From an uncultured Geitlerinema sp. (GTDB taxonomy: Bacteria > Cyanobacteriota > Cyanobacteriia > Cyanobacteriales > PCC-9228): a DNA stretch of 32,000 nucleotides. This document shows, piece by piece, positions 1 to 32,000 of this stretch. The DNA is taken from NCBI GenBank assembly GCA_964477525.1, contig CAYZHY010000014.1, forward strand, positions 9,501 through 41,500, written 5' to 3'. The translations under genes and the position numbers were made by a program. Position 1 is the first letter of the stretch, and the number at the start of each line of letters is the position of its first letter. The notes below the pieces were generated by a model that worked only from the letters and a program-made list of their open reading frames with translations, was not told the origin of the DNA and ran no database searches.

Positions 1-39
1 TGGGGGATAGAAGGGAGAACTCCCCTTAGGATGGTCTAT

Positions 40-714
40 TTAAGCAACGGTCCAAAGTTTTCCCAGCGGAGATTTTTTCATCCAATCCAGAAATTGTTTT
101 TTTTCCGATGCTTCCATATCCTCCAAGATATCCAAAGCCCGCTCTGTAAAACTAGCATTTCCAAAGTAGGATTTGCCCAAACGGTGCAGTTCTTGCAGCA
201 AGGTAATTAGGTGGTGTTCCTGCCAGTTGGGAACTGAAGGATCTTCGAGAGGGTCGATTTCCAGCCACTTTTTCACCTGTTGAGGTTGTTCGGCTTGGGG
301 AAAACGCCACTGGCTGAGTATGTTCGCCAGTTCTTTTTGAAAGGAACCAGCTTGCCGCTTACCAAGCAAATCCTCCACATCGAAATAGACAGCTTGTAAC
401 AAGAGCAAGCAAGCTTGCGTAAAGAAAGGAGCTACATCACCGCTAGCGCCCGCATGCAGGTTTTCTTTGAGCTGTTCGATACGAACTTTGCCCCACACAC
501 TATAGCGGTCTTCTTCTTCTAACAGTACGCAAGCCTTCCCCCGGTTATCGGTCAGTTCCCGCCAAAAGGCCCTGGCTTCATCAGCTTGCTGGGTGTTAAA
601 AACTGTAATCAGGCGAAATGTTTGTCCCTGATAGTTCAAAATTGGAATTTGCTGACCGCTTTTGGGGTGTTGAACGCTAGAAACTTCAACATCCTGCTGT
701 TTCAGAATAAACAT
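40..714 (-). CDS. conserved hypothetical protein (no recognisable catalytic motif)
   Basis: Uninterrupted 224-aa ATG ORF with no competing long ORF. Composition is protein-like with a helical/acidic C-terminal half. I do not recognise the family. Confidence 0.55.
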   Translation of the reverse strand: MFILKQQDVEVSSVQHPKSGQQIPILNYQGQTFRLITVFNTQQADEARAFWRELTDNRGKACVLLEEEDRYSVWGKVRIEQLKENLHAGASGDVAPFFTQACLLLLQAVYFDVEDLLGKRQAGSFQKELANILSQWRFPQAEQPQQVKKWLEIDPLEDPSVPNWQEHHLITLLQELHRLGKSYFGNASFTERALDILEDMEASEKKQFLDWMKKSPLGKLWTVA

Positions 715-933
715 GACACTTTAAAGAGACTCCTCAACGAGCCAGAAGTGCACTAATCACGATGCAAGAGCAATTCAATAAAATTGCTATCAATAGCATC
801 ATTCCCCTAACTTAACTAGGTGTTACATGCAGTTGCCCAACTTGACTCAGAGCCAGGCGATCGCCCGTCGAATTGACGTTGATACTTCGATCTATCTTAG
901 TCCATAACGCAACGTTGTCTGAATAGTTTGGTG

Positions 934-971
934 GCATGGGAGCATGGGAGCATGGGGGCATGGGGGCATGG
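934..971. repeat. 8-nt tandem repeat GCATGGGR, about 4.75 copies
   Basis: Read directly: gcatggga gcatggga gcatgggg gcatgggg gcatgg. Intergenic, about 155 nt upstream of tRNA-Arg. Confidence 0.9.
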
Positions 972-1127
972 TCGAAAACAATTCATTGTACTTTATCTAT
1001 GTACTTTTCTATCTTCCACGCTCGGTACGCGCGATCGCCTTCAGCTACAGACTTGCCTTATCCCCCCATAGCTGGGTATAATTGAACCGGCGCAATGGCA
1101 GTTGTTGCTTAAAAACGACCCTTGCGA

Positions 1128-1201
1128 GGGTGCGTAACTCAGGCGGATAGAGTAGCTGCCTTCTAAGCAGCGAGTCGCAGGTTCGAGTCCTGCCGCACCC
1201 G
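1128..1201 (+). tRNA. tRNA-Arg (anticodon UCU)
   Basis: Hand-folded cloverleaf. Acceptor GGGTGCG/CGCACCC, D stem ACTC/GAGT, anticodon stem GCTGC/GCAGC with loop CT-TCT-AA. 5-nt variable loop, T stem GCAGG/CCTGC with TTCGAGT loop, discriminator G. CCA is not encoded. Confidence 0.93.
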
Positions 1202-1388
1202 TGTTTTTTTTCTAGAAACCAAACAGCGATCGCTTCGTGCATTCAGCTCGTTGATTGCTATTTTATTTGTTGATCGGTACCTTCATACTTTTTTTAGAGG
1301 AGGATGGCTGCTAACAATCCCCCCTTTCCCGTAAAATAGCAGGGTGACATCGATCGCTTTTTGCTATCGCGCATCCTAATCAAACTTT

Positions 1389-2972
1389 ATGGATTTTTCT
1401 GCAATTTCCGCACAGCTGAATGTCGGCGCTATTTTGCCAGAAAGTATCGTTGTGGGAACCCTGTTGCTGGTTCTCATTAGCGATTTAATTATGGGGCGTT
1501 CCTCTTCGCGATGGACCCCTTACCTAGCGGTGGCTGGCTTGTTGGCTGCCATGGTTTCCCTGTTCTTTCTTTGGGATAGTGCAGAACCCATTGCCTTTTT
1601 GGGTAGCTTCAGCAGCGATAACCTCAGCATTATCTTTCGTGGCATCATTGCCCTCTCGACTGTCTTTACGATTTTGATCTCGGTCTCCTATGTGGAGCGT
1701 AGCAGTACGTCGATGGCTGAGTTTATCGGCATTCTGCTCGCTGCTACCCTGGGAGCGATGTTCCTGTCGGGAGCCAACGAACTGGTCGCTGTTTTTATTT
1801 CCCTGGAAACTTTGAGTGTGTCTTCGTATATCCTCACCGGATATATGAAACGCGATCCCCGTTCCAACGAAGCGGCTTTGAAATATCTCTTAATTGGAGC
1901 GGCCAGTTCGGCGATTTTCCTGTACAGTGCCTCGCTGCTATACGGTTTCTCCGGCGGGGAAACCAACTTAGGGGAAATTGGTGCCAGTTTGGCAGCTACC
2001 AGTGGTGACAATTCCCTGGTTATTATTATCGCCTTAGTGTTCGCGATCGCGGGCATCGCGTTCAAAATTTCTGCAGCTCCTTTCCACCAATGGACTCCTG
2101 ACGTATACGAAGGGTCTCCCACCCCGGTGGTTGCCTTCTTGTCTGTCGGTTCCAAAGCGGGCGGTTTTGCCCTAGCCATTCGCCTGTTACTCTCCATTTT
2201 TCCCGCTGTCAGCGAACAGTGGCACTTTATTTTCACTGCCCTCGCCATTCTCAGCTTGGTTTTGGGCAACGTGGTGGCTTTGGCACAAACCAGCCTCAAA
2301 CGCATGCTGGCGTATTCTTCCATCGGTCAAGCCGGCTTTTTGATGATTGGGTTGATTGCCGATACGGAAGCTGGCTATTCCAGCACCATTTTCTACCTGC
2401 TGGTTTACCTGTTCATGAACTTGGGAGCTTTCGCCGGCGTTATTCTGTTCTCCCTACGTACTGGAACCGACCAAATTAGCGAATACGCGGGATTGTATCA
2501 AAAAGACCCCTTGCTCACGGCTGCTTTGAGCATTTGCCTGCTGTCTCTCGGCGGCATTCCACCTTTGGCTGGTTTCTTTGGCAAACTGTATCTATTCTGG
2601 GCAGGTTGGCAAGCCGGTTTGTATTTTCTAGTATTTTTGGGATTGATTGCCAGCGTGGCCTCCATCTACTACTACATACGAGTTGTCAAAATGATGGTGG
2701 TCAAAGAACCCCAGGAAATGTCCGAATCCGTCCGCAACTATCCAACTGTTAGTTGGAGTTTGCCCGGCATGCGTCCGCTGCAAGTGGGACTGGTTCTGTC
2801 TATGGTCGCTGCTGGCCTTACCGGTATCTTATCCAATCCTATATTTACCATTGCCAATCGAGCAGTCACCCAAACCCCCTTGATGCAAAACACTGTGGCA
2901 CAAGTAGAATCAACCCAGAGCATGGCCAACCAATCCCAATCTCCTGAAGACATGGCTTCGAGTTCTCGGTAA
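1389..2972 (+). CDS. ndhB: NAD(P)H-quinone oxidoreductase (NDH-1) subunit 2, NdhB
   Basis: 527-aa polytopic membrane protein. N-terminus and internal blocks ([39 protein letters not shown]) are typical of NdhB/NuoN. Confidence 0.93.
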
Positions 2973-3003
2973 CGATTCTCGCGATATTGGTTGTTTTTGC
3001 GGT

Positions 3004-3047
3004 CAGAAGCTACAGCAATCTCTTGGCTGGGCTTCTGGCTTTTTTTA
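3004..3047 (+). terminator. rho-independent terminator downstream of ndhB
   Basis: Hairpin CAGAAGC-(ta)-CAGC / GCTG-(g)-GCTTCTG at 3004-3037. It is followed by GC and a run of 7 T (3040-3046). Confidence 0.65.
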
Positions 3048-3144
3048 TGGCAAATTTTTGGCAAAAATGCCACGAGTCTGGCCGGCAAAACGTTCTAACA
3101 TGGGAATATACGCTCACCCATTTTGGTTCTAAGGTCGTTGAACT

Positions 3145-3168
3145 GTAGGGTGGGCAATGTCCCCCTAC
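3145..3168. repeat. GC-rich hairpin repeat, GGGTGGG..CCCAC family
   Basis: gtagggtgggcaatgtccccctac. Outer stem GTAGGG/CCCTAC. Resembles the hairpins at 6855 and 27466. Confidence 0.5.
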
Positions 3169-3336
3169 GAGCGCGTTTAGTTTCATTTTGTAGCTATAGC
3201 AATGGTCCCAAGAACCGGTGCCTTTGGCATCATCACTAAAGTTTCTAATTTGAAAACAATTTAGCCATTATGTTGCCCACCATTTTAGGCTAGACGCTCT
3301 ACTAGACACCCCACTGCCGCCATTGATTAAACTTTC

Positions 3337-3888
3337 ATGAACGTTGAGATTCTCTCCTCAGAGGAAATTCGCCGCACCATTACTCGTTTGTCCTCGGAAA
3401 TTATCGAACGGACAGCGGATTTAGAGCATTTGGCCCTTCTCGGCATTTACACCCGGGGCGTGCCTTTGGCTCATTTACTGGCAGAGCAAATCCAAGCCTT
3501 GGAATCAGTGGAAGTTTTCGTGGGGGCTCTCGATATTACCTTCTACCGCGACGATTTGGACCAAATTGGCTTGCGTACTCCTGCCAAAGATAATATTCCC
3601 CCCAGCATCAGCGGCAAAACCATTGTTTTGGTCGATGATGTAATTTACACCGGACGTACCATTCGCGCTGCTCTCAATGCCATTTACGATTACGGTAGAC
3701 CCCAAGCCGTACGTTTGGCTGTCTTGGTAGACCGCGGACACCGAGAATTGCCCATTCACCCGGATTTTATCGGCAAAAATCTACCAACTTCGAGAGACGA
3801 AAAAGTAAAAGTATGCCTGCAAAGTATTGATGGCAAAGATACTGTCGAACTACTGAAAACGCCTACTTATAGCAACTATCCTTTATGA
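3337..3888 (+). CDS. pyrR: bifunctional pyrimidine regulatory protein / uracil phosphoribosyltransferase PyrR
   Basis: 183 aa. PRPP-binding signature [17 protein letters not shown], with N-terminal and C-terminal blocks typical of PyrR. Confidence 0.88.
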
Positions 3889-4949
3889 GCGAACCATCTG
3901 CCAATGCCAACGCTGCCGGTGAGGCACAAACCCAAACCCGCAAGGCAGACCACCTGCGTGTCTGTCTGGAATCCGACGTTCAATTTCGTCAAACCACCAC
4001 GGGATTGGAACGCTATCGTTTCGTTCACTGCTGTTTGCCGGAACTCGATGGTGCTGAGGTTGATTGCAGTACCAGCTTTTTGGGGAAATTTTTACAAGCA
4101 CCGTTGTTGATTTCTTCTATGACCGGCGGTACGGAAACTGCCAAACGCATTAACGAACGACTGGCAGAAGTAGCCCAATTCTATCAAATTGCTATGGGTG
4201 TAGGCTCGATGCGGGTGGCGCTGGAAAAGCCAGAAGTGGTGGATACGTTTGCCATGCGGCGGATTGCTCCCGATGCTTTGCTGTTTGCCAATTTGGGCGC
4301 GGTGCAGCTGAACTATCAATATGGGGTTGATGAGTACCAACGGGCAGTGGATTTGCTGCAGGCGGATGCGCTAATTTTGCATTTGAATCCGTTGCAGGAA
4401 TGCGTGCAGACAAACGGAGATGTTAATTTTCAGGGATTACTTGACAAAATTGCGGATTTATGTTCTAAGGTAAGCGTACCAGTGATGGCCAAGGAAGTAG
4501 GCAATGGCATTTCGGCAGCCATGGCACAGAAATTGCAGGCGGCGGGGGTAGCGGCTATTGATGTGGCTGGTGCTGGTGGCACTTCTTGGGCTAAGGTAGA
4601 AGGACAGCGTTCGTCGAATGTGAAATCCCGGCGTTTGGGACAAACGTTTGCTGACTGGGGATTGCCGACGGCGGAGTGTTTGGAAAACATTCACCAGTTG
4701 GATTTGCCGGTTTCGCTGATTGCTTCTGGTGGCATTCAAAATGGTTTGGAAGTTGCCAAAGCGATCGCATTGGGAGCCGATTTAGTAGGATTGGCCCGAC
4801 CCTTTCTCCAAGCGGCAGCCGAGTCTTCCGAAGCTGTCTATACGTTAGCGGATATTCTGATGGCAGAAATGAAAACAGCCCTGTTTTGTACGGGCAATGC
4901 CAATTTCCAACAACTGCGCCAATCCCAGTGTTGGGAAAAAATTCAATAG
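3885..4949 (+). CDS. fni: type 2 (FMN-dependent) isopentenyl-diphosphate delta-isomerase
   Basis: 354 aa. Blocks [22 protein letters not shown]....[17 protein letters not shown] are typical of IDI-2. The start ATG (3885-3887) overlaps the pyrR TGA (3886-3888). Confidence 0.88.
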
Positions 4950-4975
4950 ATTTTAAATTGACTTGGTAAATTTTT

Positions 4976-6808
4976 ATGCGTAGCTTCTTCAAATATACGT
5001 TTGCCACTCTGGTAGGCAGTTTTGTAGGATTATTTCTATTTTTAGGCGTAGGTTTTGGCTCTCTTATATGGCTGATTGTTTCCACAGCCAGCAAAACGGG
5101 AGAACCCACCGTTGAAGATAAATCGGTTTTGGTTTTCGATCTATCGGCAAAAATTCGCGATACCCGACCGCAATTGAGCAGCCGCCAGGTGGTAGAAGGT
5201 GCTTTGGGTGAATCCGAAGATGAAAGCGTTCTTACATTGCGCAATGTTTTGCAAACGCTGGAAGCGGCGGCGGAAGATGACAAAATCGTGGGGTTGTATT
5301 TGCAGGGAAGCACTTCCGAAAATACGACCGGTTATGCCATTTTGCAGGAAGTACGCCAGGCTTTGGACGAATTCAGGGAATCGGGCAAACCCATCTACGC
5401 CTACGACCTGAATTGGAGCGAAAAAGAATATTATTTAGCTTCCGCTGCCAATAAATTGTTTGTCAATCCCACTGGTATGGTAGCGATTAACGGCTTTAGT
5501 TCCCGTACGACTTTTTACAAAGAGGCGCTGGATAAATACGGCATTGGCATTCAGGTAATTCGTGCTGGGGAATACAAATCGGCGGTAGAACCGTACCAAC
5601 GTACGGAATTGAGCGAGGCGAACCGCCAGCAAACCCAACAACTGCTCAACGATATTTGGCGGGAATTTCGGATAACAGCCAGCCAAAATCGCGAATTCGA
5701 CGCGCAAGGTTTGCAACAAGTAGCCAGCGAGTGGGGGTTGATCCAACCACAAACAGCGACATCAAAAAATTTGGTAGATGAGGTGGCTTATTTTGACGAA
5801 GTGACGGCGCAATTGCAAGAGCTGACCCAGCAAAGCAGCGAAGATACCACTTCGTTCCGGCAAGTGGGACTGGGAAAATACAAAAGCAGCCTCAACGATG
5901 GTTTGGTGGATGGTAGTGAGGAAGAAACCAACAACCAAGTAGCGGTGGTTTACGCAGAAGGAGCAATTGTTCCTGGTAGCGGTACTTTGCAGCAGGTGGG
6001 TAGCACTCGATTTAGCAAACAGTTACGTAAATTGCGCGAGGATGATAAGGTAAAAGCCATTGTCATGCGGGTTAACAGCCCTGGGGGCAGCGCTACAGCT
6101 TCGGAGGTAATTCAACGGGAAGTGAAACTTACCCAACAAAAGAAACCCATTGTGATTTCTATGGGCAATTATGCGGCTTCTGGAGGATATCTCATTTCTA
6201 CCTATGGGAGCAAGATTTATGCGGAACCCAATACGATTACGGGGTCGATTGGGGTGTATGGCTTGCTTCCCAACGTTCAGGAGTTGGGGAACGATTTGGG
6301 AATTACCTGGGATGGCGTGAAAACCAATCCATTTGCGGATTTAAATACGATTAGCCGTCCCAAAACAGAAGCAGAGATGCAAAAATTGCAGCAGATGGTG
6401 CAACAATCCTACGATCGCTTTTTGGCAGATGTTGCCCAAGGTCGGGGGTTGGAACGGTCAAAGGTAGCGGATTTGGCGCAAGGTCGCGTTTGGTCTGGGG
6501 TTCAGGCACAAAAGGAGGGATTGGTTGACGAATTGGGTGGTTTGGAAGATGCGATCGCGGAAGCCGCGTCAATGGCAGAATTGGACCAATGGCAGGTGCA
6601 GGAATATCCCAAACGGAGCAGTTTTGAAGAACGTTTGTTGAAACAATTCCTACAAAGTCGTGTCGGTGGGGATAACCCAGGTTCGCTGGTGGAAAGCCAG
6701 TTGCAGCAGGAGTGGCAGCGCCTCAAACAGCAAATGGAATTGCTGGCGACCCTCAACGACCCACAGCATATCTACGCTCTGATGCCTTATAAAATAGAAA
6801 TTGATTGA
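4976..6808 (+). CDS. sppA: signal peptide peptidase SppA, 67K type
   Basis: 610 aa with an N-terminal TM helix and two tandem S49/ClpP-fold halves. The second half carries VNSPGGSATASE and ISMGNYAASGGY. Confidence 0.88.
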   Translation: MRSFFKYTFATLVGSFVGLFLFLGVGFGSLIWLIVSTASKTGEPTVEDKSVLVFDLSAKIRDTRPQLSSRQVVEGALGESEDESVLTLRNVLQTLEAAAEDDKIVGLYLQGSTSENTTGYAILQEVRQALDEFRESGKPIYAYDLNWSEKEYYLASAANKLFVNPTGMVAINGFSSRTTFYKEALDKYGIGIQVIRAGEYKSAVEPYQRTELSEANRQQTQQLLNDIWREFRITASQNREFDAQGLQQVASEWGLIQPQTATSKNLVDEVAYFDEVTAQLQELTQQSSEDTTSFRQVGLGKYKSSLNDGLVDGSEEETNNQVAVVYAEGAIVPGSGTLQQVGSTRFSKQLRKLREDDKVKAIVMRVNSPGGSATASEVIQREVKLTQQKKPIVISMGNYAASGGYLISTYGSKIYAEPNTITGSIGVYGLLPNVQELGNDLGITWDGVKTNPFADLNTISRPKTEAEMQKLQQMVQQSYDRFLADVAQGRGLERSKVADLAQGRVWSGVQAQKEGLVDELGGLEDAIAEAASMAELDQWQVQEYPKRSSFEERLLKQFLQSRVGGDNPGSLVESQLQQEWQRLKQQMELLATLNDPQHIYALMPYKIEID

Positions 6809-6854
6809 TAGAAAGCTAGCAAGCGATCGCTTTAGCTGTTTCCAATAAAGTTTT

Positions 6855-6884
6855 GTCGGGTGGGTATTGCCCACTCGACTTTTA
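6855..6884 (+). terminator. rho-independent terminator downstream of sppA (GGGTGGG hairpin family)
   Basis: GTCGGGTGGG-tattg-CCCACTCGAC, a 10-bp stem with one G-U pair, followed by TTTTAT. Confidence 0.6.
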
Positions 6885-6927
6885 TAAATTGACTTTTTCC
6901 AAGAAATTGCAGATTTGGATTAATTTC

Positions 6928-7221
6928 TCAATAGAGATGCTCTGGTTGCTGGTAATCTAAATAGGCATTTGCCGGTTCAAAATCGCTACAGTTAATCGCT
7001 TCTTCGGTAAAAGCATCCTTAGGGCGTACGGTGCATTTGAGTCGATAGTCTCCCGTACAAAAAGCACAGCGATCGCAAGGGATTTGATGTACGCGCTGTA
7101 TCTGGGCAATGCCTTTTTTGAGATTGCGCCAGAAAGCAGATAGCAGCAAACCTACAAACAACCAAGCAAACAAACTACGAAAAAGGACAAATAGATCGAA
7201 GCTCGTGTCAGCCATTACCAT
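6928..7221 (-). CDS. small membrane-anchored Cys-rich protein (hypothetical)
   Basis: Start trimmed to the ATG at 7221, which is preceded by GGGAG; an alternative ATG lies at 7215. One hydrophobic helix (LFVLFRSLFAWLFVGLLLSAFW), then CDRCAFCTGDYRLKCTVRP...INCSDF. Same strand as the IsiA-like genes and 124 nt downstream of them. Confidence 0.55.
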   Translation of the reverse strand: MVMADTSFDLFVLFRSLFAWLFVGLLLSAFWRNLKKGIAQIQRVHQIPCDRCAFCTGDYRLKCTVRPKDAFTEEAINCSDFEPANAYLDYQQPEHLY

Positions 7222-7270
7222 AAATCTCCCAATATCAAACACTGTCAAACCAGACTCGCCAAATGGTTCG

Positions 7271-7299
7271 GTAGGGGTACTTACGCGAAGCACCCCTAC
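7271..7299. repeat. hairpin repeat, GTAGGGG..CCCCTA family
   Basis: gtaggggtacttacgcgaagcacccctac: 11 bp paired with one mismatch and a 5-nt loop. Lies between the third IsiA-like gene and the small Cys-rich gene. Confidence 0.55.
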
Positions 7300-7345
7300 T
7301 TTCAAGAGGCTCTATGGCAACCTTCCCAAAGCTAGTTAGCGAATC

Positions 7346-8422
7346 CTACCGAGAAGTGCCCACGGCTTCTTGGGAAGGAGAAGAAGCCACCACTTCCGAG
7401 GAGCGACCTTCCCAAAGTTGGGCAATCTTGCTGAAATCAACCCCAGCAGCGCGCAAAGCATGCCAGAGGTGACCTTGCAGGAAGAAAAAGGCAAGGAAAA
7501 AGTGAGCGTTAGCCAGCCAAGCACGAGGTGTATACGTTCCTGGTTCCAACTGTGCCGTATCTGCAAAATACGGGACAAAACTAACCTGCAATTCCAACGT
7601 GGGACCGTAAAATTCTGTGGGATAAGCCAGGGTATTGAAAGCGCAGAAAGCAGTCGCAACGAATCCTGCCAAGGCAATACCGCCCAACGAGTAAGACAAA
7701 ATGGCTTCTCCCGAGAAATTCAGCAAGCGTTTTGCCCAAGCAAAAGGTTCCTGCACGATGTGCCAAATTCCGCCTGCCAACAGCAAAATGGCAACGTAGA
7801 TATGACCGCCGACCAAATCCTCTAGATTATCAATCCAGAGAAAATCGGTTTGATAGCTGTAAATCACCCAAGGATTGAGGGTAGGATTGGTCACCTGACG
7901 CACCTCACCCAAATTGGGGTCGTAGAGACCACCACCAGCAGTAGCGTGGAAAACAAAGAGCAATGCACCCAATCCCAGAAAAATCAAATGGATACCGAGA
8001 ATCGACCCCAGTTTTTTCGGGTCGTTCCACTCAAAATGGAATTTGGCAGCGCCACCGGAAGCCTGTTTCAAATCGCTGGGAACGCGAACTTGGTGGAAGA
8101 AAGCACCCAATCCCAACACGCCAGAAGAAATCAGATGGACTACGCCTACCACATAAAAGGGATAGGTATCGATCGCTTCTGGACCTTCTGTCATTCCCAA
8201 GCCTAAAGCCGCCAAATGGGGCAACAGAATCAACCCCTGTTCGTACATGGGGGCTGCTGGGTTATACTGGGAGAGTTCGAAGAGGGTAAACGCACCTGCC
8301 CAAAACACAATCAGGGCAGCGTGGGCAATGTGGGCGGTGAGAAACGTACCGGATAAATTAGCCAGCCGGGCGTTTCCCGCCCACCATCCATATCGGACTT
8401 GAGAGTTTCCGTAAGTTTGCAT
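7346..8422 (-). CDS. isiA: IsiA/CP43'-family chlorophyll-binding antenna protein (third gene of cluster)
   Basis: 358 aa. N-terminus [20 protein letters not shown]...[16 protein letters not shown] and six-helix CP43-like blocks without the large lumenal loop. GAGGAGG SD lies 5 nt upstream of the ATG. Confidence 0.88.
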
Positions 8423-8442
8423 AAATGCCTCCTCAATGCAAG

Positions 8443-9843
8443 TTAGTTAATCGTGCCGCGAAAGATAGCGTCGATGGTTTCAAAGTTTTGCAAGAGAAAG
8501 TAAGCGACCCAAGCGCCGCCAACGCCACCAATCAGGAAGCTAGCGCGAAATTGGTTCCAATCTTGTTGGTTTTGCAGCCAGTAGAAGATGGTGCCTTCCC
8601 GGCAAGCAGCGAGAACGACGGTTACGATGGCGATAATGGCTACAGCCGCTAGCAAAGCCGTTTGGCGCGCCCAACTGGGTTCGGAAAGCGGACTGAGGGT
8701 GACAAACGGACCCACCAGGAAATAACCGTGGGCCATACCAATTTCCAGTCCGCGCCACATAGGCGATAAACCGCGACGGTAAACGGGCAAATTGGCCAAA
8801 AATATCAGCGTTGCTTCGCCGGAACCAGTAGCATTGGAAGCAAAGACACCGCGACGCATATCAAAGCCACCAGTACGCGATCGCACTCTGACCGCATGCC
8901 AGATGTGCCCCACCAACAGCAGCGCTGCCAAAACCACATGGGTAGTTGCCAGCCAAGTACGGGGCGTGACCGCACCATTGGCGGTTTCCGACCAACCCAA
9001 AGGTCCGTAAAACTCTACTGGATAAGCCAAATCATTGGTGGTGACAAAATAAGCCGCCAAAAATCCAGCATAGGCCAAAGCCCCCAGGCTGTAGGACAAA
9101 TAAGCTTCGCCGGACCAATACAGCACATCTCGCGCCCACTTGTAAGGCTTCGAGACCACGTGCCAAATGCCACCGACGACACACAAAAGTCCGACCCAGA
9201 TATGGCCGCCAACCAGATCTTCCAAGTTATCCACGGCAGCCATCCCTTCTGGACCTTGCACTCCTACCAGATAGCCGAAAATGCGGATGGGATTTAACGT
9301 CGGGTCGCTGACAGCGCGAACGGACTGGATATTGGCATCGTACAAACCACCAGCGTAGGTTGCCTTAAACGCCAGCAGCAACGCTCCCAGTCCCAGTAAA
9401 ATCAAGTGAATGCCCAAAATGGAGGTCATTTTGTCTTGGTCTTGCCAGTCGTAACCGAAAAAGCCAGGAATCGACTTCTCTTGCGGCAAAACCTCCGGAC
9501 CTAACAGAGCGTGGTAAACACCACCAGCTGCCAAAACGGCGGAACTCACCAAATGTAGGACCCCCACAACCAAATAGGGATAGGTATCCACAATTTGTCC
9601 GCCATCAGCAACGCCCCATCCCAACGTTGCCAAATGCGGCAGCAGAATCAGTCCTTGTTCGTATAAAGGTTCGCCGGGATGGTAACGAGAAAGTTCGAAG
9701 AGGGTAAACGCGCCTGCCCAGAAAACGATTAAGGCTGCTTGCGCCACGTGCGCTCCCAGCAATCTTCCGGAAAGGTTCGTCAAACGCGCATTGCCTGCCC
9801 ACCAACCGTAGGCTCGTTCTGGAACCGTGGTTGTTGCCGTCAT
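8443..9843 (-). CDS. CP43'/IsiA-family chlorophyll-binding protein with C-terminal PsaL-like domain
   Basis: Start trimmed to [21 protein letters not shown] (ATG 9843-9841), which overlaps the upstream gene's TGA as ATGA. The last ~132 aa (nt 8446-8841) match PsaL blocks: [30 protein letters not shown] and [25 protein letters not shown]. Confidence 0.88.
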
Positions 9844-10829
9844 AGCTTCGTGCCTCCTAATGCCTGCATGCGAGCGCGAATGGCGTGCCAAATATGGCCG
9901 GCTAAGAAAACAGCCGCCAAAGCTATATGGGCTGTCGCCAGCCAAGTGCGTGCGGTTACCGTACCGGATGCCTCTTGCAAGCCGACGGGGCCGTAAAAGA
10001 CTTCTGGATAGGCAAAGTCGTTGACAGTAACGAAATAAGCTGCCAAAACACCCATATAAGCCAAAGCGCCCAAACTATAGGAAAGATACGCTTCCCCGGA
10101 CCACACGAACAGACGTTTGGCCCAACCAAAGGGTTTGCTGGCGATATGCCATAAGCCGCCAACAACGCAGAGAAAGCCGATCCAAGCGTGACCGCCAACG
10201 AGGTCTTCTAGGTTGTGGACCGCTGCCATACCGGCGGTGCCTTGACTGCCCACCAGATAGCCGAAAATCCGAGCTGGGTTGAAGGTGGGTTGGGTGACCA
10301 CCCGTACTGCTTCTGCATTGGGGTCGTACAAACCGCCCCAAAACATGGCTTTGGTGACCAGCAACCAAGCACCCAGTCCCAGCAAAACTAGGTGAATGCC
10401 CAGAATGGTGGTCATTTTGTTGGTATCCTGCCAGCTGTAGCCGAAAAAGCCAGCAAAGGTATCGTCTCGCGACAGTACCCGCGGACCGAAAACGGCGTGG
10501 TAAATGCCACCAGCGCCCAAGACGGCAGAACCAACTAGATGCAAAATGCCAATGACGAAGAAGGGATAGGTATCTGCAATTTCTCCGCCGTCAGCAACAC
10601 CCAATCCTAGGGTGGCTAGATGCGGCAGCAGAATCAATCCTTGTTCGTACATGGGTTGTGCTGGGTTGTATTGGGCGAGTTCGAAGAGGGTAAAGGAACC
10701 TGCCCAAAAGGTGATTAAACCGCTGTGTGCGACGTGCGCGCCCAACAGTTTGCCCGATAAATCTGTAAAGCGAGCGTTCCCTGCCCACCAACCGTAGTTG
10801 GATTGCGAAGGTAACGTGGTTGTACTCAT
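9840..10829 (-). CDS. CP43'/IsiA-family chlorophyll-binding protein (first gene of cluster)
   Basis: Start trimmed to [21 protein letters not shown] (ATG 10829-10827), preceded by GAGGAGG. 329 aa. Closest by eye to the N-terminal part of the fusion gene ([31 protein letters not shown]). Confidence 0.88.
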
Positions 10830-10857
10830 GGATGAGGACCTCCTCAACGGTGGCTCA

Positions 10858-10880
10858 TTGTTGAAAAAAATATTCAACAA
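10858..10880. promoter_or_regulatory. perfect palindrome TTGTTGAA-N7-TTCAACAA in the leader of the IsiA-like operon
   Basis: Read directly. 8-bp arms with a 7-nt A/T spacer, 29-51 nt upstream of the first ATG. Could be an operator or a 5'-UTR hairpin. Confidence 0.3.
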
Positions 10881-10928
10881 CCTTGGGTATCCATTCAAAC
10901 TTTATTGGCAAAAATTTGCAAGTGGTTT

Positions 10929-10946
10929 TGAGTAAAGTTTTGTAAA
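10929..10946 (-). promoter_or_regulatory. HLR1-like direct repeat (candidate RpaB-type site)
   Basis: The minus strand reads TTTACAAA-AC-TTTACTCA. The HLR1 pattern is (G/T)TTACA(T/A)(T/A)-N2-(G/T)TTACA(T/A)(T/A); the first half matches 8/8 and the second 6/8. About 100-117 nt upstream of the operon ATG. Confidence 0.3.
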
Positions 10947-10974
10947 AATTCTCCCAGAAAGCCAGGTGTTTGTG

Positions 10975-11001
10975 TAGGGGCGCAACGCGCGATCGCCCCT
11001 A
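10975..11001. repeat. hairpin repeat, GTAGGGG..CCCCTA family (contains a HIP1 site)
   Basis: taggggcg-caacgcgcgat-cgccccta: 8-bp stem. Lies between the Crp-family gene and the IsiA-like operon. Confidence 0.5.
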
Positions 11002-11117
11002 ACAGGGCAATTGAGACATTTTAGACAATCGTTGTTTTTCAGAACTGGTGTAATACCAAATCCGTCCTGCGAAGACCCGAAAAAATTTACCACATTCGAC
11101 CTGCAGTCTTCTTCGGT

Positions 11118-11168
11118 CTCCTCCCACTCCTCCCACTCCTCCCACTCCTCCCACTCCTCCCACTCCTC
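11118..11168. repeat. 9-nt tandem repeat CTCCTCCCA (minus strand TGGGAGGAG), about 5.7 copies
   Basis: Read directly: five perfect units at 11118-11162 plus a partial unit. Begins 5 nt downstream of the Crp-family stop codon (11174-11176). Confidence 0.92.
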
Positions 11169-11173
11169 GTTTT

Positions 11174-11824
11174 CTAGGATTCGGCAATGCTAGGAAAATG
11201 CTTTTTGACAATCATACGCCGCTGCTGGTCAAAACTGAGAATGCCTTGGTCTTGGAATTTGCCCATCAGGCGAGTGATGGTAACGCGGCTGGTACTGATG
11301 GCGTTGGCGAGTTCTTGGTGGGTGAGGCGAATGCCAATTCGGATGCCTTGGGGGGTGGTTTCTCCCATTTCCTGTTGCAGCCATTGCAGCAGTTGTTGCA
11401 AACGTGTTTCAACACGACGTTGCCCCGCGATCGCTAACAATGCCTCGACTTGCTGCAGTCGCCGGTTGATTTGCGGCAGGAGTTGCTGCGCTAGAGTCGG
11501 TGAAGATTCGATGTCGGTCATGGAATACCAAGTTAAATAGACATCTGACTGAGCTTTGACTTGATAGGTGGGTAAGGAGGTCAACCAAGATCCAAAACAC
11601 AAATTAGGACCAACCCAACCAACCAAGCCTTCGTTTCCATTTAAATAAAATGTACTTACCTGCACGTATCCCTCACAAACCTGCCAGATGCCGCAATGCT
11701 TGCTGGTGATGGGTTGCCCCTTGCGATAAAAAAAACAGCGGGTTTTGGTCAAGCGATCGCGAAGCGTCGGGGAACGAGAGTCGCGGTGCTGGGTTGCTTG
11801 CCATAGCGATGTGGTGGCGCTCAT
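11174..11824 (-). CDS. Crp/Fnr-family transcriptional regulator
   Basis: 216 aa. N-terminal beta-roll effector-like region and C-terminal HTH LTHQELANAISTSRVTITRLMGKFQDQGIL. GAGGAG lies 10 nt upstream of the ATG. Confidence 0.82.
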   Translation of the reverse strand: MSATTSLWQATQHRDSRSPTLRDRLTKTRCFFYRKGQPITSKHCGIWQVCEGYVQVSTFYLNGNEGLVGWVGPNLCFGSWLTSLPTYQVKAQSDVYLTWYSMTDIESSPTLAQQLLPQINRRLQQVEALLAIAGQRRVETRLQQLLQWLQQEMGETTPQGIRIGIRLTHQELANAISTSRVTITRLMGKFQDQGILSFDQQRRMIVKKHFPSIAES

Positions 11825-11901
11825 TTGCTGGAATCTCCTCAGCGAATGGTTGTTCGGACTTGTATGGTTGGATTTTGTTGCAACTCATCTTCAACAATTA
11901 A

Positions 11902-11930
11902 ATTATAATTTTATTAAAAATAATTTGCAA
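11902..11930 (-). promoter_or_regulatory. sigma70-type promoter candidate for the Crp-family gene
   Basis: The minus strand reads TTGCAA (11930-11925), a 17-nt spacer, then TATAAT (11907-11902). The -10 lies inside the 10-bp palindrome AATTATAATT (11901-11910), about 78 nt upstream of the ATG. Confidence 0.45.
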
Positions 11931-12073
11931 TTTTGTAATCAGCCATGGGGTCTTCTATCTTCGGGCGCCAAGCGGTGTTTTGTGTCCATCATCCCTGGAT
12001 TATGGGGGATTTGAATTTTATACATATTTTGTCTGTATCTATCTTTGTGGCATTTTATTGCAAATAAAATCAA

Positions 12074-12103
12074 TTGTTGTCTGGCGACATCGACGGTTAT
12101 AAT
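12074..12103 (+). promoter_or_regulatory. promoter candidate (TTGTTG-N18-TATAAT) directed toward the 12543 gene
   Basis: Consensus -10 TATAAT at 12098-12103. The -35 TTGTTG at 12074-12079 is weak. The Fur box begins 3 nt downstream of the -10. Confidence 0.4.
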
Positions 12104-12105
12104 AT

Positions 12106-12124
12106 GATAGAGATAATCATTATC
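12106..12124. promoter_or_regulatory. Fur box (17/19 match to GATAATGATAATCATTATC)
   Basis: GATAGAGATAATCATTATC read directly. It is embedded in a larger inverted repeat, TAATATGATA (12100-12109) / TATCATATTA (12121-12130). Confidence 0.6.
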
Positions 12125-12370
12125 ATATTAATTCGTTCGGAGTTGGTTGGCAAGGGTAAATAGCGATCGCCGTTGTGGATTTCGTATCGTGGTTGACAAA
12201 GCCAGCTTGGATCGTACAAAGTACAAAAAAGTAACGCTCTGTAGGCGTTGGCAAATCCCCCCATAACTGTAGTCAATTCTACATTCAAAATTAAAAAAGA
12301 CCCCAGCAGGTAAATAAGTAGAATTACTTAATATGTTAGATTGAGCCCACCTTTCCAATGACTGGTAGCT

Positions 12371-12408
12371 GCGATGGTGCCTTGGGCACCGGTCCTTCGG
12401 ACCATCGC
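12371..12408 (+). other. compact two-hairpin RNA structure in the long leader (terminator or attenuator candidate)
   Basis: Closing stem GCGAT...ATCGC enclosing GTGCC-TTG-GGCAC and GGTCC-TTC-GGACC, followed by GTTTCATTCT. About 135 nt upstream of the 12543 ATG. Confidence 0.35.
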
Positions 12409-12542
12409 GTTTCATTCTATAATCGTTTGCCCGTTATATAACCAATTGAACAACTTTACGTACGAACAATTGATAAATCTTGCCAGCCAACGCCATCGGA
12501 ATACTTCTCCATTCCGTTGTTGTTAATTTCCGTTGACCCAAA

Positions 12543-15191
12543 ATGCCTGATACCTCCATTCCTCTCTATCCCGAACCTGCCAAAGTTCCCTCCGAACCCT
12601 ACGAATACCTAGAGTACGAAAACTGGCTTGCCTTTCACCGGGTTTGGGGCAAAATGAACGACGATACCATAAATGCGATCGCCCGTCACCTACAAGTTTT
12701 GCCCATCCCTGCCCACACCCCTATTTATCAAGAAAACCAAACCCCCCAAGGCATTTATTTTCTCAAATGGGGAACCGTGGAAATTTACCGCCAATCCCCC
12801 GTGGGTAAAAGCCACATCACCTATCGCAACGCCGGAGAAGTCTTTGGCTATTTGCCCCTGGTAAGCAACCAATGGCAGCATAAATATCAAGCCAATGCGA
12901 TCGCACTCACCAGTAGCGAAGTTTGGTTTCTCCATCGGGATACCCTCCAAACCCTCACCCAACAATATCCCGACCTACAGCAAGCCATTACCAGCCTATT
13001 AGTACAAGATTTAGAGCGATTTACCGAACGAATCGCCAGCGAACAAGCCAGAATCCAGGGATTGCAACCTTACCTGCAACCCCTGCCCCACCAAGAACGC
13101 ATCGTTGGTTCTAGCAAACCCAGCCAAAAACTCGCCAAATCCGTCGAAACCGCCAGTCAAGACCAAAAACCCATTGTTTTCCAAGCCCAACGCGGTACCG
13201 GCAAAACCTTTATCGCCGGCTTAATCCACCAAAAATCTTCCCTGCAAAACCAACCCTTCGCCGAAATTGACTGCGCCACCCTGGTTCGCGAAGCAGGAGG
13301 TACCATCAACAGCGATCGCATTTTTGGCAGCGGCGAACACACCATTGGTATCCTAGAACTAGTCGAACGCGGCACCCTCGCCATCGACAACGTGCATTTG
13401 CTCAGCAAATCCGACCGCGAACGGCTATTTGAATACCTAAAAACCGGCACCATCTACCGCAACCATGCCACCACCCCGCGACAAATCTCCGTTCGCCTGA
13501 TTCTGATAGCCCCGCAAAAACTAGATCTCCCCGATATCGACCACCACACCATCAAACTCCCGCCCCTCACACAACGCAAAGCCGATATTGGCGAATTTGC
13601 CCGTCACTTCCTCCGTAAGTTTTGCCAAGAAAGCGATCGCCCCTTCCTCGAACTCGACCAAGCCGACCTGCGGCGCTTAATTAGCTACAACTACCCCGGC
13701 AACATCGCCGAACTCGCCGCCATCCTCGAACGCGCCGTCGCCATGACCCCAAGCGGGCAAACCGTCATCCCCGAACAAGTCTTGTGGTCGGTAGAATCCC
13801 AGAAAAACAGCTTTCGCATCGACCTACTCAACTTTATCCCCGGCTTGCGCAAATTCCTCCTCAGCGACTGGTGGCCCCAGCGTACCTGGATTTTGATGAT
13901 GCTTGTCTTTGTTCCCGTCACCCTTATGGGCTTCATCGGACCGCAAGAGCGCGGCGAGAGCATCACTTTACACTTATTTTGGGCGTGGTGGTGGCCTTTT
14001 TACTTACTCTTATTTCCCATTTTAGGGCGTTTGTGGTGTTCCGTATGTCCATTTATGATAACTGCTGAATGGTTGCGCAACCTTTCCTTGTGGATATTCC
14101 CCCGTTCCCTGAAACCCTGGAACACCAAAGCCTTAAATCGTTGGGGCGCTTGGTGGCTTTGGGCAGGATTCGTCGCCATTTACATCTGGGAAAAACTCTG
14201 GGATTTGCCCCACAGCGCCTACCTCTCCGCCTGGCTGTTAATGATTATCACCGGCGGTGCCATTATCTTTAGCCTAATTTACGAACGTCGCCTGTGGTGC
14301 CGCTACCTGTGCCCCATCGGCGGCATGAACGGGTTATTTGCCAAACTCTCCGTTGTGGAATTGCGATCGACCCAACAAGTGTGTGGCAGTCAGTGCAGTA
14401 CCTTTGGCTGCTACAAAGGCAGCGATGCCACCCCGGTGAACTTTTCCGATCCTTTGCCCACCGAAGGGCAAGCCACCGGCGGCTGCCCCCTCTATTCCCA
14501 TCCCGCGCAATTAAAAGACAATCGCGATTGCATGTTCTGCATGACCTGTTTGAAAGCCTGCCCCAATCGTTCCGTACAGCTAAACCTACGCTTTCCCGCC
14601 GCCGATATTCTAGAAAATCACCAGCCGTTTTGGGCAGAAGTGGCGTTGCTGGTGCTATTGCTGGGTGGCGTTTTCATGCACCAAGGCAATAAATTTCTCA
14701 GTTGGTTTGGTTGGGGCGATATTCCCTTGGATTCGGAACATTTGCTGGTTTCTTTGCCAGTGGTATCCCTGCTGTTAAGTATTCCCTTTGTGTTAACCTA
14801 TGGAATCCACCAACTGACGCGCTTGTGGATGCGTTTGGTCTTTCCTAGCGGGCAACAGACATTTCCCGAGTATCTTCAGGTTATTTATGCCTATTTGCCT
14901 CTCACCCTGGGTGCCAATTTGGCATACTATATCCCCACCGCGATTACCGAGTCGGGAACGCTTTTGCCCACATTGGCGCGTACGGCTGGCTTTAGCGGTG
15001 GGATGCTGCCGACACTAACCTGGAGTTTGGATGTAGCCAATTTTTTGCAAGGTGTAGTGCTGTTGTGGTCTTTTGGGTTTAGCGTTTATCTGCTATCGGG
15101 GATTACCAAGCGGTTTGTGAAAGCCAATCTTCCCCATATTTTGTTGATGTTGGGGTTGACGGTGGTTTTCTTTCCGTTGATGGTCCTGTAA
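12543..15191 (+). CDS. fusion protein: cNMP-binding domain + degenerate sigma54-interaction (NtrC-type AAA+) domain + membrane polyferredoxin (NapH/NosR-like 4Fe-4S) domain
   Basis: 882 aa. cNMP/CRP-like beta-roll at about aa 45-150. AAA+ module at aa 186-405 (IVGSS.., Walker A RGTGKT, GTLAIDNV, PPLTQRKADIGEFARHFL, YPGNIAELAAILERA). At least 6 hydrophobic helices follow. Cys motifs: CSVCPF, CRYLCPIGG, CGSQCSTFGC, CMFCMTCLKACP. Confidence 0.82.
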   Translation: MPDTSIPLYPEPAKVPSEPYEYLEYENWLAFHRVWGKMNDDTINAIARHLQVLPIPAHTPIYQENQTPQGIYFLKWGTVEIYRQSPVGKSHITYRNAGEVFGYLPLVSNQWQHKYQANAIALTSSEVWFLHRDTLQTLTQQYPDLQQAITSLLVQDLERFTERIASEQARIQGLQPYLQPLPHQERIVGSSKPSQKLAKSVETASQDQKPIVFQAQRGTGKTFIAGLIHQKSSLQNQPFAEIDCATLVREAGGTINSDRIFGSGEHTIGILELVERGTLAIDNVHLLSKSDRERLFEYLKTGTIYRNHATTPRQISVRLILIAPQKLDLPDIDHHTIKLPPLTQRKADIGEFARHFLRKFCQESDRPFLELDQADLRRLISYNYPGNIAELAAILERAVAMTPSGQTVIPEQVLWSVESQKNSFRIDLLNFIPGLRKFLLSDWWPQRTWILMMLVFVPVTLMGFIGPQERGESITLHLFWAWWWPFYLLLFPILGRLWCSVCPFMITAEWLRNLSLWIFPRSLKPWNTKALNRWGAWWLWAGFVAIYIWEKLWDLPHSAYLSAWLLMIITGGAIIFSLIYERRLWCRYLCPIGGMNGLFAKLSVVELRSTQQVCGSQCSTFGCYKGSDATPVNFSDPLPTEGQATGGCPLYSHPAQLKDNRDCMFCMTCLKACPNRSVQLNLRFPAADILENHQPFWAEVALLVLLLGGVFMHQGNKFLSWFGWGDIPLDSEHLLVSLPVVSLLLSIPFVLTYGIHQLTRLWMRLVFPSGQQTFPEYLQVIYAYLPLTLGANLAYYIPTAITESGTLLPTLARTAGFSGGMLPTLTWSLDVANFLQGVVLLWSFGFSVYLLSGITKRFVKANLPHILLMLGLTVVFFPLMVL

Positions 15192-15229
15192 AAACAAAAA
15201 ACTGCTATATATCAATTAGGGAAACAAAC

Positions 15230-16192
15230 ATGCAAATTTACAACAATATTACCGAAATTATCGGGCGTACGCCCCTGGTTCGCCTCAACAAATTGCCCCA
15301 ACAGTACGATTGCGTGGCGGAAATTGTACTGAAGCTGGAAAGTTTCAATCCGGCGAAGTCAGTGAAAGACCGTATTGCGATTAGTATGGTTGCGGAAGCG
15401 GAACGCAGTGGGTTAATCGAACCGGGCAAATCCACGATTGTTGAGTCTACTTCCGGCAATACGGGGATTGGTTTGGCGATGGTTTGTGCGGCGAAGGGAT
15501 ATCGCACGATTTTGACGATGCCGGAGAATATGAGTCGGGAACGCATGCAGCTGTTGCAAGCCTATGGGGCGGAAATTGATACGACGCCGGCGAAGTTAGA
15601 TATAGCAGGAGCGATCGCGCGGGCTAACGAACTTTTGGCAACGATTCCCAATTCGTTTTCTCCCCAACAGTTTAGCAATCCCGCCAATCCCAAAATTCAC
15701 TATACCACAACGGGGGTGGAACTTTGGCAGGATACCGATGGCGATTTGGATGCTGTGGTATTGGGTGTGGGCACTGGCGGTACGCTAACGGGGGCAGGAC
15801 GTTATTTGAAACAGAAAAAAAACGATTTGCAATTAATTGCAGTGGAACCGGCGTTGAGTCCGGTTTTGAGCGGCGGTTGTTCCCAGATCCACAATTTACA
15901 GGGGATTGGCGCTGGGTTTGTTCCCGATGTTTTGCGGGTGGATTTGATTGATGAAATTGTTACCGTCAGTGAAGAGCAAGCCTATAAAGTAGGGCGAGAA
16001 CTGGCTAAAGAGGAAGGAATCCTAAGTGGCATTTCTACGGGGGCAGCCGTCTACGCTGCTTTGCAATTAGCACAGAAAGCCAAATGGACGGGAAAACGGC
16101 TGGTGGTTATTCAACCTAGTGGCGGCGAACGGTATTTGAGTACTCCCTTGTTTGCGGAAACCAGCGAAAATGCAGAAATTCCGGTTTCTTAG
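15230..16192 (+). CDS. cysK: cysteine synthase A (O-acetylserine sulfhydrylase)
   Basis: 320 aa. PLP-lysine block NPAKSVKDR, TSGNTG loop and GVGTGGTLTG phosphate-binding loop. Confidence 0.88.
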   Translation: MQIYNNITEIIGRTPLVRLNKLPQQYDCVAEIVLKLESFNPAKSVKDRIAISMVAEAERSGLIEPGKSTIVESTSGNTGIGLAMVCAAKGYRTILTMPENMSRERMQLLQAYGAEIDTTPAKLDIAGAIARANELLATIPNSFSPQQFSNPANPKIHYTTTGVELWQDTDGDLDAVVLGVGTGGTLTGAGRYLKQKKNDLQLIAVEPALSPVLSGGCSQIHNLQGIGAGFVPDVLRVDLIDEIVTVSEEQAYKVGRELAKEEGILSGISTGAAVYAALQLAQKAKWTGKRLVVIQPSGGERYLSTPLFAETSENAEIPVS

Positions 16193-16201
16193 ATTGCTTG
16201 T

Positions 16202-16798
16202 ATGGATGCCAAACGAAGAAAAAAGGTCAGCAAATATCTTTCCAAAATTCTGCGGCACGATCCCCATCGAATTGGTTTGGATTTGGATCCGGGGGGTTGG
16301 GTGAATTTGGAAACGTTGCTATCGGCTTTTCAAGAATATGGGGTGGAGATTGCTGCCGAAGAAGTTGTGGAAGTCATTCGCAAATCGGATAAACCGCGGT
16401 TTGCGTTAGAACCTATAGATGAAGAACAAAGTGGCAACCCAGCAGCCAATCCTTCACAGTTTCGCATTCGCGCAGCGTACGGACATTCGTTTCCTGTAGA
16501 TTTGGAACGCACGCCAGAACCACCACCGTCGGTTCTCTATCACGGAACGGCAGAACAATTTGTTCGTTCGATCCAACAACAAGGGTTACAATCGATGGGA
16601 CGGCAGTTCGTTCATCTTTATCAATATCCAGAAGGGGCGCTGGCTGTGGGCAGACGCAAGGGGCGATCGCGGCTTTTTTCCATAGATGCTGCTACTATGT
16701 ATGCGGAGGGATACTCTTTTTATCATGTGGGCGAGGGGATTTGGCTCACATTTGCTGTGCCACCCATTTATTTAAAGTTGCACTCGACAAAATCTTAG
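16202..16798 (+). CDS. kptA: RNA 2'-phosphotransferase, KptA/Tpt1 family
   Basis: 198 aa. SKYLSKILRHDP..GL.LD.GGWV, IRAAYGHS, LYHGT and GRQFVHL blocks. Starts 9 nt after the cysK stop. Confidence 0.82.
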   Translation: MDAKRRKKVSKYLSKILRHDPHRIGLDLDPGGWVNLETLLSAFQEYGVEIAAEEVVEVIRKSDKPRFALEPIDEEQSGNPAANPSQFRIRAAYGHSFPVDLERTPEPPPSVLYHGTAEQFVRSIQQQGLQSMGRQFVHLYQYPEGALAVGRRKGRSRLFSIDAATMYAEGYSFYHVGEGIWLTFAVPPIYLKLHSTKS

Positions 16799-16889
16799 GA
16801 AAAACAAGGAGAAAAGTTCTAAGGTTTTTGAGGGGAAAGGTGGGTTTTACTGTAGAATTTCGTTACCACGGCTCTGGATTTTTCCAATT

Positions 16890-17114
16890 TTAAAGATCGA
16901 TACCAACTTGTTGAACTGGTTCATCAATCATATTAAGAAGATCGATGTTCAATTGGCGCCTTGCGTTCCTTCCTAAAAAGCTCCAAAAATGCCAAAGGGT
17001 TTCTCGTTCTGCCTCTGGAAAGTTCTTCGATAGGTCAAAAGTTTCCATGGCAGCCGAAAAAGCTACCTGGTAGATTTCTGAATCTCGATGGTTTCCCACT
17101 TGATAGGCTTTCAT
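16890..17114 (-). pseudogene. four-helix-bundle protein (23S rRNA-IVS-type), apparently internally deleted
   Basis: N-terminus EIYQVAFSAAMETFDLSKNFPEAERETL and C-terminus LLNMIDEP resemble this family, but the central helices are missing (74 aa versus a typical ~120). The family call is from memory. Confidence 0.4.
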
Positions 17115-17115
17115 C

Positions 17116-17633
17116 TTACTTCTCTACTTTCCCCTCCTCGATCGCACGAGTTGGTAAATAGCTAGCGGCGATCGCAACACACAACCACCATACCGTATTA
17201 ATCTGCGGACGATACCACACTGTATCCACCAAACCATGTACCATCAATCCTACCATAGCCGCCAGCGTTGCCATCAGCCAATATCCCTGGGGATTGCTAC
17301 GATCGCGTAGGGCACAGACTTGCCGCCAGCCACTGGCAAAACTCACCAGCAGAAACCACAAAAACGATGCCAAACCGATAAATCCAGTTTCCACAGCCAC
17401 TTCTAAAAATACCGAATAGGCACTCAAGGCACTGTAGTTGGGACGCATGTAGAGGGGATATACTTGGTTAAAAGCATCGTTGCCCGGTCCTATTCCTAGG
17501 ATAGGGCGATCGCGTATCATATCGATAACTGCCGCCCACACATTCATGCGGAAATTGTTGCTGCTGTCTTCACGACCCGCAAAAATACTCATAGCGCGAT
17601 CGCGAATGGGGTCTACAAATAACACTGCTAGCA
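17116..17633 (-). pseudogene. duplicated 3' fragment of ictB (left copy, lacks the 5' ~900 nt)
   Basis: Encodes the C-terminal ~169 aa of the 19887..21296 protein. Amino acids are identical except the last residue (K vs T). The rest of the 254-aa track ORF is read-through, antisense to the methyltransferase. Confidence 0.85.
17126..17633. repeat. 508-bp direct repeat, left copy
   Basis: Compared line by line with 19897-20404 (offset 2771). No mismatch was seen by eye. Confidence 0.9.
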
Positions 17634-17693
17634 ATGATATAATCTTTATCCCTGACCTCAACAAAAATATCCGAACTGGATAGAGTTCATAGT

Positions 17694-19031
17694 ATGAACG
17701 TAAGACCAATCGTAATCGACCTTTTTTCTGGAGCAGGTGGCTTAAGTTTAGGTTTTGAGCAAGCTGGATTTGATGTGGTGGCTGCAGTTGAAATAGATCC
17801 AATCCATGCCGCCATCCATAAATATAATTTTCCATATGGCATTGTTCTACCAACTTCCGTAATCTATCTGAGCGCAACAACGATTCGCGAACAGGCAGGA
17901 ATAGGAGATGACGAAATCAATGTGGTGGTTGGTGGTCCTCCTTGTCAGGGATTTTCGCTTATTGGAAAAAGGTCTCTTGACGATCCTAGAAATAGATTGG
18001 TTCGTGAATTCGTTCGCCTAGTCGAAGAGTTATCGCCACAATTCTTTCTTTTTGAAAACGTAAAGGGGTTAACTGTTGGCAAACATCGTCAAGTTCTAGA
18101 GGAATTGGTAGAACAATTTCATGGGATTGGATATAACGTGCAAATGCCTTGGCAAGTGCTTAATGCTATGAATTACAGAGTGCCACAAGATCGCGAGCGA
18201 TTGTTTCTTCTTGGTGCCAGGCAGGGAATATCAATGCCTTCCTATCCTTCTCCTATCACAGAGCCTTTATCTTCGTTGGACTTAGAAATTCCTGGCTTAC
18301 TTGCTAAAACTCCTACATGCAAAGATGCGTTGGGAGATTTGCCCGACGCAGAATTGTTTGAAGAGCTAAAAGACAGTGATGCTGTACATACAAATAAATG
18401 GGGAATCCCTTCTGATTATGGTAAAGAAATGAGATGCATCAGCGAAAAAGCGTGGCATTTTGGCTATCCCCGAAAATGGGAACCAAATTTACTTACATCA
18501 AGTGCCAGAACAAATCATACAAATATATCACGTAGAAGATTTTCTCAAACCCAACCAGGAAGCGTAGAACCTGTATCGCGCTTTTTCAAGCTGTCGCCAG
18601 AGGGAATTTCAAATACCCTTCGCGCTGGAACTGATTCAGCACGCGGTGCCTTTACAAGTCCAAGACCAATCCATTACGAGAAAAATAGATGTATAACGGT
18701 TCGGGAAATGGCTCGTTTGCATGGTTTTCCGGATTGGTTTCGTTTTCATACGACAAAATGGCATGGTGCTAGACAAATAGGAAATGCTGTTCCTCCACCC
18801 CTGGCAAGAGCGATCGCTGCGGAATTTATTAGAGCTGCTGGTATTGAGGTATTGAAACCAAAAGAATTAATACAGTTTGGCGAACGTGCATTACTGGAAA
18901 TGGATATGACGGAAGCAGCTAATTTTTGGGGGATAGATGTGCCTGTTGCCAAACGAGATCGTAAGAGTGGTGCGAAAAAACGGAAACAAGAAGAAATCGA
19001 AGCATTACATATTGGAGAAATGGAAATTTAG
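17694..19031 (+). CDS. DNA (cytosine-5)-methyltransferase
   Basis: 445 aa. Motif I DLFSGAGG, motif IV GGPPCQGFS, motif VI FENV, motif VIII QDRERLF, motif IX TVREMARLHGFPDWF, motif X GNAVPPPLA. A long variable (TRD) region lies between motifs VIII and IX. Confidence 0.92.
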   Translation: MNVRPIVIDLFSGAGGLSLGFEQAGFDVVAAVEIDPIHAAIHKYNFPYGIVLPTSVIYLSATTIREQAGIGDDEINVVVGGPPCQGFSLIGKRSLDDPRNRLVREFVRLVEELSPQFFLFENVKGLTVGKHRQVLEELVEQFHGIGYNVQMPWQVLNAMNYRVPQDRERLFLLGARQGISMPSYPSPITEPLSSLDLEIPGLLAKTPTCKDALGDLPDAELFEELKDSDAVHTNKWGIPSDYGKEMRCISEKAWHFGYPRKWEPNLLTSSARTNHTNISRRRFSQTQPGSVEPVSRFFKLSPEGISNTLRAGTDSARGAFTSPRPIHYEKNRCITVREMARLHGFPDWFRFHTTKWHGARQIGNAVPPPLARAIAAEFIRAAGIEVLKPKELIQFGERALLEMDMTEAANFWGIDVPVAKRDRKSGAKKRKQEEIEALHIGEMEI

Positions 19032-19035
19032 AAAA

Positions 19036-19845
19036 ATGGATAAGAAGTCAGATAACAATCCCCAGAGCCGATATATGGCTTTAATTGAAAAAGTATTCTT
19101 TGACCGTTACCAAACAGGTGACAGCAGGATAGAGTTTGCACGTGAAGACCTTGTTAGGGCAGCAAACGAACTTGATATTAAATTACCCAAGAATCTTGGA
19201 GATGTGGTGTATTCTATACGATACCGCACACCGATGCCGAATAGTATCTTGCAAATAAAGCCAGAGGGAATGGAATGGATTATTGAAGGCGCAGGTCGCT
19301 CAAAATATGTTTTCAAGTTGGTTCACATTAACAGAATTGTTCCGAACCAAGAACTTGTAGCTATTAAAATTCCAGATTCAACACCTGAAATTGTTAATGC
19401 ATATTCCTTGTCTGACGAGCAAGCGTTACTCGCAATTGTTAGATACAATCGTTTAATCGATATTTTTCTTGGCTTAACTGCATATTCTCTACAAAACCAT
19501 CTCAGAACCACGGTATCGTCAATTGGTCAAGTTGAAATAGATGAAATTTATGTAGCTGTTGATAAGCACGGCAGGCAGTTTGTTTTGCCCGTACAAGCTA
19601 AGGGAGGGAGCGATCGACTTTCTGTTGTTCAAACAAAACAAGATATTGCTTGTTGTGCAGAGAAATATCCCAATCTTATTTGTAGAGCTATATCTGCTCA
19701 ATTTGTGGAAAATAAATTAATTGCATTATTTGAGCTTACAATTGAAAACGATGAAGTGAAAATAGTAAACGAAAGACACTATAACCTAGTTCCATCCGAT
19801 TGGATCGACGATAACGATCTAAAAACCTATTCGCAACGTTCGTAA
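19036..19845 (+). CDS. putative restriction endonuclease partner (uncharacterised; possible PD-(D/E)xK-like core)
   Basis: Start trimmed to the ATG at 19036, 4 nt after the methyltransferase stop. 269 aa. Candidate nuclease core EIDEIYVAVDKHGRQFVLPVQAKGG (D..QxK). I do not recognise the family. Confidence 0.5.
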   Translation: MDKKSDNNPQSRYMALIEKVFFDRYQTGDSRIEFAREDLVRAANELDIKLPKNLGDVVYSIRYRTPMPNSILQIKPEGMEWIIEGAGRSKYVFKLVHINRIVPNQELVAIKIPDSTPEIVNAYSLSDEQALLAIVRYNRLIDIFLGLTAYSLQNHLRTTVSSIGQVEIDEIYVAVDKHGRQFVLPVQAKGGSDRLSVVQTKQDIACCAEKYPNLICRAISAQFVENKLIALFELTIENDEVKIVNERHYNLVPSDWIDDNDLKTYSQRS

Positions 19846-19886
19846 TCTAAAGATATCTATAGAGTAGTAACTGCTAGCCAGTTGCC

Positions 19887-21296
19887 CTATGTCTCCACTT
19901 TCCCCTCCTCGATCGCACGAGTTGGTAAATAGCTAGCGGCGATCGCAACACACAACCACCATACCGTATTAATCTGCGGACGATACCACACTGTATCCAC
20001 CAAACCATGTACCATCAATCCTACCATAGCCGCCAGCGTTGCCATCAGCCAATATCCCTGGGGATTGCTACGATCGCGTAGGGCACAGACTTGCCGCCAG
20101 CCACTGGCAAAACTCACCAGCAGAAACCACAAAAACGATGCCAAACCGATAAATCCAGTTTCCACAGCCACTTCTAAAAATACCGAATAGGCACTCAAGG
20201 CACTGTAGTTGGGACGCATGTAGAGGGGATATACTTGGTTAAAAGCATCGTTGCCCGGTCCTATTCCTAGGATAGGGCGATCGCGTATCATATCGATAAC
20301 TGCCGCCCACACATTCATGCGGAAATTGTTGCTGCTGTCTTCACGACCCGCAAAAATACTCATAGCGCGATCGCGAATGGGGTCTACAAATAACACTGCT
20401 AGCACCACCACCGCTGCACTAGCCCCCAAAACACCTGGTATTGTCCATATTCGCCACTTTTGCGGCAGTTTGGGGGTCCACCAATAGACCAACATCAGCA
20501 CAAACACAAAGCCAGCCGCCAAAAAGCCAATCCAACCACCACGACTGTAGGTAAGAACCAAACACACCGAGTTGGTAACAAACATCCCCACCGCCAACGC
20601 CTTGCAAGTGATGCGACGCCAGGCAAAAATCGCCCCCATACTGAACGCTACCGCCGGAATCAAATAGCCAGCCAGCAAGTTGGGATTTCCCAGAAAGCTA
20701 TAAACCCTGGTAATTTCGGCAGTTGCCGATTTTGGATCGGTCCAAGTTGCTAGGGGGTCTGCCCCAAAGTACCACTGACGAATGCCATAGGCACTAACAA
20801 TCAGCGAAATATGCAAGTAAACGCCTACAAACGCATCTTGGACTCTTCTGCCAATGCGCGATCGCAATAACTTAGCCGCCAAAGCAAACAGCAACAGGTA
20901 CAAAGTCAGCTCAACCCATCCCGTAAACGCTGCTTCCCGCACCGGTGACAGCGCCATCGCTACGGTAGAAATGGCCCAGTACAGCAAGACCAGCAAATGA
21001 ATTGGCGTTAGAATCGCTTGGGGGGATCGCCAGTCTTCCGTAACCGTCAGCATCGCCCACAATCCGGCACAGGCAATTAACAAAACACCAATGAGTGAGG
21101 TAGGCACAAACGGTCCCACCACAAAAACCAAACTCACCAGCAACGCGCCCAAGGGTTCTGCCCACTGCATCAGCCAGCTACCCTGACGCCAAGCAGCCAG
21201 CGGACCATTTGTCAAGCGAAACAAGATGCTTTGACGCTGCCATTGCTGGAAGGGAATTTGGGATAGGGTCAGTGGTTGCCAAACAGAACGTACCAT
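19887..21296 (-). CDS. ictB: IctB-family membrane protein (O-antigen-ligase-like; putative inorganic-carbon-related transporter)
   Basis: 469 aa, polytopic. Blocks recalled from Synechococcus IctB: VYSFLGNPNLLAGYL, LTYSRGGW, SIFAGREDSSNNFRMNVW, ILGIGPGNDAFNQVYPLY, ALSAYSVFLEVAVETG, HGLVDTVWYRP. Confidence 0.82.
   Translation of the reverse strand: MVRSVWQPLTLSQIPFQQWQRQSILFRLTNGPLAAWRQGSWLMQWAEPLGALLVSLVFVVGPFVPTSLIGVLLIACAGLWAMLTVTEDWRSPQAILTPIHLLVLLYWAISTVAMALSPVREAAFTGWVELTLYLLLFALAAKLLRSRIGRRVQDAFVGVYLHISLIVSAYGIRQWYFGADPLATWTDPKSATAEITRVYSFLGNPNLLAGYLIPAVAFSMGAIFAWRRITCKALAVGMFVTNSVCLVLTYSRGGWIGFLAAGFVFVLMLVYWWTPKLPQKWRIWTIPGVLGASAAVVVLAVLFVDPIRDRAMSIFAGREDSSNNFRMNVWAAVIDMIRDRPILGIGPGNDAFNQVYPLYMRPNYSALSAYSVFLEVAVETGFIGLASFLWFLLVSFASGWRQVCALRDRSNPQGYWLMATLAAMVGLMVHGLVDTVWYRPQINTVWWLCVAIAASYLPTRAIEEGKVET
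19897..20404. repeat. 508-bp direct repeat, right copy (within intact ictB)
   Basis: Identical by eye to 17126-17633. Confidence 0.9.
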
Positions 21297-21354
21297 AATT
21301 GCTATTGAAACTTGGTTTTGCAGGCGACAGTTGGAAAAAATTGGCTTTTAGAAA

Positions 21355-24012
21355 CTAAGGACGAATAAAATGCGCCCAAACATTGCCATCGGGACCGCAG
21401 ACTTCATCCATATAGCCATAAGGATATACCAACCCACCGCCGTACACATCCGAGTACCCGGTCATGGCATTGCCCCACGGGTCGTTGACAATGTAACCTG
21501 ACTGATTGTATCCGATAATGCAGAGAATATGGCCGCTGGCTGTAAAATCGCCAGCAATAGGCACTGGTCGCCGGTTTACTAGTTCGTCCATTACTGCCGA
21601 CCAATTGCGACTGGTACTAAAACTCGTCTGAAAGTCATAGGCTTTGATGAGGTTGGAAAGAAGGTTGTGAGAGGTCCAAGACCCGTAGCCAGCCTGATTG
21701 ATACACCATTGCAGCAGTTCGTCTTCTAGCTGCCCGCCCGATTGCGATCGCACGCCGTAGAAATAAAATACCATAGCTAGAGTGGTCACGTTGCAGGTAG
21801 ACCAGGAATAGCGTGGATTGTCTACTTGAGAAAAATAGGGAACATCGATTTCCAACTGGTCGGGAAATGGGTCAAATGTCTTACCGCCGCGACGCATCAA
21901 CACGTGGTCGGGAAATAAATAGCCAGTATTGCCAAAATTTTCAAATTCTTCGGTCATCGCCGTTTTGAGATGGTTCTCTTCAATGGCGTAGCTACTGACG
22001 CCGTAAACTCGACCGCTAGGCAGCGTCACTTTCTCCGAACTTGACAGTTGGTTGGAATCGGTCGGTCGCTTTTTCAAGATTGTTGTTTGACGCATGGTGG
22101 CGGTTAAAGCTTCCGGGTCGTAGGCAACTTTGCGATCGCCTTTTTTAATGGTTACGTGACGCCAGTATAAATAACCAACATTTCCCAAACCATCGACCGA
22201 TTCTGCCAGGGTGACACGAAAATGTCCTTGCATGGCAGCATAGCCGGTAATTTCAAAGACAGTTCCCAAGGCAATTTTGGTTTTTTGATTGGCTGGCAAC
22301 AATGCAGCATCCTTGGGTTGGGCTTTGAAAAACGTTGTATGTTCGATCAACAATTGGGCTTGCCCTTCCACGGTTGGTACATCTTTCACGTCAAAAACCA
22401 ACTGTCGCTCTCCCCGATACAAATTGACGTGGTCTTCAAAAAAATAACCAAACTCACCTACCGGCGCAATCGGCGTTTCTAACAATACTTTCAAATGACC
22501 GTCTACAAAGCCATATTGTTTGACAGCAAAGGTTTTATCCCCAGCAATTTTCGTACGTTGTTGGGAATTGAGCGCTCCAGAATCGGCTGGTGTCATTTTA
22601 AAAATGGTATCGCGTTTGGTGGTAAGTTTTAAATCGGTCCCCTCACTAAGAGGTTCTTCGCTTACTGTAATGTAAACAAGTTGGCTGTCCACCAGTTCGC
22701 TGTTACTGTTCAATCCGCGAAAGTTCAACCACCGCAGACCTGCTTGTTGGAATCCCTTTTCCAAAACCACTTGCCAAATCCCGGTATTGGGATTGATGTT
22801 TACTGGCAAAGAATACTTATTTTCTGCCAACGCAGAAATTTTGGCGACGGTATTGGGTTCAAACTTTCCTTGCAAAACCGTTTTCTCACCTGCGATCGCA
22901 TATTTGGGCTTGGTATAGCTCAATCCCGAACCGGCTTGAATGGTTTTGTCACCCTTGCGAAGTTCCACAAAATCTGGGTAAAGATAGCCCGTATTGCCAA
23001 AATCCGGTAAATTTTCGCTAAAAGAAACTTTCAAGTGACCTTTCACCCAAGTATATCCCACCACACCATAGACCATCCCTTCCGTAAGGGTTGTTTTTTC
23101 CGAACTCGATAGTTCCGCTGCTGGTTGCGGTTGTTTTTTAAAGGCTGTTGTTTTCAAAATATGGACATTGACGGCTTTGGGATCGAACTTGACCAAATTT
23201 CCATCTTGCAACAACCGTATGTGAGGAGCATACAAATAACCAATTCTTCCGAAATTGGGCAAACTTTTGGATAAAGTTACCCGAAAATGCCCTTCCACAC
23301 AAGCATATCCAGTAACTAAAAAATGTTCCCCAAAGAGCAAATCTTGCTTTTGCTGGTCCAAAAGTTGTTCGGAAGGTTCTGGCGTGGCTTTGATTTTGGT
23401 AGCGTGGGCAATCCAAATTTGCCAAAATCCCGGTGGCGATTTGGGCAAATCTTCAACTTGAAAGTGAAGGATTTCCCCATTGTTCCCCTTGGTTAAATGA
23501 ACGTGGGGTTCGTAGAAATATCCAAAGGCACCATCTTCTAGTTCTACCTTCAAATGGTTCTTGATGAAGCCGTAGCGAGTAACTTTAAATCCTTGTGAAG
23601 TTTTGACTCTTGCCTTTTCTTGGCTTTTGAGATTGTCTGAAGAAATGGGGGCAGCTTTGAAATAGGTTTCCCGCAAAATTTTGATTTCCAGGGAATCTCC
23701 CTCAATCATGGGTTTGCTGCTAACGGTAACAAATACGCGCTGGCTGCTGACTAGTTCCCCGTTGCTGTCGAAACCTTTCAAACGCAACCAGCGAATGCCA
23801 GCTTGACTAAAGCCTGATTCGAGAGGTACTTGCCAAATGCCGTTTTCCCGGTTCGTACTGACGGGAAGGTCGTATTTATCTTCCACGACCACCGAAATTT
23901 TGGCAATGCGTTCCGAGTCAAACGTTCCGTTGAGGGCAGTGGGATGCTTGACGGGAACCTCTTTGGGGCTGTTGTAGGTAAGGGGTTGGTTCTCGCTGGT
24001 AGAATTCAGCAT
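21355..24012 (-). CDS. large repeat protein: 2 x (beta-sandwich-like domain + three SH3b-like repeats) + C-terminal C39-like (papain-fold) cysteine peptidase domain
   Basis: 885 aa. Module A (aa ~26-378) and module B (aa ~379-712) align colinearly, e.g. KISVVVEDKYDLPV..NGIWQVPLESGFSQAGIRWL with KISALAENKYSLPV..TGIWQVVLEKGFQQAGLRWL. The C-terminus has YFSQ..STCNVTTLAM, SGHILCIIGY and NDPWG (Cys/His/Asp candidates). Confidence 0.75.
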   Translation of the reverse strand: MLNSTSENQPLTYNSPKEVPVKHPTALNGTFDSERIAKISVVVEDKYDLPVSTNRENGIWQVPLESGFSQAGIRWLRLKGFDSNGELVSSQRVFVTVSSKPMIEGDSLEIKILRETYFKAAPISSDNLKSQEKARVKTSQGFKVTRYGFIKNHLKVELEDGAFGYFYEPHVHLTKGNNGEILHFQVEDLPKSPPGFWQIWIAHATKIKATPEPSEQLLDQQKQDLLFGEHFLVTGYACVEGHFRVTLSKSLPNFGRIGYLYAPHIRLLQDGNLVKFDPKAVNVHILKTTAFKKQPQPAAELSSSEKTTLTEGMVYGVVGYTWVKGHLKVSFSENLPDFGNTGYLYPDFVELRKGDKTIQAGSGLSYTKPKYAIAGEKTVLQGKFEPNTVAKISALAENKYSLPVNINPNTGIWQVVLEKGFQQAGLRWLNFRGLNSNSELVDSQLVYITVSEEPLSEGTDLKLTTKRDTIFKMTPADSGALNSQQRTKIAGDKTFAVKQYGFVDGHLKVLLETPIAPVGEFGYFFEDHVNLYRGERQLVFDVKDVPTVEGQAQLLIEHTTFFKAQPKDAALLPANQKTKIALGTVFEITGYAAMQGHFRVTLAESVDGLGNVGYLYWRHVTIKKGDRKVAYDPEALTATMRQTTILKKRPTDSNQLSSSEKVTLPSGRVYGVSSYAIEENHLKTAMTEEFENFGNTGYLFPDHVLMRRGGKTFDPFPDQLEIDVPYFSQVDNPRYSWSTCNVTTLAMVFYFYGVRSQSGGQLEDELLQWCINQAGYGSWTSHNLLSNLIKAYDFQTSFSTSRNWSAVMDELVNRRPVPIAGDFTASGHILCIIGYNQSGYIVNDPWGNAMTGYSDVYGGGLVYPYGYMDEVCGPDGNVWAHFIRP

Positions 24013-24125
24013 AATGAAGTTCGGGAAGTGGAACGAGCGACATTACAAATAATGGTTGGGCAACAAAAGTGGTTTCGGTTGGTTTCAGCAAAAAATAGAT
24101 ACTTCCAATCCTACCCTCAATCCTA

Positions 24126-24149
24126 GAAGAATGTTTGGAAGAATGTTTG
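24126..24149. repeat. tandem 12-mer GAAGAATGTTTG x2 in a divergent promoter region
   Basis: Read directly; followed by a partial AATG. Lies between the 885-aa gene start (24012) and the GntR-family start (24288). Confidence 0.85.
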
Positions 24150-24287
24150 AATGCTCGGTGCAATTGTTCTCGATGCAAATCTTATCGAACAGATGTGGTT
24201 GTCATTCTTACAATTGGTTCTACACTAGGGAATATCCCTATTGTTACGAACTTTTCATCGCTTTTTGCTACTTCCACTACCAAATCT

Positions 24288-25271
24288 ATGGTTAAGTTCC
24301 AAATTCAGCCCGATAGCGAAATTTCAGCATCCAACCAACTGTTCAACCAAATTCGTTTTGCGATCGCTTCTCGGCAATTTCCCCCCAACCACCGCCTTCC
24401 CAGTACCAGGGCACTTGCCATGCAAACGGGATTGCACCGCAATACAGTAAATAAAGTATACCGTCAATTGGAAGAGTTGGGATTGGTGGAGTCCCAAGCC
24501 GGTTCGGGGATTTACGTGCGCGATTTGGGTCGCGAAGGCGGCACCAGACCCCATTCGCCGCTGCTGCAAAAATATCCCCAAGCTTACGATATCATTAAGG
24601 ATAGTTTGGACCAACTGTTGGAGCAGGGCTGTTCCCTGCAAGATGCCCGGGAGTTGTTTCTAGCGGAAATTGACTGGCGGTTGCGTTGCAGTGCCCGGGT
24701 TTTGGTGACTGCTCCTTCCCAGGATATCGGTGTCGGGCATTTAATGGGGCAAGAAGTTCAAAAAATGTTAGCCATTCCCGTACAAGTGGTACCGTTGGAA
24801 GAGTTGGAACCTGCTCTCAACCAAACTACTTCCAGTACGGTGGTCACCAGTCGCTATTTTGTTGCCGCTGCCGAAAAAATTGCTTCTCCCAAGTCAGTGC
24901 GGGTGATTCCTGTAGACCTTTACGATTATGCCAAAGAAACGGAGTTGGTACTATCCCTACCGGAAAATACCCGTTTGGGTTTGGTAAGTCTCAGTTCTGG
25001 TATTTTGCGGGCGGCGGAAGTAATTTTGCACAGCTTGCGTGGAGATAATTTGTTACCCATGTTTGCCCAAACCGAGGATTCTTACAAACTGAATGCGGTG
25101 GTACGTGGGGCAGATATCATTATATGCGATCGCGCTAGTTACGAGGAAGTCCAAACGGCCCTAGCTTCCAATCGCAGCGAAATGATTCGCATCCCCGAAA
25201 TTCTTTGTTGTGAAAATTATATTAGCAGCGATTCTATGAAAGAGTTGCGGCGGGAGTTAGGATTGGAATAA
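24288..25271 (+). CDS. GntR-family transcriptional regulator (possibly the cyanobacterial PlmA-like subfamily)
   Basis: Start trimmed to MVKFQIQPDS. Winged-helix block LPSTRALAMQTGLHRNTVNKVYRQLEELGLVESQAGSGIYV. 327 aa, with a C-terminal domain unlike FadR/HutC types by eye. Confidence 0.78.
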   Translation: MVKFQIQPDSEISASNQLFNQIRFAIASRQFPPNHRLPSTRALAMQTGLHRNTVNKVYRQLEELGLVESQAGSGIYVRDLGREGGTRPHSPLLQKYPQAYDIIKDSLDQLLEQGCSLQDARELFLAEIDWRLRCSARVLVTAPSQDIGVGHLMGQEVQKMLAIPVQVVPLEELEPALNQTTSSTVVTSRYFVAAAEKIASPKSVRVIPVDLYDYAKETELVLSLPENTRLGLVSLSSGILRAAEVILHSLRGDNLLPMFAQTEDSYKLNAVVRGADIIICDRASYEEVQTALASNRSEMIRIPEILCCENYISSDSMKELRRELGLE

Positions 25272-25319
25272 GCAAGCAGCAAAATCTGAAAATTCCAGAA
25301 ACGTAAACATCCCCTTCGC

Positions 25320-26150
25320 TTAGAGTTGAAAAATTGCTTGAATTTTTGTTGCTATCCAGAAAATTAAAGTATTGTTGTAATATGGGCGGCAGATTTCGCT
25401 GATTTCATCGAGAGACCCCTCAAAATCAAGAAAGCTAATTATATTACCGTAAACGGCATTCTCGTAAAAAATAGAATCGGGTTTTAAAGTGTCTTTTTGT
25501 AGGTCGAAAACTCGCTCTTGGGTGCGAGAAACCATATCAACTAAAATACTGGTTCCATAACCACAGCTTTTTAAAACATCAAGACATTGCATGGTGGCTT
25601 GCATGTATTTGGATGACCAACCGCGATCGCCTGTTTGTCGATTGCTACCGCCACCGTACTCAAACATGATAACCTTAGGTAAAAGCGATCGCGGTAAGTC
25701 CGGGAGTTGACCAATAATCGTAGATTCCCAGCCTTCAACATCCATTTTGATACAAGTTAGTTCTTGACATTGAAGTTGATTTAATAAAGTTGGCAAACTC
25801 AGCGTTTCCACAATTTTGGTACTAGGAGAAGAGCCAAACCAATCAGGGGCTAGGGAACTAAAGTTAGAATTGGCTTGCCCAGCAAACTTGCCCATATAAA
25901 GAGGCTGCCTTCCATCCGTATCTGAAAGGCATGCCTCAATTATCGATATATGGTGTTGCTGACACCGAGAACGAAGTTTCCGAACTGGCAATGGTTCCAC
26001 AACCCACGTTGGAAATCCCAATCGAGCAAACATTTCACAGTAAAATGCGAAAGTACCAACGCCAACATCAACACAGATGCCAGAGCGTTTGGGATCGAGC
26101 TTTGGTAAAAAATGATTTAGTAAAGTTTGACAACATGATTCCACGTGCAT
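25320..26150 (-). CDS. FkbM-family methyltransferase
   Basis: Start trimmed to MHVESCC (GGAGAA lies 7 nt upstream). Blocks VDVGVGTFAFY, VVEPLP, IKMDVEGWE. Locally AT-rich (19/60 G+C at 25441-25500). Confidence 0.75.
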   Translation of the reverse strand: MHVESCCQTLLNHFLPKLDPKRSGICVDVGVGTFAFYCEMFARLGFPTWVVEPLPVRKLRSRCQQHHISIIEACLSDTDGRQPLYMGKFAGQANSNFSSLAPDWFGSSPSTKIVETLSLPTLLNQLQCQELTCIKMDVEGWESTIIGQLPDLPRSLLPKVIMFEYGGGSNRQTGDRGWSSKYMQATMQCLDVLKSCGYGTSILVDMVSRTQERVFDLQKDTLKPDSIFYENAVYGNIISFLDFEGSLDEISEICRPYYNNTLIFWIATKIQAIFQL

Positions 26151-26579
26151 GATTTTTCTCCGAGAATGTATTGTTTCTATATGATATGATAAGACAACAA
26201 TATTAAAATATGTTTGATTCAGCAACTCGATTACTTTTGTTTTGAATGGCACGTATCGATTTGCTAGCTCGATGGTACAAATCGTTGCAGACTAGTGTTA
26301 TCCCAAATCCGCCATATCAAAACCATATTTGAAATCGTAGTATGTGGGCATTCCCCTACAAAAACCGTTTTTGCTTGATTTGGGGTGTATGTTTTAGGGT
26401 CCAATTGAAGCGGATTGGGTATGAAAGGTGTATGTAGGTTGGCAAAATATCGCCAAACTTGACTTCTCTACACGTTCAGTGCCTCTAATTTCCAATTCCA
26501 CAACTGTCACATCAAGTATCGCCAACCTAGCAACGGCTACCCACACTAGAGGTAAATAGACATTATTGGAGAAAAGTAA

Positions 26580-27353
26580 ATGTCAGTTCGTTTTTTTGGT
26601 AGCTTTAGTGCTGGATTGGTGGTTGTCTTGCTGGTTGCCTTTGCCGTTTTAAATTGGTTGGGCATTCCTATCGGAAATTTCTTAGATTGGGTGATTGGCG
26701 GTGCCAGTTTTTGGTGGCTGGTGGTCATCGTGACGGTTCCTTGGAATATCTATTTTCGTTCTAAAGAAGTAATGACAGATGCCCAAAAATCCCAACAAAA
26801 AGGGATTTCTGTGGAAGAAACCCAACTATCCTACGTGCAAATGCTTACAAAACGATCGCTGTGGGTCGCTTTGGGATTGCATTTGGTTTCTGCAATTGCC
26901 TTGTATTTGTTAGCAGCTTTTGGCGTGAGTGCTATTGGTTACATTGGTTCGGTAGCGGCTTTGTTACTGACTTTGTTGCGACCGGCTATTCGCACTTACG
27001 AGTATATTGCCACGCGCTTGTTTGCCATTCAACGGGAATTTACCCATCCCCGCCAGGATATCGTCGAACTACGCGATCGCGTCAACCAAATCAGCCAGCA
27101 GGTGGAAAGGTTGCAACAGCAACTTAACACCAACAACCCCAATTCCTGGGCAGCAACACAGCAACGACAGCTGCAAGCCACCCGCAATGACCTCACCAAT
27201 TTAGGTTCTGCCTTGGAAACATTACGCACGCACAATCAATCGGAACACGAACGCCTTTCTCAAGATGCCCAAAATGCGATCGCGCAGCTTTCAGAAGATT
27301 CCCGTTTTCTGGGCAACGTACGGGAAATTATTCGTTTTATCAAGGAAGGTTAA
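26580..27353 (+). CDS. hypothetical membrane protein with C-terminal coiled-coil
   Basis: 257 aa. Hydrophobic helices in the N-terminal ~140 aa, then a Q/L/R-rich heptad-like region (RVNQISQQVERLQQQLN...). GGAGAA precedes the ATG. Confidence 0.6.
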   Translation: MSVRFFGSFSAGLVVVLLVAFAVLNWLGIPIGNFLDWVIGGASFWWLVVIVTVPWNIYFRSKEVMTDAQKSQQKGISVEETQLSYVQMLTKRSLWVALGLHLVSAIALYLLAAFGVSAIGYIGSVAALLLTLLRPAIRTYEYIATRLFAIQREFTHPRQDIVELRDRVNQISQQVERLQQQLNTNNPNSWAATQQRQLQATRNDLTNLGSALETLRTHNQSEHERLSQDAQNAIAQLSEDSRFLGNVREIIRFIKEG

Positions 27354-27465
27354 ATAAGAAAATATGGCTGGTAGGCAAGGGGAAAATTCTTTCATGAATC
27401 GGTCGCTTTTTCCTTTCAATTGAACCTGCATCCGTTTTAAAAAAACCCTCAAAAATGAAATTTCT

Positions 27466-27496
27466 ATAGGGTGGTCATTTCCCACCCTATTCTTTT
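27466..27496 (+). terminator. rho-independent terminator (GGGTGG hairpin family)
   Basis: ATAGGGTGG-tcatttc-CCACCCTAT, a perfect 9-bp stem, followed by TCTTTT. Confidence 0.6.
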
Positions 27497-27617
27497 AAAT
27501 GTAGTTTGATTGGATAGCATCGGTATTTTTGATTTTAAGTTTTATGAAGATGTCCAACATTCCCCATCGAGTAGTGAAATCATAAAAAAGCAGTGGATTG
27601 ATTCGAGGGGGAAAGCG

Positions 27618-28535
27618 ATGAATTCTGTAGCTAGCAAGTCACCGGGATTGACATCTCACCTCATTAACGGCATTTTTTCAGTGAAACCACTGGCGAATTT
27701 TGCTAAAAAACGAGCCCGTCAGATGATAATTCAGCGGGCCGAAAACATGGGTATTCCCTGGCGAGAGGAAGCTGCCAAATTGCGATCGCAACCGTTAGAT
27801 ACTCTATTCGATCGAGTTTGCGATCGCAACCTTGTTTACCCCGATTATTACCTGCAATCCTTCCATGCCTACGAAAACGGTAATCTAGGGTGGGAAAGTG
27901 CCACTGAAGTAGAAGTTGCCGCTAAATCCGTTCATGCCAAAATTTGGCAAGATGGGGATATCGAAGGCGATGCCAAACTACGACAAAGCTACCACGACGT
28001 TTTGACAGACCAACTCCCCACAATTCCCCGCGATATTGTCGATTTTGGCTGTGGTGCGGGCATGAGTACCTTTGCCCTGCAAGGAATCTATCCAGATGCC
28101 AACCTAACGGGAGTGGACCTGTCTCCGTATTTCCTCGCGATCGCGTATCACCGTTCCCAAGAGTATAACAAAAAGATCGATTGGGTTCACGCCCCCGCCG
28201 AATCCACTGGCTTGCCAGAATCGTCGTTTGATTTGGTATCTTTGTGCCTGGTTTGCCACGAACTGCCACAAACAGCAACCCGCGAAATTTTCCGAGAGGC
28301 GCGACGCTTGCTGCGTCCAAACGGACATATTGCGATTATGGATATGAATCCCCAATCGGAAGTCTACGCTCGCATGCCCATGTATGTTTTTACCTTACTT
28401 AAAGTTACCGAACCGTATTTAGACCAATATTTTAGCTTAGATATCGTCTCCGAATTAACGGCGGCAGGATTTGAATCGCCCACAATAACGCGCAACAGTC
28501 CGCGCCATCGAACGATCCTTGCTAAGGTGAGTTAA
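27618..28535 (+). CDS. class I SAM-dependent methyltransferase
   Basis: Start trimmed to MNSVASK (GAGGGGG SD upstream). Motif I IVDFGCGAGMST, post-I GVDLS, and LLRPNGHIAIMD. Confidence 0.78.
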   Translation: MNSVASKSPGLTSHLINGIFSVKPLANFAKKRARQMIIQRAENMGIPWREEAAKLRSQPLDTLFDRVCDRNLVYPDYYLQSFHAYENGNLGWESATEVEVAAKSVHAKIWQDGDIEGDAKLRQSYHDVLTDQLPTIPRDIVDFGCGAGMSTFALQGIYPDANLTGVDLSPYFLAIAYHRSQEYNKKIDWVHAPAESTGLPESSFDLVSLCLVCHELPQTATREIFREARRLLRPNGHIAIMDMNPQSEVYARMPMYVFTLLKVTEPYLDQYFSLDIVSELTAAGFESPTITRNSPRHRTILAKVS

Positions 28536-28632
28536 AAATCGTCACCATGACAAGTCGGAACTTTACTTATCTATCTATAGAATTGCAGGTAGTACGTGCC
28601 AAATCCTAAGAGGAAGTTCCACTGGCGACTTT

Positions 28633-29298
28633 TTAGCTCAGCAAATTCCGAATCTGGGTAGCCTGTTTTTCCATATCCTCGCGGGTAACCGGATGGGGAA
28701 TATCGCGTCCTCGTTTAACCGCCGGTCTCTCACCCACCTGGCGCAGCCAACGCTGTAGATTCTCCAGACCATCTATACTGACCCCACTCCATTCGTGTTC
28801 GTGTACCCAGCTCCAGTTGGCAATGTCGGCGATGGAATATTCCCCAGCCAGGTACTCGACCTCTCCCAAGCGCTGGTCCAAAACTTCCAGGAGTCGCCGG
28901 CTTTCCTGCTGGTAGCGTTGGATAGCGTAGTCTATGCGTTCCGATGCGTAGCGGTAGAAGACATTAGCCTGCCCCATCATAGGACCTACGCCCCCCATCT
29001 GGAACATGAGCCATTGGATAGCAGTGTAGCGGGATTTTTCCTCTTTGGGGAGTAGGTTTCCACTCTTTTCTGCCAGGTAGAGCATGATAGCCCCAGACTC
29101 GAAGAGCGTGAAGTCGCCGTTGTCGCGGTCTACGATAGCAGGAATTTTGCCGTTAGGATTCATTTTCAGGAACCAGTCCTGCTTTTGTTCCCCTTCCAAG
29201 AGCTTGACCGGCTTGACCTCGTAGTCCCAACCCATCTCCTCTAGGGTGATAGAAACTTTCCAACCGTTGGGGGTGGCAGCAGTGTAGAGTTCGAGCAT
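28633..29298 (-). CDS. glutathione S-transferase, Nu-class (YfcG/YghU-like)
   Basis: 221 aa. [46 protein letters not shown]. Confidence 0.82.
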
Positions 29299-29499
29299 GA
29301 AAATCTTCCTCCATTTTGGGTTTCTAGGTAATTGGAGTCTTCACTTGCTGGAAACTTTTTTGTCGTAGCTTCAAATCTAGTGGCAGTGCTAGTGTACAGT
29401 CCCTAAGATATGCTAGATGGTAGTTGGCGCGATCGCGTTTTATCTCGATATTCTACATCAGCGATCGCTTTAAGAAAAAGCTACATTAAAGCGTATCTA

Positions 29500-29943
29500 C
29501 TACGAACGACGGTTTTTAATTTCGATATTCCATTCATTCCTCCTCAGAATATGATAGAGAGTTTTATAAGGAATTTGAATTTGGTAATTATTTTCCAGCC
29601 AATCTTGAACTTCTTTATAGCTCGAAAATTCTTTCAAGTCTTCAAGTTCTTGTCGAATTTGCTCCATGGTCTCCTCGCTAAGTTTCGGCGGCCTCCCAGA
29701 AGGCTTTTTTTCCTCTAACAATGCTTCCAGTCCACCTTCTCTATACAAACGCAGCCAGCGATGAACGGTGGCTTCATTCCGTCCCACAATAGTCGCTAGG
29801 GATCGTACAGTATCTACCATTTGAATTTGAAGAAGGTACAAAGCTTGTACTTTGGCAAAGTTGAGTCCTGTTTTTTGCTGCTTCATCAGTTTCTGAAGCG
29901 TCTCTGCCGACTCAGCAATTTCAATTTTCGGGATTCCTGACAC
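29500..29943 (-). pseudogene. IS630-family transposase, N-terminal HTH portion only (remnant)
   Basis: GTG start at 29943, preceded by AAGGAGG. Blocks VQALYLLQ.., ATVHRWLRLYREGGLEALLEEKKPSGRPPKL, FSSYKEVQDWL, YKTLYHILRR. No DDE-domain ORF lies downstream in any frame. Confidence 0.65.
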
Positions 29944-30103
29944 GATCGCCTCCTTTCCCAAAATTTTCTTATGCTTCCTATAATAAGTATTGCACAATTT
30001 TTGAAAATTGTATCAAAGTATCCCCATCGATTCTATCGCAACGACCCATCCTCATACCATTTCTAGAAAATAAAAATTGTCTTGAATTTTTCCAATTACC
30101 CCG

Positions 30104-30132
30104 GTAGGGGTACAACGCGTGAGTGTCCCTAT
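30104..30132. repeat. hairpin repeat, GTAGGGG..CCCTA family
   Basis: gtaggggtacaacgcgtgagtgtccctat. Shares GTAGGGGTAC..ACGCG with 7271 and 10975. Confidence 0.45.
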
Positions 30133-30333
30133 GAAAATGCTCCGAATGGCGATCGCTGGCATCAGGTGGAAAAGCGATCGCTACCTCCAATTAGAGAAAG
30201 TAGAAACGTTATTGTGATATATAAAAAAATACTTTTATAAGTATTGGTGTCGTTGTTTTTTTAGCCTTGTCCTTAAATATTTCAATAAATAGCCAATTGT
30301 GAGCGATCGTACCCCTACGAAACGCTCCCACAC

Positions 30334-31443
30334 TCAAATCGTACCACGCTTCTTCTGTTCGCGCTCTATAGCTTCAAATAAGGCTCGAAAATTTCCTTCT
30401 CCAAAACCTCTAGCTTGCGATCGCCTTTCAATAACCTCAAAAAAGAATGTTGGTTCTTCAAAAATGGGTTTGGTAAAAGTTTGCAACAGTAAAGGAACTT
30501 TTTGGCAATTTTGATTTGCTGTTTCTATTTCATTTTGCTTCCAATCTACCAAAATTTCTTGTTCTTGAATCTGGACAAGTTCCTGCGGGGAAATCAAACC
30601 ATCGCAACTAGCTTTTAATTGGTCGTAATAACTCTCTGGAACTGACAAAAATGGAATGCCATTGCTTCGCATTTGGGCAACGGATGCCAAAATATTTTTG
30701 CTTTTCAAAGCAATATGTTGGATACCAGCATCGCGATTGTAGTTTAAAAACTCTTGGATTTGAGAATTCGCTGAGGTGGGTTCGTTAACCGGCAGTTGTA
30801 CTTTTCCTTGAGGATGGGTTAAAACCTGACTGGACAATCCCGATTTTTGCGTTTGAATGTTAAAGTTCTGTTGGGGTTGAAATCCGAAGATTTCACAATA
30901 CCAATCCACCGCTGGTTGCAACTCACCCACAGGAACATTTAATACCGCATGGTCGATGGCTACAATCGAAGTTTCTTGGAAATTGCGATCGCTAATAGCT
31001 TCACTATCTATAAGTGGTTGCAGGCTATCTCCATCTTCCATCCATTGTACAGCTTTTGGTGGCTGGTCCGTTTTTTCTATTAATGTATGGGTTAAACGAC
31101 CCCAACCAGCAAGTTTTGCCCATTTCCAACCTCCGTATTGTTGACGAGGTTGCAGTAATTTCGCTCCCGCTACCACTGCCTTTTCCAACAAGGCATCCAA
31201 ATCTCGTACCTGAAACGCCACATCAGCCACCCCTGGCGGAAATTGTTGTAAAGAACGAAATACCGAGCTTGCCTCCGTTTTGGGCATGGAAAGGGCAACG
31301 AACACCGAACCGCTGTATAGAACTTCTGTATGCGTATGTTGGTTAGCGACACTATCCAGCCAACGCCATGCCATCCGGCGTTGGAACCATTGCCGCCAGA
31401 AAACCGCATCTTTGACGTAAAAGTGTACGTAGCCAATATCCAT
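30334..31443 (-). CDS. hppD: 4-hydroxyphenylpyruvate dioxygenase
   Basis: 369 aa. Two VOC-fold halves and the C-terminal signature FFEVIERR...GFGEGNFRALFEAIEREQKKRG. Confidence 0.88.
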   Translation of the reverse strand: MDIGYVHFYVKDAVFWRQWFQRRMAWRWLDSVANQHTHTEVLYSGSVFVALSMPKTEASSVFRSLQQFPPGVADVAFQVRDLDALLEKAVVAGAKLLQPRQQYGGWKWAKLAGWGRLTHTLIEKTDQPPKAVQWMEDGDSLQPLIDSEAISDRNFQETSIVAIDHAVLNVPVGELQPAVDWYCEIFGFQPQQNFNIQTQKSGLSSQVLTHPQGKVQLPVNEPTSANSQIQEFLNYNRDAGIQHIALKSKNILASVAQMRSNGIPFLSVPESYYDQLKASCDGLISPQELVQIQEQEILVDWKQNEIETANQNCQKVPLLLQTFTKPIFEEPTFFFEVIERRSQARGFGEGNFRALFEAIEREQKKRGTI

Positions 31444-31512
31444 AAAACTCGATGGTTGCGATCGTTAGAGTACGCTAGCATCTTAAACAGTCAATTGTAT
31501 GCTGGCAATGGA

Positions 31513-32000
31513 TTAGAAGAATAAATGACTGTCTGGCTGAATGTTTATTTCCATGGGAACGGCTTGTGGTTCCGCAGACAAAGCATACATAATAGCATTT
31601 GCCGCTGTTTCCGTACTTAACATTTGGGAACGGTCTACCTTCAAACCGACATTATCCCAGAAAGGAGAGTCAATCCCACCAAAATAAAACAGCGTAAATT
31701 TAATGCCAAAGCGATGCAACTCTTCCGCCATACATTTGCTAAAACCTACAGCACCAAATTTGGAAGCACAGTAGGCACTACCCATCGCCATAGAATGTTT
31801 GCCCAAAATGCCCGTTATATTGCAAATATGTCCGGATTTGCGCCCTCTCATTACTTTAGCAGCCGCTTGGCTCGTATAGAAACTCCCTTTGAGGTTGACA
31901 TCCAACATAGCATCCAAATCCTCAGGGGTCAGTTTCATCCACTGTTTCAAGATGCCAGCCCCCGCAGCGTTGACCAAAATGTCAATTTGCCCAAACTGTT
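31513..32000 (-). CDS. short-chain dehydrogenase/reductase (SDR), 5'-truncated by the window edge
   Basis: NAAG motif and YCASK (YxxxK). The frame stays open to nt 32000 (..QFGQIDILVNAAG), so the ATG at 31977 is not the start. Confidence 0.8.
   Translation of the reverse strand, partial: QFGQIDILVNAAGAGILKQWMKLTPEDLDAMLDVNLKGSFYTSQAAAKVMRGRKSGHICNITGILGKHSMAMGSAYCASKFGAVGFSKCMAEELHRFGIKFTLFYFGGIDSPFWDNVGLKVDRSQMLSTETAANAIMYALSAEPQAVPMEINIQPDSHLFF

Follow-up and report, generated by a model that had tools for sequence, protein, structure and literature searches.

The question raised by this locus is whether three adjacent genes of the CP43/IsiA family would supply a heteromeric accessory antenna, as proposed in a preliminary description, rather than the homomeric IsiA ring. 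The window is the whole stretch of 32,000 nucleotides that was analysed, and both the list of open reading frames and the sequence place the three co-oriented genes on its minus strand, where they had been described. Gene 1 (9840-10829, 329 aa from the ATG at 10829) encodes an IsiA-family chlorophyll protein without a PsaL domain, gene 2 (8443-9843, 466 aa) encodes an IsiA-PsaL fusion of the CBPV or Anabaena IsiA2 type and gene 3 (7346-8422, 358 aa) encodes a canonical IsiA. Genes 1 and 2 overlap in an ATGA junction made up of the TGA of gene 1 (9842-9840) and the ATG of gene 2 (9843-9841), and genes 2 and 3 are separated by a minus-strand spacer of 20 nt (8442-8423) in which the Shine-Dalgarno site GAGGAGG was read from the sequence. 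The close spacing suggests that the three genes are co-transcribed. This order, with the PsaL-less copy at the 5' end followed by the fusion and then IsiA, is a minimal layout. It was found to be identical in a genome of the same genus (G301) and in a locus from a metagenome-assembled genome (MAG; L011), where the same small Cys-rich gene also follows.

All three proteins match PF00421 in Pfam (E 5e-72, 2e-79 and 9e-69 for genes 1, 2 and 3) and pass the curated cut-off of 335 bits for NCBIfam TIGR03041, the 'chlorophyll a/b binding light-harvesting protein' model, with 401, 394 and 461 bits respectively. Eleven histidine columns are held in common with the genome's own CP43, and these CP43-type chlorophyll ligands are fully kept in genes 1 and 3 (11/11 each) and in 10/11 positions in gene 2, which carries a glutamine at the remaining one (H35Q). 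Purifying selection was observed on all three genes, with dN/dS values of 0.086, 0.10 and 0.093 for genes 1, 2 and 3. Genes 1 and 2 share 69% identity, whereas gene 3 is 54% identical to gene 1 and 56% identical to gene 2, and the first two are thus the closer paralogues that they had seemed to be by eye. The phylogenetic placement advised in the preliminary description, in trees that resolved four types, assigned genes 1 and 2 to the fusion clade and gene 3 to the canonical IsiA clade. In its own genome the only CP43-family genes are those of the cluster together with psbB and psbC. The genome also has one free psaL and only one psaK, and genes of the All4003 and All4000 types were found nowhere in it.

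Gene 2 is a single open reading frame with no internal stop in which PF00421 is matched by residues 11-282 (E 2e-79) and the PsaL family PF02605 by residues 341-455 (E 2e-35). The antenna domain takes up approximately residues 1-330, and the PsaL domain corresponds to about 8479-8823 on the minus strand. This C-terminal domain, which shares 50% identity with the genome's free PsaL, was not mentioned in the preliminary description. Gene 2 aligns over its full length with chain 1 of 7Y3F and with 9ZJT (608 bits, residues 4-454 to 3-472), and in the tree it falls within the fusion clade (support 100/100), where it is grouped with the fusions of Oscillatoriales (97/93). Gene 2 is the orthologue of All4002/IsiA2 of Anabaena 7120 (PDB 7Y3F, 9ZJT).

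The canonical N-terminus ascribed to gene 3 is evident from its alignment with the solved IsiA chains, which begins at residue 1, and its Ser-rich C-terminal tail was found to be 20 residues long. Scores against solved IsiA range overall from 472 to 508 bits, with 497-508 bits for 6K33, 6KIF and chain 4 of both 7Y3F and 9ZJT. Gene 3 lies in the canonical IsiA clade of All4001 and Synechocystis IsiA (22 rows, support 99) and is assigned as the orthologue of the belt subunit in the Anabaena complex. On the strand opposite each of the three genes, the Rfam family RF01419 (IsrR) matched at homologous codons, and the scores of 105-133 bits exceed its gathering score of 52. We rejected these matches as a sign of the antisense RNA, as coding conservation alone would yield the same pattern; a promoter scan also gave no antisense promoter for IsrR.

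The heteromeric reading is upheld by orthology with the solved cluster of Anabaena sp. PCC 7120, all4003-all4002-all4001-all4000 (PDB 7Y3F, 9ZJT; PMC9938196, PMC13464640, PMC13637498). The product of that cluster, PSI1-IsiA7, was seen by cryo-EM as a heteromeric IsiA belt on monomeric photosystem I (PSI) and contains single copies of IsiA-PsaL, the All4003 product and the All4000 product besides four canonical IsiA subunits (PMC13464640; PMC9938196). We therefore consider it likely that the cluster encodes a stress-responsive PSI antenna of the published 'multi-isiA with IsiA-PsaL' kind, with iron starvation as the most probable stress. Since the idea of a heteromeric antenna has already been published, it is not a discovery here. 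Counting against this reading are the weak Fur-like site, the failure of a consensus promoter or terminator to mark out the transcript, the missing flavodoxin, the single psaK and the occurrence elsewhere of the gene 1 type together with an All4003-type gene.

The sequences around the cluster bear on whether the signal is iron. A leader or promoter block 5' of gene 1 (10830-10945, minus strand) is conserved in this genome, G301 and L011, and the sequence farther upstream is not. The block carries a Shine-Dalgarno site, GAGGAGG, and a palindrome (10858-10880) with 8-bp arms. In L011 the arms still pair at 7/8 positions, as G>A and C>T substitutions in the two of them match each other. Of all sites in the leader, the palindrome comes closest to a Fur box, yet it matches at only 12/19 positions, and no strong Fur box was found there. 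No sigma-70 promoter appeared in a consensus scan, and a terminator scan gave 11 matches versus 8.6 expected from shuffled sequence, which marks no operon boundary. Directly upstream is a co-oriented Crp/Fnr-family regulator gene (11174-11824, minus strand) with HTH_Crp_2 and Crp domains. Its best NCBIfam match is PtrA, below the cut-off (164 vs 300 bits). As had been stated, no isiB follows gene 3; the open reading frame of a 97-aa Cys-rich membrane protein begins 124 nt downstream instead. The genome as a whole holds no stand-alone flavodoxin gene, the only two PF00258 matches being open reading frames of 579 and 587 aa, and the classic isiAB iron-stress module is therefore incomplete. The linkage of isiA to isiB is typical and not universal, and it is also missing in Anabaena.

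These features lend themselves to an explanation in which the same PSI antenna is not an iron-stress device. Expression of the cluster would then be constitutive or would follow light quality, redox state, sulfide or cyclic nucleotides, for example through the Crp-family regulator, and its products would give a mat cyanobacterium its standing PSI antenna. The weak leader site and the lack of flavodoxin agree with this explanation, as does the presence of the regulator gene in the same position in G301. The latter is apparently Geitlerinema sp. PCC 9228, a model anoxygenic phototroph (PMC5061849) and a congener capable of PSI-only, sulfide-driven photosynthesis. Furthermore, in Chroococcidiopsis the fusion Chro_2988 and its partner Chro_2989 are about 80-fold more abundant under white than under far-red light in a study that describes no iron stress (PMC8827656), an observation that counts against the iron reading. 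However, iron limitation is linked to the cluster in every cited case examined for iron (Anabaena, JSC-1, Trichodesmium and Fischerella), and canonical IsiA, the type of gene 3, is well known as a protein of iron and oxidative stress. A role of the Crp-family gene as a conserved regulator of the cluster is not supported beyond this genus, a close homologue having been found near the cluster in only 1/80 loci (L017). We regard it as a candidate regulator with a weak link to the cluster, and a signal other than iron appears unlikely on balance.

The sole unusual feature of the cluster is gene 1, a rare fusion-type antenna gene now devoid of its PsaL part. Among solved structures it comes closest to the antenna part of 7Y3F chain 1, with 520 bits versus 414 bits for the All4003 product (9ZJT chain 2), and it was placed within the IsiA-PsaL (All4002) clade with a support of 97 in the quick tree and 100/100 in the careful tree. 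A tree that unites all the fusion proteins to the exclusion of the PsaL-less forms is rejected by the AU test (p 0.0015). Grouping of gene 1 with a 12-row PsaL-less clade of other Oscillatoriales is not rejected (p 0.11-0.51). Membership of the All4003 type was considered and dismissed, as the tree sets gene 1 apart from the upstream genes of Nostoc, Microcoleus and Hormoscilla; it may still work like an All4003-type subunit. The gene 1 type is rare, being found in this genus, one MAG and a few Oscillatoriales, and a cluster look-up named Oscillatoria sp. SIO1A7, Microcoleaceae MAGs and similar holders. To relate gene 1 to IsiA2 or IsiA3 of Leptolyngbya JSC-1 or Trichodesmium, we ran a profile search with the clade of its type, and no protein named from either organism scored above the fusion proteins. 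The gene 1 type does not always stand in for an All4003-type gene, as five other loci contain both.

The position of gene 1 inside the fusion clade and next to the fusion gene would also suit a redundant or decaying tandem duplicate, a fusion gene minus its PsaL part and without a role, such that IsiA-PsaL and IsiA would be the working system. A lineage-specific duplication of gene 2 is indeed compatible with the AU test (p 0.09, not rejected). Against such decay, the dN/dS of gene 1 (0.086) was computed against L011 at a dS of about 1, the open reading frame is intact with 96% identity in G301 and 86% in L011, the eleven His ligands are all kept and the gene 1 type persists in several Oscillatoriales. 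Tight coupling of an upstream gene to the fusion gene also recurs across lineages, as seen in 27 related loci with a measurable gap. This gap measures 2 nt in Nostocales and 94-298 nt in four loci; most Microcoleus/Tychonema-type loci have 22 nt that include a Shine-Dalgarno site. An ATGA stop/start lies ahead of the fusion gene in L011, where it preserves the coupling seen between genes 1 and 2, and in L013 and L015, where it joins a gene 1-type gene to the fusion. A roleless gene 1 is therefore very improbable.

The three proteins also lack the large lumenal loop E of CP43, their matches covering PF00421 positions of about 2-274 and then about 445-484 of 500, and their antenna parts of 329-358 aa compare with 484 aa in the genome's own CP43. 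That one or more of them serve photosystem II, or mainly assemble into free Pcb-like or IsiA-only aggregates for quenching or chlorophyll storage, is the least credible explanation: IsiA-only photoprotective aggregates have been described (PMC13464640) and gene 1 scores as high with CP43 (about 422 bits) as with the Anabaena All4003 product (414 bits), but loop E is missing in all three, all fail the psbC cut-off of 603 (391, 399 and 345 bits for genes 1, 2 and 3), gene 2 bears a PSI subunit and the solved orthologues bind PSI.

With the cluster taken as an iron-responsive PSI antenna, its parts would be arranged as follows. By orthology with PSI1-IsiA7, the PsaL domain of gene 2 would take the PsaL site of a PSI monomer, where it would block PSI oligomerisation and anchor one six-helix chlorophyll antenna covalently at the PsaL pole. 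On the PsaF/J/K side, the belt would be a homo-oligomer of the gene 3 product. Gene 1 would be a PsaL-less descendant of the fusion lineage, coupled translationally to gene 2 by the ATGA overlap, and because of this coupling the two products are probably made in approximately equal amounts. As the genome has no All4003-type or All4000-type gene, gene 1 probably fills the partner position by the fusion subunit, which is the place of the All4003 product in Anabaena; its location within the complex is our guess.

The small Cys-rich membrane protein (97 aa; gene at 6928-7221, minus strand) contains a conserved pattern of cysteines, CxxC...C...C, and matched nothing in Pfam, NCBIfam or the PDB. Its gene has a dN/dS of 0.18. 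By tblastn, a homologue was found on the strand of the fusion gene in 63/80 related loci, and in all of these except L079, a short contig, it lies downstream of the fusion gene. The gene is thus a conserved downstream neighbour of IsiA-PsaL clusters. As a cluster-specific marker it was rejected, as the family is multi-copy in cyanobacteria and widespread (present in 103/301 genomes sampled), though one copy is syntenic with the cluster.

Taken together, a wider proposal may be put forward, which we hold to be doubtful. The gene 1 type would represent an undescribed class of IsiA, an IsiA-PsaL duplicate without PsaL, that replaces the All4003-type and All4000-type partners in this genus. In a flavodoxin-less, sulfide-tolerant mat cyanobacterium, anchor, partner and belt would then make up a minimal PSI antenna of three components, possibly responding to a signal other than iron and aided by the small Cys-rich protein.

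The central idea gains little from this locus because two cryo-EM structures support it already, and the value of the analysis is comparative. An IsiA-PsaL system can shrink to three genes, PsaL-less copies arose inside the fusion clade, and an uncharacterised small Cys-rich membrane protein accompanies the fusion gene across cyanobacterial orders. In addition, a three-gene system in a relative of the cultured model Geitlerinema sp. PCC 9228 would be a simpler subject than that of Anabaena for studying the assembly of the heteromeric belt.

Multi-isiA clusters around an IsiA-PsaL gene have been published for Anabaena, Nodularia, Leptolyngbya JSC-1 and Trichodesmium. The classic isiAB system (Synechocystis 6803, Synechococcus 7942 and Thermosynechococcus; 6NWA, 6KIF, 6K33) shares with this locus a close homologue of gene 3 with the canonical N-terminus. 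It differs in that a single isiA is paired with isiB, the ring (PSI3-IsiA18) encloses trimeric PSI with 18 identical subunits and a fusion subunit is absent. The CBPV class of PsbC-PsaL hybrids, which includes Nsp37500 of Nodularia spumigena and Chro_2988 of Chroococcidiopsis (PMC3610870, PMC8827656) and was described with modelling (PMC3610870), shows the same domain fusion as gene 2 and, like it, is proposed to dock at the PsaL site and to prevent PSI oligomers in this way. Unlike the Nodularia cluster, which includes isiB, the present genome has no flavodoxin gene.

The clusters of JSC-1 and Trichodesmium erythraeum IMS101, of the form isiA2-isiA3-isiA4(-cpcG2-isiA5) (Shen et al. 2016, cited in PMC12090762), also consist of tandem IsiA-like genes including a PsaL fusion. 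They are strongly iron-regulated and were proposed to build antennae on monomeric PSI. For example, isiA2-isiA3-isiA4 of Trichodesmium is strongly up in low versus high iron, and the JSC-1 cluster rises about 500-fold under iron limitation (PMC12090762). The fusion gene comes last in those clusters and canonical isiA lies elsewhere with isiB, whereas here the fusion is central and is followed by canonical isiA, with no cpcG2/cpcL linker.

The closest comparison is with Anabaena 7120. Its cluster has four genes and ours three, with no All4003-type or All4000-type member, and the upstream slot is held here by a PsaL-less member of the fusion clade, a type that Anabaena lacks. The Anabaena belt requires a special PsaK isoform, whereas the genome here has its single psaK, and gene 2 differs from its Anabaena counterpart by the glutamine at one His-ligand position. 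The two clusters agree in the lack of isiB after the cluster and in having the IsiA-PsaL fusion gene followed by canonical IsiA on one strand, and full-length alignments were obtained between gene 2 and All4002 and between gene 3 and All4001. As in the Nostocales relatives of Anabaena, the upstream gene is tightly coupled to the fusion gene, and Nostocales loci likewise have a homologue of the small Cys-rich gene downstream.

The locus encodes an IsiA-PsaL fusion (gene 2), a canonical IsiA (gene 3) and, upstream of both, a PsaL-less antenna protein belonging to the fusion lineage (gene 1). All three genes lie on the minus strand, gene 1 at 9840-10829 (329 aa with 10829 as ATG start; the ORF in the list begins with TTG and reaches 10898), gene 2 at 8443-9843 (466 aa) and gene 3 at 7346-8422 (358 aa). 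The stop codon (TGA) of gene 1 and the ATG of gene 2 overlap as ATGA at 9843-9840 and the 20-nt spacer between genes 2 and 3 holds GAGGAGG. The ORF list and the minus-strand sequence thus bear out the coordinates, common orientation, overlap and spacer of the preliminary description. Its view that genes 1 and 2 are the closer paralogues was also upheld, as they share 69% identity against 54-56% for each with gene 3, and the protein motifs it quoted were found in both.

The products of all three genes match PF00421 (Pfam) and exceed the curated cut-off of NCBIfam TIGR03041, while none reaches the NCBIfam psbC equivalog cut-off. Their Pfam matches skip profile positions ~275-445, which correspond to the large lumenal loop E of CP43. 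When aligned with the genome's own CP43, the shared histidine columns were observed to be kept in genes 1 and 3 (11/11 each) and in gene 2 at 10 of 11 (H35Q). The exception is at codon 35 of gene 2 (9739-9741), where the first ligand pair has Gln in place of its second His (AHVAQ versus AHVAH); this His is present in CP43, gene 1, gene 3 and the Anabaena fusion All4002.

The C-terminal part of the gene 2 product is a PsaL domain (PF02605, residues 341-455, E 2e-35) with 50% identity to the single free PsaL of the genome. In a search of solved structures gene 2 aligns end to end, at 608 bits, with chain 1 of 7Y3F/9ZJT, which is All4002 ('IsiA2'), the IsiA-PsaL fusion of Anabaena sp. PCC 7120. 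For gene 3, the alignments to canonical IsiA of Thermosynechococcus, Synechococcus, Synechocystis and Anabaena (All4001) start at residue 1 and score 472-508 bits. Among solved structures gene 1 scores highest against the antenna part of the fusion chain (520 bits), far ahead of All4003 (414 bits), All4001 (345 bits) and All4000 (316 bits).

We scanned one genome per species, found 80 loci with gene 2 relatives and classified all CP43-like ORFs there. The order All4003-type, fusion, canonical IsiA, All4000-type was observed in 31 loci, and 13 others hold the same four types with a divergent IsiA pair. A PsaL-less gene at least 66% identical to gene 1 occurs in six loci (L011, L012, L013, L015, L017 and L033), and in all of these except L011, which derives from a MAG, it is flanked by an All4003-type gene and the fusion gene. 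The order gene 1 type, fusion, IsiA is matched among the 80 loci by L011 only. A genome of the same genus (G301) holds the same three genes, with gene 1 96% identical, and shares flanking genes with the window.

The phylogenetic placement proposed in the preliminary description was carried out with two trees, one of 110 rows by a quick method and one of 49 rows by a careful method; the latter set leaves out five short proteins that are possibly fusion-gene fragments and one very long branch (L090). Four types were resolved and gene 1 was found nested in the fusion clade, with support of 97 and 100/100 respectively. An all-fusion clade without the PsaL-less forms was rejected by the AU test (p 0.0015), the group having been named after the tree was viewed. 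With All4003-type rows as outgroup, the simplest reading of these sequences is that the gene 1 type is a duplicate of the fusion gene that then lost its PsaL part. This may have happened once or more than once. The AU test did not reject a clade of gene 1 with the other 12 PsaL-less Oscillatoriales rows (p 0.51 and 0.11), nor gene 1 as sister to its own lineage's fusion gene (p 0.09). A profile of the gene 1-type clade run against 5.8 billion proteins gave about a dozen clusters that outscore fusion proteins; those named come from Geitlerinema sp. PCC 9228, Oscillatoria sp. SIO1A7, Oscillatoriales RM2_1_1 and Microcoleaceae MAGs, all labelled with a generic name only. Further PsaL-less proteins that rank close to the fusions were observed outside this group, in the P0115/P0064 and P0129 clusters (Scytonematopsis contorta, Richelia and Calothrix sp. 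NIES-3974); the trees put P0064 and P0115 within the fusion clade, and P0129 is placed by ranking only. The PsaL part may have been lost, or short forms may have arisen independently, in several lineages.

Compared pairwise between the window and L011, genes 1, 2 and 3 have dN/dS values of 0.086, 0.101 and 0.093 (dS 1.0-1.4). Pseudogenised copies in relatives would have counted against the preliminary description; G301 and L011 carry no such copy of any of the three. Stop/start coupling of the fusion gene to its upstream neighbour recurs among the 27 loci whose gap could be measured: as ATGA in L011, L013 and L015, across 2 nt in Nostocales and, in most Microcoleus/Tychonema-type loci, across 22 nt that include a Shine-Dalgarno site; in four loci the gap is 94-298 nt. 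The spacing suggests that the three genes are co-transcribed. No consensus promoter or terminator bounding the unit was found. About 110 nt 5' of gene 1 (leader, 10830-10945) are kept in the window, G301 and L011, and the sequence farther upstream diverges. The leader contains a palindrome at 10858-10880 with 8-bp arms that is conserved in G301; in L011, G>A and C>T substitutions on the two arms match each other, so that 7 of 8 arm positions remain complementary. No other site in the leader resembles a Fur box more closely, though the resemblance is weak (12/19), and the palindrome could act as an operator or form a hairpin in the 5' UTR.

A 9-nt tandem repeat, (GGAGGAGTG)n, at 11118-11168 separates the antenna genes from a Crp-family gene; it is longer and more varied in G301 and missing from L011, which marks it as a rapidly evolving repeat rather than a conserved element. 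The Crp/Fnr-family regulator (11174-11824, minus strand) has cyanobacterial PtrA as its nearest model, below cut-off (164 vs 300 bits). Its position is unchanged in G301; of the 80 related loci, L017 alone has a close homologue in the vicinity of the cluster. Rfam IsrR (RF01419) scores above gathering on the plus strand at 10256-10433, 9270-9447 and 7852-8029, antisense to genes 1, 2 and 3. The matches fall at homologous codons (~132-191) in all three genes and most likely reflect coding conservation; a scan for an antisense promoter found none.

Downstream lies a 97-aa uncharacterised membrane ORF (6928-7221, minus strand) with one hydrophobic helix followed by conserved cysteines (CxxC...C...C) and no match in Pfam, NCBIfam or PDB. 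Of the 80 loci, 63, from several cyanobacterial orders, have a homologue on the same strand as the fusion gene; it lies downstream of the fusion in every case but L079, a short contig with the homologue upstream. We rejected it as a cluster marker and regard it as a conserved neighbour because its family is widespread, being present in 103 of 301 sampled cyanobacterial genomes, and multi-copy, with a second copy in the same genome at G000:C77:11755-11961.

The assembly (4.1 Mb, 99.9% complete) holds psbB, psbC and genes 1, 2 and 3 as its only family members, together with one free psaL and one psaK. The statement that no isiB follows the genes holds and extends to the whole genome, where a PF00258 search found no stand-alone flavodoxin, since its matches are confined to a pair of neighbouring ORFs (579 and 587 aa; C36:23828-26065) whose size fits flavodiiron proteins. 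Two modest features stand out. The genome has neither an All4003-type nor an All4000-type gene and lacks both flavodoxin and a second psaK, and in the minimal three-gene layout the coupled upstream slot is taken by a rare descendant of the fusion lineage that is without PsaL.

The genome paper of Geitlerinema PCC 9228 makes no mention of psbC, CP43, PsaL, antenna or flavodoxin, and iron appears there in a reference title only. PsbC-PsaL hybrids were described as class CBPV and modelled into PSI in 2013, as cited in PMC3610870. The fusion is reported to be widespread and the Anabaena cluster, like that of the window, is without isiB (PMC13637498). Iron-deficient Anabaena expresses all four of its isiA genes, and the fusion takes the place of PsaL on the PSI monomer (PMC9938196). 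In the 2.2-Å structure, PSI1-IsiA7 is assigned four All4001 subunits and one each of All4002, All4003 and All4000, and its proposed assembly begins with the fusion and its partner (PMC13464640). By orthology with this complex, the heteromeric accessory antenna put forward in the preliminary description is correct for the locus, and the idea is already established in the literature. We infer that gene 1 would be the partner of the fusion subunit, at 1:1 stoichiometry and under iron control. Strong iron regulation is described for the isiA2-isiA3-isiA4 clusters of Trichodesmium and Leptolyngbya JSC-1 (PMC12090762). Iron is not necessarily the sole signal, because levels of the Chroococcidiopsis fusion and its neighbour, high in white light, drop ~80-fold in far-red light (PMC8827656).

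Follow-up and report, generated by a model that had tools for sequence, protein, structure and literature searches.

Organization of the locus and of the fused gene

The window analysed here is a stretch of 32,000 nucleotides from an uncultured Geitlerinema sp. Three co-oriented genes of the CP43/IsiA family lie on its minus strand, and the middle one (gene 2) encodes an antenna domain joined to a PsaL domain. The features of the locus are listed from the highest to the lowest coordinates.

11174..11824, minus strand: upstream regulator of the Crp/Fnr family (Pfam HTH_Crp_2 and Crp; NCBIfam PtrA below cut-off)
9840..10829, minus strand: gene 1, unfused paralogue of the IsiA2 clade, 329 aa, 69% identical to the antenna domain of the fusion
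8443..9843, minus strand: gene 2, IsiA2-type IsiA-PsaL fusion gene, a single ORF of 466 aa plus stop (Pfam PSII and PsaL)
8872..9843, minus strand: antenna domain of gene 2, residues 1–324, six transmembrane helices, CP43-like without the large lumenal loop (PF00421, TIGR03041, AF2)
8791..8871, minus strand: inter-domain linker, residues 325–351, a remnant of the N-terminal stromal loop of PsaL (motif spacing, alignment gaps)
8446..8790, minus strand: PsaL core, residues 352–466, with the LPxYR and RGLE-x-GMAHGY motifs and three transmembrane helices (PF02605)
8446..8484, minus strand: C-terminal short helix, residues 454–466, with the tail motif I-D-A-I-F-R-G (AF2 helix 454–462)
7346..8422, minus strand: gene 3, canonical IsiA (IsiA3 type), 358 aa (IsiA3 clade; TIGR03041, 461 bits)
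6928..7221, minus strand: small Cys-rich membrane protein, a conserved downstream companion of IsiA-PsaL clusters

Gene 2 begins with an ATG at 9843 and ends with a TAA stop at 8443–8445, and its frame is uninterrupted, with no stop or frameshift at the domain junction. The N-terminal part matches the PSII/CP43 family of Pfam (PF00421, E 2e-79, model positions 2–271 and a C-terminal piece), and residues 341–455 match Pfam PsaL (PF02605, E 8e-37, 126.7 bits against a cut-off of 25 bits, model positions 20–149). NCBIfam returns the same two-part architecture, with 393 bits for TIGR03041 on the antenna domain. These matches bear out the preliminary description of this DNA, which had placed a CP43'-type antenna and PsaL in one gene with the PsaL core at 8446–8841; that stretch corresponds to residues 335–466 of the ORF, and the PsaL peptides that it cited are found in the gene 2 frame. 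Its statement that the N-terminal ~30 residues of PsaL are absent is essentially correct. Pfam aligns from model position 20 and NCBIfam from about position 30 of 160. The extreme N-terminus is kept as a diverged linker, and the deletion comprises ~12–13 internal residues.

The relationship to free PsaL was also examined at the level of solved photosystem I (PSI). The C-terminal 139 aa alone match the free, trimer-type PsaL chains of Synechocystis 6803 (4L6V chain L, 4l6v_L) and T. elongatus (1JB0 chain L, 1jb0_L) with E ~7e-33, residues 343–466 aligning to approximately 28–157. The likeness extends to the RGLE-x-GMAHGY pigment motif, the three helices, and a C-terminal F-R-G-x-x-N tail. Within the pigment motif, E367 and H372, which we take to be chlorophyll ligands as in PSI structures, align with free PsaL and are invariant in 79/79 fusions. 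In contrast to free PsaL, the PsaL part of gene 2 is not a stand-alone protein covering the full model; it lies within a 466-aa protein, its N-terminal loop is truncated, its helix 2–3 loop is 6 residues shorter, and it groups with fused PsaL domains. Similarly, the antenna domain shares its six-helix fold with canonical IsiA (CP43') of the IsiA18 rings round PSI trimers (6NWA, 6KIF, and 6K33; TM ~0.85 on target). However, it belongs to the separate IsiA2 clade, is ~56% identical to gene 3, and, unlike a free subunit of the ring, is covalently joined to a core subunit.

A fused frame of this kind could in principle have arisen through an error of assembly or sequencing, or be a pseudogene in decay that unites an isiA-like gene with a psaL copy. 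Against this, the frame is continuous and without a stop. A congeneric species (G401) carries the fused gene at 95% identity, together with the overlapping paralogue upstream, and the fusion recurs in at least 80 other genomes. It is found at 79% in an independent metagenome bin (L033) and at 69% in Hormoscilla, the nearest named relative by the fusion protein. At least 120 matches were listed in the protein search, every one with both Pfam domains. Moreover, 102 columns are invariant in an alignment of 79 fusions and are distributed across both domains, and the AF2 model is confident for both. An artefact or pseudogene is thus exceedingly improbable, and a fusion by sequencing error, a reservation of the preliminary description, is ruled out because the fused frame is conserved in independent assemblies.

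The three antenna genes are closely packed. Gene 1 starts with an ATG at 10829 preceded by GAGGAGG, the start and stop of genes 1 and 2 overlap as ATGA at 9840–9843, and between genes 2 and 3 lie 20 nt that include a Shine-Dalgarno-like GAGGAGG, the overlap and the spacer being as described at the outset. That both flanking genes are unfused paralogues likewise holds, as judged by PDB matches and the antenna tree. The best PDB match of gene 1 is 7y3f_1 (520 bits), ahead of IsiA1 (414 bits), whereas gene 3 best matches the ring-forming IsiA chains 6k33, 6kif, and 7y3f_4 (E ~1e-150).

Beyond the three genes of the locus, psbB, psbC, and one psaK were identified in the genome, which is 99.9% complete; genes 1–3 are its only IsiA-family genes, and IsiA1, IsiA4, and a second PsaK were not found in it. 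A canonical psaL, whose presence was one of the checks called for, lies on another contig (C104) as a 173-aa open frame with 198 bits and Pfam model positions 1–149.

Distribution, phylogeny, and orthology

To place the fusion, we examined its prevalence in a sample of 401 genomes of the phylum, 178 of which carry PsaL, taken as the mark of oxygenic cyanobacteria. The fusion occurs in about 33 of these 178 genomes, the Geitlerinema genome included, and in at least 12 GTDB families. This count was made from the listed rows of the sampled set. A genome was scored when a single open frame either aligned with the fusion far into its PsaL part or was as long as a fusion; G056 was assigned by frame length only. 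The prevalence is therefore about one species in five or six, and the earlier description of such fusions as rare is incorrect for the sampled PsaL-bearing species.

We built a PsaL tree from the PsaL domains of 82 fusions and from 30 free PsaL proteins. One branch separates all free from all fused domains, with the gene 2 domain on the fused side (SH-aLRT 97, all columns). Restricting the alignment to core PsaL columns removes any bias from the junction, and the split between fused and free domains is then recovered with UFboot 87 and SH-aLRT 91 and is present in 89% of bootstrap trees. These trees rest on a domain of ~130 columns with little resolution, and the gene 2 domain falls within a well-supported Oscillatoriales-type clade of 21 rows (Microcoleus, Tychonema, Oscillatoria, Hormoscilla, and Lyngbya) that is distinct from the Nostocales clade containing the solved protein. 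The sequences are consistent with a single ancient fusion, though they do not strongly prove it because the sample of free PsaL is small and the domain is short. A separate lineage-specific fusion from the host psaL is not supported, as the single fused/free split argues against it.

In the antenna-domain tree, IsiA1, IsiA2, IsiA3, and IsiA4 of Anabaena each mark one of four resolved clades. The gene 2 antenna domain is placed in the IsiA2 clade, a starred clade of 32 rows in one tree and a clade of 23 rows with support 98/98 in another. Gene 1 is nested among the fused proteins of this clade with support 98/98, which rules it out as an IsiA1 orthologue; in the five closest “aaF” loci, the true IsiA1 orthologues are one gene further upstream. 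Seven unfused IsiA2 twins were found, all in the Oscillatoriales group and each directly upstream of a fusion, and a single origin of the seven is not rejected (p-AU 0.44).

The gene order of the locus can be compared with that of its relatives. The usual cluster is IsiA1-fusion-IsiA3-IsiA4 (“aFaa”, 32 loci). In the closest relatives the order is IsiA1-twin-fusion-IsiA3(-IsiA4), and the Geitlerinema locus and L033 have only twin-fusion-IsiA3. The a-F-a order is common to at least 80 loci; because it is the standard arrangement of the family, the gene context is less informative than the preliminary description held. What sets this lineage apart is the gene upstream, which is not IsiA1 but an unfused copy of the antenna type of the fusion.

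The best PDB match of gene 2 is chain 1 of 7Y3F/9ZJT (phmmer E 1e-181, 59% identity), the All4002 protein (IsiA2) of Anabaena sp. PCC 7120. The two proteins are collinear, query residues 4–454 matching target residues 3–472. An AF2 model of gene 2, built from the 79-sequence alignment, has a mean pLDDT of 85 and a pTM of 0.74. It contains six antenna helices (25–53, 88–114, 139–163, 207–230, 245–269, and 294–324) and three PsaL-domain helices (361–382, 389–413, and 426–452) followed by a terminal short helix (454–462). Foldseek again ranks 7y3f_1 first (465 columns, 59% identity). Superposed on 7Y3F, the AF2 monomer has a global rmsd of 13.9 Å; both domains are confident, whereas the inter-domain orientation differs from the experiment. 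Like gene 2, All4002 has the antenna and PsaL architecture, belongs to the IsiA2 antenna clade, and is encoded between an upstream paralogue and a canonical isiA in a genome that also has a free psaL.

Collectively, by its sequence, gene 2 is an orthologue of the IsiA2-type fusion represented by Anabaena 7120 All4002 and Leptolyngbya JSC-1 IsiA4. The latter is a fusion of the same class from a non-heterocystous filament with several isiA paralogues, a likeness taken from the literature (PMC9938196).

Proposed role in photosystem I

The class of IsiA-PsaL fusions is known and structurally solved. In the study of Nagao et al. (2023; PMC9938196), the C-terminal domain of Anabaena IsiA2 sits in the PsaL position, PsaL is absent from the complex, and the antenna domain near PsaA prevents oligomerisation; the product is monomeric PSI bearing an IsiA belt. 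The same study names both Anabaena 7120 All4002 and the Leptolyngbya JSC-1 IsiA paralogue (Bryant laboratory) as fusions, so the two precedents given in the preliminary description are correct. Maqdisi et al. (2026; PMC13464640) resolved PSI1-IsiA7 at 2.2 Å and assigned IsiA2, IsiA1, IsiA4, four IsiA3, and a special PsaK. Biswas et al. (2026; PMC13637498) reported very fast energy transfer from IsiA-PsaL to PSI by ultrafast spectroscopy, called the fusion widespread, and considered IsiA-PsaL to be probably the sole known external antenna covalently linked to a photosystem core subunit. With two cryo-EM structures and this spectroscopy, the class can hardly be called mechanistically little explored, as had been suggested.

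By analogy with these complexes, the fusion quite probably replaces PsaL in iron-limited PSI and yields a monomer with a partial IsiA belt. The operon would be expressed, most likely under iron limitation, and the three-helix PsaL domain would compete with free PsaL, which is encoded elsewhere in the genome, for the PsaL site of a PSI monomer and insert there. The tethered six-helix chlorophyll antenna would thereby be placed at the PsaL/PsaA pole, where it could hand excitation energy to the core and sterically obstruct the PsaL-mediated oligomer interface. Gene 1, the unfused IsiA2 twin, probably adjoins the fusion in the place that IsiA1 has in Anabaena, and gene 3, the canonical IsiA, would supply the remaining belt. 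The expected outcome is a PSI monomer with a partial IsiA belt. The suggestion that a tethered antenna docks at the PsaL position and sets the oligomeric state of PSI accords with the Anabaena cryo-EM structures (7Y3F and 9ZJT; PMC9938196, PMC13464640) and would extend to this protein by analogy.

The two systems differ in their parts. Anabaena has isiA1, isiA4, and a second psaK, which the Geitlerinema genome lacks, and the upstream gene here is an unfused IsiA2-type copy. The complex of this organism therefore cannot have the Anabaena subunit composition, and its belt must be made of fewer parts.

The proposal of iron induction was weighed against the neighbourhood of the operon and the gene content of the genome. 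A stand-alone flavodoxin (isiB) was not found in the 99.9%-complete genome. Its sole flavodoxin-domain matches are open frames of 587 and 579 aa, which are taken to be flavodiiron proteins by their size. The operon leader showed no recognised Fur box, and with isiB also missing, iron control is proposed by analogy only. A consensus scan of 6800–11300 gave no sigma-70-like promoter, and terminator-like matches were at chance level. A palindrome with 8-bp arms in the operon leader is matched in no related locus fetched and only in pieces of the same genome, and thus has no backing from conservation.

Alternatively, the operon might encode a Pcb-like antenna that is constitutive or is induced by another stress such as high light, with the fusion still binding PSI. 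The missing isiB-type flavodoxin would fit such a role, as would the adjoining regulator, which is PtrA-like and of the Crp family rather than Fur, and the introduction of PMC13464640 describes isiA as responsive to several stresses. Nevertheless, the canonical iron-stress IsiA has a close orthologue in gene 3 (E 1e-151), every characterised member of the cluster is iron-induced (PMC9938196), and the regulator is not syntenic in relatives. On this evidence, a role outside iron stress appears very unlikely, and we retain iron limitation as the probable condition of expression.

The Crp-family neighbour was also considered as a dedicated regulator of the cluster and rejected, a close match adjoining the cluster only in L039 (E 4e-68) and those in L076 and L112 being weak. 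Its NCBIfam PtrA score is 164 bits against a cut-off of 300. Downstream of gene 3, the small Cys-rich membrane protein matched no Pfam or NCBIfam family. Its homologues in 63 related loci lie on the strand of the cluster in 63/63 and downstream of the fusion in 62/63.

Linker, loop, and tail of the fused PsaL domain

To characterise the differences between gene 2 and the other fusions, we compared the linker, the helix 2–3 loop, and the C-terminal tail. From WHxxR at the end of antenna helix VI to LPxYR, the linker of gene 2 has 32 residues against a median of 43 (n = 174 fusions). It is among the shortest in the family, ~90% of the 174 fusions having 42–44 residues, and only the congeneric protein (32) and Hormoscilla (31) are equally short. 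The stretch that is absent, seen as an alignment gap, is the conserved PsaL N-loop motif G-x-P-x-x-G-N-L-x-T-P, and the alignment with All4002 has a 10-residue gap in the linker. Similarly, the full N-terminal loop of PsaL is not present in gene 2, whose Pfam match starts at position 20 versus 2–4 in many fusions. Judged from the sequences, the trimming of the N-loop is specific to this lineage, being common to L033, L034, and P0001, and does not define the family. The helix 2–3 loop, which contains a clade-specific F-Y-W motif, is the shortest in the family; it measures 61 residues between AHGY and the helix-3 motif, where the median is 71.

At the other end of the domain, the tail motif [ILV]-D-x-[ILV]-F-R-G is present in 18/21 fusions of the Oscillatoriales clade and in 0/61 other fusions. 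It is also found in the free-PsaL clade that includes the own PsaL of the Geitlerinema genome. The PsaL domains of the 21-row clade differ by ~1 substitution per site or more, yet the tail is kept. All4002 terminates before the region of the tail helix. The Nostocales fusions have lost a trimer-type C-terminal helix that gene 2 has kept. In free PsaL, this short helix stabilises trimers, according to the passage of PMC8908432 that cites Coruh et al. (2021). A trimer-type tail is thus unexpected in a protein whose only role would be to make monomers.

Compared with All4002, then, gene 2 has a linker that is 10–12 residues shorter and without the PsaL N-loop motif, a helix 2–3 loop that is 10 residues shorter, and 12 extra C-terminal residues that correspond to the trimer-type PsaL helix. 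In Anabaena, the N-loop of PsaL is “largely unperturbed” and touches PsaA, PsaB, and PsaD (PMC13464640). Because the linker of gene 2 is ~11 residues shorter and lacks the motif of this contact-making loop, the docking geometry may differ between the two proteins.

These traits raise the question of whether the fusion of the Oscillatoriales lineage forms a PSI-antenna architecture unlike the Anabaena PSI1-IsiA7 monomer, possibly an oligomeric or otherwise novel supercomplex. The trimer-type tail would then keep contacts of the PsaL-PsaL type or other lumenal contacts, and the short tether would reposition the antenna. Retention of the tail motif at such divergence is in line with this, as are the trimer-stabilising function of the same helix in free PsaL, a linker 11–12 residues below nearly all other fusions, and the missing Anabaena parts IsiA1, IsiA4, and PsaK2. 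However, the antenna domain that occupies the PsaL pole in Anabaena clashes with any adjacent monomer (PMC9938196), and the same six-helix domain is present here. Additionally, the tail may serve contacts within the monomer or may be ancestral under weak constraint. An architecture of this kind is distinctly unlikely in our view, and the PsaL-replacing fusion in a PSI monomer remains the preferred reading. Considered together, the short tether, the trimer-type tail, and the unfused IsiA2 twin, without IsiA1, IsiA4, and PsaK2, could produce a supercomplex architecture, and possibly an oligomeric state, absent from the solved PSI-IsiA structures; we rate this outcome as rather unlikely.

Gene 2 does not alter the view of what the IsiA-PsaL class is or does. 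All structural knowledge of IsiA-PsaL comes from one heterocystous species with tetrameric PSI, and gene 2 comes from a filamentous lineage that has been sampled poorly and that appears to have a trimer-type PsaL of its own. The locus represents a minimal parts list of three antenna genes and one PsaK. Gene 2 further indicates which parts of fused PsaL are dispensable, namely the N-loop motif and the helix 2–3 loop, and which part, the C-terminal helix, is kept under selection. Because the two loops are trimmed and the helix is kept, gene 2 is a useful natural variant for probing the contributions of tether length and of the PsaL tail.

A small gene conversion limited to the tail (~12 residues) also remains conceivable in the history of gene 2. 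The PsaL domain of gene 2 scores better against Synechocystis PsaL than against the PsaL domain of All4002, which had hinted at a separate fusion from the host psaL, and the higher score comes from the retained C-terminal tail.

Conserved companion downstream of the antenna cluster

Downstream of gene 3, the canonical IsiA gene, lies one further co-oriented frame:

6928-7221, minus strand: small Cys-rich single-helix membrane protein, 124 nt 3' of gene 3

Homologues of this protein occur at 63 related IsiA-PsaL loci from Nostocales, Pleurocapsales and Oscillatoriales. They are encoded on the cluster's strand in all 63, and in 62 they are positioned 3' of the fusion gene. The protein matched no family in either Pfam or NCBIfam. 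It looks like a conserved and so far unrecognised companion of the IsiA-PsaL cluster.

Unfused paralogues beside the fusion gene

The IsiA-PsaL fusion gene is directly preceded by an unfused relative:

9840-10829, minus strand: unfused IsiA2-clade paralogue (gene 1), immediately 5' of the fusion gene

Further paralogues of this kind are found at six related loci (L033, L034, L035, L037, L039 and L055) and in one genome of the sampled set (G172:C19:3086-4084). They are positioned directly upstream of the fusion gene and are confined to a subset of Oscillatoriales. The best tree places the unfused paralogues among fused proteins, which suggests that the fusion gene was duplicated and the PsaL part then lost.

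Operon leader and adjoining regulator

The region 5' of the antenna operon contains two repeats and a regulator gene:

10858-10880: perfect palindrome in the operon leader, 8-bp arms, TTGTTGAA N7 TTCAACAA
11118-11168: ~5.5 perfect tandem copies of a 9-nt unit of the GGAGGAGTG type
11174-11824, minus strand: regulator gene of the Crp/Fnr family, 5' of the operon

For the regulator, the top NCBIfam score was obtained with PtrA (164 bits, below the cut-off of 300), and the NtcA score was weak. A close match adjoins the cluster at L039 only (E 4e-68), and weak matches lie beside it at L076 and L112. The tandem repeat is situated right behind the stop codon of this gene, ~290 nt 5' of the operon. 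In a pattern search across 121 fetched loci, the palindrome was present only in pieces of the window's own genome and thus lacks conservation support.

Flavodoxin genes and public bin labels

A search of the window's genome, whose assembly is 99.9% complete, turned up no stand-alone flavodoxin gene of the isiB type. Flavodoxin_1 matches are limited to two open reading frames of contig C36, 587 and 579 aa long, both taken to encode flavodiiron proteins. An IsiA operon in a genome without isiB is unusual.

Two of the fetched loci with a typical cyanobacterial IsiA-PsaL cluster come from bins labelled Candidatus Gracilibacteria (L087, JAAUUT010000007.1) and Candidatus Saccharibacteria (L109, JAHBAU020000016.1); these contigs almost certainly represent binning contamination in both public MAGs.

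Follow-up and report, generated by a model that had tools for sequence, protein, structure and literature searches.

Which regulator acts on the palindromic site between two divergent genes, and on which of the two, are the questions raised by this cyanobacterial locus, which we analysed within a 32-kb window (the whole stretch of DNA studied, 32,000 nt). The earlier note on this DNA had taken the site for an iron-sensing Fur box serving a transcript on the plus strand.

The palindrome, its conservation and its neighbourhood

The site and the flanking genes are arranged as follows.

11174-11824, minus strand: PtrA-like regulator of the Crp/Fnr family, 216 aa (Pfam HTH_Crp_2 and Crp; NCBIfam PtrA, 164.5 bits)
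12052-12070, no strand: AT-rich imperfect palindrome ATTTTATTGCAAATAAAAT with perfect 8-nt arms, 5' of the plus-strand -35-like element
12100-12130, no strand: 31-bp palindrome enclosing the operator (inverted-repeat search); outer arms differ among lineages
12105-12125, no strand: candidate Fur-family operator with two overlapping 7-1-7 sites, including the 19-bp box (matrix and conservation)
12543-15191, plus strand: 882-aa protein with cNMP-binding, sigma-54-type AAA+ and NapH-like polyferredoxin membrane domains (domain search)

The sequence GATAGAGATAATCATTATC at 12106-12124 matches the 19-bp consensus GATAATGATAATCATTATC of the classical E. coli/Pseudomonas Fur box at 17 of 19 positions, as the earlier note had claimed, and it is the single place in the 32-kb window with three or fewer mismatches to that consensus (0.01 expected; 0 of 100 shuffles). 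The inverted repeat around it, previously described with 10-bp arms, is in fact longer, with 15-nt arms (12100-12114 and 12116-12130) that are 87% complementary and perfect over the outer 10 bp. Because these outer arms vary between lineages, palindromic constraint on the 31-bp repeat is limited to its core. Within it lie two overlapping 7-1-7 sites, AGATAATCATTATCA at 12111-12125 and TGATAGAGATAATCA at 12105-12119, which match TGATAATnATTATCA at 14 and 12 of 15 positions, respectively, and thus form the 7-1-7 repeat of the Fur family. Odd-length palindromes of this form are typical of Fur-family sites, and the reinterpretation of the 19-bp Fur box as a 7-1-7 repeat is said to go back to Baichoo and Helmann in 2002. 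From the 3' end of the box to the ATG of the 882-aa gene at 12543 there are 419 nt.

Close relatives were found by exact-protein look-ups (L081/L082, L092-L094 and L179) and make four lineages together with the window, while scans of public genome and metagenome collections yielded distant relatives only (at most 61% and 67% identity); conservation as described here is that among these four, partly recombinant, lineages. All of them keep the divergent pair of crp-like and 882-aa genes, with a spacer of 695-750 nt in the three relatives, and share an invariant 14-mer, GATAATCATTATCA, with variable flanks. The box of the relatives, GATAACGATAATCATTATC, agrees with the Fur consensus at 18 of 19 positions, a shift towards consensus. 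The segment 12105-12125 is thus very probably a real Fur-family operator and would be an ordinary find in itself, a further example of an operator type already known, here unusually placed. What can be observed directly is the motif, how rare and how conserved it is, and the promoter-like hexamers together with the pattern in which they are conserved; from these we infer repressor binding, metal identity, transcription starts and direction of control at 12105-12125.

The upstream regions of 37 other 882-aa gene homologues (at most 85% identity) yielded no Fur-type box, and the box is absent upstream of ~90 other crp homologues, including Geitlerinema-type genes that are 75-78% identical. With ~120 upstream regions of more distant homologues lacking the box, Fur control as a family-wide property of either gene was rejected.

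The second AT-rich palindrome at 12052-12070, also pointed out previously, is indeed present. In the four-lineage alignment its left arm TTTATTG alone is invariant, and the palindromy is gone in L179. We rejected it as a FurA box, given a FurA-matrix score of at most 5.4 bits and the unconserved palindromy; it may be an UP-like tract and not the site of a factor.

Relatedness changes along the locus. The 882-aa gene is 96% identical in DNA to that of L081 (90.6% at third codon positions) and the adjacent crp-like gene only 84.5%, and the L179 locus has L081-like flanks around an L092-like spacer centre. Such mosaic relatedness of 11174-15191 to L081 and L179 implies recombination breakpoints that would lie within the intergenic region.

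As to the genes themselves, the score of the crp-like gene lies below the NCBIfam PtrA cutoff of 300, and an IdiB-like identity was not upheld, with the NCBIfam result pointing to a PtrA-like protein below cutoff and a literature search giving nothing usable. A CHAD-domain gene directly precedes the crp homologue, in the same orientation, at 11 of 80 genome loci and also in Geitlerinema-type relatives (for example L060 6774-7805, L084 108-1187, L088, L089 and eight further loci), and it is this gene that the 75-78% identical Geitlerinema-type crp genes follow; the pairing is absent in the clade of the window. CHAD domains are linked to polyphosphate, in keeping with the PtrA-like (phosphate-stress) affinity of the crp homologue. 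The architecture of the 882-aa protein is widespread in cyanobacteria (L095-L178), in two paralogue groups of ~60-65% and ~38-40% identity, and a search of the paper collection used found nothing on the family. To our knowledge cyanobacteria are a phylum without sigma-54, and the protein carries a sigma-54-type AAA+ domain. On the plus strand it is followed by cysK and kptA.

Downstream of the crp-like gene, three tandem isiA-family genes occupy 7346-10898 on the minus strand, the middle one encoding an IsiA-PsaL fusion (500-aa ORF). Opposite each of them lies a full-length Rfam IsrR match on the plus strand (7852-8029, 9270-9447 and 10256-10433; 105-133 bits), and between the crp-like stop codon and the first isiA gene is a perfect tandem repeat, (CTCCTCCCA) x 5.7, at 11118-11168. 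L081 has no isiA cluster following its crp-like gene, so that the conserved unit is the pair of crp-like and 882-aa genes and not crp plus isiA.

Zinc or iron as the candidate metal

The documented, experimentally based consensus of cyanobacterial Zur (zinc) sites is TGATAATnATTATCA (PMC10957091, S3 Table and S1 File). Published examples are TGATAATCATTATCA of alr3242 and the two sites TGATTATGATAATCA and TGATAATCATTATCG of all3515 (zepA), a fragment of which is bound by Zur in EMSA, and the same core occurs in zepA promoters of Leptolyngbya, Brasilonema, Microcystis, Chlorogloea and Nostoc (PMC10957091). The consensus of the iron regulator FurA of Anabaena differs and is AT-rich, AAATAAATTCTCAATAAAT (PMC4005646), and the Fur motif of Synechocystis is reported as resembling the canonical Fur boxes of other bacteria. 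In cyanobacteria, the sites of Zur and Fur as a rule either overlap the promoter or come directly after it (PMC10957091), and bidirectional control is common for Fur (PMC8634477).

A matrix built from 13 published cyanobacterial Zur sites (PMC10957091) scored 22.6 bits at 12111-12125, inside its training range of 19.2-25.6 bits, and 11.6 bits at 12105-12119; local shuffles averaged 4.2 bits, and 0 of 500 reached 22.6. By the same matrix the orthologous operators of the relatives have two good sites (23.4 and 18.7 bits), and across 1.8 Mb taken from other cyanobacterial loci, a score of at least 18 bits was reached solely by orthologues of the box and by one probable coding coincidence inside the 882-aa gene. 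The FurA matrix, which was made from predicted boxes of one species (Anabaena; Table 1 of PMC4005646) and has a training minimum of 12.6 bits, gave 0.5 bits at best for sites overlapping the box, which matches AAATAAATTCTCAATAAAT at 11 of 19 positions. The box therefore resembles the published Zur sites but not the Anabaena-type FurA boxes. Its gene context is not that of a Zur site, as no zinc-homeostasis genes (znuABC, COG0523, TonB receptor, zinc-free paralogues) were found in the 32-kb window and the two flanking genes are not known as targets of Zur; isiA is the only metal-homeostasis gene type found in the window.

On balance the motif suggests, by a modest preference, a box of the Zur type rather than Fur; binding by Fur is less likely, and another Fur paralogue, or neither, quite improbable. 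What stands of the earlier Fur-box reading is a conserved predicted Fur-family operator next to a -10-like hexamer, and what has been weakened is its assignment to iron and Fur, by the Zur-type match (14 of 15 positions of TGATAATnATTATCA), the all3515-like layout of two sites and the FurA-matrix score of 0.5 bits. [quoted passage not shown]

Three further observations concern sites of these types elsewhere. The best FurA-type match in the window is AAAAAAATATTCAACAACC at 10864-10882 (14.1 bits; local shuffle p ~0.01), a short way upstream of the first isiA gene; this site may be a genuine iron box, of another type than the box at 12106-12124 and placed where an iron box is expected. A second near-perfect Zur/Fur-type 15-mer, TGTTAATGATTATCA (20 bits), lies at 14236-14250 inside the 882-aa gene and also occurs at L081 5544 and L175 5694; it is probably a coding coincidence, since it encodes LLMII of a conserved transmembrane segment, and less probably an operator internal to the gene. 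Lastly, palindromes like those of the Fur family, such as TAATCATTATTAATGATTA, occur at L060 5861-5889 and 6140-6158 (also in L054 and L072), within the 1.2-kb spacer upstream of the Coleofasciculus CHAD-crp pair, and on account of them Fur-family control may extend to some crp homologues elsewhere.

Predicted promoters beside the candidate operator, and the conserved non-coding block

Three promoter-like sites bear on the direction of control.

11902-11930, minus strand: proximal promoter of the crp-like gene, TTGCAA-17-TATAAT, 10 of 12 (scan); present also in L081, L092 and L179
12098-12103, plus strand: -10-like TATAAT towards the 882-aa gene, with a weak -35-like TTGTTG at 12074-12079 and an 18-nt spacer (sequence)
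12125-12153, minus strand: promoter-like site towards the crp-like gene, TTGCCA (12153-12148), 17-nt spacer, TAATAT (12130-12125) (consensus scan)

The TATAAT abutting the box and the proximal promoter of the crp-like gene had both been noticed before, and both are there. The argument drawn from them, that the box serves the plus strand because crp has its own promoter, was not borne out, because in each of the four lineages the scan found a box-abutting promoter that points to the crp-like gene, at 9-11 of 12 positions (window, 9; L081, TTGCCA-17-TAAAAT, 10; L092, TTGACA-18-TATAGT, 11; L179, TTGACA-18-TATGGT, 10). In each of the four lineages, the best-scoring promoter next to the box points to the crp-like gene. 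The three middle bases of its -10 vary in the alignment while T-A...T is invariant, which reads as the footprint of a real -10 hexamer, and we consider this promoter probably real.

The hexamer on the plus strand reads TATAAT, TATAGT, TACAAT and TACAAT in the four lineages, leaving T-A-n-A-n-T invariant; upstream of it the alignment shows CAATTGTTGT, without variation, and an AT-rich tract. Owing to its weak -35 (TTGTTG), the consensus scan did not report this promoter in any of the four lineages, nor did it find any other promoter for the 882-aa gene in the window. We put the chance that it is real at about even. TAnnnT is conserved on both sides of the box, and since face-to-face promoters are unusual, these flanks might be extended operator contacts instead of promoters. 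If they are promoters, the operator lies between two inward-facing -10 hexamers, so that both predicted starts (~12110 on the plus strand and ~12118 on the minus strand) would fall inside it. By these patterns the box may control either flanking gene, or both.

Between the box and the 882-aa gene, the alignment brings out the following elements.

12161-12329, no strand: moderately conserved non-coding block (alignment of four lineages)
12193-12220, within the block: invariant TTGACA (12193-12198), 16 nt, TACAAA (12215-12220) (alignment)
12233-12249, within the block: hairpin AACGC...GCGTT
12275-12282 and 12318-12325, within the block: inverted repeat AATTCTAC/GTAGAATT
12371-12408, no strand: hairpin element, a 30-nt insertion into HIP1 (GCGATCGC), variable between strains (alignment; folding z = -2.65)

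No conserved ORF was found in 11825-12542, in agreement with the earlier view that the interval holds no convincing one: 19 ORFs of at least 20 aa were rejected since indels of 1, 28/30 and 35 nt break their frames between lineages. Among the rejected candidates are a 95-aa ORF at 12128-12415 on the minus strand, called as a gene in L081 and broken by such indels, and a 119-aa ORF that precedes the 882-aa gene in L175/L176 and has no counterpart in the window, whose intergenic region gave no blastn match to L175-L178. Within 12161-12329, 1-nt indels exclude coding.

Across 12161-12259, every pairing of lineages is 88-97% identical, compared with 77-83% for the third codon positions of crp; towards 12329, where shared sequence ends, the figure drops to 62-95%. 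As the 882-aa side is already so similar to L081, the conservation excess of the block is moderate and the region is mosaic. Single-sequence folds of the block gave z of ~0 on both strands, and RNAalifold on three lineages found no compensatory pairs on either (alifold energy -30.95 for the plus strand, -26.28 for the minus strand). Several C-to-T changes opposite G, including some in the hairpin at 12233-12249, keep G-U pairs solely as plus-strand RNA, which leans slightly to transcription of the plus strand. The invariant TTGACA-16-TACAAA could be another promoter directed towards the 882-aa gene.

Rfam gave nothing in the intergenic region (window at the gathering threshold; 11800-12600 with permissive settings), the only matches in the whole window being IsrR inside the isiA genes and one tRNA. 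No conserved plus-strand terminator was found in a scan of the window, L081, L092 and L179. With no plus-strand terminator, Rfam match or covariation, the locus lacks the marks of a Fur-repressed small RNA of the IsaR1/RyhB kind. On the minus strand there are two terminator-like signals of a hairpin plus T6 (12249 to 12233 and 12309 to 12297), located inside the block and upstream of the box; every lineage has one or both of them intact, and a transcript for them to end is not apparent.

The structure at 12371-12408 had been proposed as the end of an iron-regulated RNA. The hairpin does exist, and it is present in the window and L081, whereas L179, with flanks 98.9% identical to L081, has the empty site GCTGCGATCGCG and L092 lacks the element. 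The 30-nt insertion varies between strains, which rules it out as a conserved 3' end for a regulated RNA. The double-hairpin insertion appears to be a small dispersed element, with a further copy at an unrelated locus in L088-L090. HIP1 sites are frequent in this DNA, which is cyanobacterial, and at ~12169 a 35-nt insertion flanked by duplicated GCGATCGC is found in L081 and L179.

Proposed control, its rivals and known systems

The reading that we prefer, as a whole about as likely to be right as wrong, is that a Fur-family metalloregulator, of the Zur (FurB) type, has its operator at 12105-12125, between the two inward-facing -10 hexamers TATAAT (12098-12103, plus strand) and TAATAT (12130-12125, minus strand). 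Metal-loaded repressor dimers, one or more, would occupy both overlapping 7-1-7 sites and cover the -10/+1 region of one or both adjacent promoters; under metal scarcity the repressor would leave and transcription begin. The better of the two promoters would be a distal, metal-controlled promoter of the PtrA-like Crp-family gene with a leader of ~294 nt, giving this gene a proximal promoter (11902-11930) and a distal metal-responsive one, and the same operator may repress the promoter directed towards the 882-aa gene as well. It is an improbable extension that one operator between face-to-face promoters co-switches, by metal status, the PtrA-like Crp regulator and a conserved ~430-nt leader RNA of the 882-aa gene, with the block at 12161-12329 as a new cis-regulatory RNA; if true, zinc or iron status would be linked to cyclic-nucleotide signalling.

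The earlier reading, in which an iron-sensing Fur box represses the plus-strand promoter at TATAAT (12098-12103) and with it a ~430-nt leader of the 882-aa gene or a ~300-nt iron-regulated RNA, seems doubtful. It would account for the match of 17 of 19 positions to the classical box, for the retention of TAnAnT in four lineages with, upstream, the invariant CAATTGTTGT and the AT-rich tract, and for the conserved block downstream of the box, and it would give the 882-aa gene the promoter that the scan found nowhere else. The helix substitutions compatible with G-U on the plus strand only, the lower alifold energy of that strand, the nearby isiA (iron-stress) cluster and the Synechocystis Fur motif, reported to be canonical-like, agree with it too. 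Against this, the motif is that of the Zur consensus in cyanobacteria and has next to no score with the Anabaena FurA matrix, the -35 is weak, the isiA cluster is not syntenic in L081, and the 37 other homologues of the 882-aa gene lack such a box upstream. The RNA itself would have no conserved plus-strand terminator, its proposed terminal hairpin being a strain-variable insertion, and its folding z of ~0, the want of compensatory pairs and the absence of an Rfam family all speak against it.

An independent small RNA gene within 12161-12329, on either strand, with the flanking protein genes as bystanders, is improbable. The block is conserved above crp third positions and its shared sequence stops after the hairpin arm GTAGAATTACTT at 12329; neither flanking gene family has such a box elsewhere, and the minus strand has the two terminator-like hairpin-plus-T6 signals. 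These signals, however, lie upstream and not downstream of the box-adjacent minus-strand promoter, the plus strand has no terminator, there is neither an Rfam match nor a thermodynamic or covariation signal, and similarity between the window and L081 is high here anyway, as the third positions of the 882-aa gene attest. Less likely still, the site is no Fur-family operator, being a chance palindrome or the site of another factor, for example one for Crp-family autoregulation. A regulator gene does adjoin it, and AT-rich intergenic DNA yields palindromes, but the chance expectation of 0.01 per window, the failure of all 500 local shuffles to reach the score and a 14-mer invariant amid variable flanks argue otherwise. 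So does the odd-length 7-1-7 form, as Crp/Fnr sites have even spacers (TGTGA-N6-TCACA, TTGAT-N4-ATCAA, GTA-N8-TAC).

If the Zur-type, metal-controlled operator is confirmed, a Crp-family regulator, a widespread 882-aa protein, or both would be under direct metal-sensor control in one filamentous cyanobacterial clade, and there would be a first experimental handle on when the crp-like and 882-aa genes are expressed.

Among known systems, the classical E. coli/Pseudomonas 19-bp Fur box is matched at 17 positions in the window and 18 in the relatives, and the site likewise abuts a -10-like hexamer in the classical geometry of repression by occlusion; it differs in that FurA of Anabaena uses the other consensus, AAATAAATTCTCAATAAAT (PMC4005646), with whose matrix the window site scores ~0 bits. 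IsaR1 of Synechocystis is a Fur-repressed sRNA of ~68 nt. The bidirectional promoters under Fur in Synechocystis, and IsaR1 (PMC8634477), share with our locus a box less than 50 nt from predicted starts on both strands and non-coding sequence downstream. Unlike the bidirectional promoters, the predicted ones of the window face each other and are not divergent, and unlike IsaR1, the window has a conserved block of ~170-220 nt; a short RNA bounded by a terminator is lacking, and neither Rfam nor the sequence gives evidence of IsaR1.

The Zur (FurB) operators of all3515 (zepA) and alr3242 in Anabaena sp. PCC 7120 (Napolitano et al. 2012, as cited in PMC10957091) offer further likenesses. They have the same 15-bp 7-1-7 core (TGATAATCATTATCA in alr3242, AGATAATCATTATCA in the window), the same two sites overlapping at a 6-bp offset (TGATTATGATAATCATTATCG in all3515, TGATAGAGATAATCATTATCA in the window), and the same position overlapping or directly following the -10, which in the window is a predicted one. 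In contrast to them, the candidate operator in the window has A or C in place of the first T of its left half-site, lies between two inward-facing -10 hexamers and is flanked by regulator genes, not by genes for zinc uptake or zinc-sparing paralogues. What would be unusual about the locus is the presence of two regulators as targets, the inward-facing geometry of the predicted promoters and the conserved non-coding block.

Follow-up and report, generated by a model that had tools for sequence, protein, structure and literature searches.

Sigma54-type activators are the textbook ATP-driven remodellers of a single target, the sigma54-RNA polymerase, and a few genuine sigma54-dependent enhancer-binding proteins are known to do without the C-terminal HTH. 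The same AAA+ clade also includes proteins in which GAFTGA has been lost or altered and which act independently of sigma54, namely VpsR, Brucella NtrX, TyrR and the Rhodobacter NtrC/HupR proteins. Effector domains of the CRP/FNR type likewise include examples with ligands other than cAMP, such as those of NtcA, CooA and FNR, and, among membrane polyferredoxins, CcoG belongs to the same broad class as NapH and has two [4Fe-4S] clusters. In NapH, the membrane module oxidises quinol and its CX3CP motifs are functionally required, and NosR was first annotated as a 'regulator', with an electron-transfer role being proposed later (PMC5928378). Here, we describe a protein in which a sigma54-activator domain, kept for a very long time without its catalytic or sigma54-contact residues, has been fused to a NapH-like membrane domain with an Fe-S pattern.

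The protein is encoded by an 882-aa ORF (12543..15191, + strand, as are all of its features given below) in a 32-kb window, this being the whole 32,000-nucleotide stretch of DNA analysed, from an uncultured Geitlerinema sp. Its frame is intact, with no internal stops in the translation, and its relatives match over almost all of its length. A cNMP-type beta-roll leads into a long helix, then a degenerate sigma54-activator-type AAA+ domain with its lid, and finally a membrane domain of nine predicted TM helices, inside which a cytoplasmic Fe-S domain is inserted. Pfam profiles identify cNMP_binding (aa 55-142, 56.5 bits, cutoff 27.5), Sigma54_activat (aa 187-326, 59.9 bits, cutoff 20.2), AAA_lid_14 (aa 344-412), two stretches of Fer4_5 and a weak Fer4 (aa 659-675), and match no HTH family; aa 443-882 form the membrane domain. 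Matches to the NCBIfam models for NifA, PspF and NtrC are only partial and all well under their cutoffs. A preliminary description, drawn from the sequence alone, had proposed this three-part fusion of a cNMP domain, a sigma54-type AAA+ module and a membrane polyferredoxin, with a membrane domain where a DNA-binding HTH would be expected; the profiles and the structural model bear it out, and each motif that it named sits at the residue given.

The AAA+ core (aa 187-326) and lid (aa 344-412; together 13101..13778) were recognized by Pfam, by phmmer against the PDB, where PspF and NtrC1 give E-values of ~1e-20, and by Foldseek, in which this part of the AlphaFold model superposes on PspF and NtrC1 with TM scores of 0.78-0.81 and an rmsd of ~2.7 Å, the top matches including the NtrC1 receiver-plus-AAA+ structures 1ny5 and 4l4u over 290-295 columns. 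The sigma54-activator fold anticipated in the preliminary description is thereby supported by both profile and model. With the enhancer-binding proteins (NtrC1, PspF, NifA, ZraR; PF00158) the module shares the AAA+ subfamily fold, the lid and the order of motifs, including the landmarks ELFG before L1, GTL before Walker B, PPLRxR and PGNxxEL, and, as in NtrC1, an N-terminal sensor domain is joined to it via a long helix, predicted by AlphaFold at aa 143-177 (12969..13073). VpsR and NtrX are also among its structural and sequence matches; these, TyrR and NtrC/HupR are soluble DNA-binding transcription factors, whereas the 882-aa protein is an integral membrane protein without a DNA-binding domain.

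Unlike the enhancer-binding proteins, it lacks GAFTGA, the Walker B Glu, the Arg fingers, the sensor II Arg and the HTH, has a nine-helix membrane Fe-S domain in place of the DNA-binding domain, and occurs in lineages without sigma54. Alignment to PspF and to the family upholds the motif readings first made by eye. The Walker A P-loop AQRGTGKT (aa 215-222, 13185..13208) is retained, with G218, G220, K221 and T222 invariant in 25/25 clade-1 sequences. At the GAFTGA position of PspF lies the L1 loop FGSGEHTIG (aa 261-269, 13323..13349), within which the aligned segment is DRIFGS (clade-1 consensus LFGR); only F261 and G262 are conserved, and in distant members the loop reads GAF[SP]FA or is unrelated. 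Walker B has D282-N283 in place of D-E (13386..13391), the Glu position being Asn or His in all 25 clade-1 sequences (His in one) and the Asp itself being variable among clade-1 members; clade 2 has NN here, and ~100 distant members have mostly xN and in no case Glu, such that the catalytic Glu is seen in none of the aligned family members and Asn in most. A family alignment also has a nearly invariant Asn column (column 530), which may be this position. The FRxDLxxRL segment that carries the Arg fingers (R162 and R168 in PspF) is either deleted or replaced by a variable insert. A further loss, which the preliminary description does not mention, is that of the sensor II Arg, where A389 (13707..13709, within PGNIAEL) stands at the position of PspF R227 and Arg is found in 0/25 aligned clade-1 sequences.

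Judged from these alignments, the regulatory half is a descendant of a sigma54-activator ATPase stripped of its catalytic and sigma54-contact residues. As the P-loop is intact in clade 1, the module can probably still bind nucleotide, and it is probably unable to hydrolyse it or to contact sigma54. The P-loop is degenerate in many distant members and in clade 2, and nucleotide binding is therefore not essential family-wide. The sigma54 independence proposed in the preliminary description is strengthened, because the Walker B Glu is never seen in the aligned members and because members also lie on nuclear scaffolds of green algae and a dinoflagellate, and eukaryotes are not known to have sigma54.

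The beta-roll (aa 55-142, 12705..12968), placed by Pfam and by alignment with CRP-family structures, has a non-canonical phosphate-binding cassette, with FGY for GEL and Y115-Q116-A117 for R-[ST]-A. The ribose-contact Glu is found in 0/25 aligned relatives (Tyr or His in 24/25, Cys in 1/25), and the phosphate-contact Arg, a Gln here, is Arg in only 4/25; non-cyanobacterial relatives retain the canonical FGE...R[ST]A cassette. Since these ribose and phosphate contacts are lost in most cyanobacterial members, the cyanobacterial beta-roll has probably lost the usual mode of cAMP or cGMP binding. The cNMP-binding domain of the preliminary description thus stands as a fold, and the coupling of a cyclic-nucleotide signal that it envisaged is not borne out. 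The domain is akin to those CRP/FNR-type domains with non-cAMP ligands, having a beta-roll followed by a long helix and replaced cyclic-phosphate contacts, but differs from CRP/FNR-type proteins in preceding an AAA+ domain, not an HTH.

The membrane half begins with four TM helices (~aa 446-465, 474-501, 528-552 and 559-579; 13869..14342), assigned from Fer4_5, a NapH match and a model with a pLDDT of 85. At their predicted cytoplasmic ends lie C499-x2-C502-P and C586-x3-C590-P, in the motifs CSVCPF (499-504) and CRYLCP (586-591), a sidedness suggested by the N-terminal half being cytoplasmic and by where the positive charges fall. The predicted cytoplasmic Fe-S domain (aa 604-690, 14352..14612), placed by its Cys pattern and a weak Fer4 match and having a low-confidence apo model, contains CGSQCSTFGC (614-623) and CMFCMTCLKACP (663-674). 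Together, C614, C618, C623 and C648-P, spaced CxxxCxxxxC...CP, and C663, C666, C669 and C673-P, spaced CxxCxxCxxxCP, make up an eight-Cys pattern of the 2x[4Fe-4S] ferredoxin type. Five further TM helices follow in the model (aa 697-713, 731-766, 777-814, 829-855 and 859-880; 14631..15185), which match no Pfam family and no PDB fold and have few conserved residues. All of the Cys motifs listed in the preliminary description are present, and the 12 Cys are near-invariant among 101 diverse full-length members (the motifs of C499, C502, C586 and C590 in 101/101, the eight cluster Cys in 100-101/101), the Fe-S/Cys part being the most constrained region of the protein.

The best NCBIfam match for this half is a weak one to NapH/MauN over aa 493-680, at 33.1 bits against 213 and 36.2 against 234 (TIGR02163 and PRK09477), below cutoff in both cases. 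The likeness consists of four TM helices, a pair of Cys-x-x(-x)-Cys-Pro motifs facing the cytoplasm and, towards the C-terminus, two cytoplasmic [4Fe-4S] motifs (PMC5928378). The protein differs from NapH in its scores, which fall well under the cutoffs, in having CxxCP as its first motif and CxxxCxxxxC...CP as one of its cluster motifs, and in its additions, namely five more helices at the C-terminus and a regulatory N-terminal half of 430 residues; neither the window nor the related loci examined contain napG, napF or mau partner genes. NosR gives a very weak match, of 20 bits against a cutoff of 1000. The NosR/NirI/RdhC (PceC) proteins are also similar in having a membrane module with CX3CP motifs, with NosR also having two clusters, but NosR and RdhC have a periplasmic FMN-binding domain that the 882-aa protein does not.

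This architecture is not special to the window but belongs to a very widespread family. The survey of its distribution suggested in the preliminary description yields at least 571 relatives in species-level genomes. They fall into two paralog clades of cyanobacteria, and one of these clades extends to nuclear genomes of eukaryotes, those of green algae and a dinoflagellate; the algal genera with family members are Trebouxia, Edaphochlamys, Ostreococcus, Picocystis and Symbiodinium. The family thus spans hundreds of cyanobacterial species as well as algal nuclear genomes, and more distant members, with cNMP, GAF, REC or FHA inputs, are found in MAGs labelled Chloroflexi and Thermodesulfobacteriota. 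The input varies between cNMP, cNMP+GAF, FHA+cNMP and REC+HisKA while the AAA+ module and the membrane domain are kept together, and it is from this swapping of inputs on a fixed pair that we take the membrane domain to be the constant output. The searchable literature holds no experiments on any family member and, as the preliminary description had supposed, no characterised counterpart of the 882-aa protein.

In clade 1, the family has a conserved genomic partner. A cysK gene for cysteine synthase A (15230..16192, + strand; TIGR01139, 429.7 bits, cutoff 350.95) lies 38 bp 3' of the ORF on the same strand, and cysK adjoins downstream in 21/44 clade-1 loci against 0/37 in clade 2 (p=2e-7), as well as in loci L085-L087. 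Most positive loci have a gap of between -16 and +107 bp, no terminator-like site was found in the gap in this window, and the two genes are probably co-transcribed in clade 1. Other recurrent clade-1 neighbours are MBL+rhodanese (persulfide-dioxygenase-like and rhodanese genes), SQR-like, HdrB/C-like, a YgaP-type membrane protein, PetC, cydAB (cytochrome bd) and Tll0287-like genes, each sulfur/redox neighbour other than cysK in 3-7/44 loci; at least one of the neighbours just listed is found in 27/44 clade-1 loci and in 1/37 of clade 2. One non-cyanobacterial member has a TauE-family gene two genes downstream, and in Synechococcus 7002 polysulfide induces pdo, rhod, tauE and cysK2 (PMC12466478). 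As cysK is next to about half of the clade-1 loci and to none in clade 2, any sulfur role may be specific to the clade and not core to the family.

The 882-aa protein is not a transcription activator. The reading that we favour, and which we would put evenly poised between right and wrong, is that of a membrane-bound Fe-S redox protein in which an AAA+ switch gates a NapH/NosR-like output linked to sulfur and cysteine metabolism. The beta-roll and long helix would feed into the AAA+ domain, which would act as a ligand- or nucleotide-dependent assembly or conformational switch, a natural 'Walker B trap', gating the membrane redox domain. The putative output would be the module of four TM helices, two cytoplasmic Cys-pair motifs, the cytoplasmic 2x[4Fe-4S] domain and five more helices; by analogy with NapH, its cytoplasmic clusters would most likely be in electron exchange with the (plasto)quinone pool. 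Its role would most likely be in the handling of sulfide or sulfane sulfur, or in cysteine supply, as suggested by the probable co-transcription with cysK and the frequent sulfide, persulfide and quinone gene neighbours. Against this reading are the NapH match far below cutoff, the first Cys motif being CxxCP and not CX3CP, the iron-stress genes and Fur box that are the neighbours in this window, and the absence of nap or nos partners. The fuller version, that of a new class of membrane redox proteins extending from cyanobacteria to algae, in which a non-hydrolysing AAA+ switch gates plastoquinone-Fe-S electron flow and the clade considered here ties photosynthetic or respiratory electron transport to sulfide and cysteine metabolism via CysK, is more tentative, and we would sooner bet against it than for it. 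If the switch model is right, it would be a second, non-transcriptional use of the sigma54-activator AAA+ clade, and the family would mark a regulated site, so far unstudied, at which electrons enter or leave the quinone pool of photosynthesis or respiration, with a probable link to the handling of sulfide and cysteine.

The N-terminal sensor may control the redox domain or, conversely, the redox domain may itself be the sensor. In the latter case, which is possible but rather doubtful, the protein would not be an enzyme; the membrane Fe-S/Cys domain would sense reactive sulfur species or how far the quinone pool is reduced, and signal inward to the pseudo-AAA+ module, which would bind or release a putative soluble partner such as CysK or a membrane-held transcription factor. 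The history of RdhC and NosR, first thought to be regulators, and the finding that partner enzymes stay active only if the CX3CP and Fe-S motifs of the NosR type are present (PMC5928378) lend this some weight, as do the Tll0287-like haem sensor genes that recur near members in both cyanobacteria and other bacteria, the poor conservation of the five C-terminal helices, and the AAA+ module, which would suit a protein-binding scaffold since it is conserved although non-catalytic. The swappable N-terminal cNMP, GAF, REC and FHA domains already look like inputs, however, so that a membrane domain which was also an input would leave the protein without a recognisable output, and an electron-transfer chain would explain the strict invariance of the eight cluster-type Cys and the four others no less well than a sensor would.

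The preliminary description had instead favoured an iron/redox signalling device, Fur-controlled together with IsiA-like genes and coupling a cyclic nucleotide to the membrane Fe-S domain, a view that we now consider unlikely. The Fur box itself is real: the palindrome GATAGAGATAATCATTATC (12106..12124, no strand assigned) in the 718-bp divergent intergenic region has 2 mismatches in 19, with 0.01 such matches expected by chance, is unique in the window, and is kept in a 98%-identical relative (L087). Upstream on the other strand are a crp-family gene and three isiA-like genes, all three of which have an IsrR-type antisense match, and a protein requiring ~8 Fe, as this one would, could reasonably be under iron control. 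Yet the box lies 419 bp upstream of the ORF ATG and only 282 bp upstream of the divergent crp-like gene, with promoter-like hexamers overlapping it on both strands. The context is also local, there being no crp or isiA neighbours among 80 related loci; outside this window the crp neighbour is found in the 98%-identical relative only, the 83% and 85% relatives have a different gene upstream, and the survey of gene neighbourhoods points to cysK, not the iron-stress genes, as the conserved partner. The cyclic-nucleotide contacts are, moreover, lost in most cyanobacterial members, and mRNA of Synechocystis slr1529, if a family member, counts against Fur control, as it drops under iron deprivation (PMC3516471) where that of a Fur-repressed gene would rise.

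Less likely still is a metal reductase of the CcoG/FixG type, in which the membrane polyferredoxin would reduce Cu(II) or Fe(III) under the control of the N-terminal domains. The kinship of CcoG to NapH, its two [4Fe-4S] clusters and the iron-stress context of the window are in its favour, as is the repression of slr1529 by copper excess (PMC4182526) if that gene is the ortholog, but the only polyferredoxin families among the matches listed for the membrane half at E<=0.01 are NapH and NosR, with none to CcoG/FixG, Pfam finds no periplasmic domain of the FixG_C type, and the conserved neighbours are sulfur and quinone genes as opposed to copper or cbb3-oxidase genes.

Finally, that the ORF encodes a genuine sigma54-dependent activator, as database names such as 'sigma 54-interacting transcriptional regulator' and the rpoN genes listed for two cyanobacteria in one paper (PMC12316311) would have it, or consists of two or three genes run together by an assembly or frameshift error, is so improbable as to be negligible, given that GAFTGA, the Walker B Glu, Arg fingers, sensor II Arg and DNA-binding domain are missing family-wide and the family persists in eukaryotic algae, and that an unbroken frame together with near-full-length alignment at the best 80 related genomic loci refutes such an artefact and marks a single gene. 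Sigma54 and its activators have been reported absent from cyanobacteria (PMC3162934), and no rpoN-like gene is present among the annotated ORFs of the window. The reported cyanobacterial 'rpoN' genes may be members of the 882-aa protein's own family, because the name 'RNA polymerase subunit sigma-54' is wrongly given to members in NCBI records; another misleading name in use is 'nitrogen assimilation regulatory protein', and such systematic misannotation can yield false reports of sigma54 systems in cyanobacteria.

The ORF at window positions 12543-15191 (+) is the sole long reading frame of its stretch and translates, free of stops, into 882 residues, in which Pfam recognises a cNMP_binding domain (aa 55-142, 56.5 bits), a Sigma54_activat domain (aa 187-326, 59.9 bits), an AAA_lid_14 domain (aa 344-412), two stretches of Fer4_5 and a weak Fer4 match (aa 659-675). 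At the level of NCBIfam, the protein gives partial matches to NifA, DhaR, PspF, NtrC and others, every one far under cutoff, together with a weak NapH/MauN match. An AlphaFold model built from 25 relatives reached a mean pLDDT of 72, exceeding 85 across most of the AAA+ part, which superposes on PspF and NtrC1 with TM scores of 0.78-0.81, while a second model, of aa 436-882 from 47 sequences, reached a pLDDT of 85 and a pTM of 0.87 and contains nine predicted transmembrane helices. The domain matches and the models thus bear out the three-part architecture proposed in the preliminary description, namely a cNMP-binding domain, a sigma54-activator-type AAA+ module and a membrane polyferredoxin.

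This architecture is not unique to the window. A protein search with the ORF returned 397 matches at E<=1e-10, the best 120 of which are all full-length at 59-98% identity and, where an organism is named, nearly all cyanobacterial. Scanning a single genome for each species confirmed at least 571 relatives, and the best 80 of these loci, which align over almost their full length and refute a reading of the gene as an artefact, fall into two cyanobacterial clades, clade 1, to which the window ORF belongs (54-73% identity to it), and clade 2 (37-41%), with several genomes carrying both. When 1.84 billion cluster representatives were searched exhaustively by profile, 319 proteins scored at E<=1e-30; about 100 are full-length, 26-41% identical and alike in architecture, and where an organism is named for such distant members it is a MAG assigned to Chloroflexi or Thermodesulfobacteriota. 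Pfam scans of sampled distant members recover the cNMP, AAA+, lid and Fer4_5 domains; some variants have an added FHA or GAF domain and others carry REC and HisKA in place of the cNMP domain. The AAA+ and membrane Fe-S domains are therefore the constant unit of the family, and the N-terminal sensor domains are exchangeable.

The family also extends into eukaryotic algae, with representatives at 38-41% identity in Trebouxia, Edaphochlamys debaryana, Ostreococcus tauri, Picocystis salinarum and Symbiodinium natans. These homologues (protein clusters P0127, P0128, P0129, P0130 and P0139) lie on large nuclear scaffolds, those of Trebouxia measuring 2.7-4.4 Mb, and the proteins keep the AAA+ core (missed by Pfam in two), the lid and the Fer4_5 stretches. 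A rough neighbour-joining tree sets clades 1 and 2 and the algae apart from other bacteria and groups the algal members with clade 2, a placement suggestive of transfer from the ancestor of the plastid. Two clade-1 genes with about 62% identity to the ORF occur in MAGs labelled Actinomycetota (locus L006) and Rhizobium sp. Q54 (locus L012), the latter with cysK and cyanobacterial-type neighbours also present; both are probably cyanobacterial contigs that were mis-binned.

A residue alignment to PspF and NtrC1 upheld each of the AAA+ peculiarities that had been read by eye. Walker A is kept (AQRGTGKT, aa 215-222), Walker B reads D282-N283, the GAFTGA position is occupied by DRIFGS, inside the segment FGSGEHTIG, and the FRxDLxxRL arginine-finger segment is absent; a further loss, overlooked in that reading, is the sensor II arginine, PspF R227, which is Ala389 here. 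Across 25 clade-1 sequences the P-loop GxGKT does not vary, while the Walker B Asp position is variable (D/E/S/N/T/A/C) and is followed by Asn, once by His and never by Glu. The same sequences retain LFG alone of the L1 loop, carry an insert of variable sequence in the arginine-finger region and have A, T, G, S or V at sensor II. Clade 2 is more degenerate than clade 1, with GEPGL[GE]KDN as Walker A and NN as Walker B. Many of the roughly 100 distant members retain an activator-like GExGTGKE, yet their Walker B is mostly xN, GAFTGA is replaced by GAF[SP]FA or something unrelated, and the finger arginines are without conservation. As the same losses recur in clade 1, clade 2 and the distant members, the alignments indicate that the residues for ATP hydrolysis and sigma54 contact were lost anciently and across the whole architecture, with no recent decay.

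The membrane half presents the opposite pattern, its cysteine ligands being strictly conserved where the hydrolysis and sigma54-contact residues of the aligned sequences are systematically absent. Each of the twelve cysteines of the membrane and Fe-S part is kept in 100-101 of 101 sequences, and the last five helices are nearly without invariant residues; haem in these C-terminal helices was rejected, since the clade-1-conserved H713, H756 and H865 are not kept across the wider family. Because the N-terminal half of the ORF has no signal sequence it should be cytoplasmic, and in the model this would place both cysteine-pair motifs (C499-x2-C502-P and C586-x3-C590-P) and an inserted domain (aa 604-690) on the cytoplasmic side, the same placement as in the published arrangement of NapH (PMC5928378). 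The eight cysteines of the inserted domain form the motifs CxxxCxxxxC...CP and CxxCxxCxxxCP, a spacing that, judged by motif, is the pattern of a two-cluster ferredoxin. The input end is less constant: distant members have a canonical cNMP cassette (FGE...R[ST]A), whereas that of clade 1 reads FG[YH]...Y[QRNHY][TAS], with Arg in just 4 of 25 sequences, and clade 2 has lost the cassette. Cyclic-nucleotide input, part of the original interpretation, is on these motifs plausible for the ancestors of the family and doubtful for the window protein.

A possible role is suggested by the neighbouring genes, of which cysK is the conserved one. In the window, cysK (TIGR01139, 429.7 bits, over cutoff) starts 38 bp past the ORF stop codon, with no terminator-like or promoter-like site between the two, and cysK likewise follows the ORF in all three close relatives (98%, 85% and 83% identity). 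A co-oriented cysK-like gene comes next in 21 of 44 clade-1 loci and 0 of 37 clade-2 loci (Fisher p=2e-7), mostly at gaps of -16 to +107 bp, and this arrangement is seen in Coleofasciculus, Limnospira, Spirulina, Lyngbya, Nodosilinea, Pseudanabaena, Cyanobium, Nostoc, Laspinema, Oscillatoria and Leptolyngbya. Also recurring beside clade-1 members are an MBL-fold/rhodanese fusion resembling persulfide dioxygenase (7 loci), a Tll0287-like haem protein (5 loci), an SQR-like flavoprotein, a PetC Rieske paralog and cytochrome bd (4 loci each), as well as a YgaP-type membrane protein, HdrB-like and HdrC-like proteins and an ArsR regulator; at least one such sulfur/redox gene is found at 27 of 44 clade-1 loci versus 1 of 37 in clade 2. 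At L050, the locus of the closest species-level relative (73%), PetC is followed by an unannotated gene, an MBL fragment, the ORF, cysK and an SQR-like gene, in that order. In Synechococcus 7002, pdo, rhod, tauE and cysK2 are induced by polysulfide (PMC12466478). Neighbours at non-cyanobacterial loci are varied, yet again redox- or sulfur-related: a TauE-family gene at one, a ferredoxin-nitroreductase and a Tll0287-like gene at another, and NrfA/NrfH-type cytochromes, a Tll0287-HisKA kinase and a tandem paralog at a third.

Genes for the Tll0287-like haem-c PAS-type domain lie near members in cyanobacteria and in unrelated bacteria, once fused to a histidine kinase (loci L081, 17075-17803, and L089, 1096-2682; clade-1 loci L009, L017, L025, L035 and L038).

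Taken together, we infer a regulated membrane redox protein whose output would be the membrane Fe-S domain, since it occupies the place of the DNA-binding domain of activators. The AAA+ module would have become a switch, which in clade 1 may bind ATP and assemble without turnover, its P-loop being intact and its catalytic residue Asn; such behaviour is known from PspF and NtrC1 variants engineered at Walker B, which are among the closest structural matches. If it works as NapH does, the four-helix cysteine module would pass electrons between the quinone pool and the two clusters, in either direction, and the cysK operon and sulfur/quinone neighbourhood point to a role in handling sulfide or sulfane sulfur or in cysteine supply. 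In the main rival reading, sensing would fall to the membrane domain itself and the AAA+ scaffold would bind a partner. This widespread and conserved family of uncharacterised and mislabelled proteins gives a clear hypothesis open to testing.

A second rival, the iron/redox device of the preliminary description, derives from the upstream side of the gene. The window is cyanobacterial in content, with an NDH-1 subunit and IctB-like genes. One full IctB/Wzy_C-type gene (19887-21296, -) and a second fragment that matches just the last 170 residues of IctB (17116-17880, -) stand on either side of a cytosine-5 DNA methylase gene (17694-19031, +) and a 302-aa ORF lacking any family match; GC falls to 0.41 over this interval (17116-21296), which looks like an insertion of a restriction-modification cassette accompanied by partial duplication of a gene. 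Upstream of and divergent from the 882-residue ORF are three tandem IsiA/CP43'-type antenna genes (7346-10898, -), the middle gene (8443-9945, -) carrying a fused PsaL domain; opposite each lies a full-length Rfam match to the IsrR antisense RNA (7852-8029, 9270-9447 and 10256-10433, +; 104-133 bits). Between them and the ORF is a divergent crp-like gene (11174-11824, -), best matched by the PtrA model at 164 bits, under its cutoff of 300. The 718-bp divergent intergenic region holds a Fur-box match at 12106-12124 (2 mismatches in 19; 0.01 expected), separated by 419 bp from the ORF ATG and by 282 bp from the start of the crp-like gene, and overlapped by promoter-like hexamers on both strands. 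A separate Fur-controlled transcript, either a small RNA or a small gene, might start here, although no Rfam match lies between the box and the ORF. The 98%-identical metagenomic relative shares the box and most of the spacer; it alone has a 35-bp indel beside GCGATCGC (HIP1) sites in the 12130-12420 region, and it lacks a 42-bp hairpin inserted at 12369-12410 in the window only. In the 83% and 85% relatives the place upstream of the ORF is taken by a 119-aa gene, of which the window bears no trace. The Fur-box, Crp and IsiA context is hence present as described, but its iron meaning is not sustained, as crp or isiA neighbours are shared by none of the best 80 of at least 571 loci, leaving the reading based on one local Fur box. 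Limnospira has a Crp/Fnr regulator, cbsR, ahead of a cysK2-cysE1-srpI-sufS2 cluster (PMC8400943), by analogy with which a sulfur-related role for the window regulator is as conceivable as an iron-related one.

A metal reductase of CcoG type was also considered and rejected; searched separately, the membrane half scores best with NapH (36 and 33 bits, for cutoffs of 234 and 213) and has NosR as a trace match, with no match to CcoG/FixG at E<=0.01. That the protein is a true sigma54 activator is refuted by the family-wide loss of the relevant residues and by its persistence in sigma54-free lineages, in line with the sigma54 independence first predicted. The family belongs neither to the sigma54 activators nor to NapH proper.

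Its single parts are well known, and the database entries for the combination all go by borrowed labels: 'sigma 54-interacting transcriptional regulator', 'cyclic nucleotide-binding domain-containing protein', '4Fe-4S binding protein', 'RNA polymerase subunit sigma-54' and 'nitrogen assimilation regulatory protein'. No relevant paper emerged from literature searches on the architecture or on sulfide clusters in which it is mentioned. Synechocystis slr1529 ('ntrX', 'nitrogen assimilation regulatory protein'), whose name is shared by a Tolypothrix member, is the only locus tag with expression or knockout data; it may belong to the family, though no Synechocystis protein is among the matches listed by either family search. 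Should it be a member, its transcript falls under iron deprivation (PMC3516471) and copper excess (PMC4182526), and mutants lacking the gene are viable but changed in their metabolites. One survey found sigma54 and its activators absent from cyanobacteria (PMC3162934), whereas another, of 2025, credits Gloeocapsa PCC 7428 and Leptolyngbya O-77 with rpoN genes (PMC12316311); as NCBI records from several cyanobacteria label family members 'RNA polymerase subunit sigma-54', these two may be misannotated members of the ORF family.

What the first reader, a model, noticed from the sequence alone, without database searches (positions are those of the whole stretch)
17116..20404. R-M-like two-gene cassette inserted at the 3' end of ictB, bracketed by a perfect 508-bp direct repeat (long target duplication)
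17126-17633 and 19897-20404 are identical by line-by-line reading (offset 2771). They flank a 2263-bp AT-rich segment encoding an m5C methyltransferase and a tightly linked 269-aa putative nuclease. The repeat is the last ~169 codons of ictB.

The right copy continues into a full-length 469-aa gene. Its last codon is changed (K to T) and its stop codon is supplied by the insert. The left copy keeps the native ...VEK-stop and native downstream flank but has no 5' part. The host gene therefore survives the insertion.

There is no transposase, integrase or terminal inverted repeat. The 9-mer ACTGCTAGC at the inner end of the repeat (17624-17632) recurs 18 nt from the other junction (19870-19878), a possible microhomology footprint. 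The insert has 1 HIP1 site against 3 in each 508-bp repeat. As I recall, comparative genomics of Helicobacter R-M units described a transposase-free mode called insertion with long target duplication, and this matches it. The repeats also allow precise excision by homologous recombination, making this a reversible defence locus.
Basis: partly seen in the sequence, partly recalled or inferred. Interest (0 to 1): 0.8.

Follow-up and report, generated by a model that had tools for sequence, protein, structure and literature searches.

The report
Restriction-modification cassette duplicating ictB's end
A two-gene restriction-modification unit sits just after the cyanobacterial gene ictB, between two identical 508-bp copies of that gene's end; this is a real example of a known, recombinase-free way such selfish defence genes settle in genomes, and relatives show it passing between lineages by homologous recombination.

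Summary
Window 17126-17633 and 19897-20404 are 508/508 identical. They flank a 2263-bp, GC-poor insert carrying an m5C methyltransferase and a 269-aa type II restriction endonuclease.

A read-derived contig of the same species (100% identical) carries one ictB, one repeat copy and no cassette. This is the empty site. All criteria that Furuta et al. 2010 used for 'insertion with long target duplication' are met, and no transposase, integrase or terminal inverted repeat is present.

The perfect repeat is probably not the scar of an insertion made in this genome.
- The same cassette sits at the same place in other Geitlerinema-like lineages, with the same right-hand junction.
- That junction includes a 10-nt ictB tail (VET-stop) of the PCC 9228 type.
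- The repeats in those lineages are each lineage's own ictB allele (557 bp in one case).
- One pair of cassettes is 99.7% identical while the flanking ictB pieces differ by 5.6%.
- Cassette synonymous divergence is about half that of the neighbouring host genes.

The unit therefore spreads, and can be lost, by homologous recombination through its duplicated ictB arms. It is a new member of a known kind and of moderate interest.

The parts
17116..17633 (-). Orphan 3' fragment of ictB (ictB'). It contains the native stop and last codons (17116-17125, ...VEK-stop) and the left copy of the exact repeat (17126-17633). It continues into the native flank (74-aa ORF 16890-17114, KptA 16202-16798).
   Evidence: Exact repeat. 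Wzy_C domain on the ORF through it. Contiguous with this flank in the empty-site contig L089 at 100% identity.
17634..17693 (+). Cassette leader. TGATATAAT (17635-17643) reads as an extended -10 promoter at the very left edge of the insert, followed by a ~50-nt 5' UTR.
   Evidence: The promoter is my reading of the sequence. The simple -35/-10 scan found no + strand site here. The motif and position are conserved in L090, L178 and L179.
17694..19031 (+). m5C DNA methyltransferase, 445 aa. The motifs GPPCQGFS, ENV, QDRER and GNAVPP are present.
   Evidence: PF00145 5e-70, TIGR00675 4e-59, PADLOC MTase_II 2e-169. PDB 3g7u 2e-66, M.HaeIII 6e-39. Motifs read from the translation.
19036..19845 (+). 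Type II restriction endonuclease, 269 aa. It starts 4 nt after the methyltransferase stop.
   Evidence: PADLOC REase_II PDLC03404 7e-128. More than 8000 homologues, nearly always paired M->R. AlphaFold model pLDDT 84.6; the only fold matches are weak and are mostly PD-(D/E)XK nucleases. Invariant E167, D169, D176, Q187-A-K189.
19846..19896 (.). 41-nt spacer (19846-19886) plus a 10-nt ictB-like tail (19887-19896 on the - strand: G GAG ACA TAG) that supplies the last codon and stop of the full-length ictB. The spacer contains the 9-mer ACTGCTAGC (19870-19878).
   Evidence: Same tail and spacer in L090, L178 and L179. The tail encodes ET-stop, as in the native PCC 9228-type IctB, whereas the native allele here has EK-stop.
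19897..20404 (-). Right copy of the exact 508-bp repeat, forming codons ~297-466 of the intact ictB.
19887..21296 (-). Full-length ictB (469 aa), intact. It is followed upstream by the 885-aa Peptidase_C39_2 gene (21355-24012), as in all relatives.
   Evidence: TIGR00947 2e-184. Synteny in L086, L087, L090 and L173.

Best explanation
**What it is.** A 2.26-kb selfish type II restriction-modification operon (promoter, m5C methyltransferase, then endonuclease) is lodged immediately after ictB. It lies between the intact gene and an orphan copy of the gene's last ~518 bp. This architecture is the one called 'insertion with long target duplication'.

**How it moves.** It encodes no recombinase. 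The unit did not arise in this genome. It is an allele of the ictB locus that circulates among Geitlerinema-like lineages. The ictB sequence on both sides of the cassette serves as homology arms. DNA taken up from a carrier can therefore recombine into a naive ictB. This could occur by ends-in or gap-repair recombination, or by single-crossover integration of an excised circle; either rebuilds the duplication from the recipient's own allele.

**What follows from that.**
- The two copies are identical to each other and to the local empty allele.
- A few donor-type bases survive at the inner edges (the VET-stop tail and the spacer).
- Recombination between the two copies deletes the cassette and restores the native VEK-stop gene, so filled and empty alleles coexist.

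**What it does once resident.** The methyltransferase protects host DNA and the endonuclease cuts unmodified DNA, giving defence plus post-segregational addiction.

**Shown versus inferred.**
- Shown: the anatomy, the empty site, the shared junction across lineages, and the contrast in divergence between cassette and flanks.
- Inferred: the recombination route, the promoter, enzyme activity and specificity, and how the very first insertion happened.
For: **Repeat and cassette.**
- 508/508 identity.
- R-M identity.

**Empty sites.**
- Same species, 100% identity: L089 joins ictB 5' part, one repeat, and the VEK-stop, 74-aa ORF and KptA flank.
- Three other lineages also have empty sites: L086, L087/L088 and L173-L177.

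**Same cassette, place and right junction in L090.**
- The repeat there is 557 bp with 1 mismatch and is of L090's own allele.
- It is 91% identical to the window's repeat.
- The tail encodes ET-stop, as in PCC 9228-type IctB only, among hypervariable C-termini.

**Divergence contrasts.**
- L178/L179: cassette plus 22-nt junction filler is 99.69% identical to L090 (7 mismatches in 2276 nt). The flanking ictB pieces differ at 11 of 197 positions. Fisher p = 1e-8.
- Window versus L090: synonymous divergence of the cassette is 0.175 (CI 0.14-0.21). For ictB it is 0.277 (0.23-0.33), and for host genes combined 0.352.

**Read evidence.** Independent read sets break exactly at the repeat edges.

**No mobility machinery.** No terminal inverted repeat and no mobility genes.

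**Family-wide pattern.** 7 of 26 other loci have flanking direct repeats of at least 55 bp, against 8 of 239 control positions. Two of these duplicate the 3' end of a ~1240-aa gene and have no integrase.

**Published precedent.** Furuta et al. 2010; Aras et al. 2001, cited in PMC2194252.
Against: - No long read or spanning read pair was available. The order flank-repeat-insert-repeat-ictB rests on two assemblies (this window and L090) and on graph branch points.
- The left inner junction differs between lineages. The window lacks 40 nt of ictB and a 22-nt filler that L090 and L178 have. This needs either an extra 62-nt deletion or a separate integration event.
- The cassette is still 4-8% diverged between the window and L090, so that transfer, if lateral, is not recent.
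- The cassette genes are AT-rich (GC3 0.30), which may bias synonymous-rate comparisons.
- Competence of this organism, enzyme activity and specificity were not tested.
- The origin of the first duplication is not recoverable from these data.
Confidence: 0.6

Rival explanations
1. De novo insertion in this genome. A naked R-M fragment was joined illegitimately at two staggered points 508 bp apart in ictB, for example on sister chromosomes. This created a fresh perfect duplication. The 9-mer ACTGCTAGC would be a microhomology scar. In a variant, the fragment carried a short ictB tail that anchored one end by homology while the other end joined illegitimately, and this happened independently in each lineage.
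For: - The repeat is perfect and identical to the empty allele.
- The left junction differs between the window and L090 in both target position (40 nt) and cassette end (22 nt), as expected for independent illegitimate joins.
- The 9-mer has a shuffle probability of 0.025.
- Polyploid cyanobacteria offer sister copies (general knowledge).
Against: - The right junction, with its ictB-like VET-stop tail and spacer, is identical in the window, L090, L178 and L179. At least that junction was inherited, not made here.
- L178 and L090 share even the 22-nt filler while sitting in different ictB alleles. This shows transfer with the junctions preserved.
- In L090 the 9-mer is not at the repeat end.
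Confidence: 0.2
2. A single ancient insertion in the common ancestor of these lineages, inherited vertically. The two ictB copies are kept identical within each genome by gene conversion (concerted evolution). Empty sites arise repeatedly by deletion between the repeats.
For: - The cassette occupies the same place with the same right junction in diverged lineages.
- The repeats are 100% identical within a genome but 91% between lineages.
- Diverged bases persist only at the extreme ends of the homology, where conversion tracts cannot reach.
- Furuta et al. also report left-right identity above repeat-versus-empty-site identity in H. pylori.
Against: - Cassette synonymous divergence is about half that of the adjacent host genes.
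- The L178/L090 cassettes are 99.7% identical while their flanks are ~94% identical. Vertical descent cannot give this without recombination.
- Most sampled lineages are empty.
Confidence: 0.15
3. Assembly artefact. The true molecules are an empty chromosome plus a separate 2771-bp circle or tandem array (one repeat plus cassette), or a mixture of strains. A short-read assembler threaded these into one path.
For: - A de Bruijn graph cannot distinguish flank-R-insert-R-ictB from (flank-R-ictB) plus circle(R-insert) when the repeat (508 bp) exceeds the k-mer or read length.
- Logan contigs break at the repeat edges.
- Empty and filled signals occur in the same sample series.
Against: - A 2.8-kb circle with no replication gene could not be inherited.
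- Two independent assemblies of different lineages give the same order (window; L090 at 92x coverage).
- In L090 the copies differ by 1 base and have distinct inner-edge remnants.
- The cassette-side junctions exist in at least 7 read sets.
Confidence: 0.04
4. Integration by a site-specific recombinase or transposase acting in trans, with the repeat serving as an attachment site.
For: Genomic islands often target gene 3' ends and rebuild them (general knowledge). One related locus (L100) has an IS110 transposase overlapping its repeat.
Against: - The insert holds only M and R.
- There are no terminal inverted repeats.
- Repeat lengths of 508 and 557 bp with different inner ends are far longer and more variable than att sites.
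- No recombinase lies in the 32-kb window near the locus.
Confidence: 0.01

Closest known systems
Insertion of R-M gene complexes with long target duplication (Nobusato, Uchiyama and Kobayashi 2000, cited as reference 37 in Furuta, Abe and Kobayashi 2010, NAR 38:2428, PMC2853133)
   Same: - R and M genes alone in a short, GC-deviant insert.
- No mobility genes.
- Long direct repeats that align to a single copy in an empty-site genome.
- Repeat sizes of hundreds of bp (H. pylori 417/423 and 388/397).
- Left-right identity higher than repeat-versus-empty-site identity.
- A cyanobacterial case (Microcystis, 88/88) is already listed.
   Different: - At 508-557 bp this repeat is longer than any entry I read in their tables.
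- The duplicated target is the coding 3' end of a conserved gene, which is thereby preserved.
- Multiple lineages here show the unit being passed on with its junctions. That paper proposed this ('virus-like life cycle') but did not document it.
hpyIIRM of Helicobacter pylori: deletion via flanking direct repeats and horizontal reconstitution (Aras et al. 2001, Mol Microbiol 42:369; cited in PMC2194252)
   Same: An R-M pair flanked by direct repeats. Filled and empty alleles coexist in one species. Loss occurs by recombination between the repeats and regain by recombination with DNA from carriers (for the citation; details are from my knowledge of the paper).
   Different: That system was tested experimentally in a naturally competent pathogen and, as I recall, has much shorter repeats. 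Here everything is inferred from sequence, in a filamentous cyanobacterium, and the repeat is a gene end.
Campbell-type or 'ends-in' homologous integration of a DNA carrying an internal or 3' gene fragment (classical genetics of integrative vectors)
   Same: The product is insert flanked by a direct duplication of the homology. If the fragment includes the gene's 3' end, one intact gene copy remains. Reversal occurs by recombination between the repeats.
   Different: This is a natural selfish element rather than a vector. A simple single crossover with a 5-9% diverged donor would leave chimeric repeats, which are not seen. Gap repair from the recipient or later conversion must be added.
Homology-facilitated illegitimate recombination (de Vries and Wackernagel 2002; from my knowledge)
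   Same: Foreign DNA is integrated with one homologous anchor and one illegitimate, microhomology-based joint. This would fit the constant right junction and the variable left junction.
   Different: As I recall, it usually deletes recipient DNA rather than duplicating it. It was not tested here.

Membership tests
Insertion with long target duplication (criteria of Furuta et al. 2010) | Both an R and an M gene homologue lie in the inserted sequence | tested here: met
   PF00145 / TIGR00675 / PADLOC MTase_II, and PADLOC REase_II 7e-128.
Insertion with long target duplication (criteria of Furuta et al. 2010) | Insert shorter than 20 kb and free of other mobile-element genes | tested here: met
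   The insert is 2263 bp. The only non-overlapping ORFs are M and R. No terminal inverted repeat: score 10 against a null of 8.2 +/- 1.8.
Insertion with long target duplication (criteria of Furuta et al. 2010) | Flanking direct repeat longer than 30 bp | tested here: met
   508/508; 556/557 in L090.
Insertion with long target duplication (criteria of Furuta et al. 2010) | An empty-site genome with similarity on both sides and one copy of the repeated sequence | tested here: met
   L089 (same species, 100% identical), plus L086, L087/L088 and L173-L177.
Insertion with long target duplication (criteria of Furuta et al. 2010) | The duplication was created by the insertion event itself in this genome | tested here: inconclusive
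   The right junction and ictB-like tail are shared with other lineages, so that junction was inherited. The left junction differs. The first event cannot be reconstructed.
Type II restriction-modification system | Separate, adjacent methyltransferase and endonuclease genes with intact catalytic motifs | tested here: met
   The M->R pair is 4 nt apart. The m5C motifs IV (PCQ), VI (ENV), VIII and X are present (translation). The REase family is conserved, with invariant acidic and lysine residues. The pairing is kept in 78 of 80 related loci.
Type II restriction-modification system | Demonstrated sequence-specific cleavage and matching methylation | not testable with these tools
   No REBASE, methylome or assay was available. 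GGCC is the most avoided palindrome in host DNA (z = -14) and is absent from the cassette. This is only a hint.
PD-(D/E)XK nuclease fold (for the endonuclease) | Structural match to a solved PD-(D/E)XK nuclease | tested here: inconclusive
   Model pLDDT 84.6. The best Foldseek hits are Cas4-family ACE1 (prob 0.97, E = 3e-3, TM 0.26), HincII, AdnA and EndoMS; all are weak. No PDB sequence relative.
Integrase- or transposase-borne island | A recombinase gene within or beside the element, and short defined att sites or inverted repeats | tested here: not met
IctB family (host gene) | Full-length match above the curated cut-off | tested here: met
   TIGR00947 613.6 bits against a cut-off of 366.4.

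The most novel reading that the evidence does not exclude
The duplicated gene end may not be a passive scar. It may be the element's targeting device. On this reading, a recombinase-free R-M cassette carries pieces of a conserved host gene's 3' end as portable homology arms. It can then 'home' to the same gene end in lineages up to ~10% diverged without inactivating the gene, possibly helped by breaks made by its own endonuclease in unmethylated recipients. The same logic may explain why this R-M family sits in direct-repeat-flanked insertions at gene ends in unrelated bacteria (7 of 26 loci).
Probability: 0.3. Interest if true: 0.6.

Novelty: new member of a known kind. Interest (0 to 1): 0.38.

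Why it matters
- It adds a clean, well-controlled cyanobacterial example to a poorly understood mode of gene mobility that needs no recombinase: perfect 508-bp repeats, a 100%-identical empty allele, and filled alleles in at least three host backgrounds.
- The multi-lineage comparison gives sequence-level evidence for a step the Kobayashi group only hypothesised. The R-M unit is passed on with its junctions intact into different host alleles.
- Practically, the locus is a natural presence/absence polymorphism in a Geitlerinema-like population. It could be used to measure excision and re-acquisition rates.
- It is a barrier to, and a landmark for, genetic manipulation of these strains.
- It also shows that ictB, a gene of interest for carbon-uptake engineering, tolerates replacement of its C-terminal residue.

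Tried and rejected
- **Genome-contig scan with IctB.** The best hit was only 67% identical (Coleofasciculus). The source genome and its close relatives are not in that collection, so it gave no empty site.
- **Exact look-up of the window's IctB and the 885-aa peptidase.** Neither is on record.
- **Logan contigs carrying KptA.** They stop at window 17040 or 16956, before the repeat, for reasons I could not establish. No repeated 16-mer occurs there.
- **Defining cassette boundaries from distant homologous loci.** Flanks outside M and R are unrelated. Several loci have what reads like a vsr gene upstream, which is absent here.
- **Specificity.** The plasmid annotations 'M.AplI' and 'M.HaeIII' next to homologues are similarity labels, not evidence. 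Palindrome avoidance points to GGCC but is not specific to this cassette.
- **Promoter scan.** It found no canonical -35/-10 pair on the + strand. The extended -10 is my own reading.
- **Microhomology.** The window 9-mer and a different 10-mer in L090 (ATCTAAAAAC, in both the junction filler and the REase 3' end) do not give a consistent story.
- **Extra ictB bases beyond the 557-bp repeat in L090's left copy.** A 5/6 match to the window allele is too short to interpret.

Full report
**1.

- At offset 2771 the longest exact run is 508 nt: 17126-17633 = 19897-20404. One search reports the same pair, capped at 300 nt.
- One mismatch (17125/19896) is followed by four more matching bases.
- The enclosed 2263 bp (17634-19896) has GC 0.404, against 0.50 in the repeat and 0.472 in the window. 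GC3 is about 0.30, against 0.47-0.55 in neighbouring genes. It has one HIP1 site, against three per repeat.
- No other long repeat of this kind occurs in the window.

**2. What the genes are**

- 17694-19031 encodes a 445-aa m5C DNA methyltransferase: PF00145 5e-70, TIGR00675, PADLOC MTase_II 2e-169. Its closest solved relatives are 3g7u and M.HaeIII.
- Four nucleotides later, 19036-19845 encodes a 269-aa protein. It has no Pfam match but hits the PADLOC type II endonuclease model PDLC03404 at 7e-128.
- That protein family is very large (more than 8000 hits, 57-84% identical across phyla). In 78 of 80 metagenomic loci it directly follows a homologous methyltransferase on the same strand.
- The family also occurs on 5.2-kb mobilisable Klebsiella and Salmonella plasmids.
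- An AlphaFold model (pLDDT 84.6) has only weak structural neighbours. The top ones are PD-(D/E)XK nucleases.
- Specificity is unknown. GGCC is by far the most avoided palindrome in host DNA of this clade (57 observed, 301 expected) and is absent from the cassette. This is a lead only.
- The gene at 19887-21296 (-) is a full-length IctB (TIGR00947, 2e-184).
- Flanks are a 74-aa ORF and KptA/Tpt1 on the left and an 885-aa Peptidase_C39_2 protein on the right.

**3. It is a real insertion polymorphism**

- The closest relatives are Geitlerinema sp. PCC 9228-type cyanobacteria, with IctB 93% identical. The window appears to come from a 45,431-bp NCBI contig.
- Logan contig L089 (SRR14300213) joins the ictB 5' part (window 20892-20405), one repeat copy, and the left flank (17125-16493). 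Identity to the window is 100%. This is the empty site, and it shows that the native gene ends VEK-stop.
- Empty sites with the same peptidase-ictB synteny also occur in three other lineages: L086, L087/L088 and L173-L177.
- Cassette-only contigs from several read sets end exactly 30 nt into the repeat on both sides (L001, L002, L091, L179). A k=31 graph does this at true repeat boundaries.
- No transposase, integrase or terminal inverted repeat is present.
- Every criterion used by Furuta, Abe and Kobayashi (2010, PMC2853133) for 'insertion with long target duplication' is met.
- That paper already lists H. pylori repeats of ~400 bp and a Microcystis case. The kind is therefore known.

**4. 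The perfect repeat is probably not the scar of an insertion made here**

- *A second filled lineage.* An independent assembly from a lineage 9-13% diverged (L090, ENA ERZ4750308) has the same cassette at the same place. The order there is amidase, 75-aa ORF, ictB' (187 aa), M, R, ictB, peptidase. Its repeat is 557 bp with one mismatch and is of its own ictB allele, 91% identical to the window's.
- *Right inner junction.* It is the same in both lineages: REase stop, 41-nt spacer, then ...ACA TAG.
- *The tail is an ictB remnant.* IctB C-termini are hypervariable among 80 cyanobacteria, and only PCC 9228-type alleles end GKVET-stop. The window's full-length copy ends VET-stop although its native allele ends VEK-stop. 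The last 10 nt are therefore an ictB remnant that belongs to the travelling unit. Homology between the two copies really extends through the stop codon, where 6 of 10 bases are identical.
- *Left inner junction.* It differs between lineages. L090 keeps 40 more nt of ictB plus a 22-nt filler before the shared start ATGATATAAT.

**5. Evidence for lateral movement by homologous recombination**

- *Synonymous divergence, window versus L090.* The cassette is 0.175 (95% CI 0.14-0.21). ictB is 0.277 (0.23-0.33), the peptidase is 0.395, and host genes combined are 0.352.
- *A sharper contrast.* Contigs L178 (JGI 3300037341) and L179 (SRR12689551) carry a cassette plus filler that is 99.69% identical to L090's (7 mismatches in 2276 nt). 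The ictB pieces at their ends differ from L090's at 11 of 197 positions, with Fisher p = 1e-8.
- *Conclusion.* The same cassette, with its inner junctions, therefore sits in different ictB alleles. This requires crossovers inside the repeat.

**6. The route I consider most likely**

The ictB sequences on either side of the cassette act as homology arms. Two integration routes would rebuild both copies largely from the recipient's allele:
- ends-in or gap-repair integration of a linear fragment;
- integration of an excised repeat-plus-cassette circle, followed by conversion.

Either explains three things:
- the 508/508 identity;
- the identity of both copies to the empty allele;
- the few donor-type bases at the inner edges.

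Recombination between the copies removes the cassette and restores the native gene. This gives the observed coexistence of alleles. The same behaviour was reported for hpyIIRM in H. pylori (Aras et al. 2001, cited in PMC2194252).

**7. Rivals**

- *Fresh insertion in this genome.* It could be anchored by the short ictB tail at one end and joined illegitimately at the other. It remains possible for the window lineage, because its left junction is unique.
- *The 9-mer.* It has a shuffle probability of 0.025, but L090 lacks it at the repeat end and has an unrelated 10-mer coincidence instead.
- *Purely vertical descent with concerted evolution.* This explains the repeat identities but not the divergence contrasts.
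- *Assembly artefact.* An empty chromosome plus a circle cannot be excluded formally without spanning reads. It is unlikely, because the circle would have no replication function and two independent assemblies agree.
- *The very first duplication.* How it arose cannot be recovered from these data.

**8. Wider pattern**

- Among 26 other loci of this R-M family with enough flank, 7 have flanking direct repeats of 55-167 bp. Only 8 of 239 control positions do.
- In two of them (L141, L151) the repeat is the 3' end of a ~1240-aa gene, and no integrase lies between the copies.
- One locus (L100) involves an IS110 transposase.
- This agrees with the published enrichment of flanking repeats around R-M genes.

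**9. Verdict**

What this analysis adds is that the unit is shared across lineages with its junctions intact, and that the repeat's perfection reflects recombination with the resident allele rather than a one-off target duplication. Interest is moderate.

Noticed in passing
window 7346-10898 (- strand): Three tandem paralogous CP43/IsiA-like chlorophyll-binding genes (PF00421). The middle one (8443-9945) is fused to a PsaL domain (PF02605). They account for the only other repeat family in the window (7954-8253, 9372-9671, 10358-10657; 61-76% identical).
   Followed up: partly
window 16956 and 17040: Logan contigs from three samples that carry KptA (L083, L084, L085; 99.9% identical to the window) stop at 17040 or 16956, inside or near the 74-aa ORF. 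They do not run on to the repeat edge at 17126. No repeated 16-mer explains this, so there may be further strain variation in the flank.
   Followed up: partly
window 16890-17114 (- strand): The 74-aa ORF directly follows the native ictB stop (TAAGATG overlap). It has no Pfam or NCBIfam match. The ictB-KptA intergenic region is unrelated in the 90%-identical lineage L087, and the whole downstream neighbourhood differs in PCC 9228-type lineages, which have an amidase instead of KptA.
   Followed up: partly
window 17116-17880 (- strand) and 17661-17634: The orphan ictB fragment is extended by an in-frame ORF (254 aa, TTG start) running antisense into the methyltransferase start. A promoter-like site (TTGAGG-16-TATCAT) on the - strand points into it. 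L090 has a 187-aa equivalent. Whether it is expressed is unknown.
   Followed up: no
host DNA of window plus L086, L087, L090 flanks: GGCC is extremely under-represented (57 observed, 301 expected, z = -14). TGCA, GCGC and GATC are also depleted, while CGATCG (the HIP1 core) is not.
   Followed up: no
L093, L101, L099 upstream of the methyltransferase: In several distant loci the M-R pair is preceded by an ORF ending ...WQCELK, which reads like a Vsr mismatch endonuclease. The window and L090 cassettes lack it (my reading, not tested).
   Followed up: no
L141 315-417 / 3803-3905 and L151 314-431 / 7873-7990: Two unrelated metagenomic organisms carry this R-M family, with variable extra genes (PIN, AAA_14/DUF4143, EcsC). 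The insertion lies between 103-118-bp direct repeats of the 3' end of a ~1240-aa gene. By my reading its C-terminus (...DYATRKGLSLEVCEKWLAPIRGY) resembles methionine synthase MetH. No integrase was found.
   Followed up: partly
L090 2702-2723 and 4905-4914: The 22-nt filler at L090's left junction contains ATCTAAAAAC, which recurs in the 3' end of the endonuclease gene about 30 nt before its stop. This 10-mer coincidence is unexplained.
   Followed up: no
window 21355-24012 (- strand): The 885-aa protein has a C-terminal Peptidase_C39_2 domain and a long, internally repetitive N-terminal region. It is the most diverged gene in the neighbourhood between lineages (synonymous divergence 0.29-0.46).
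   Followed up: no
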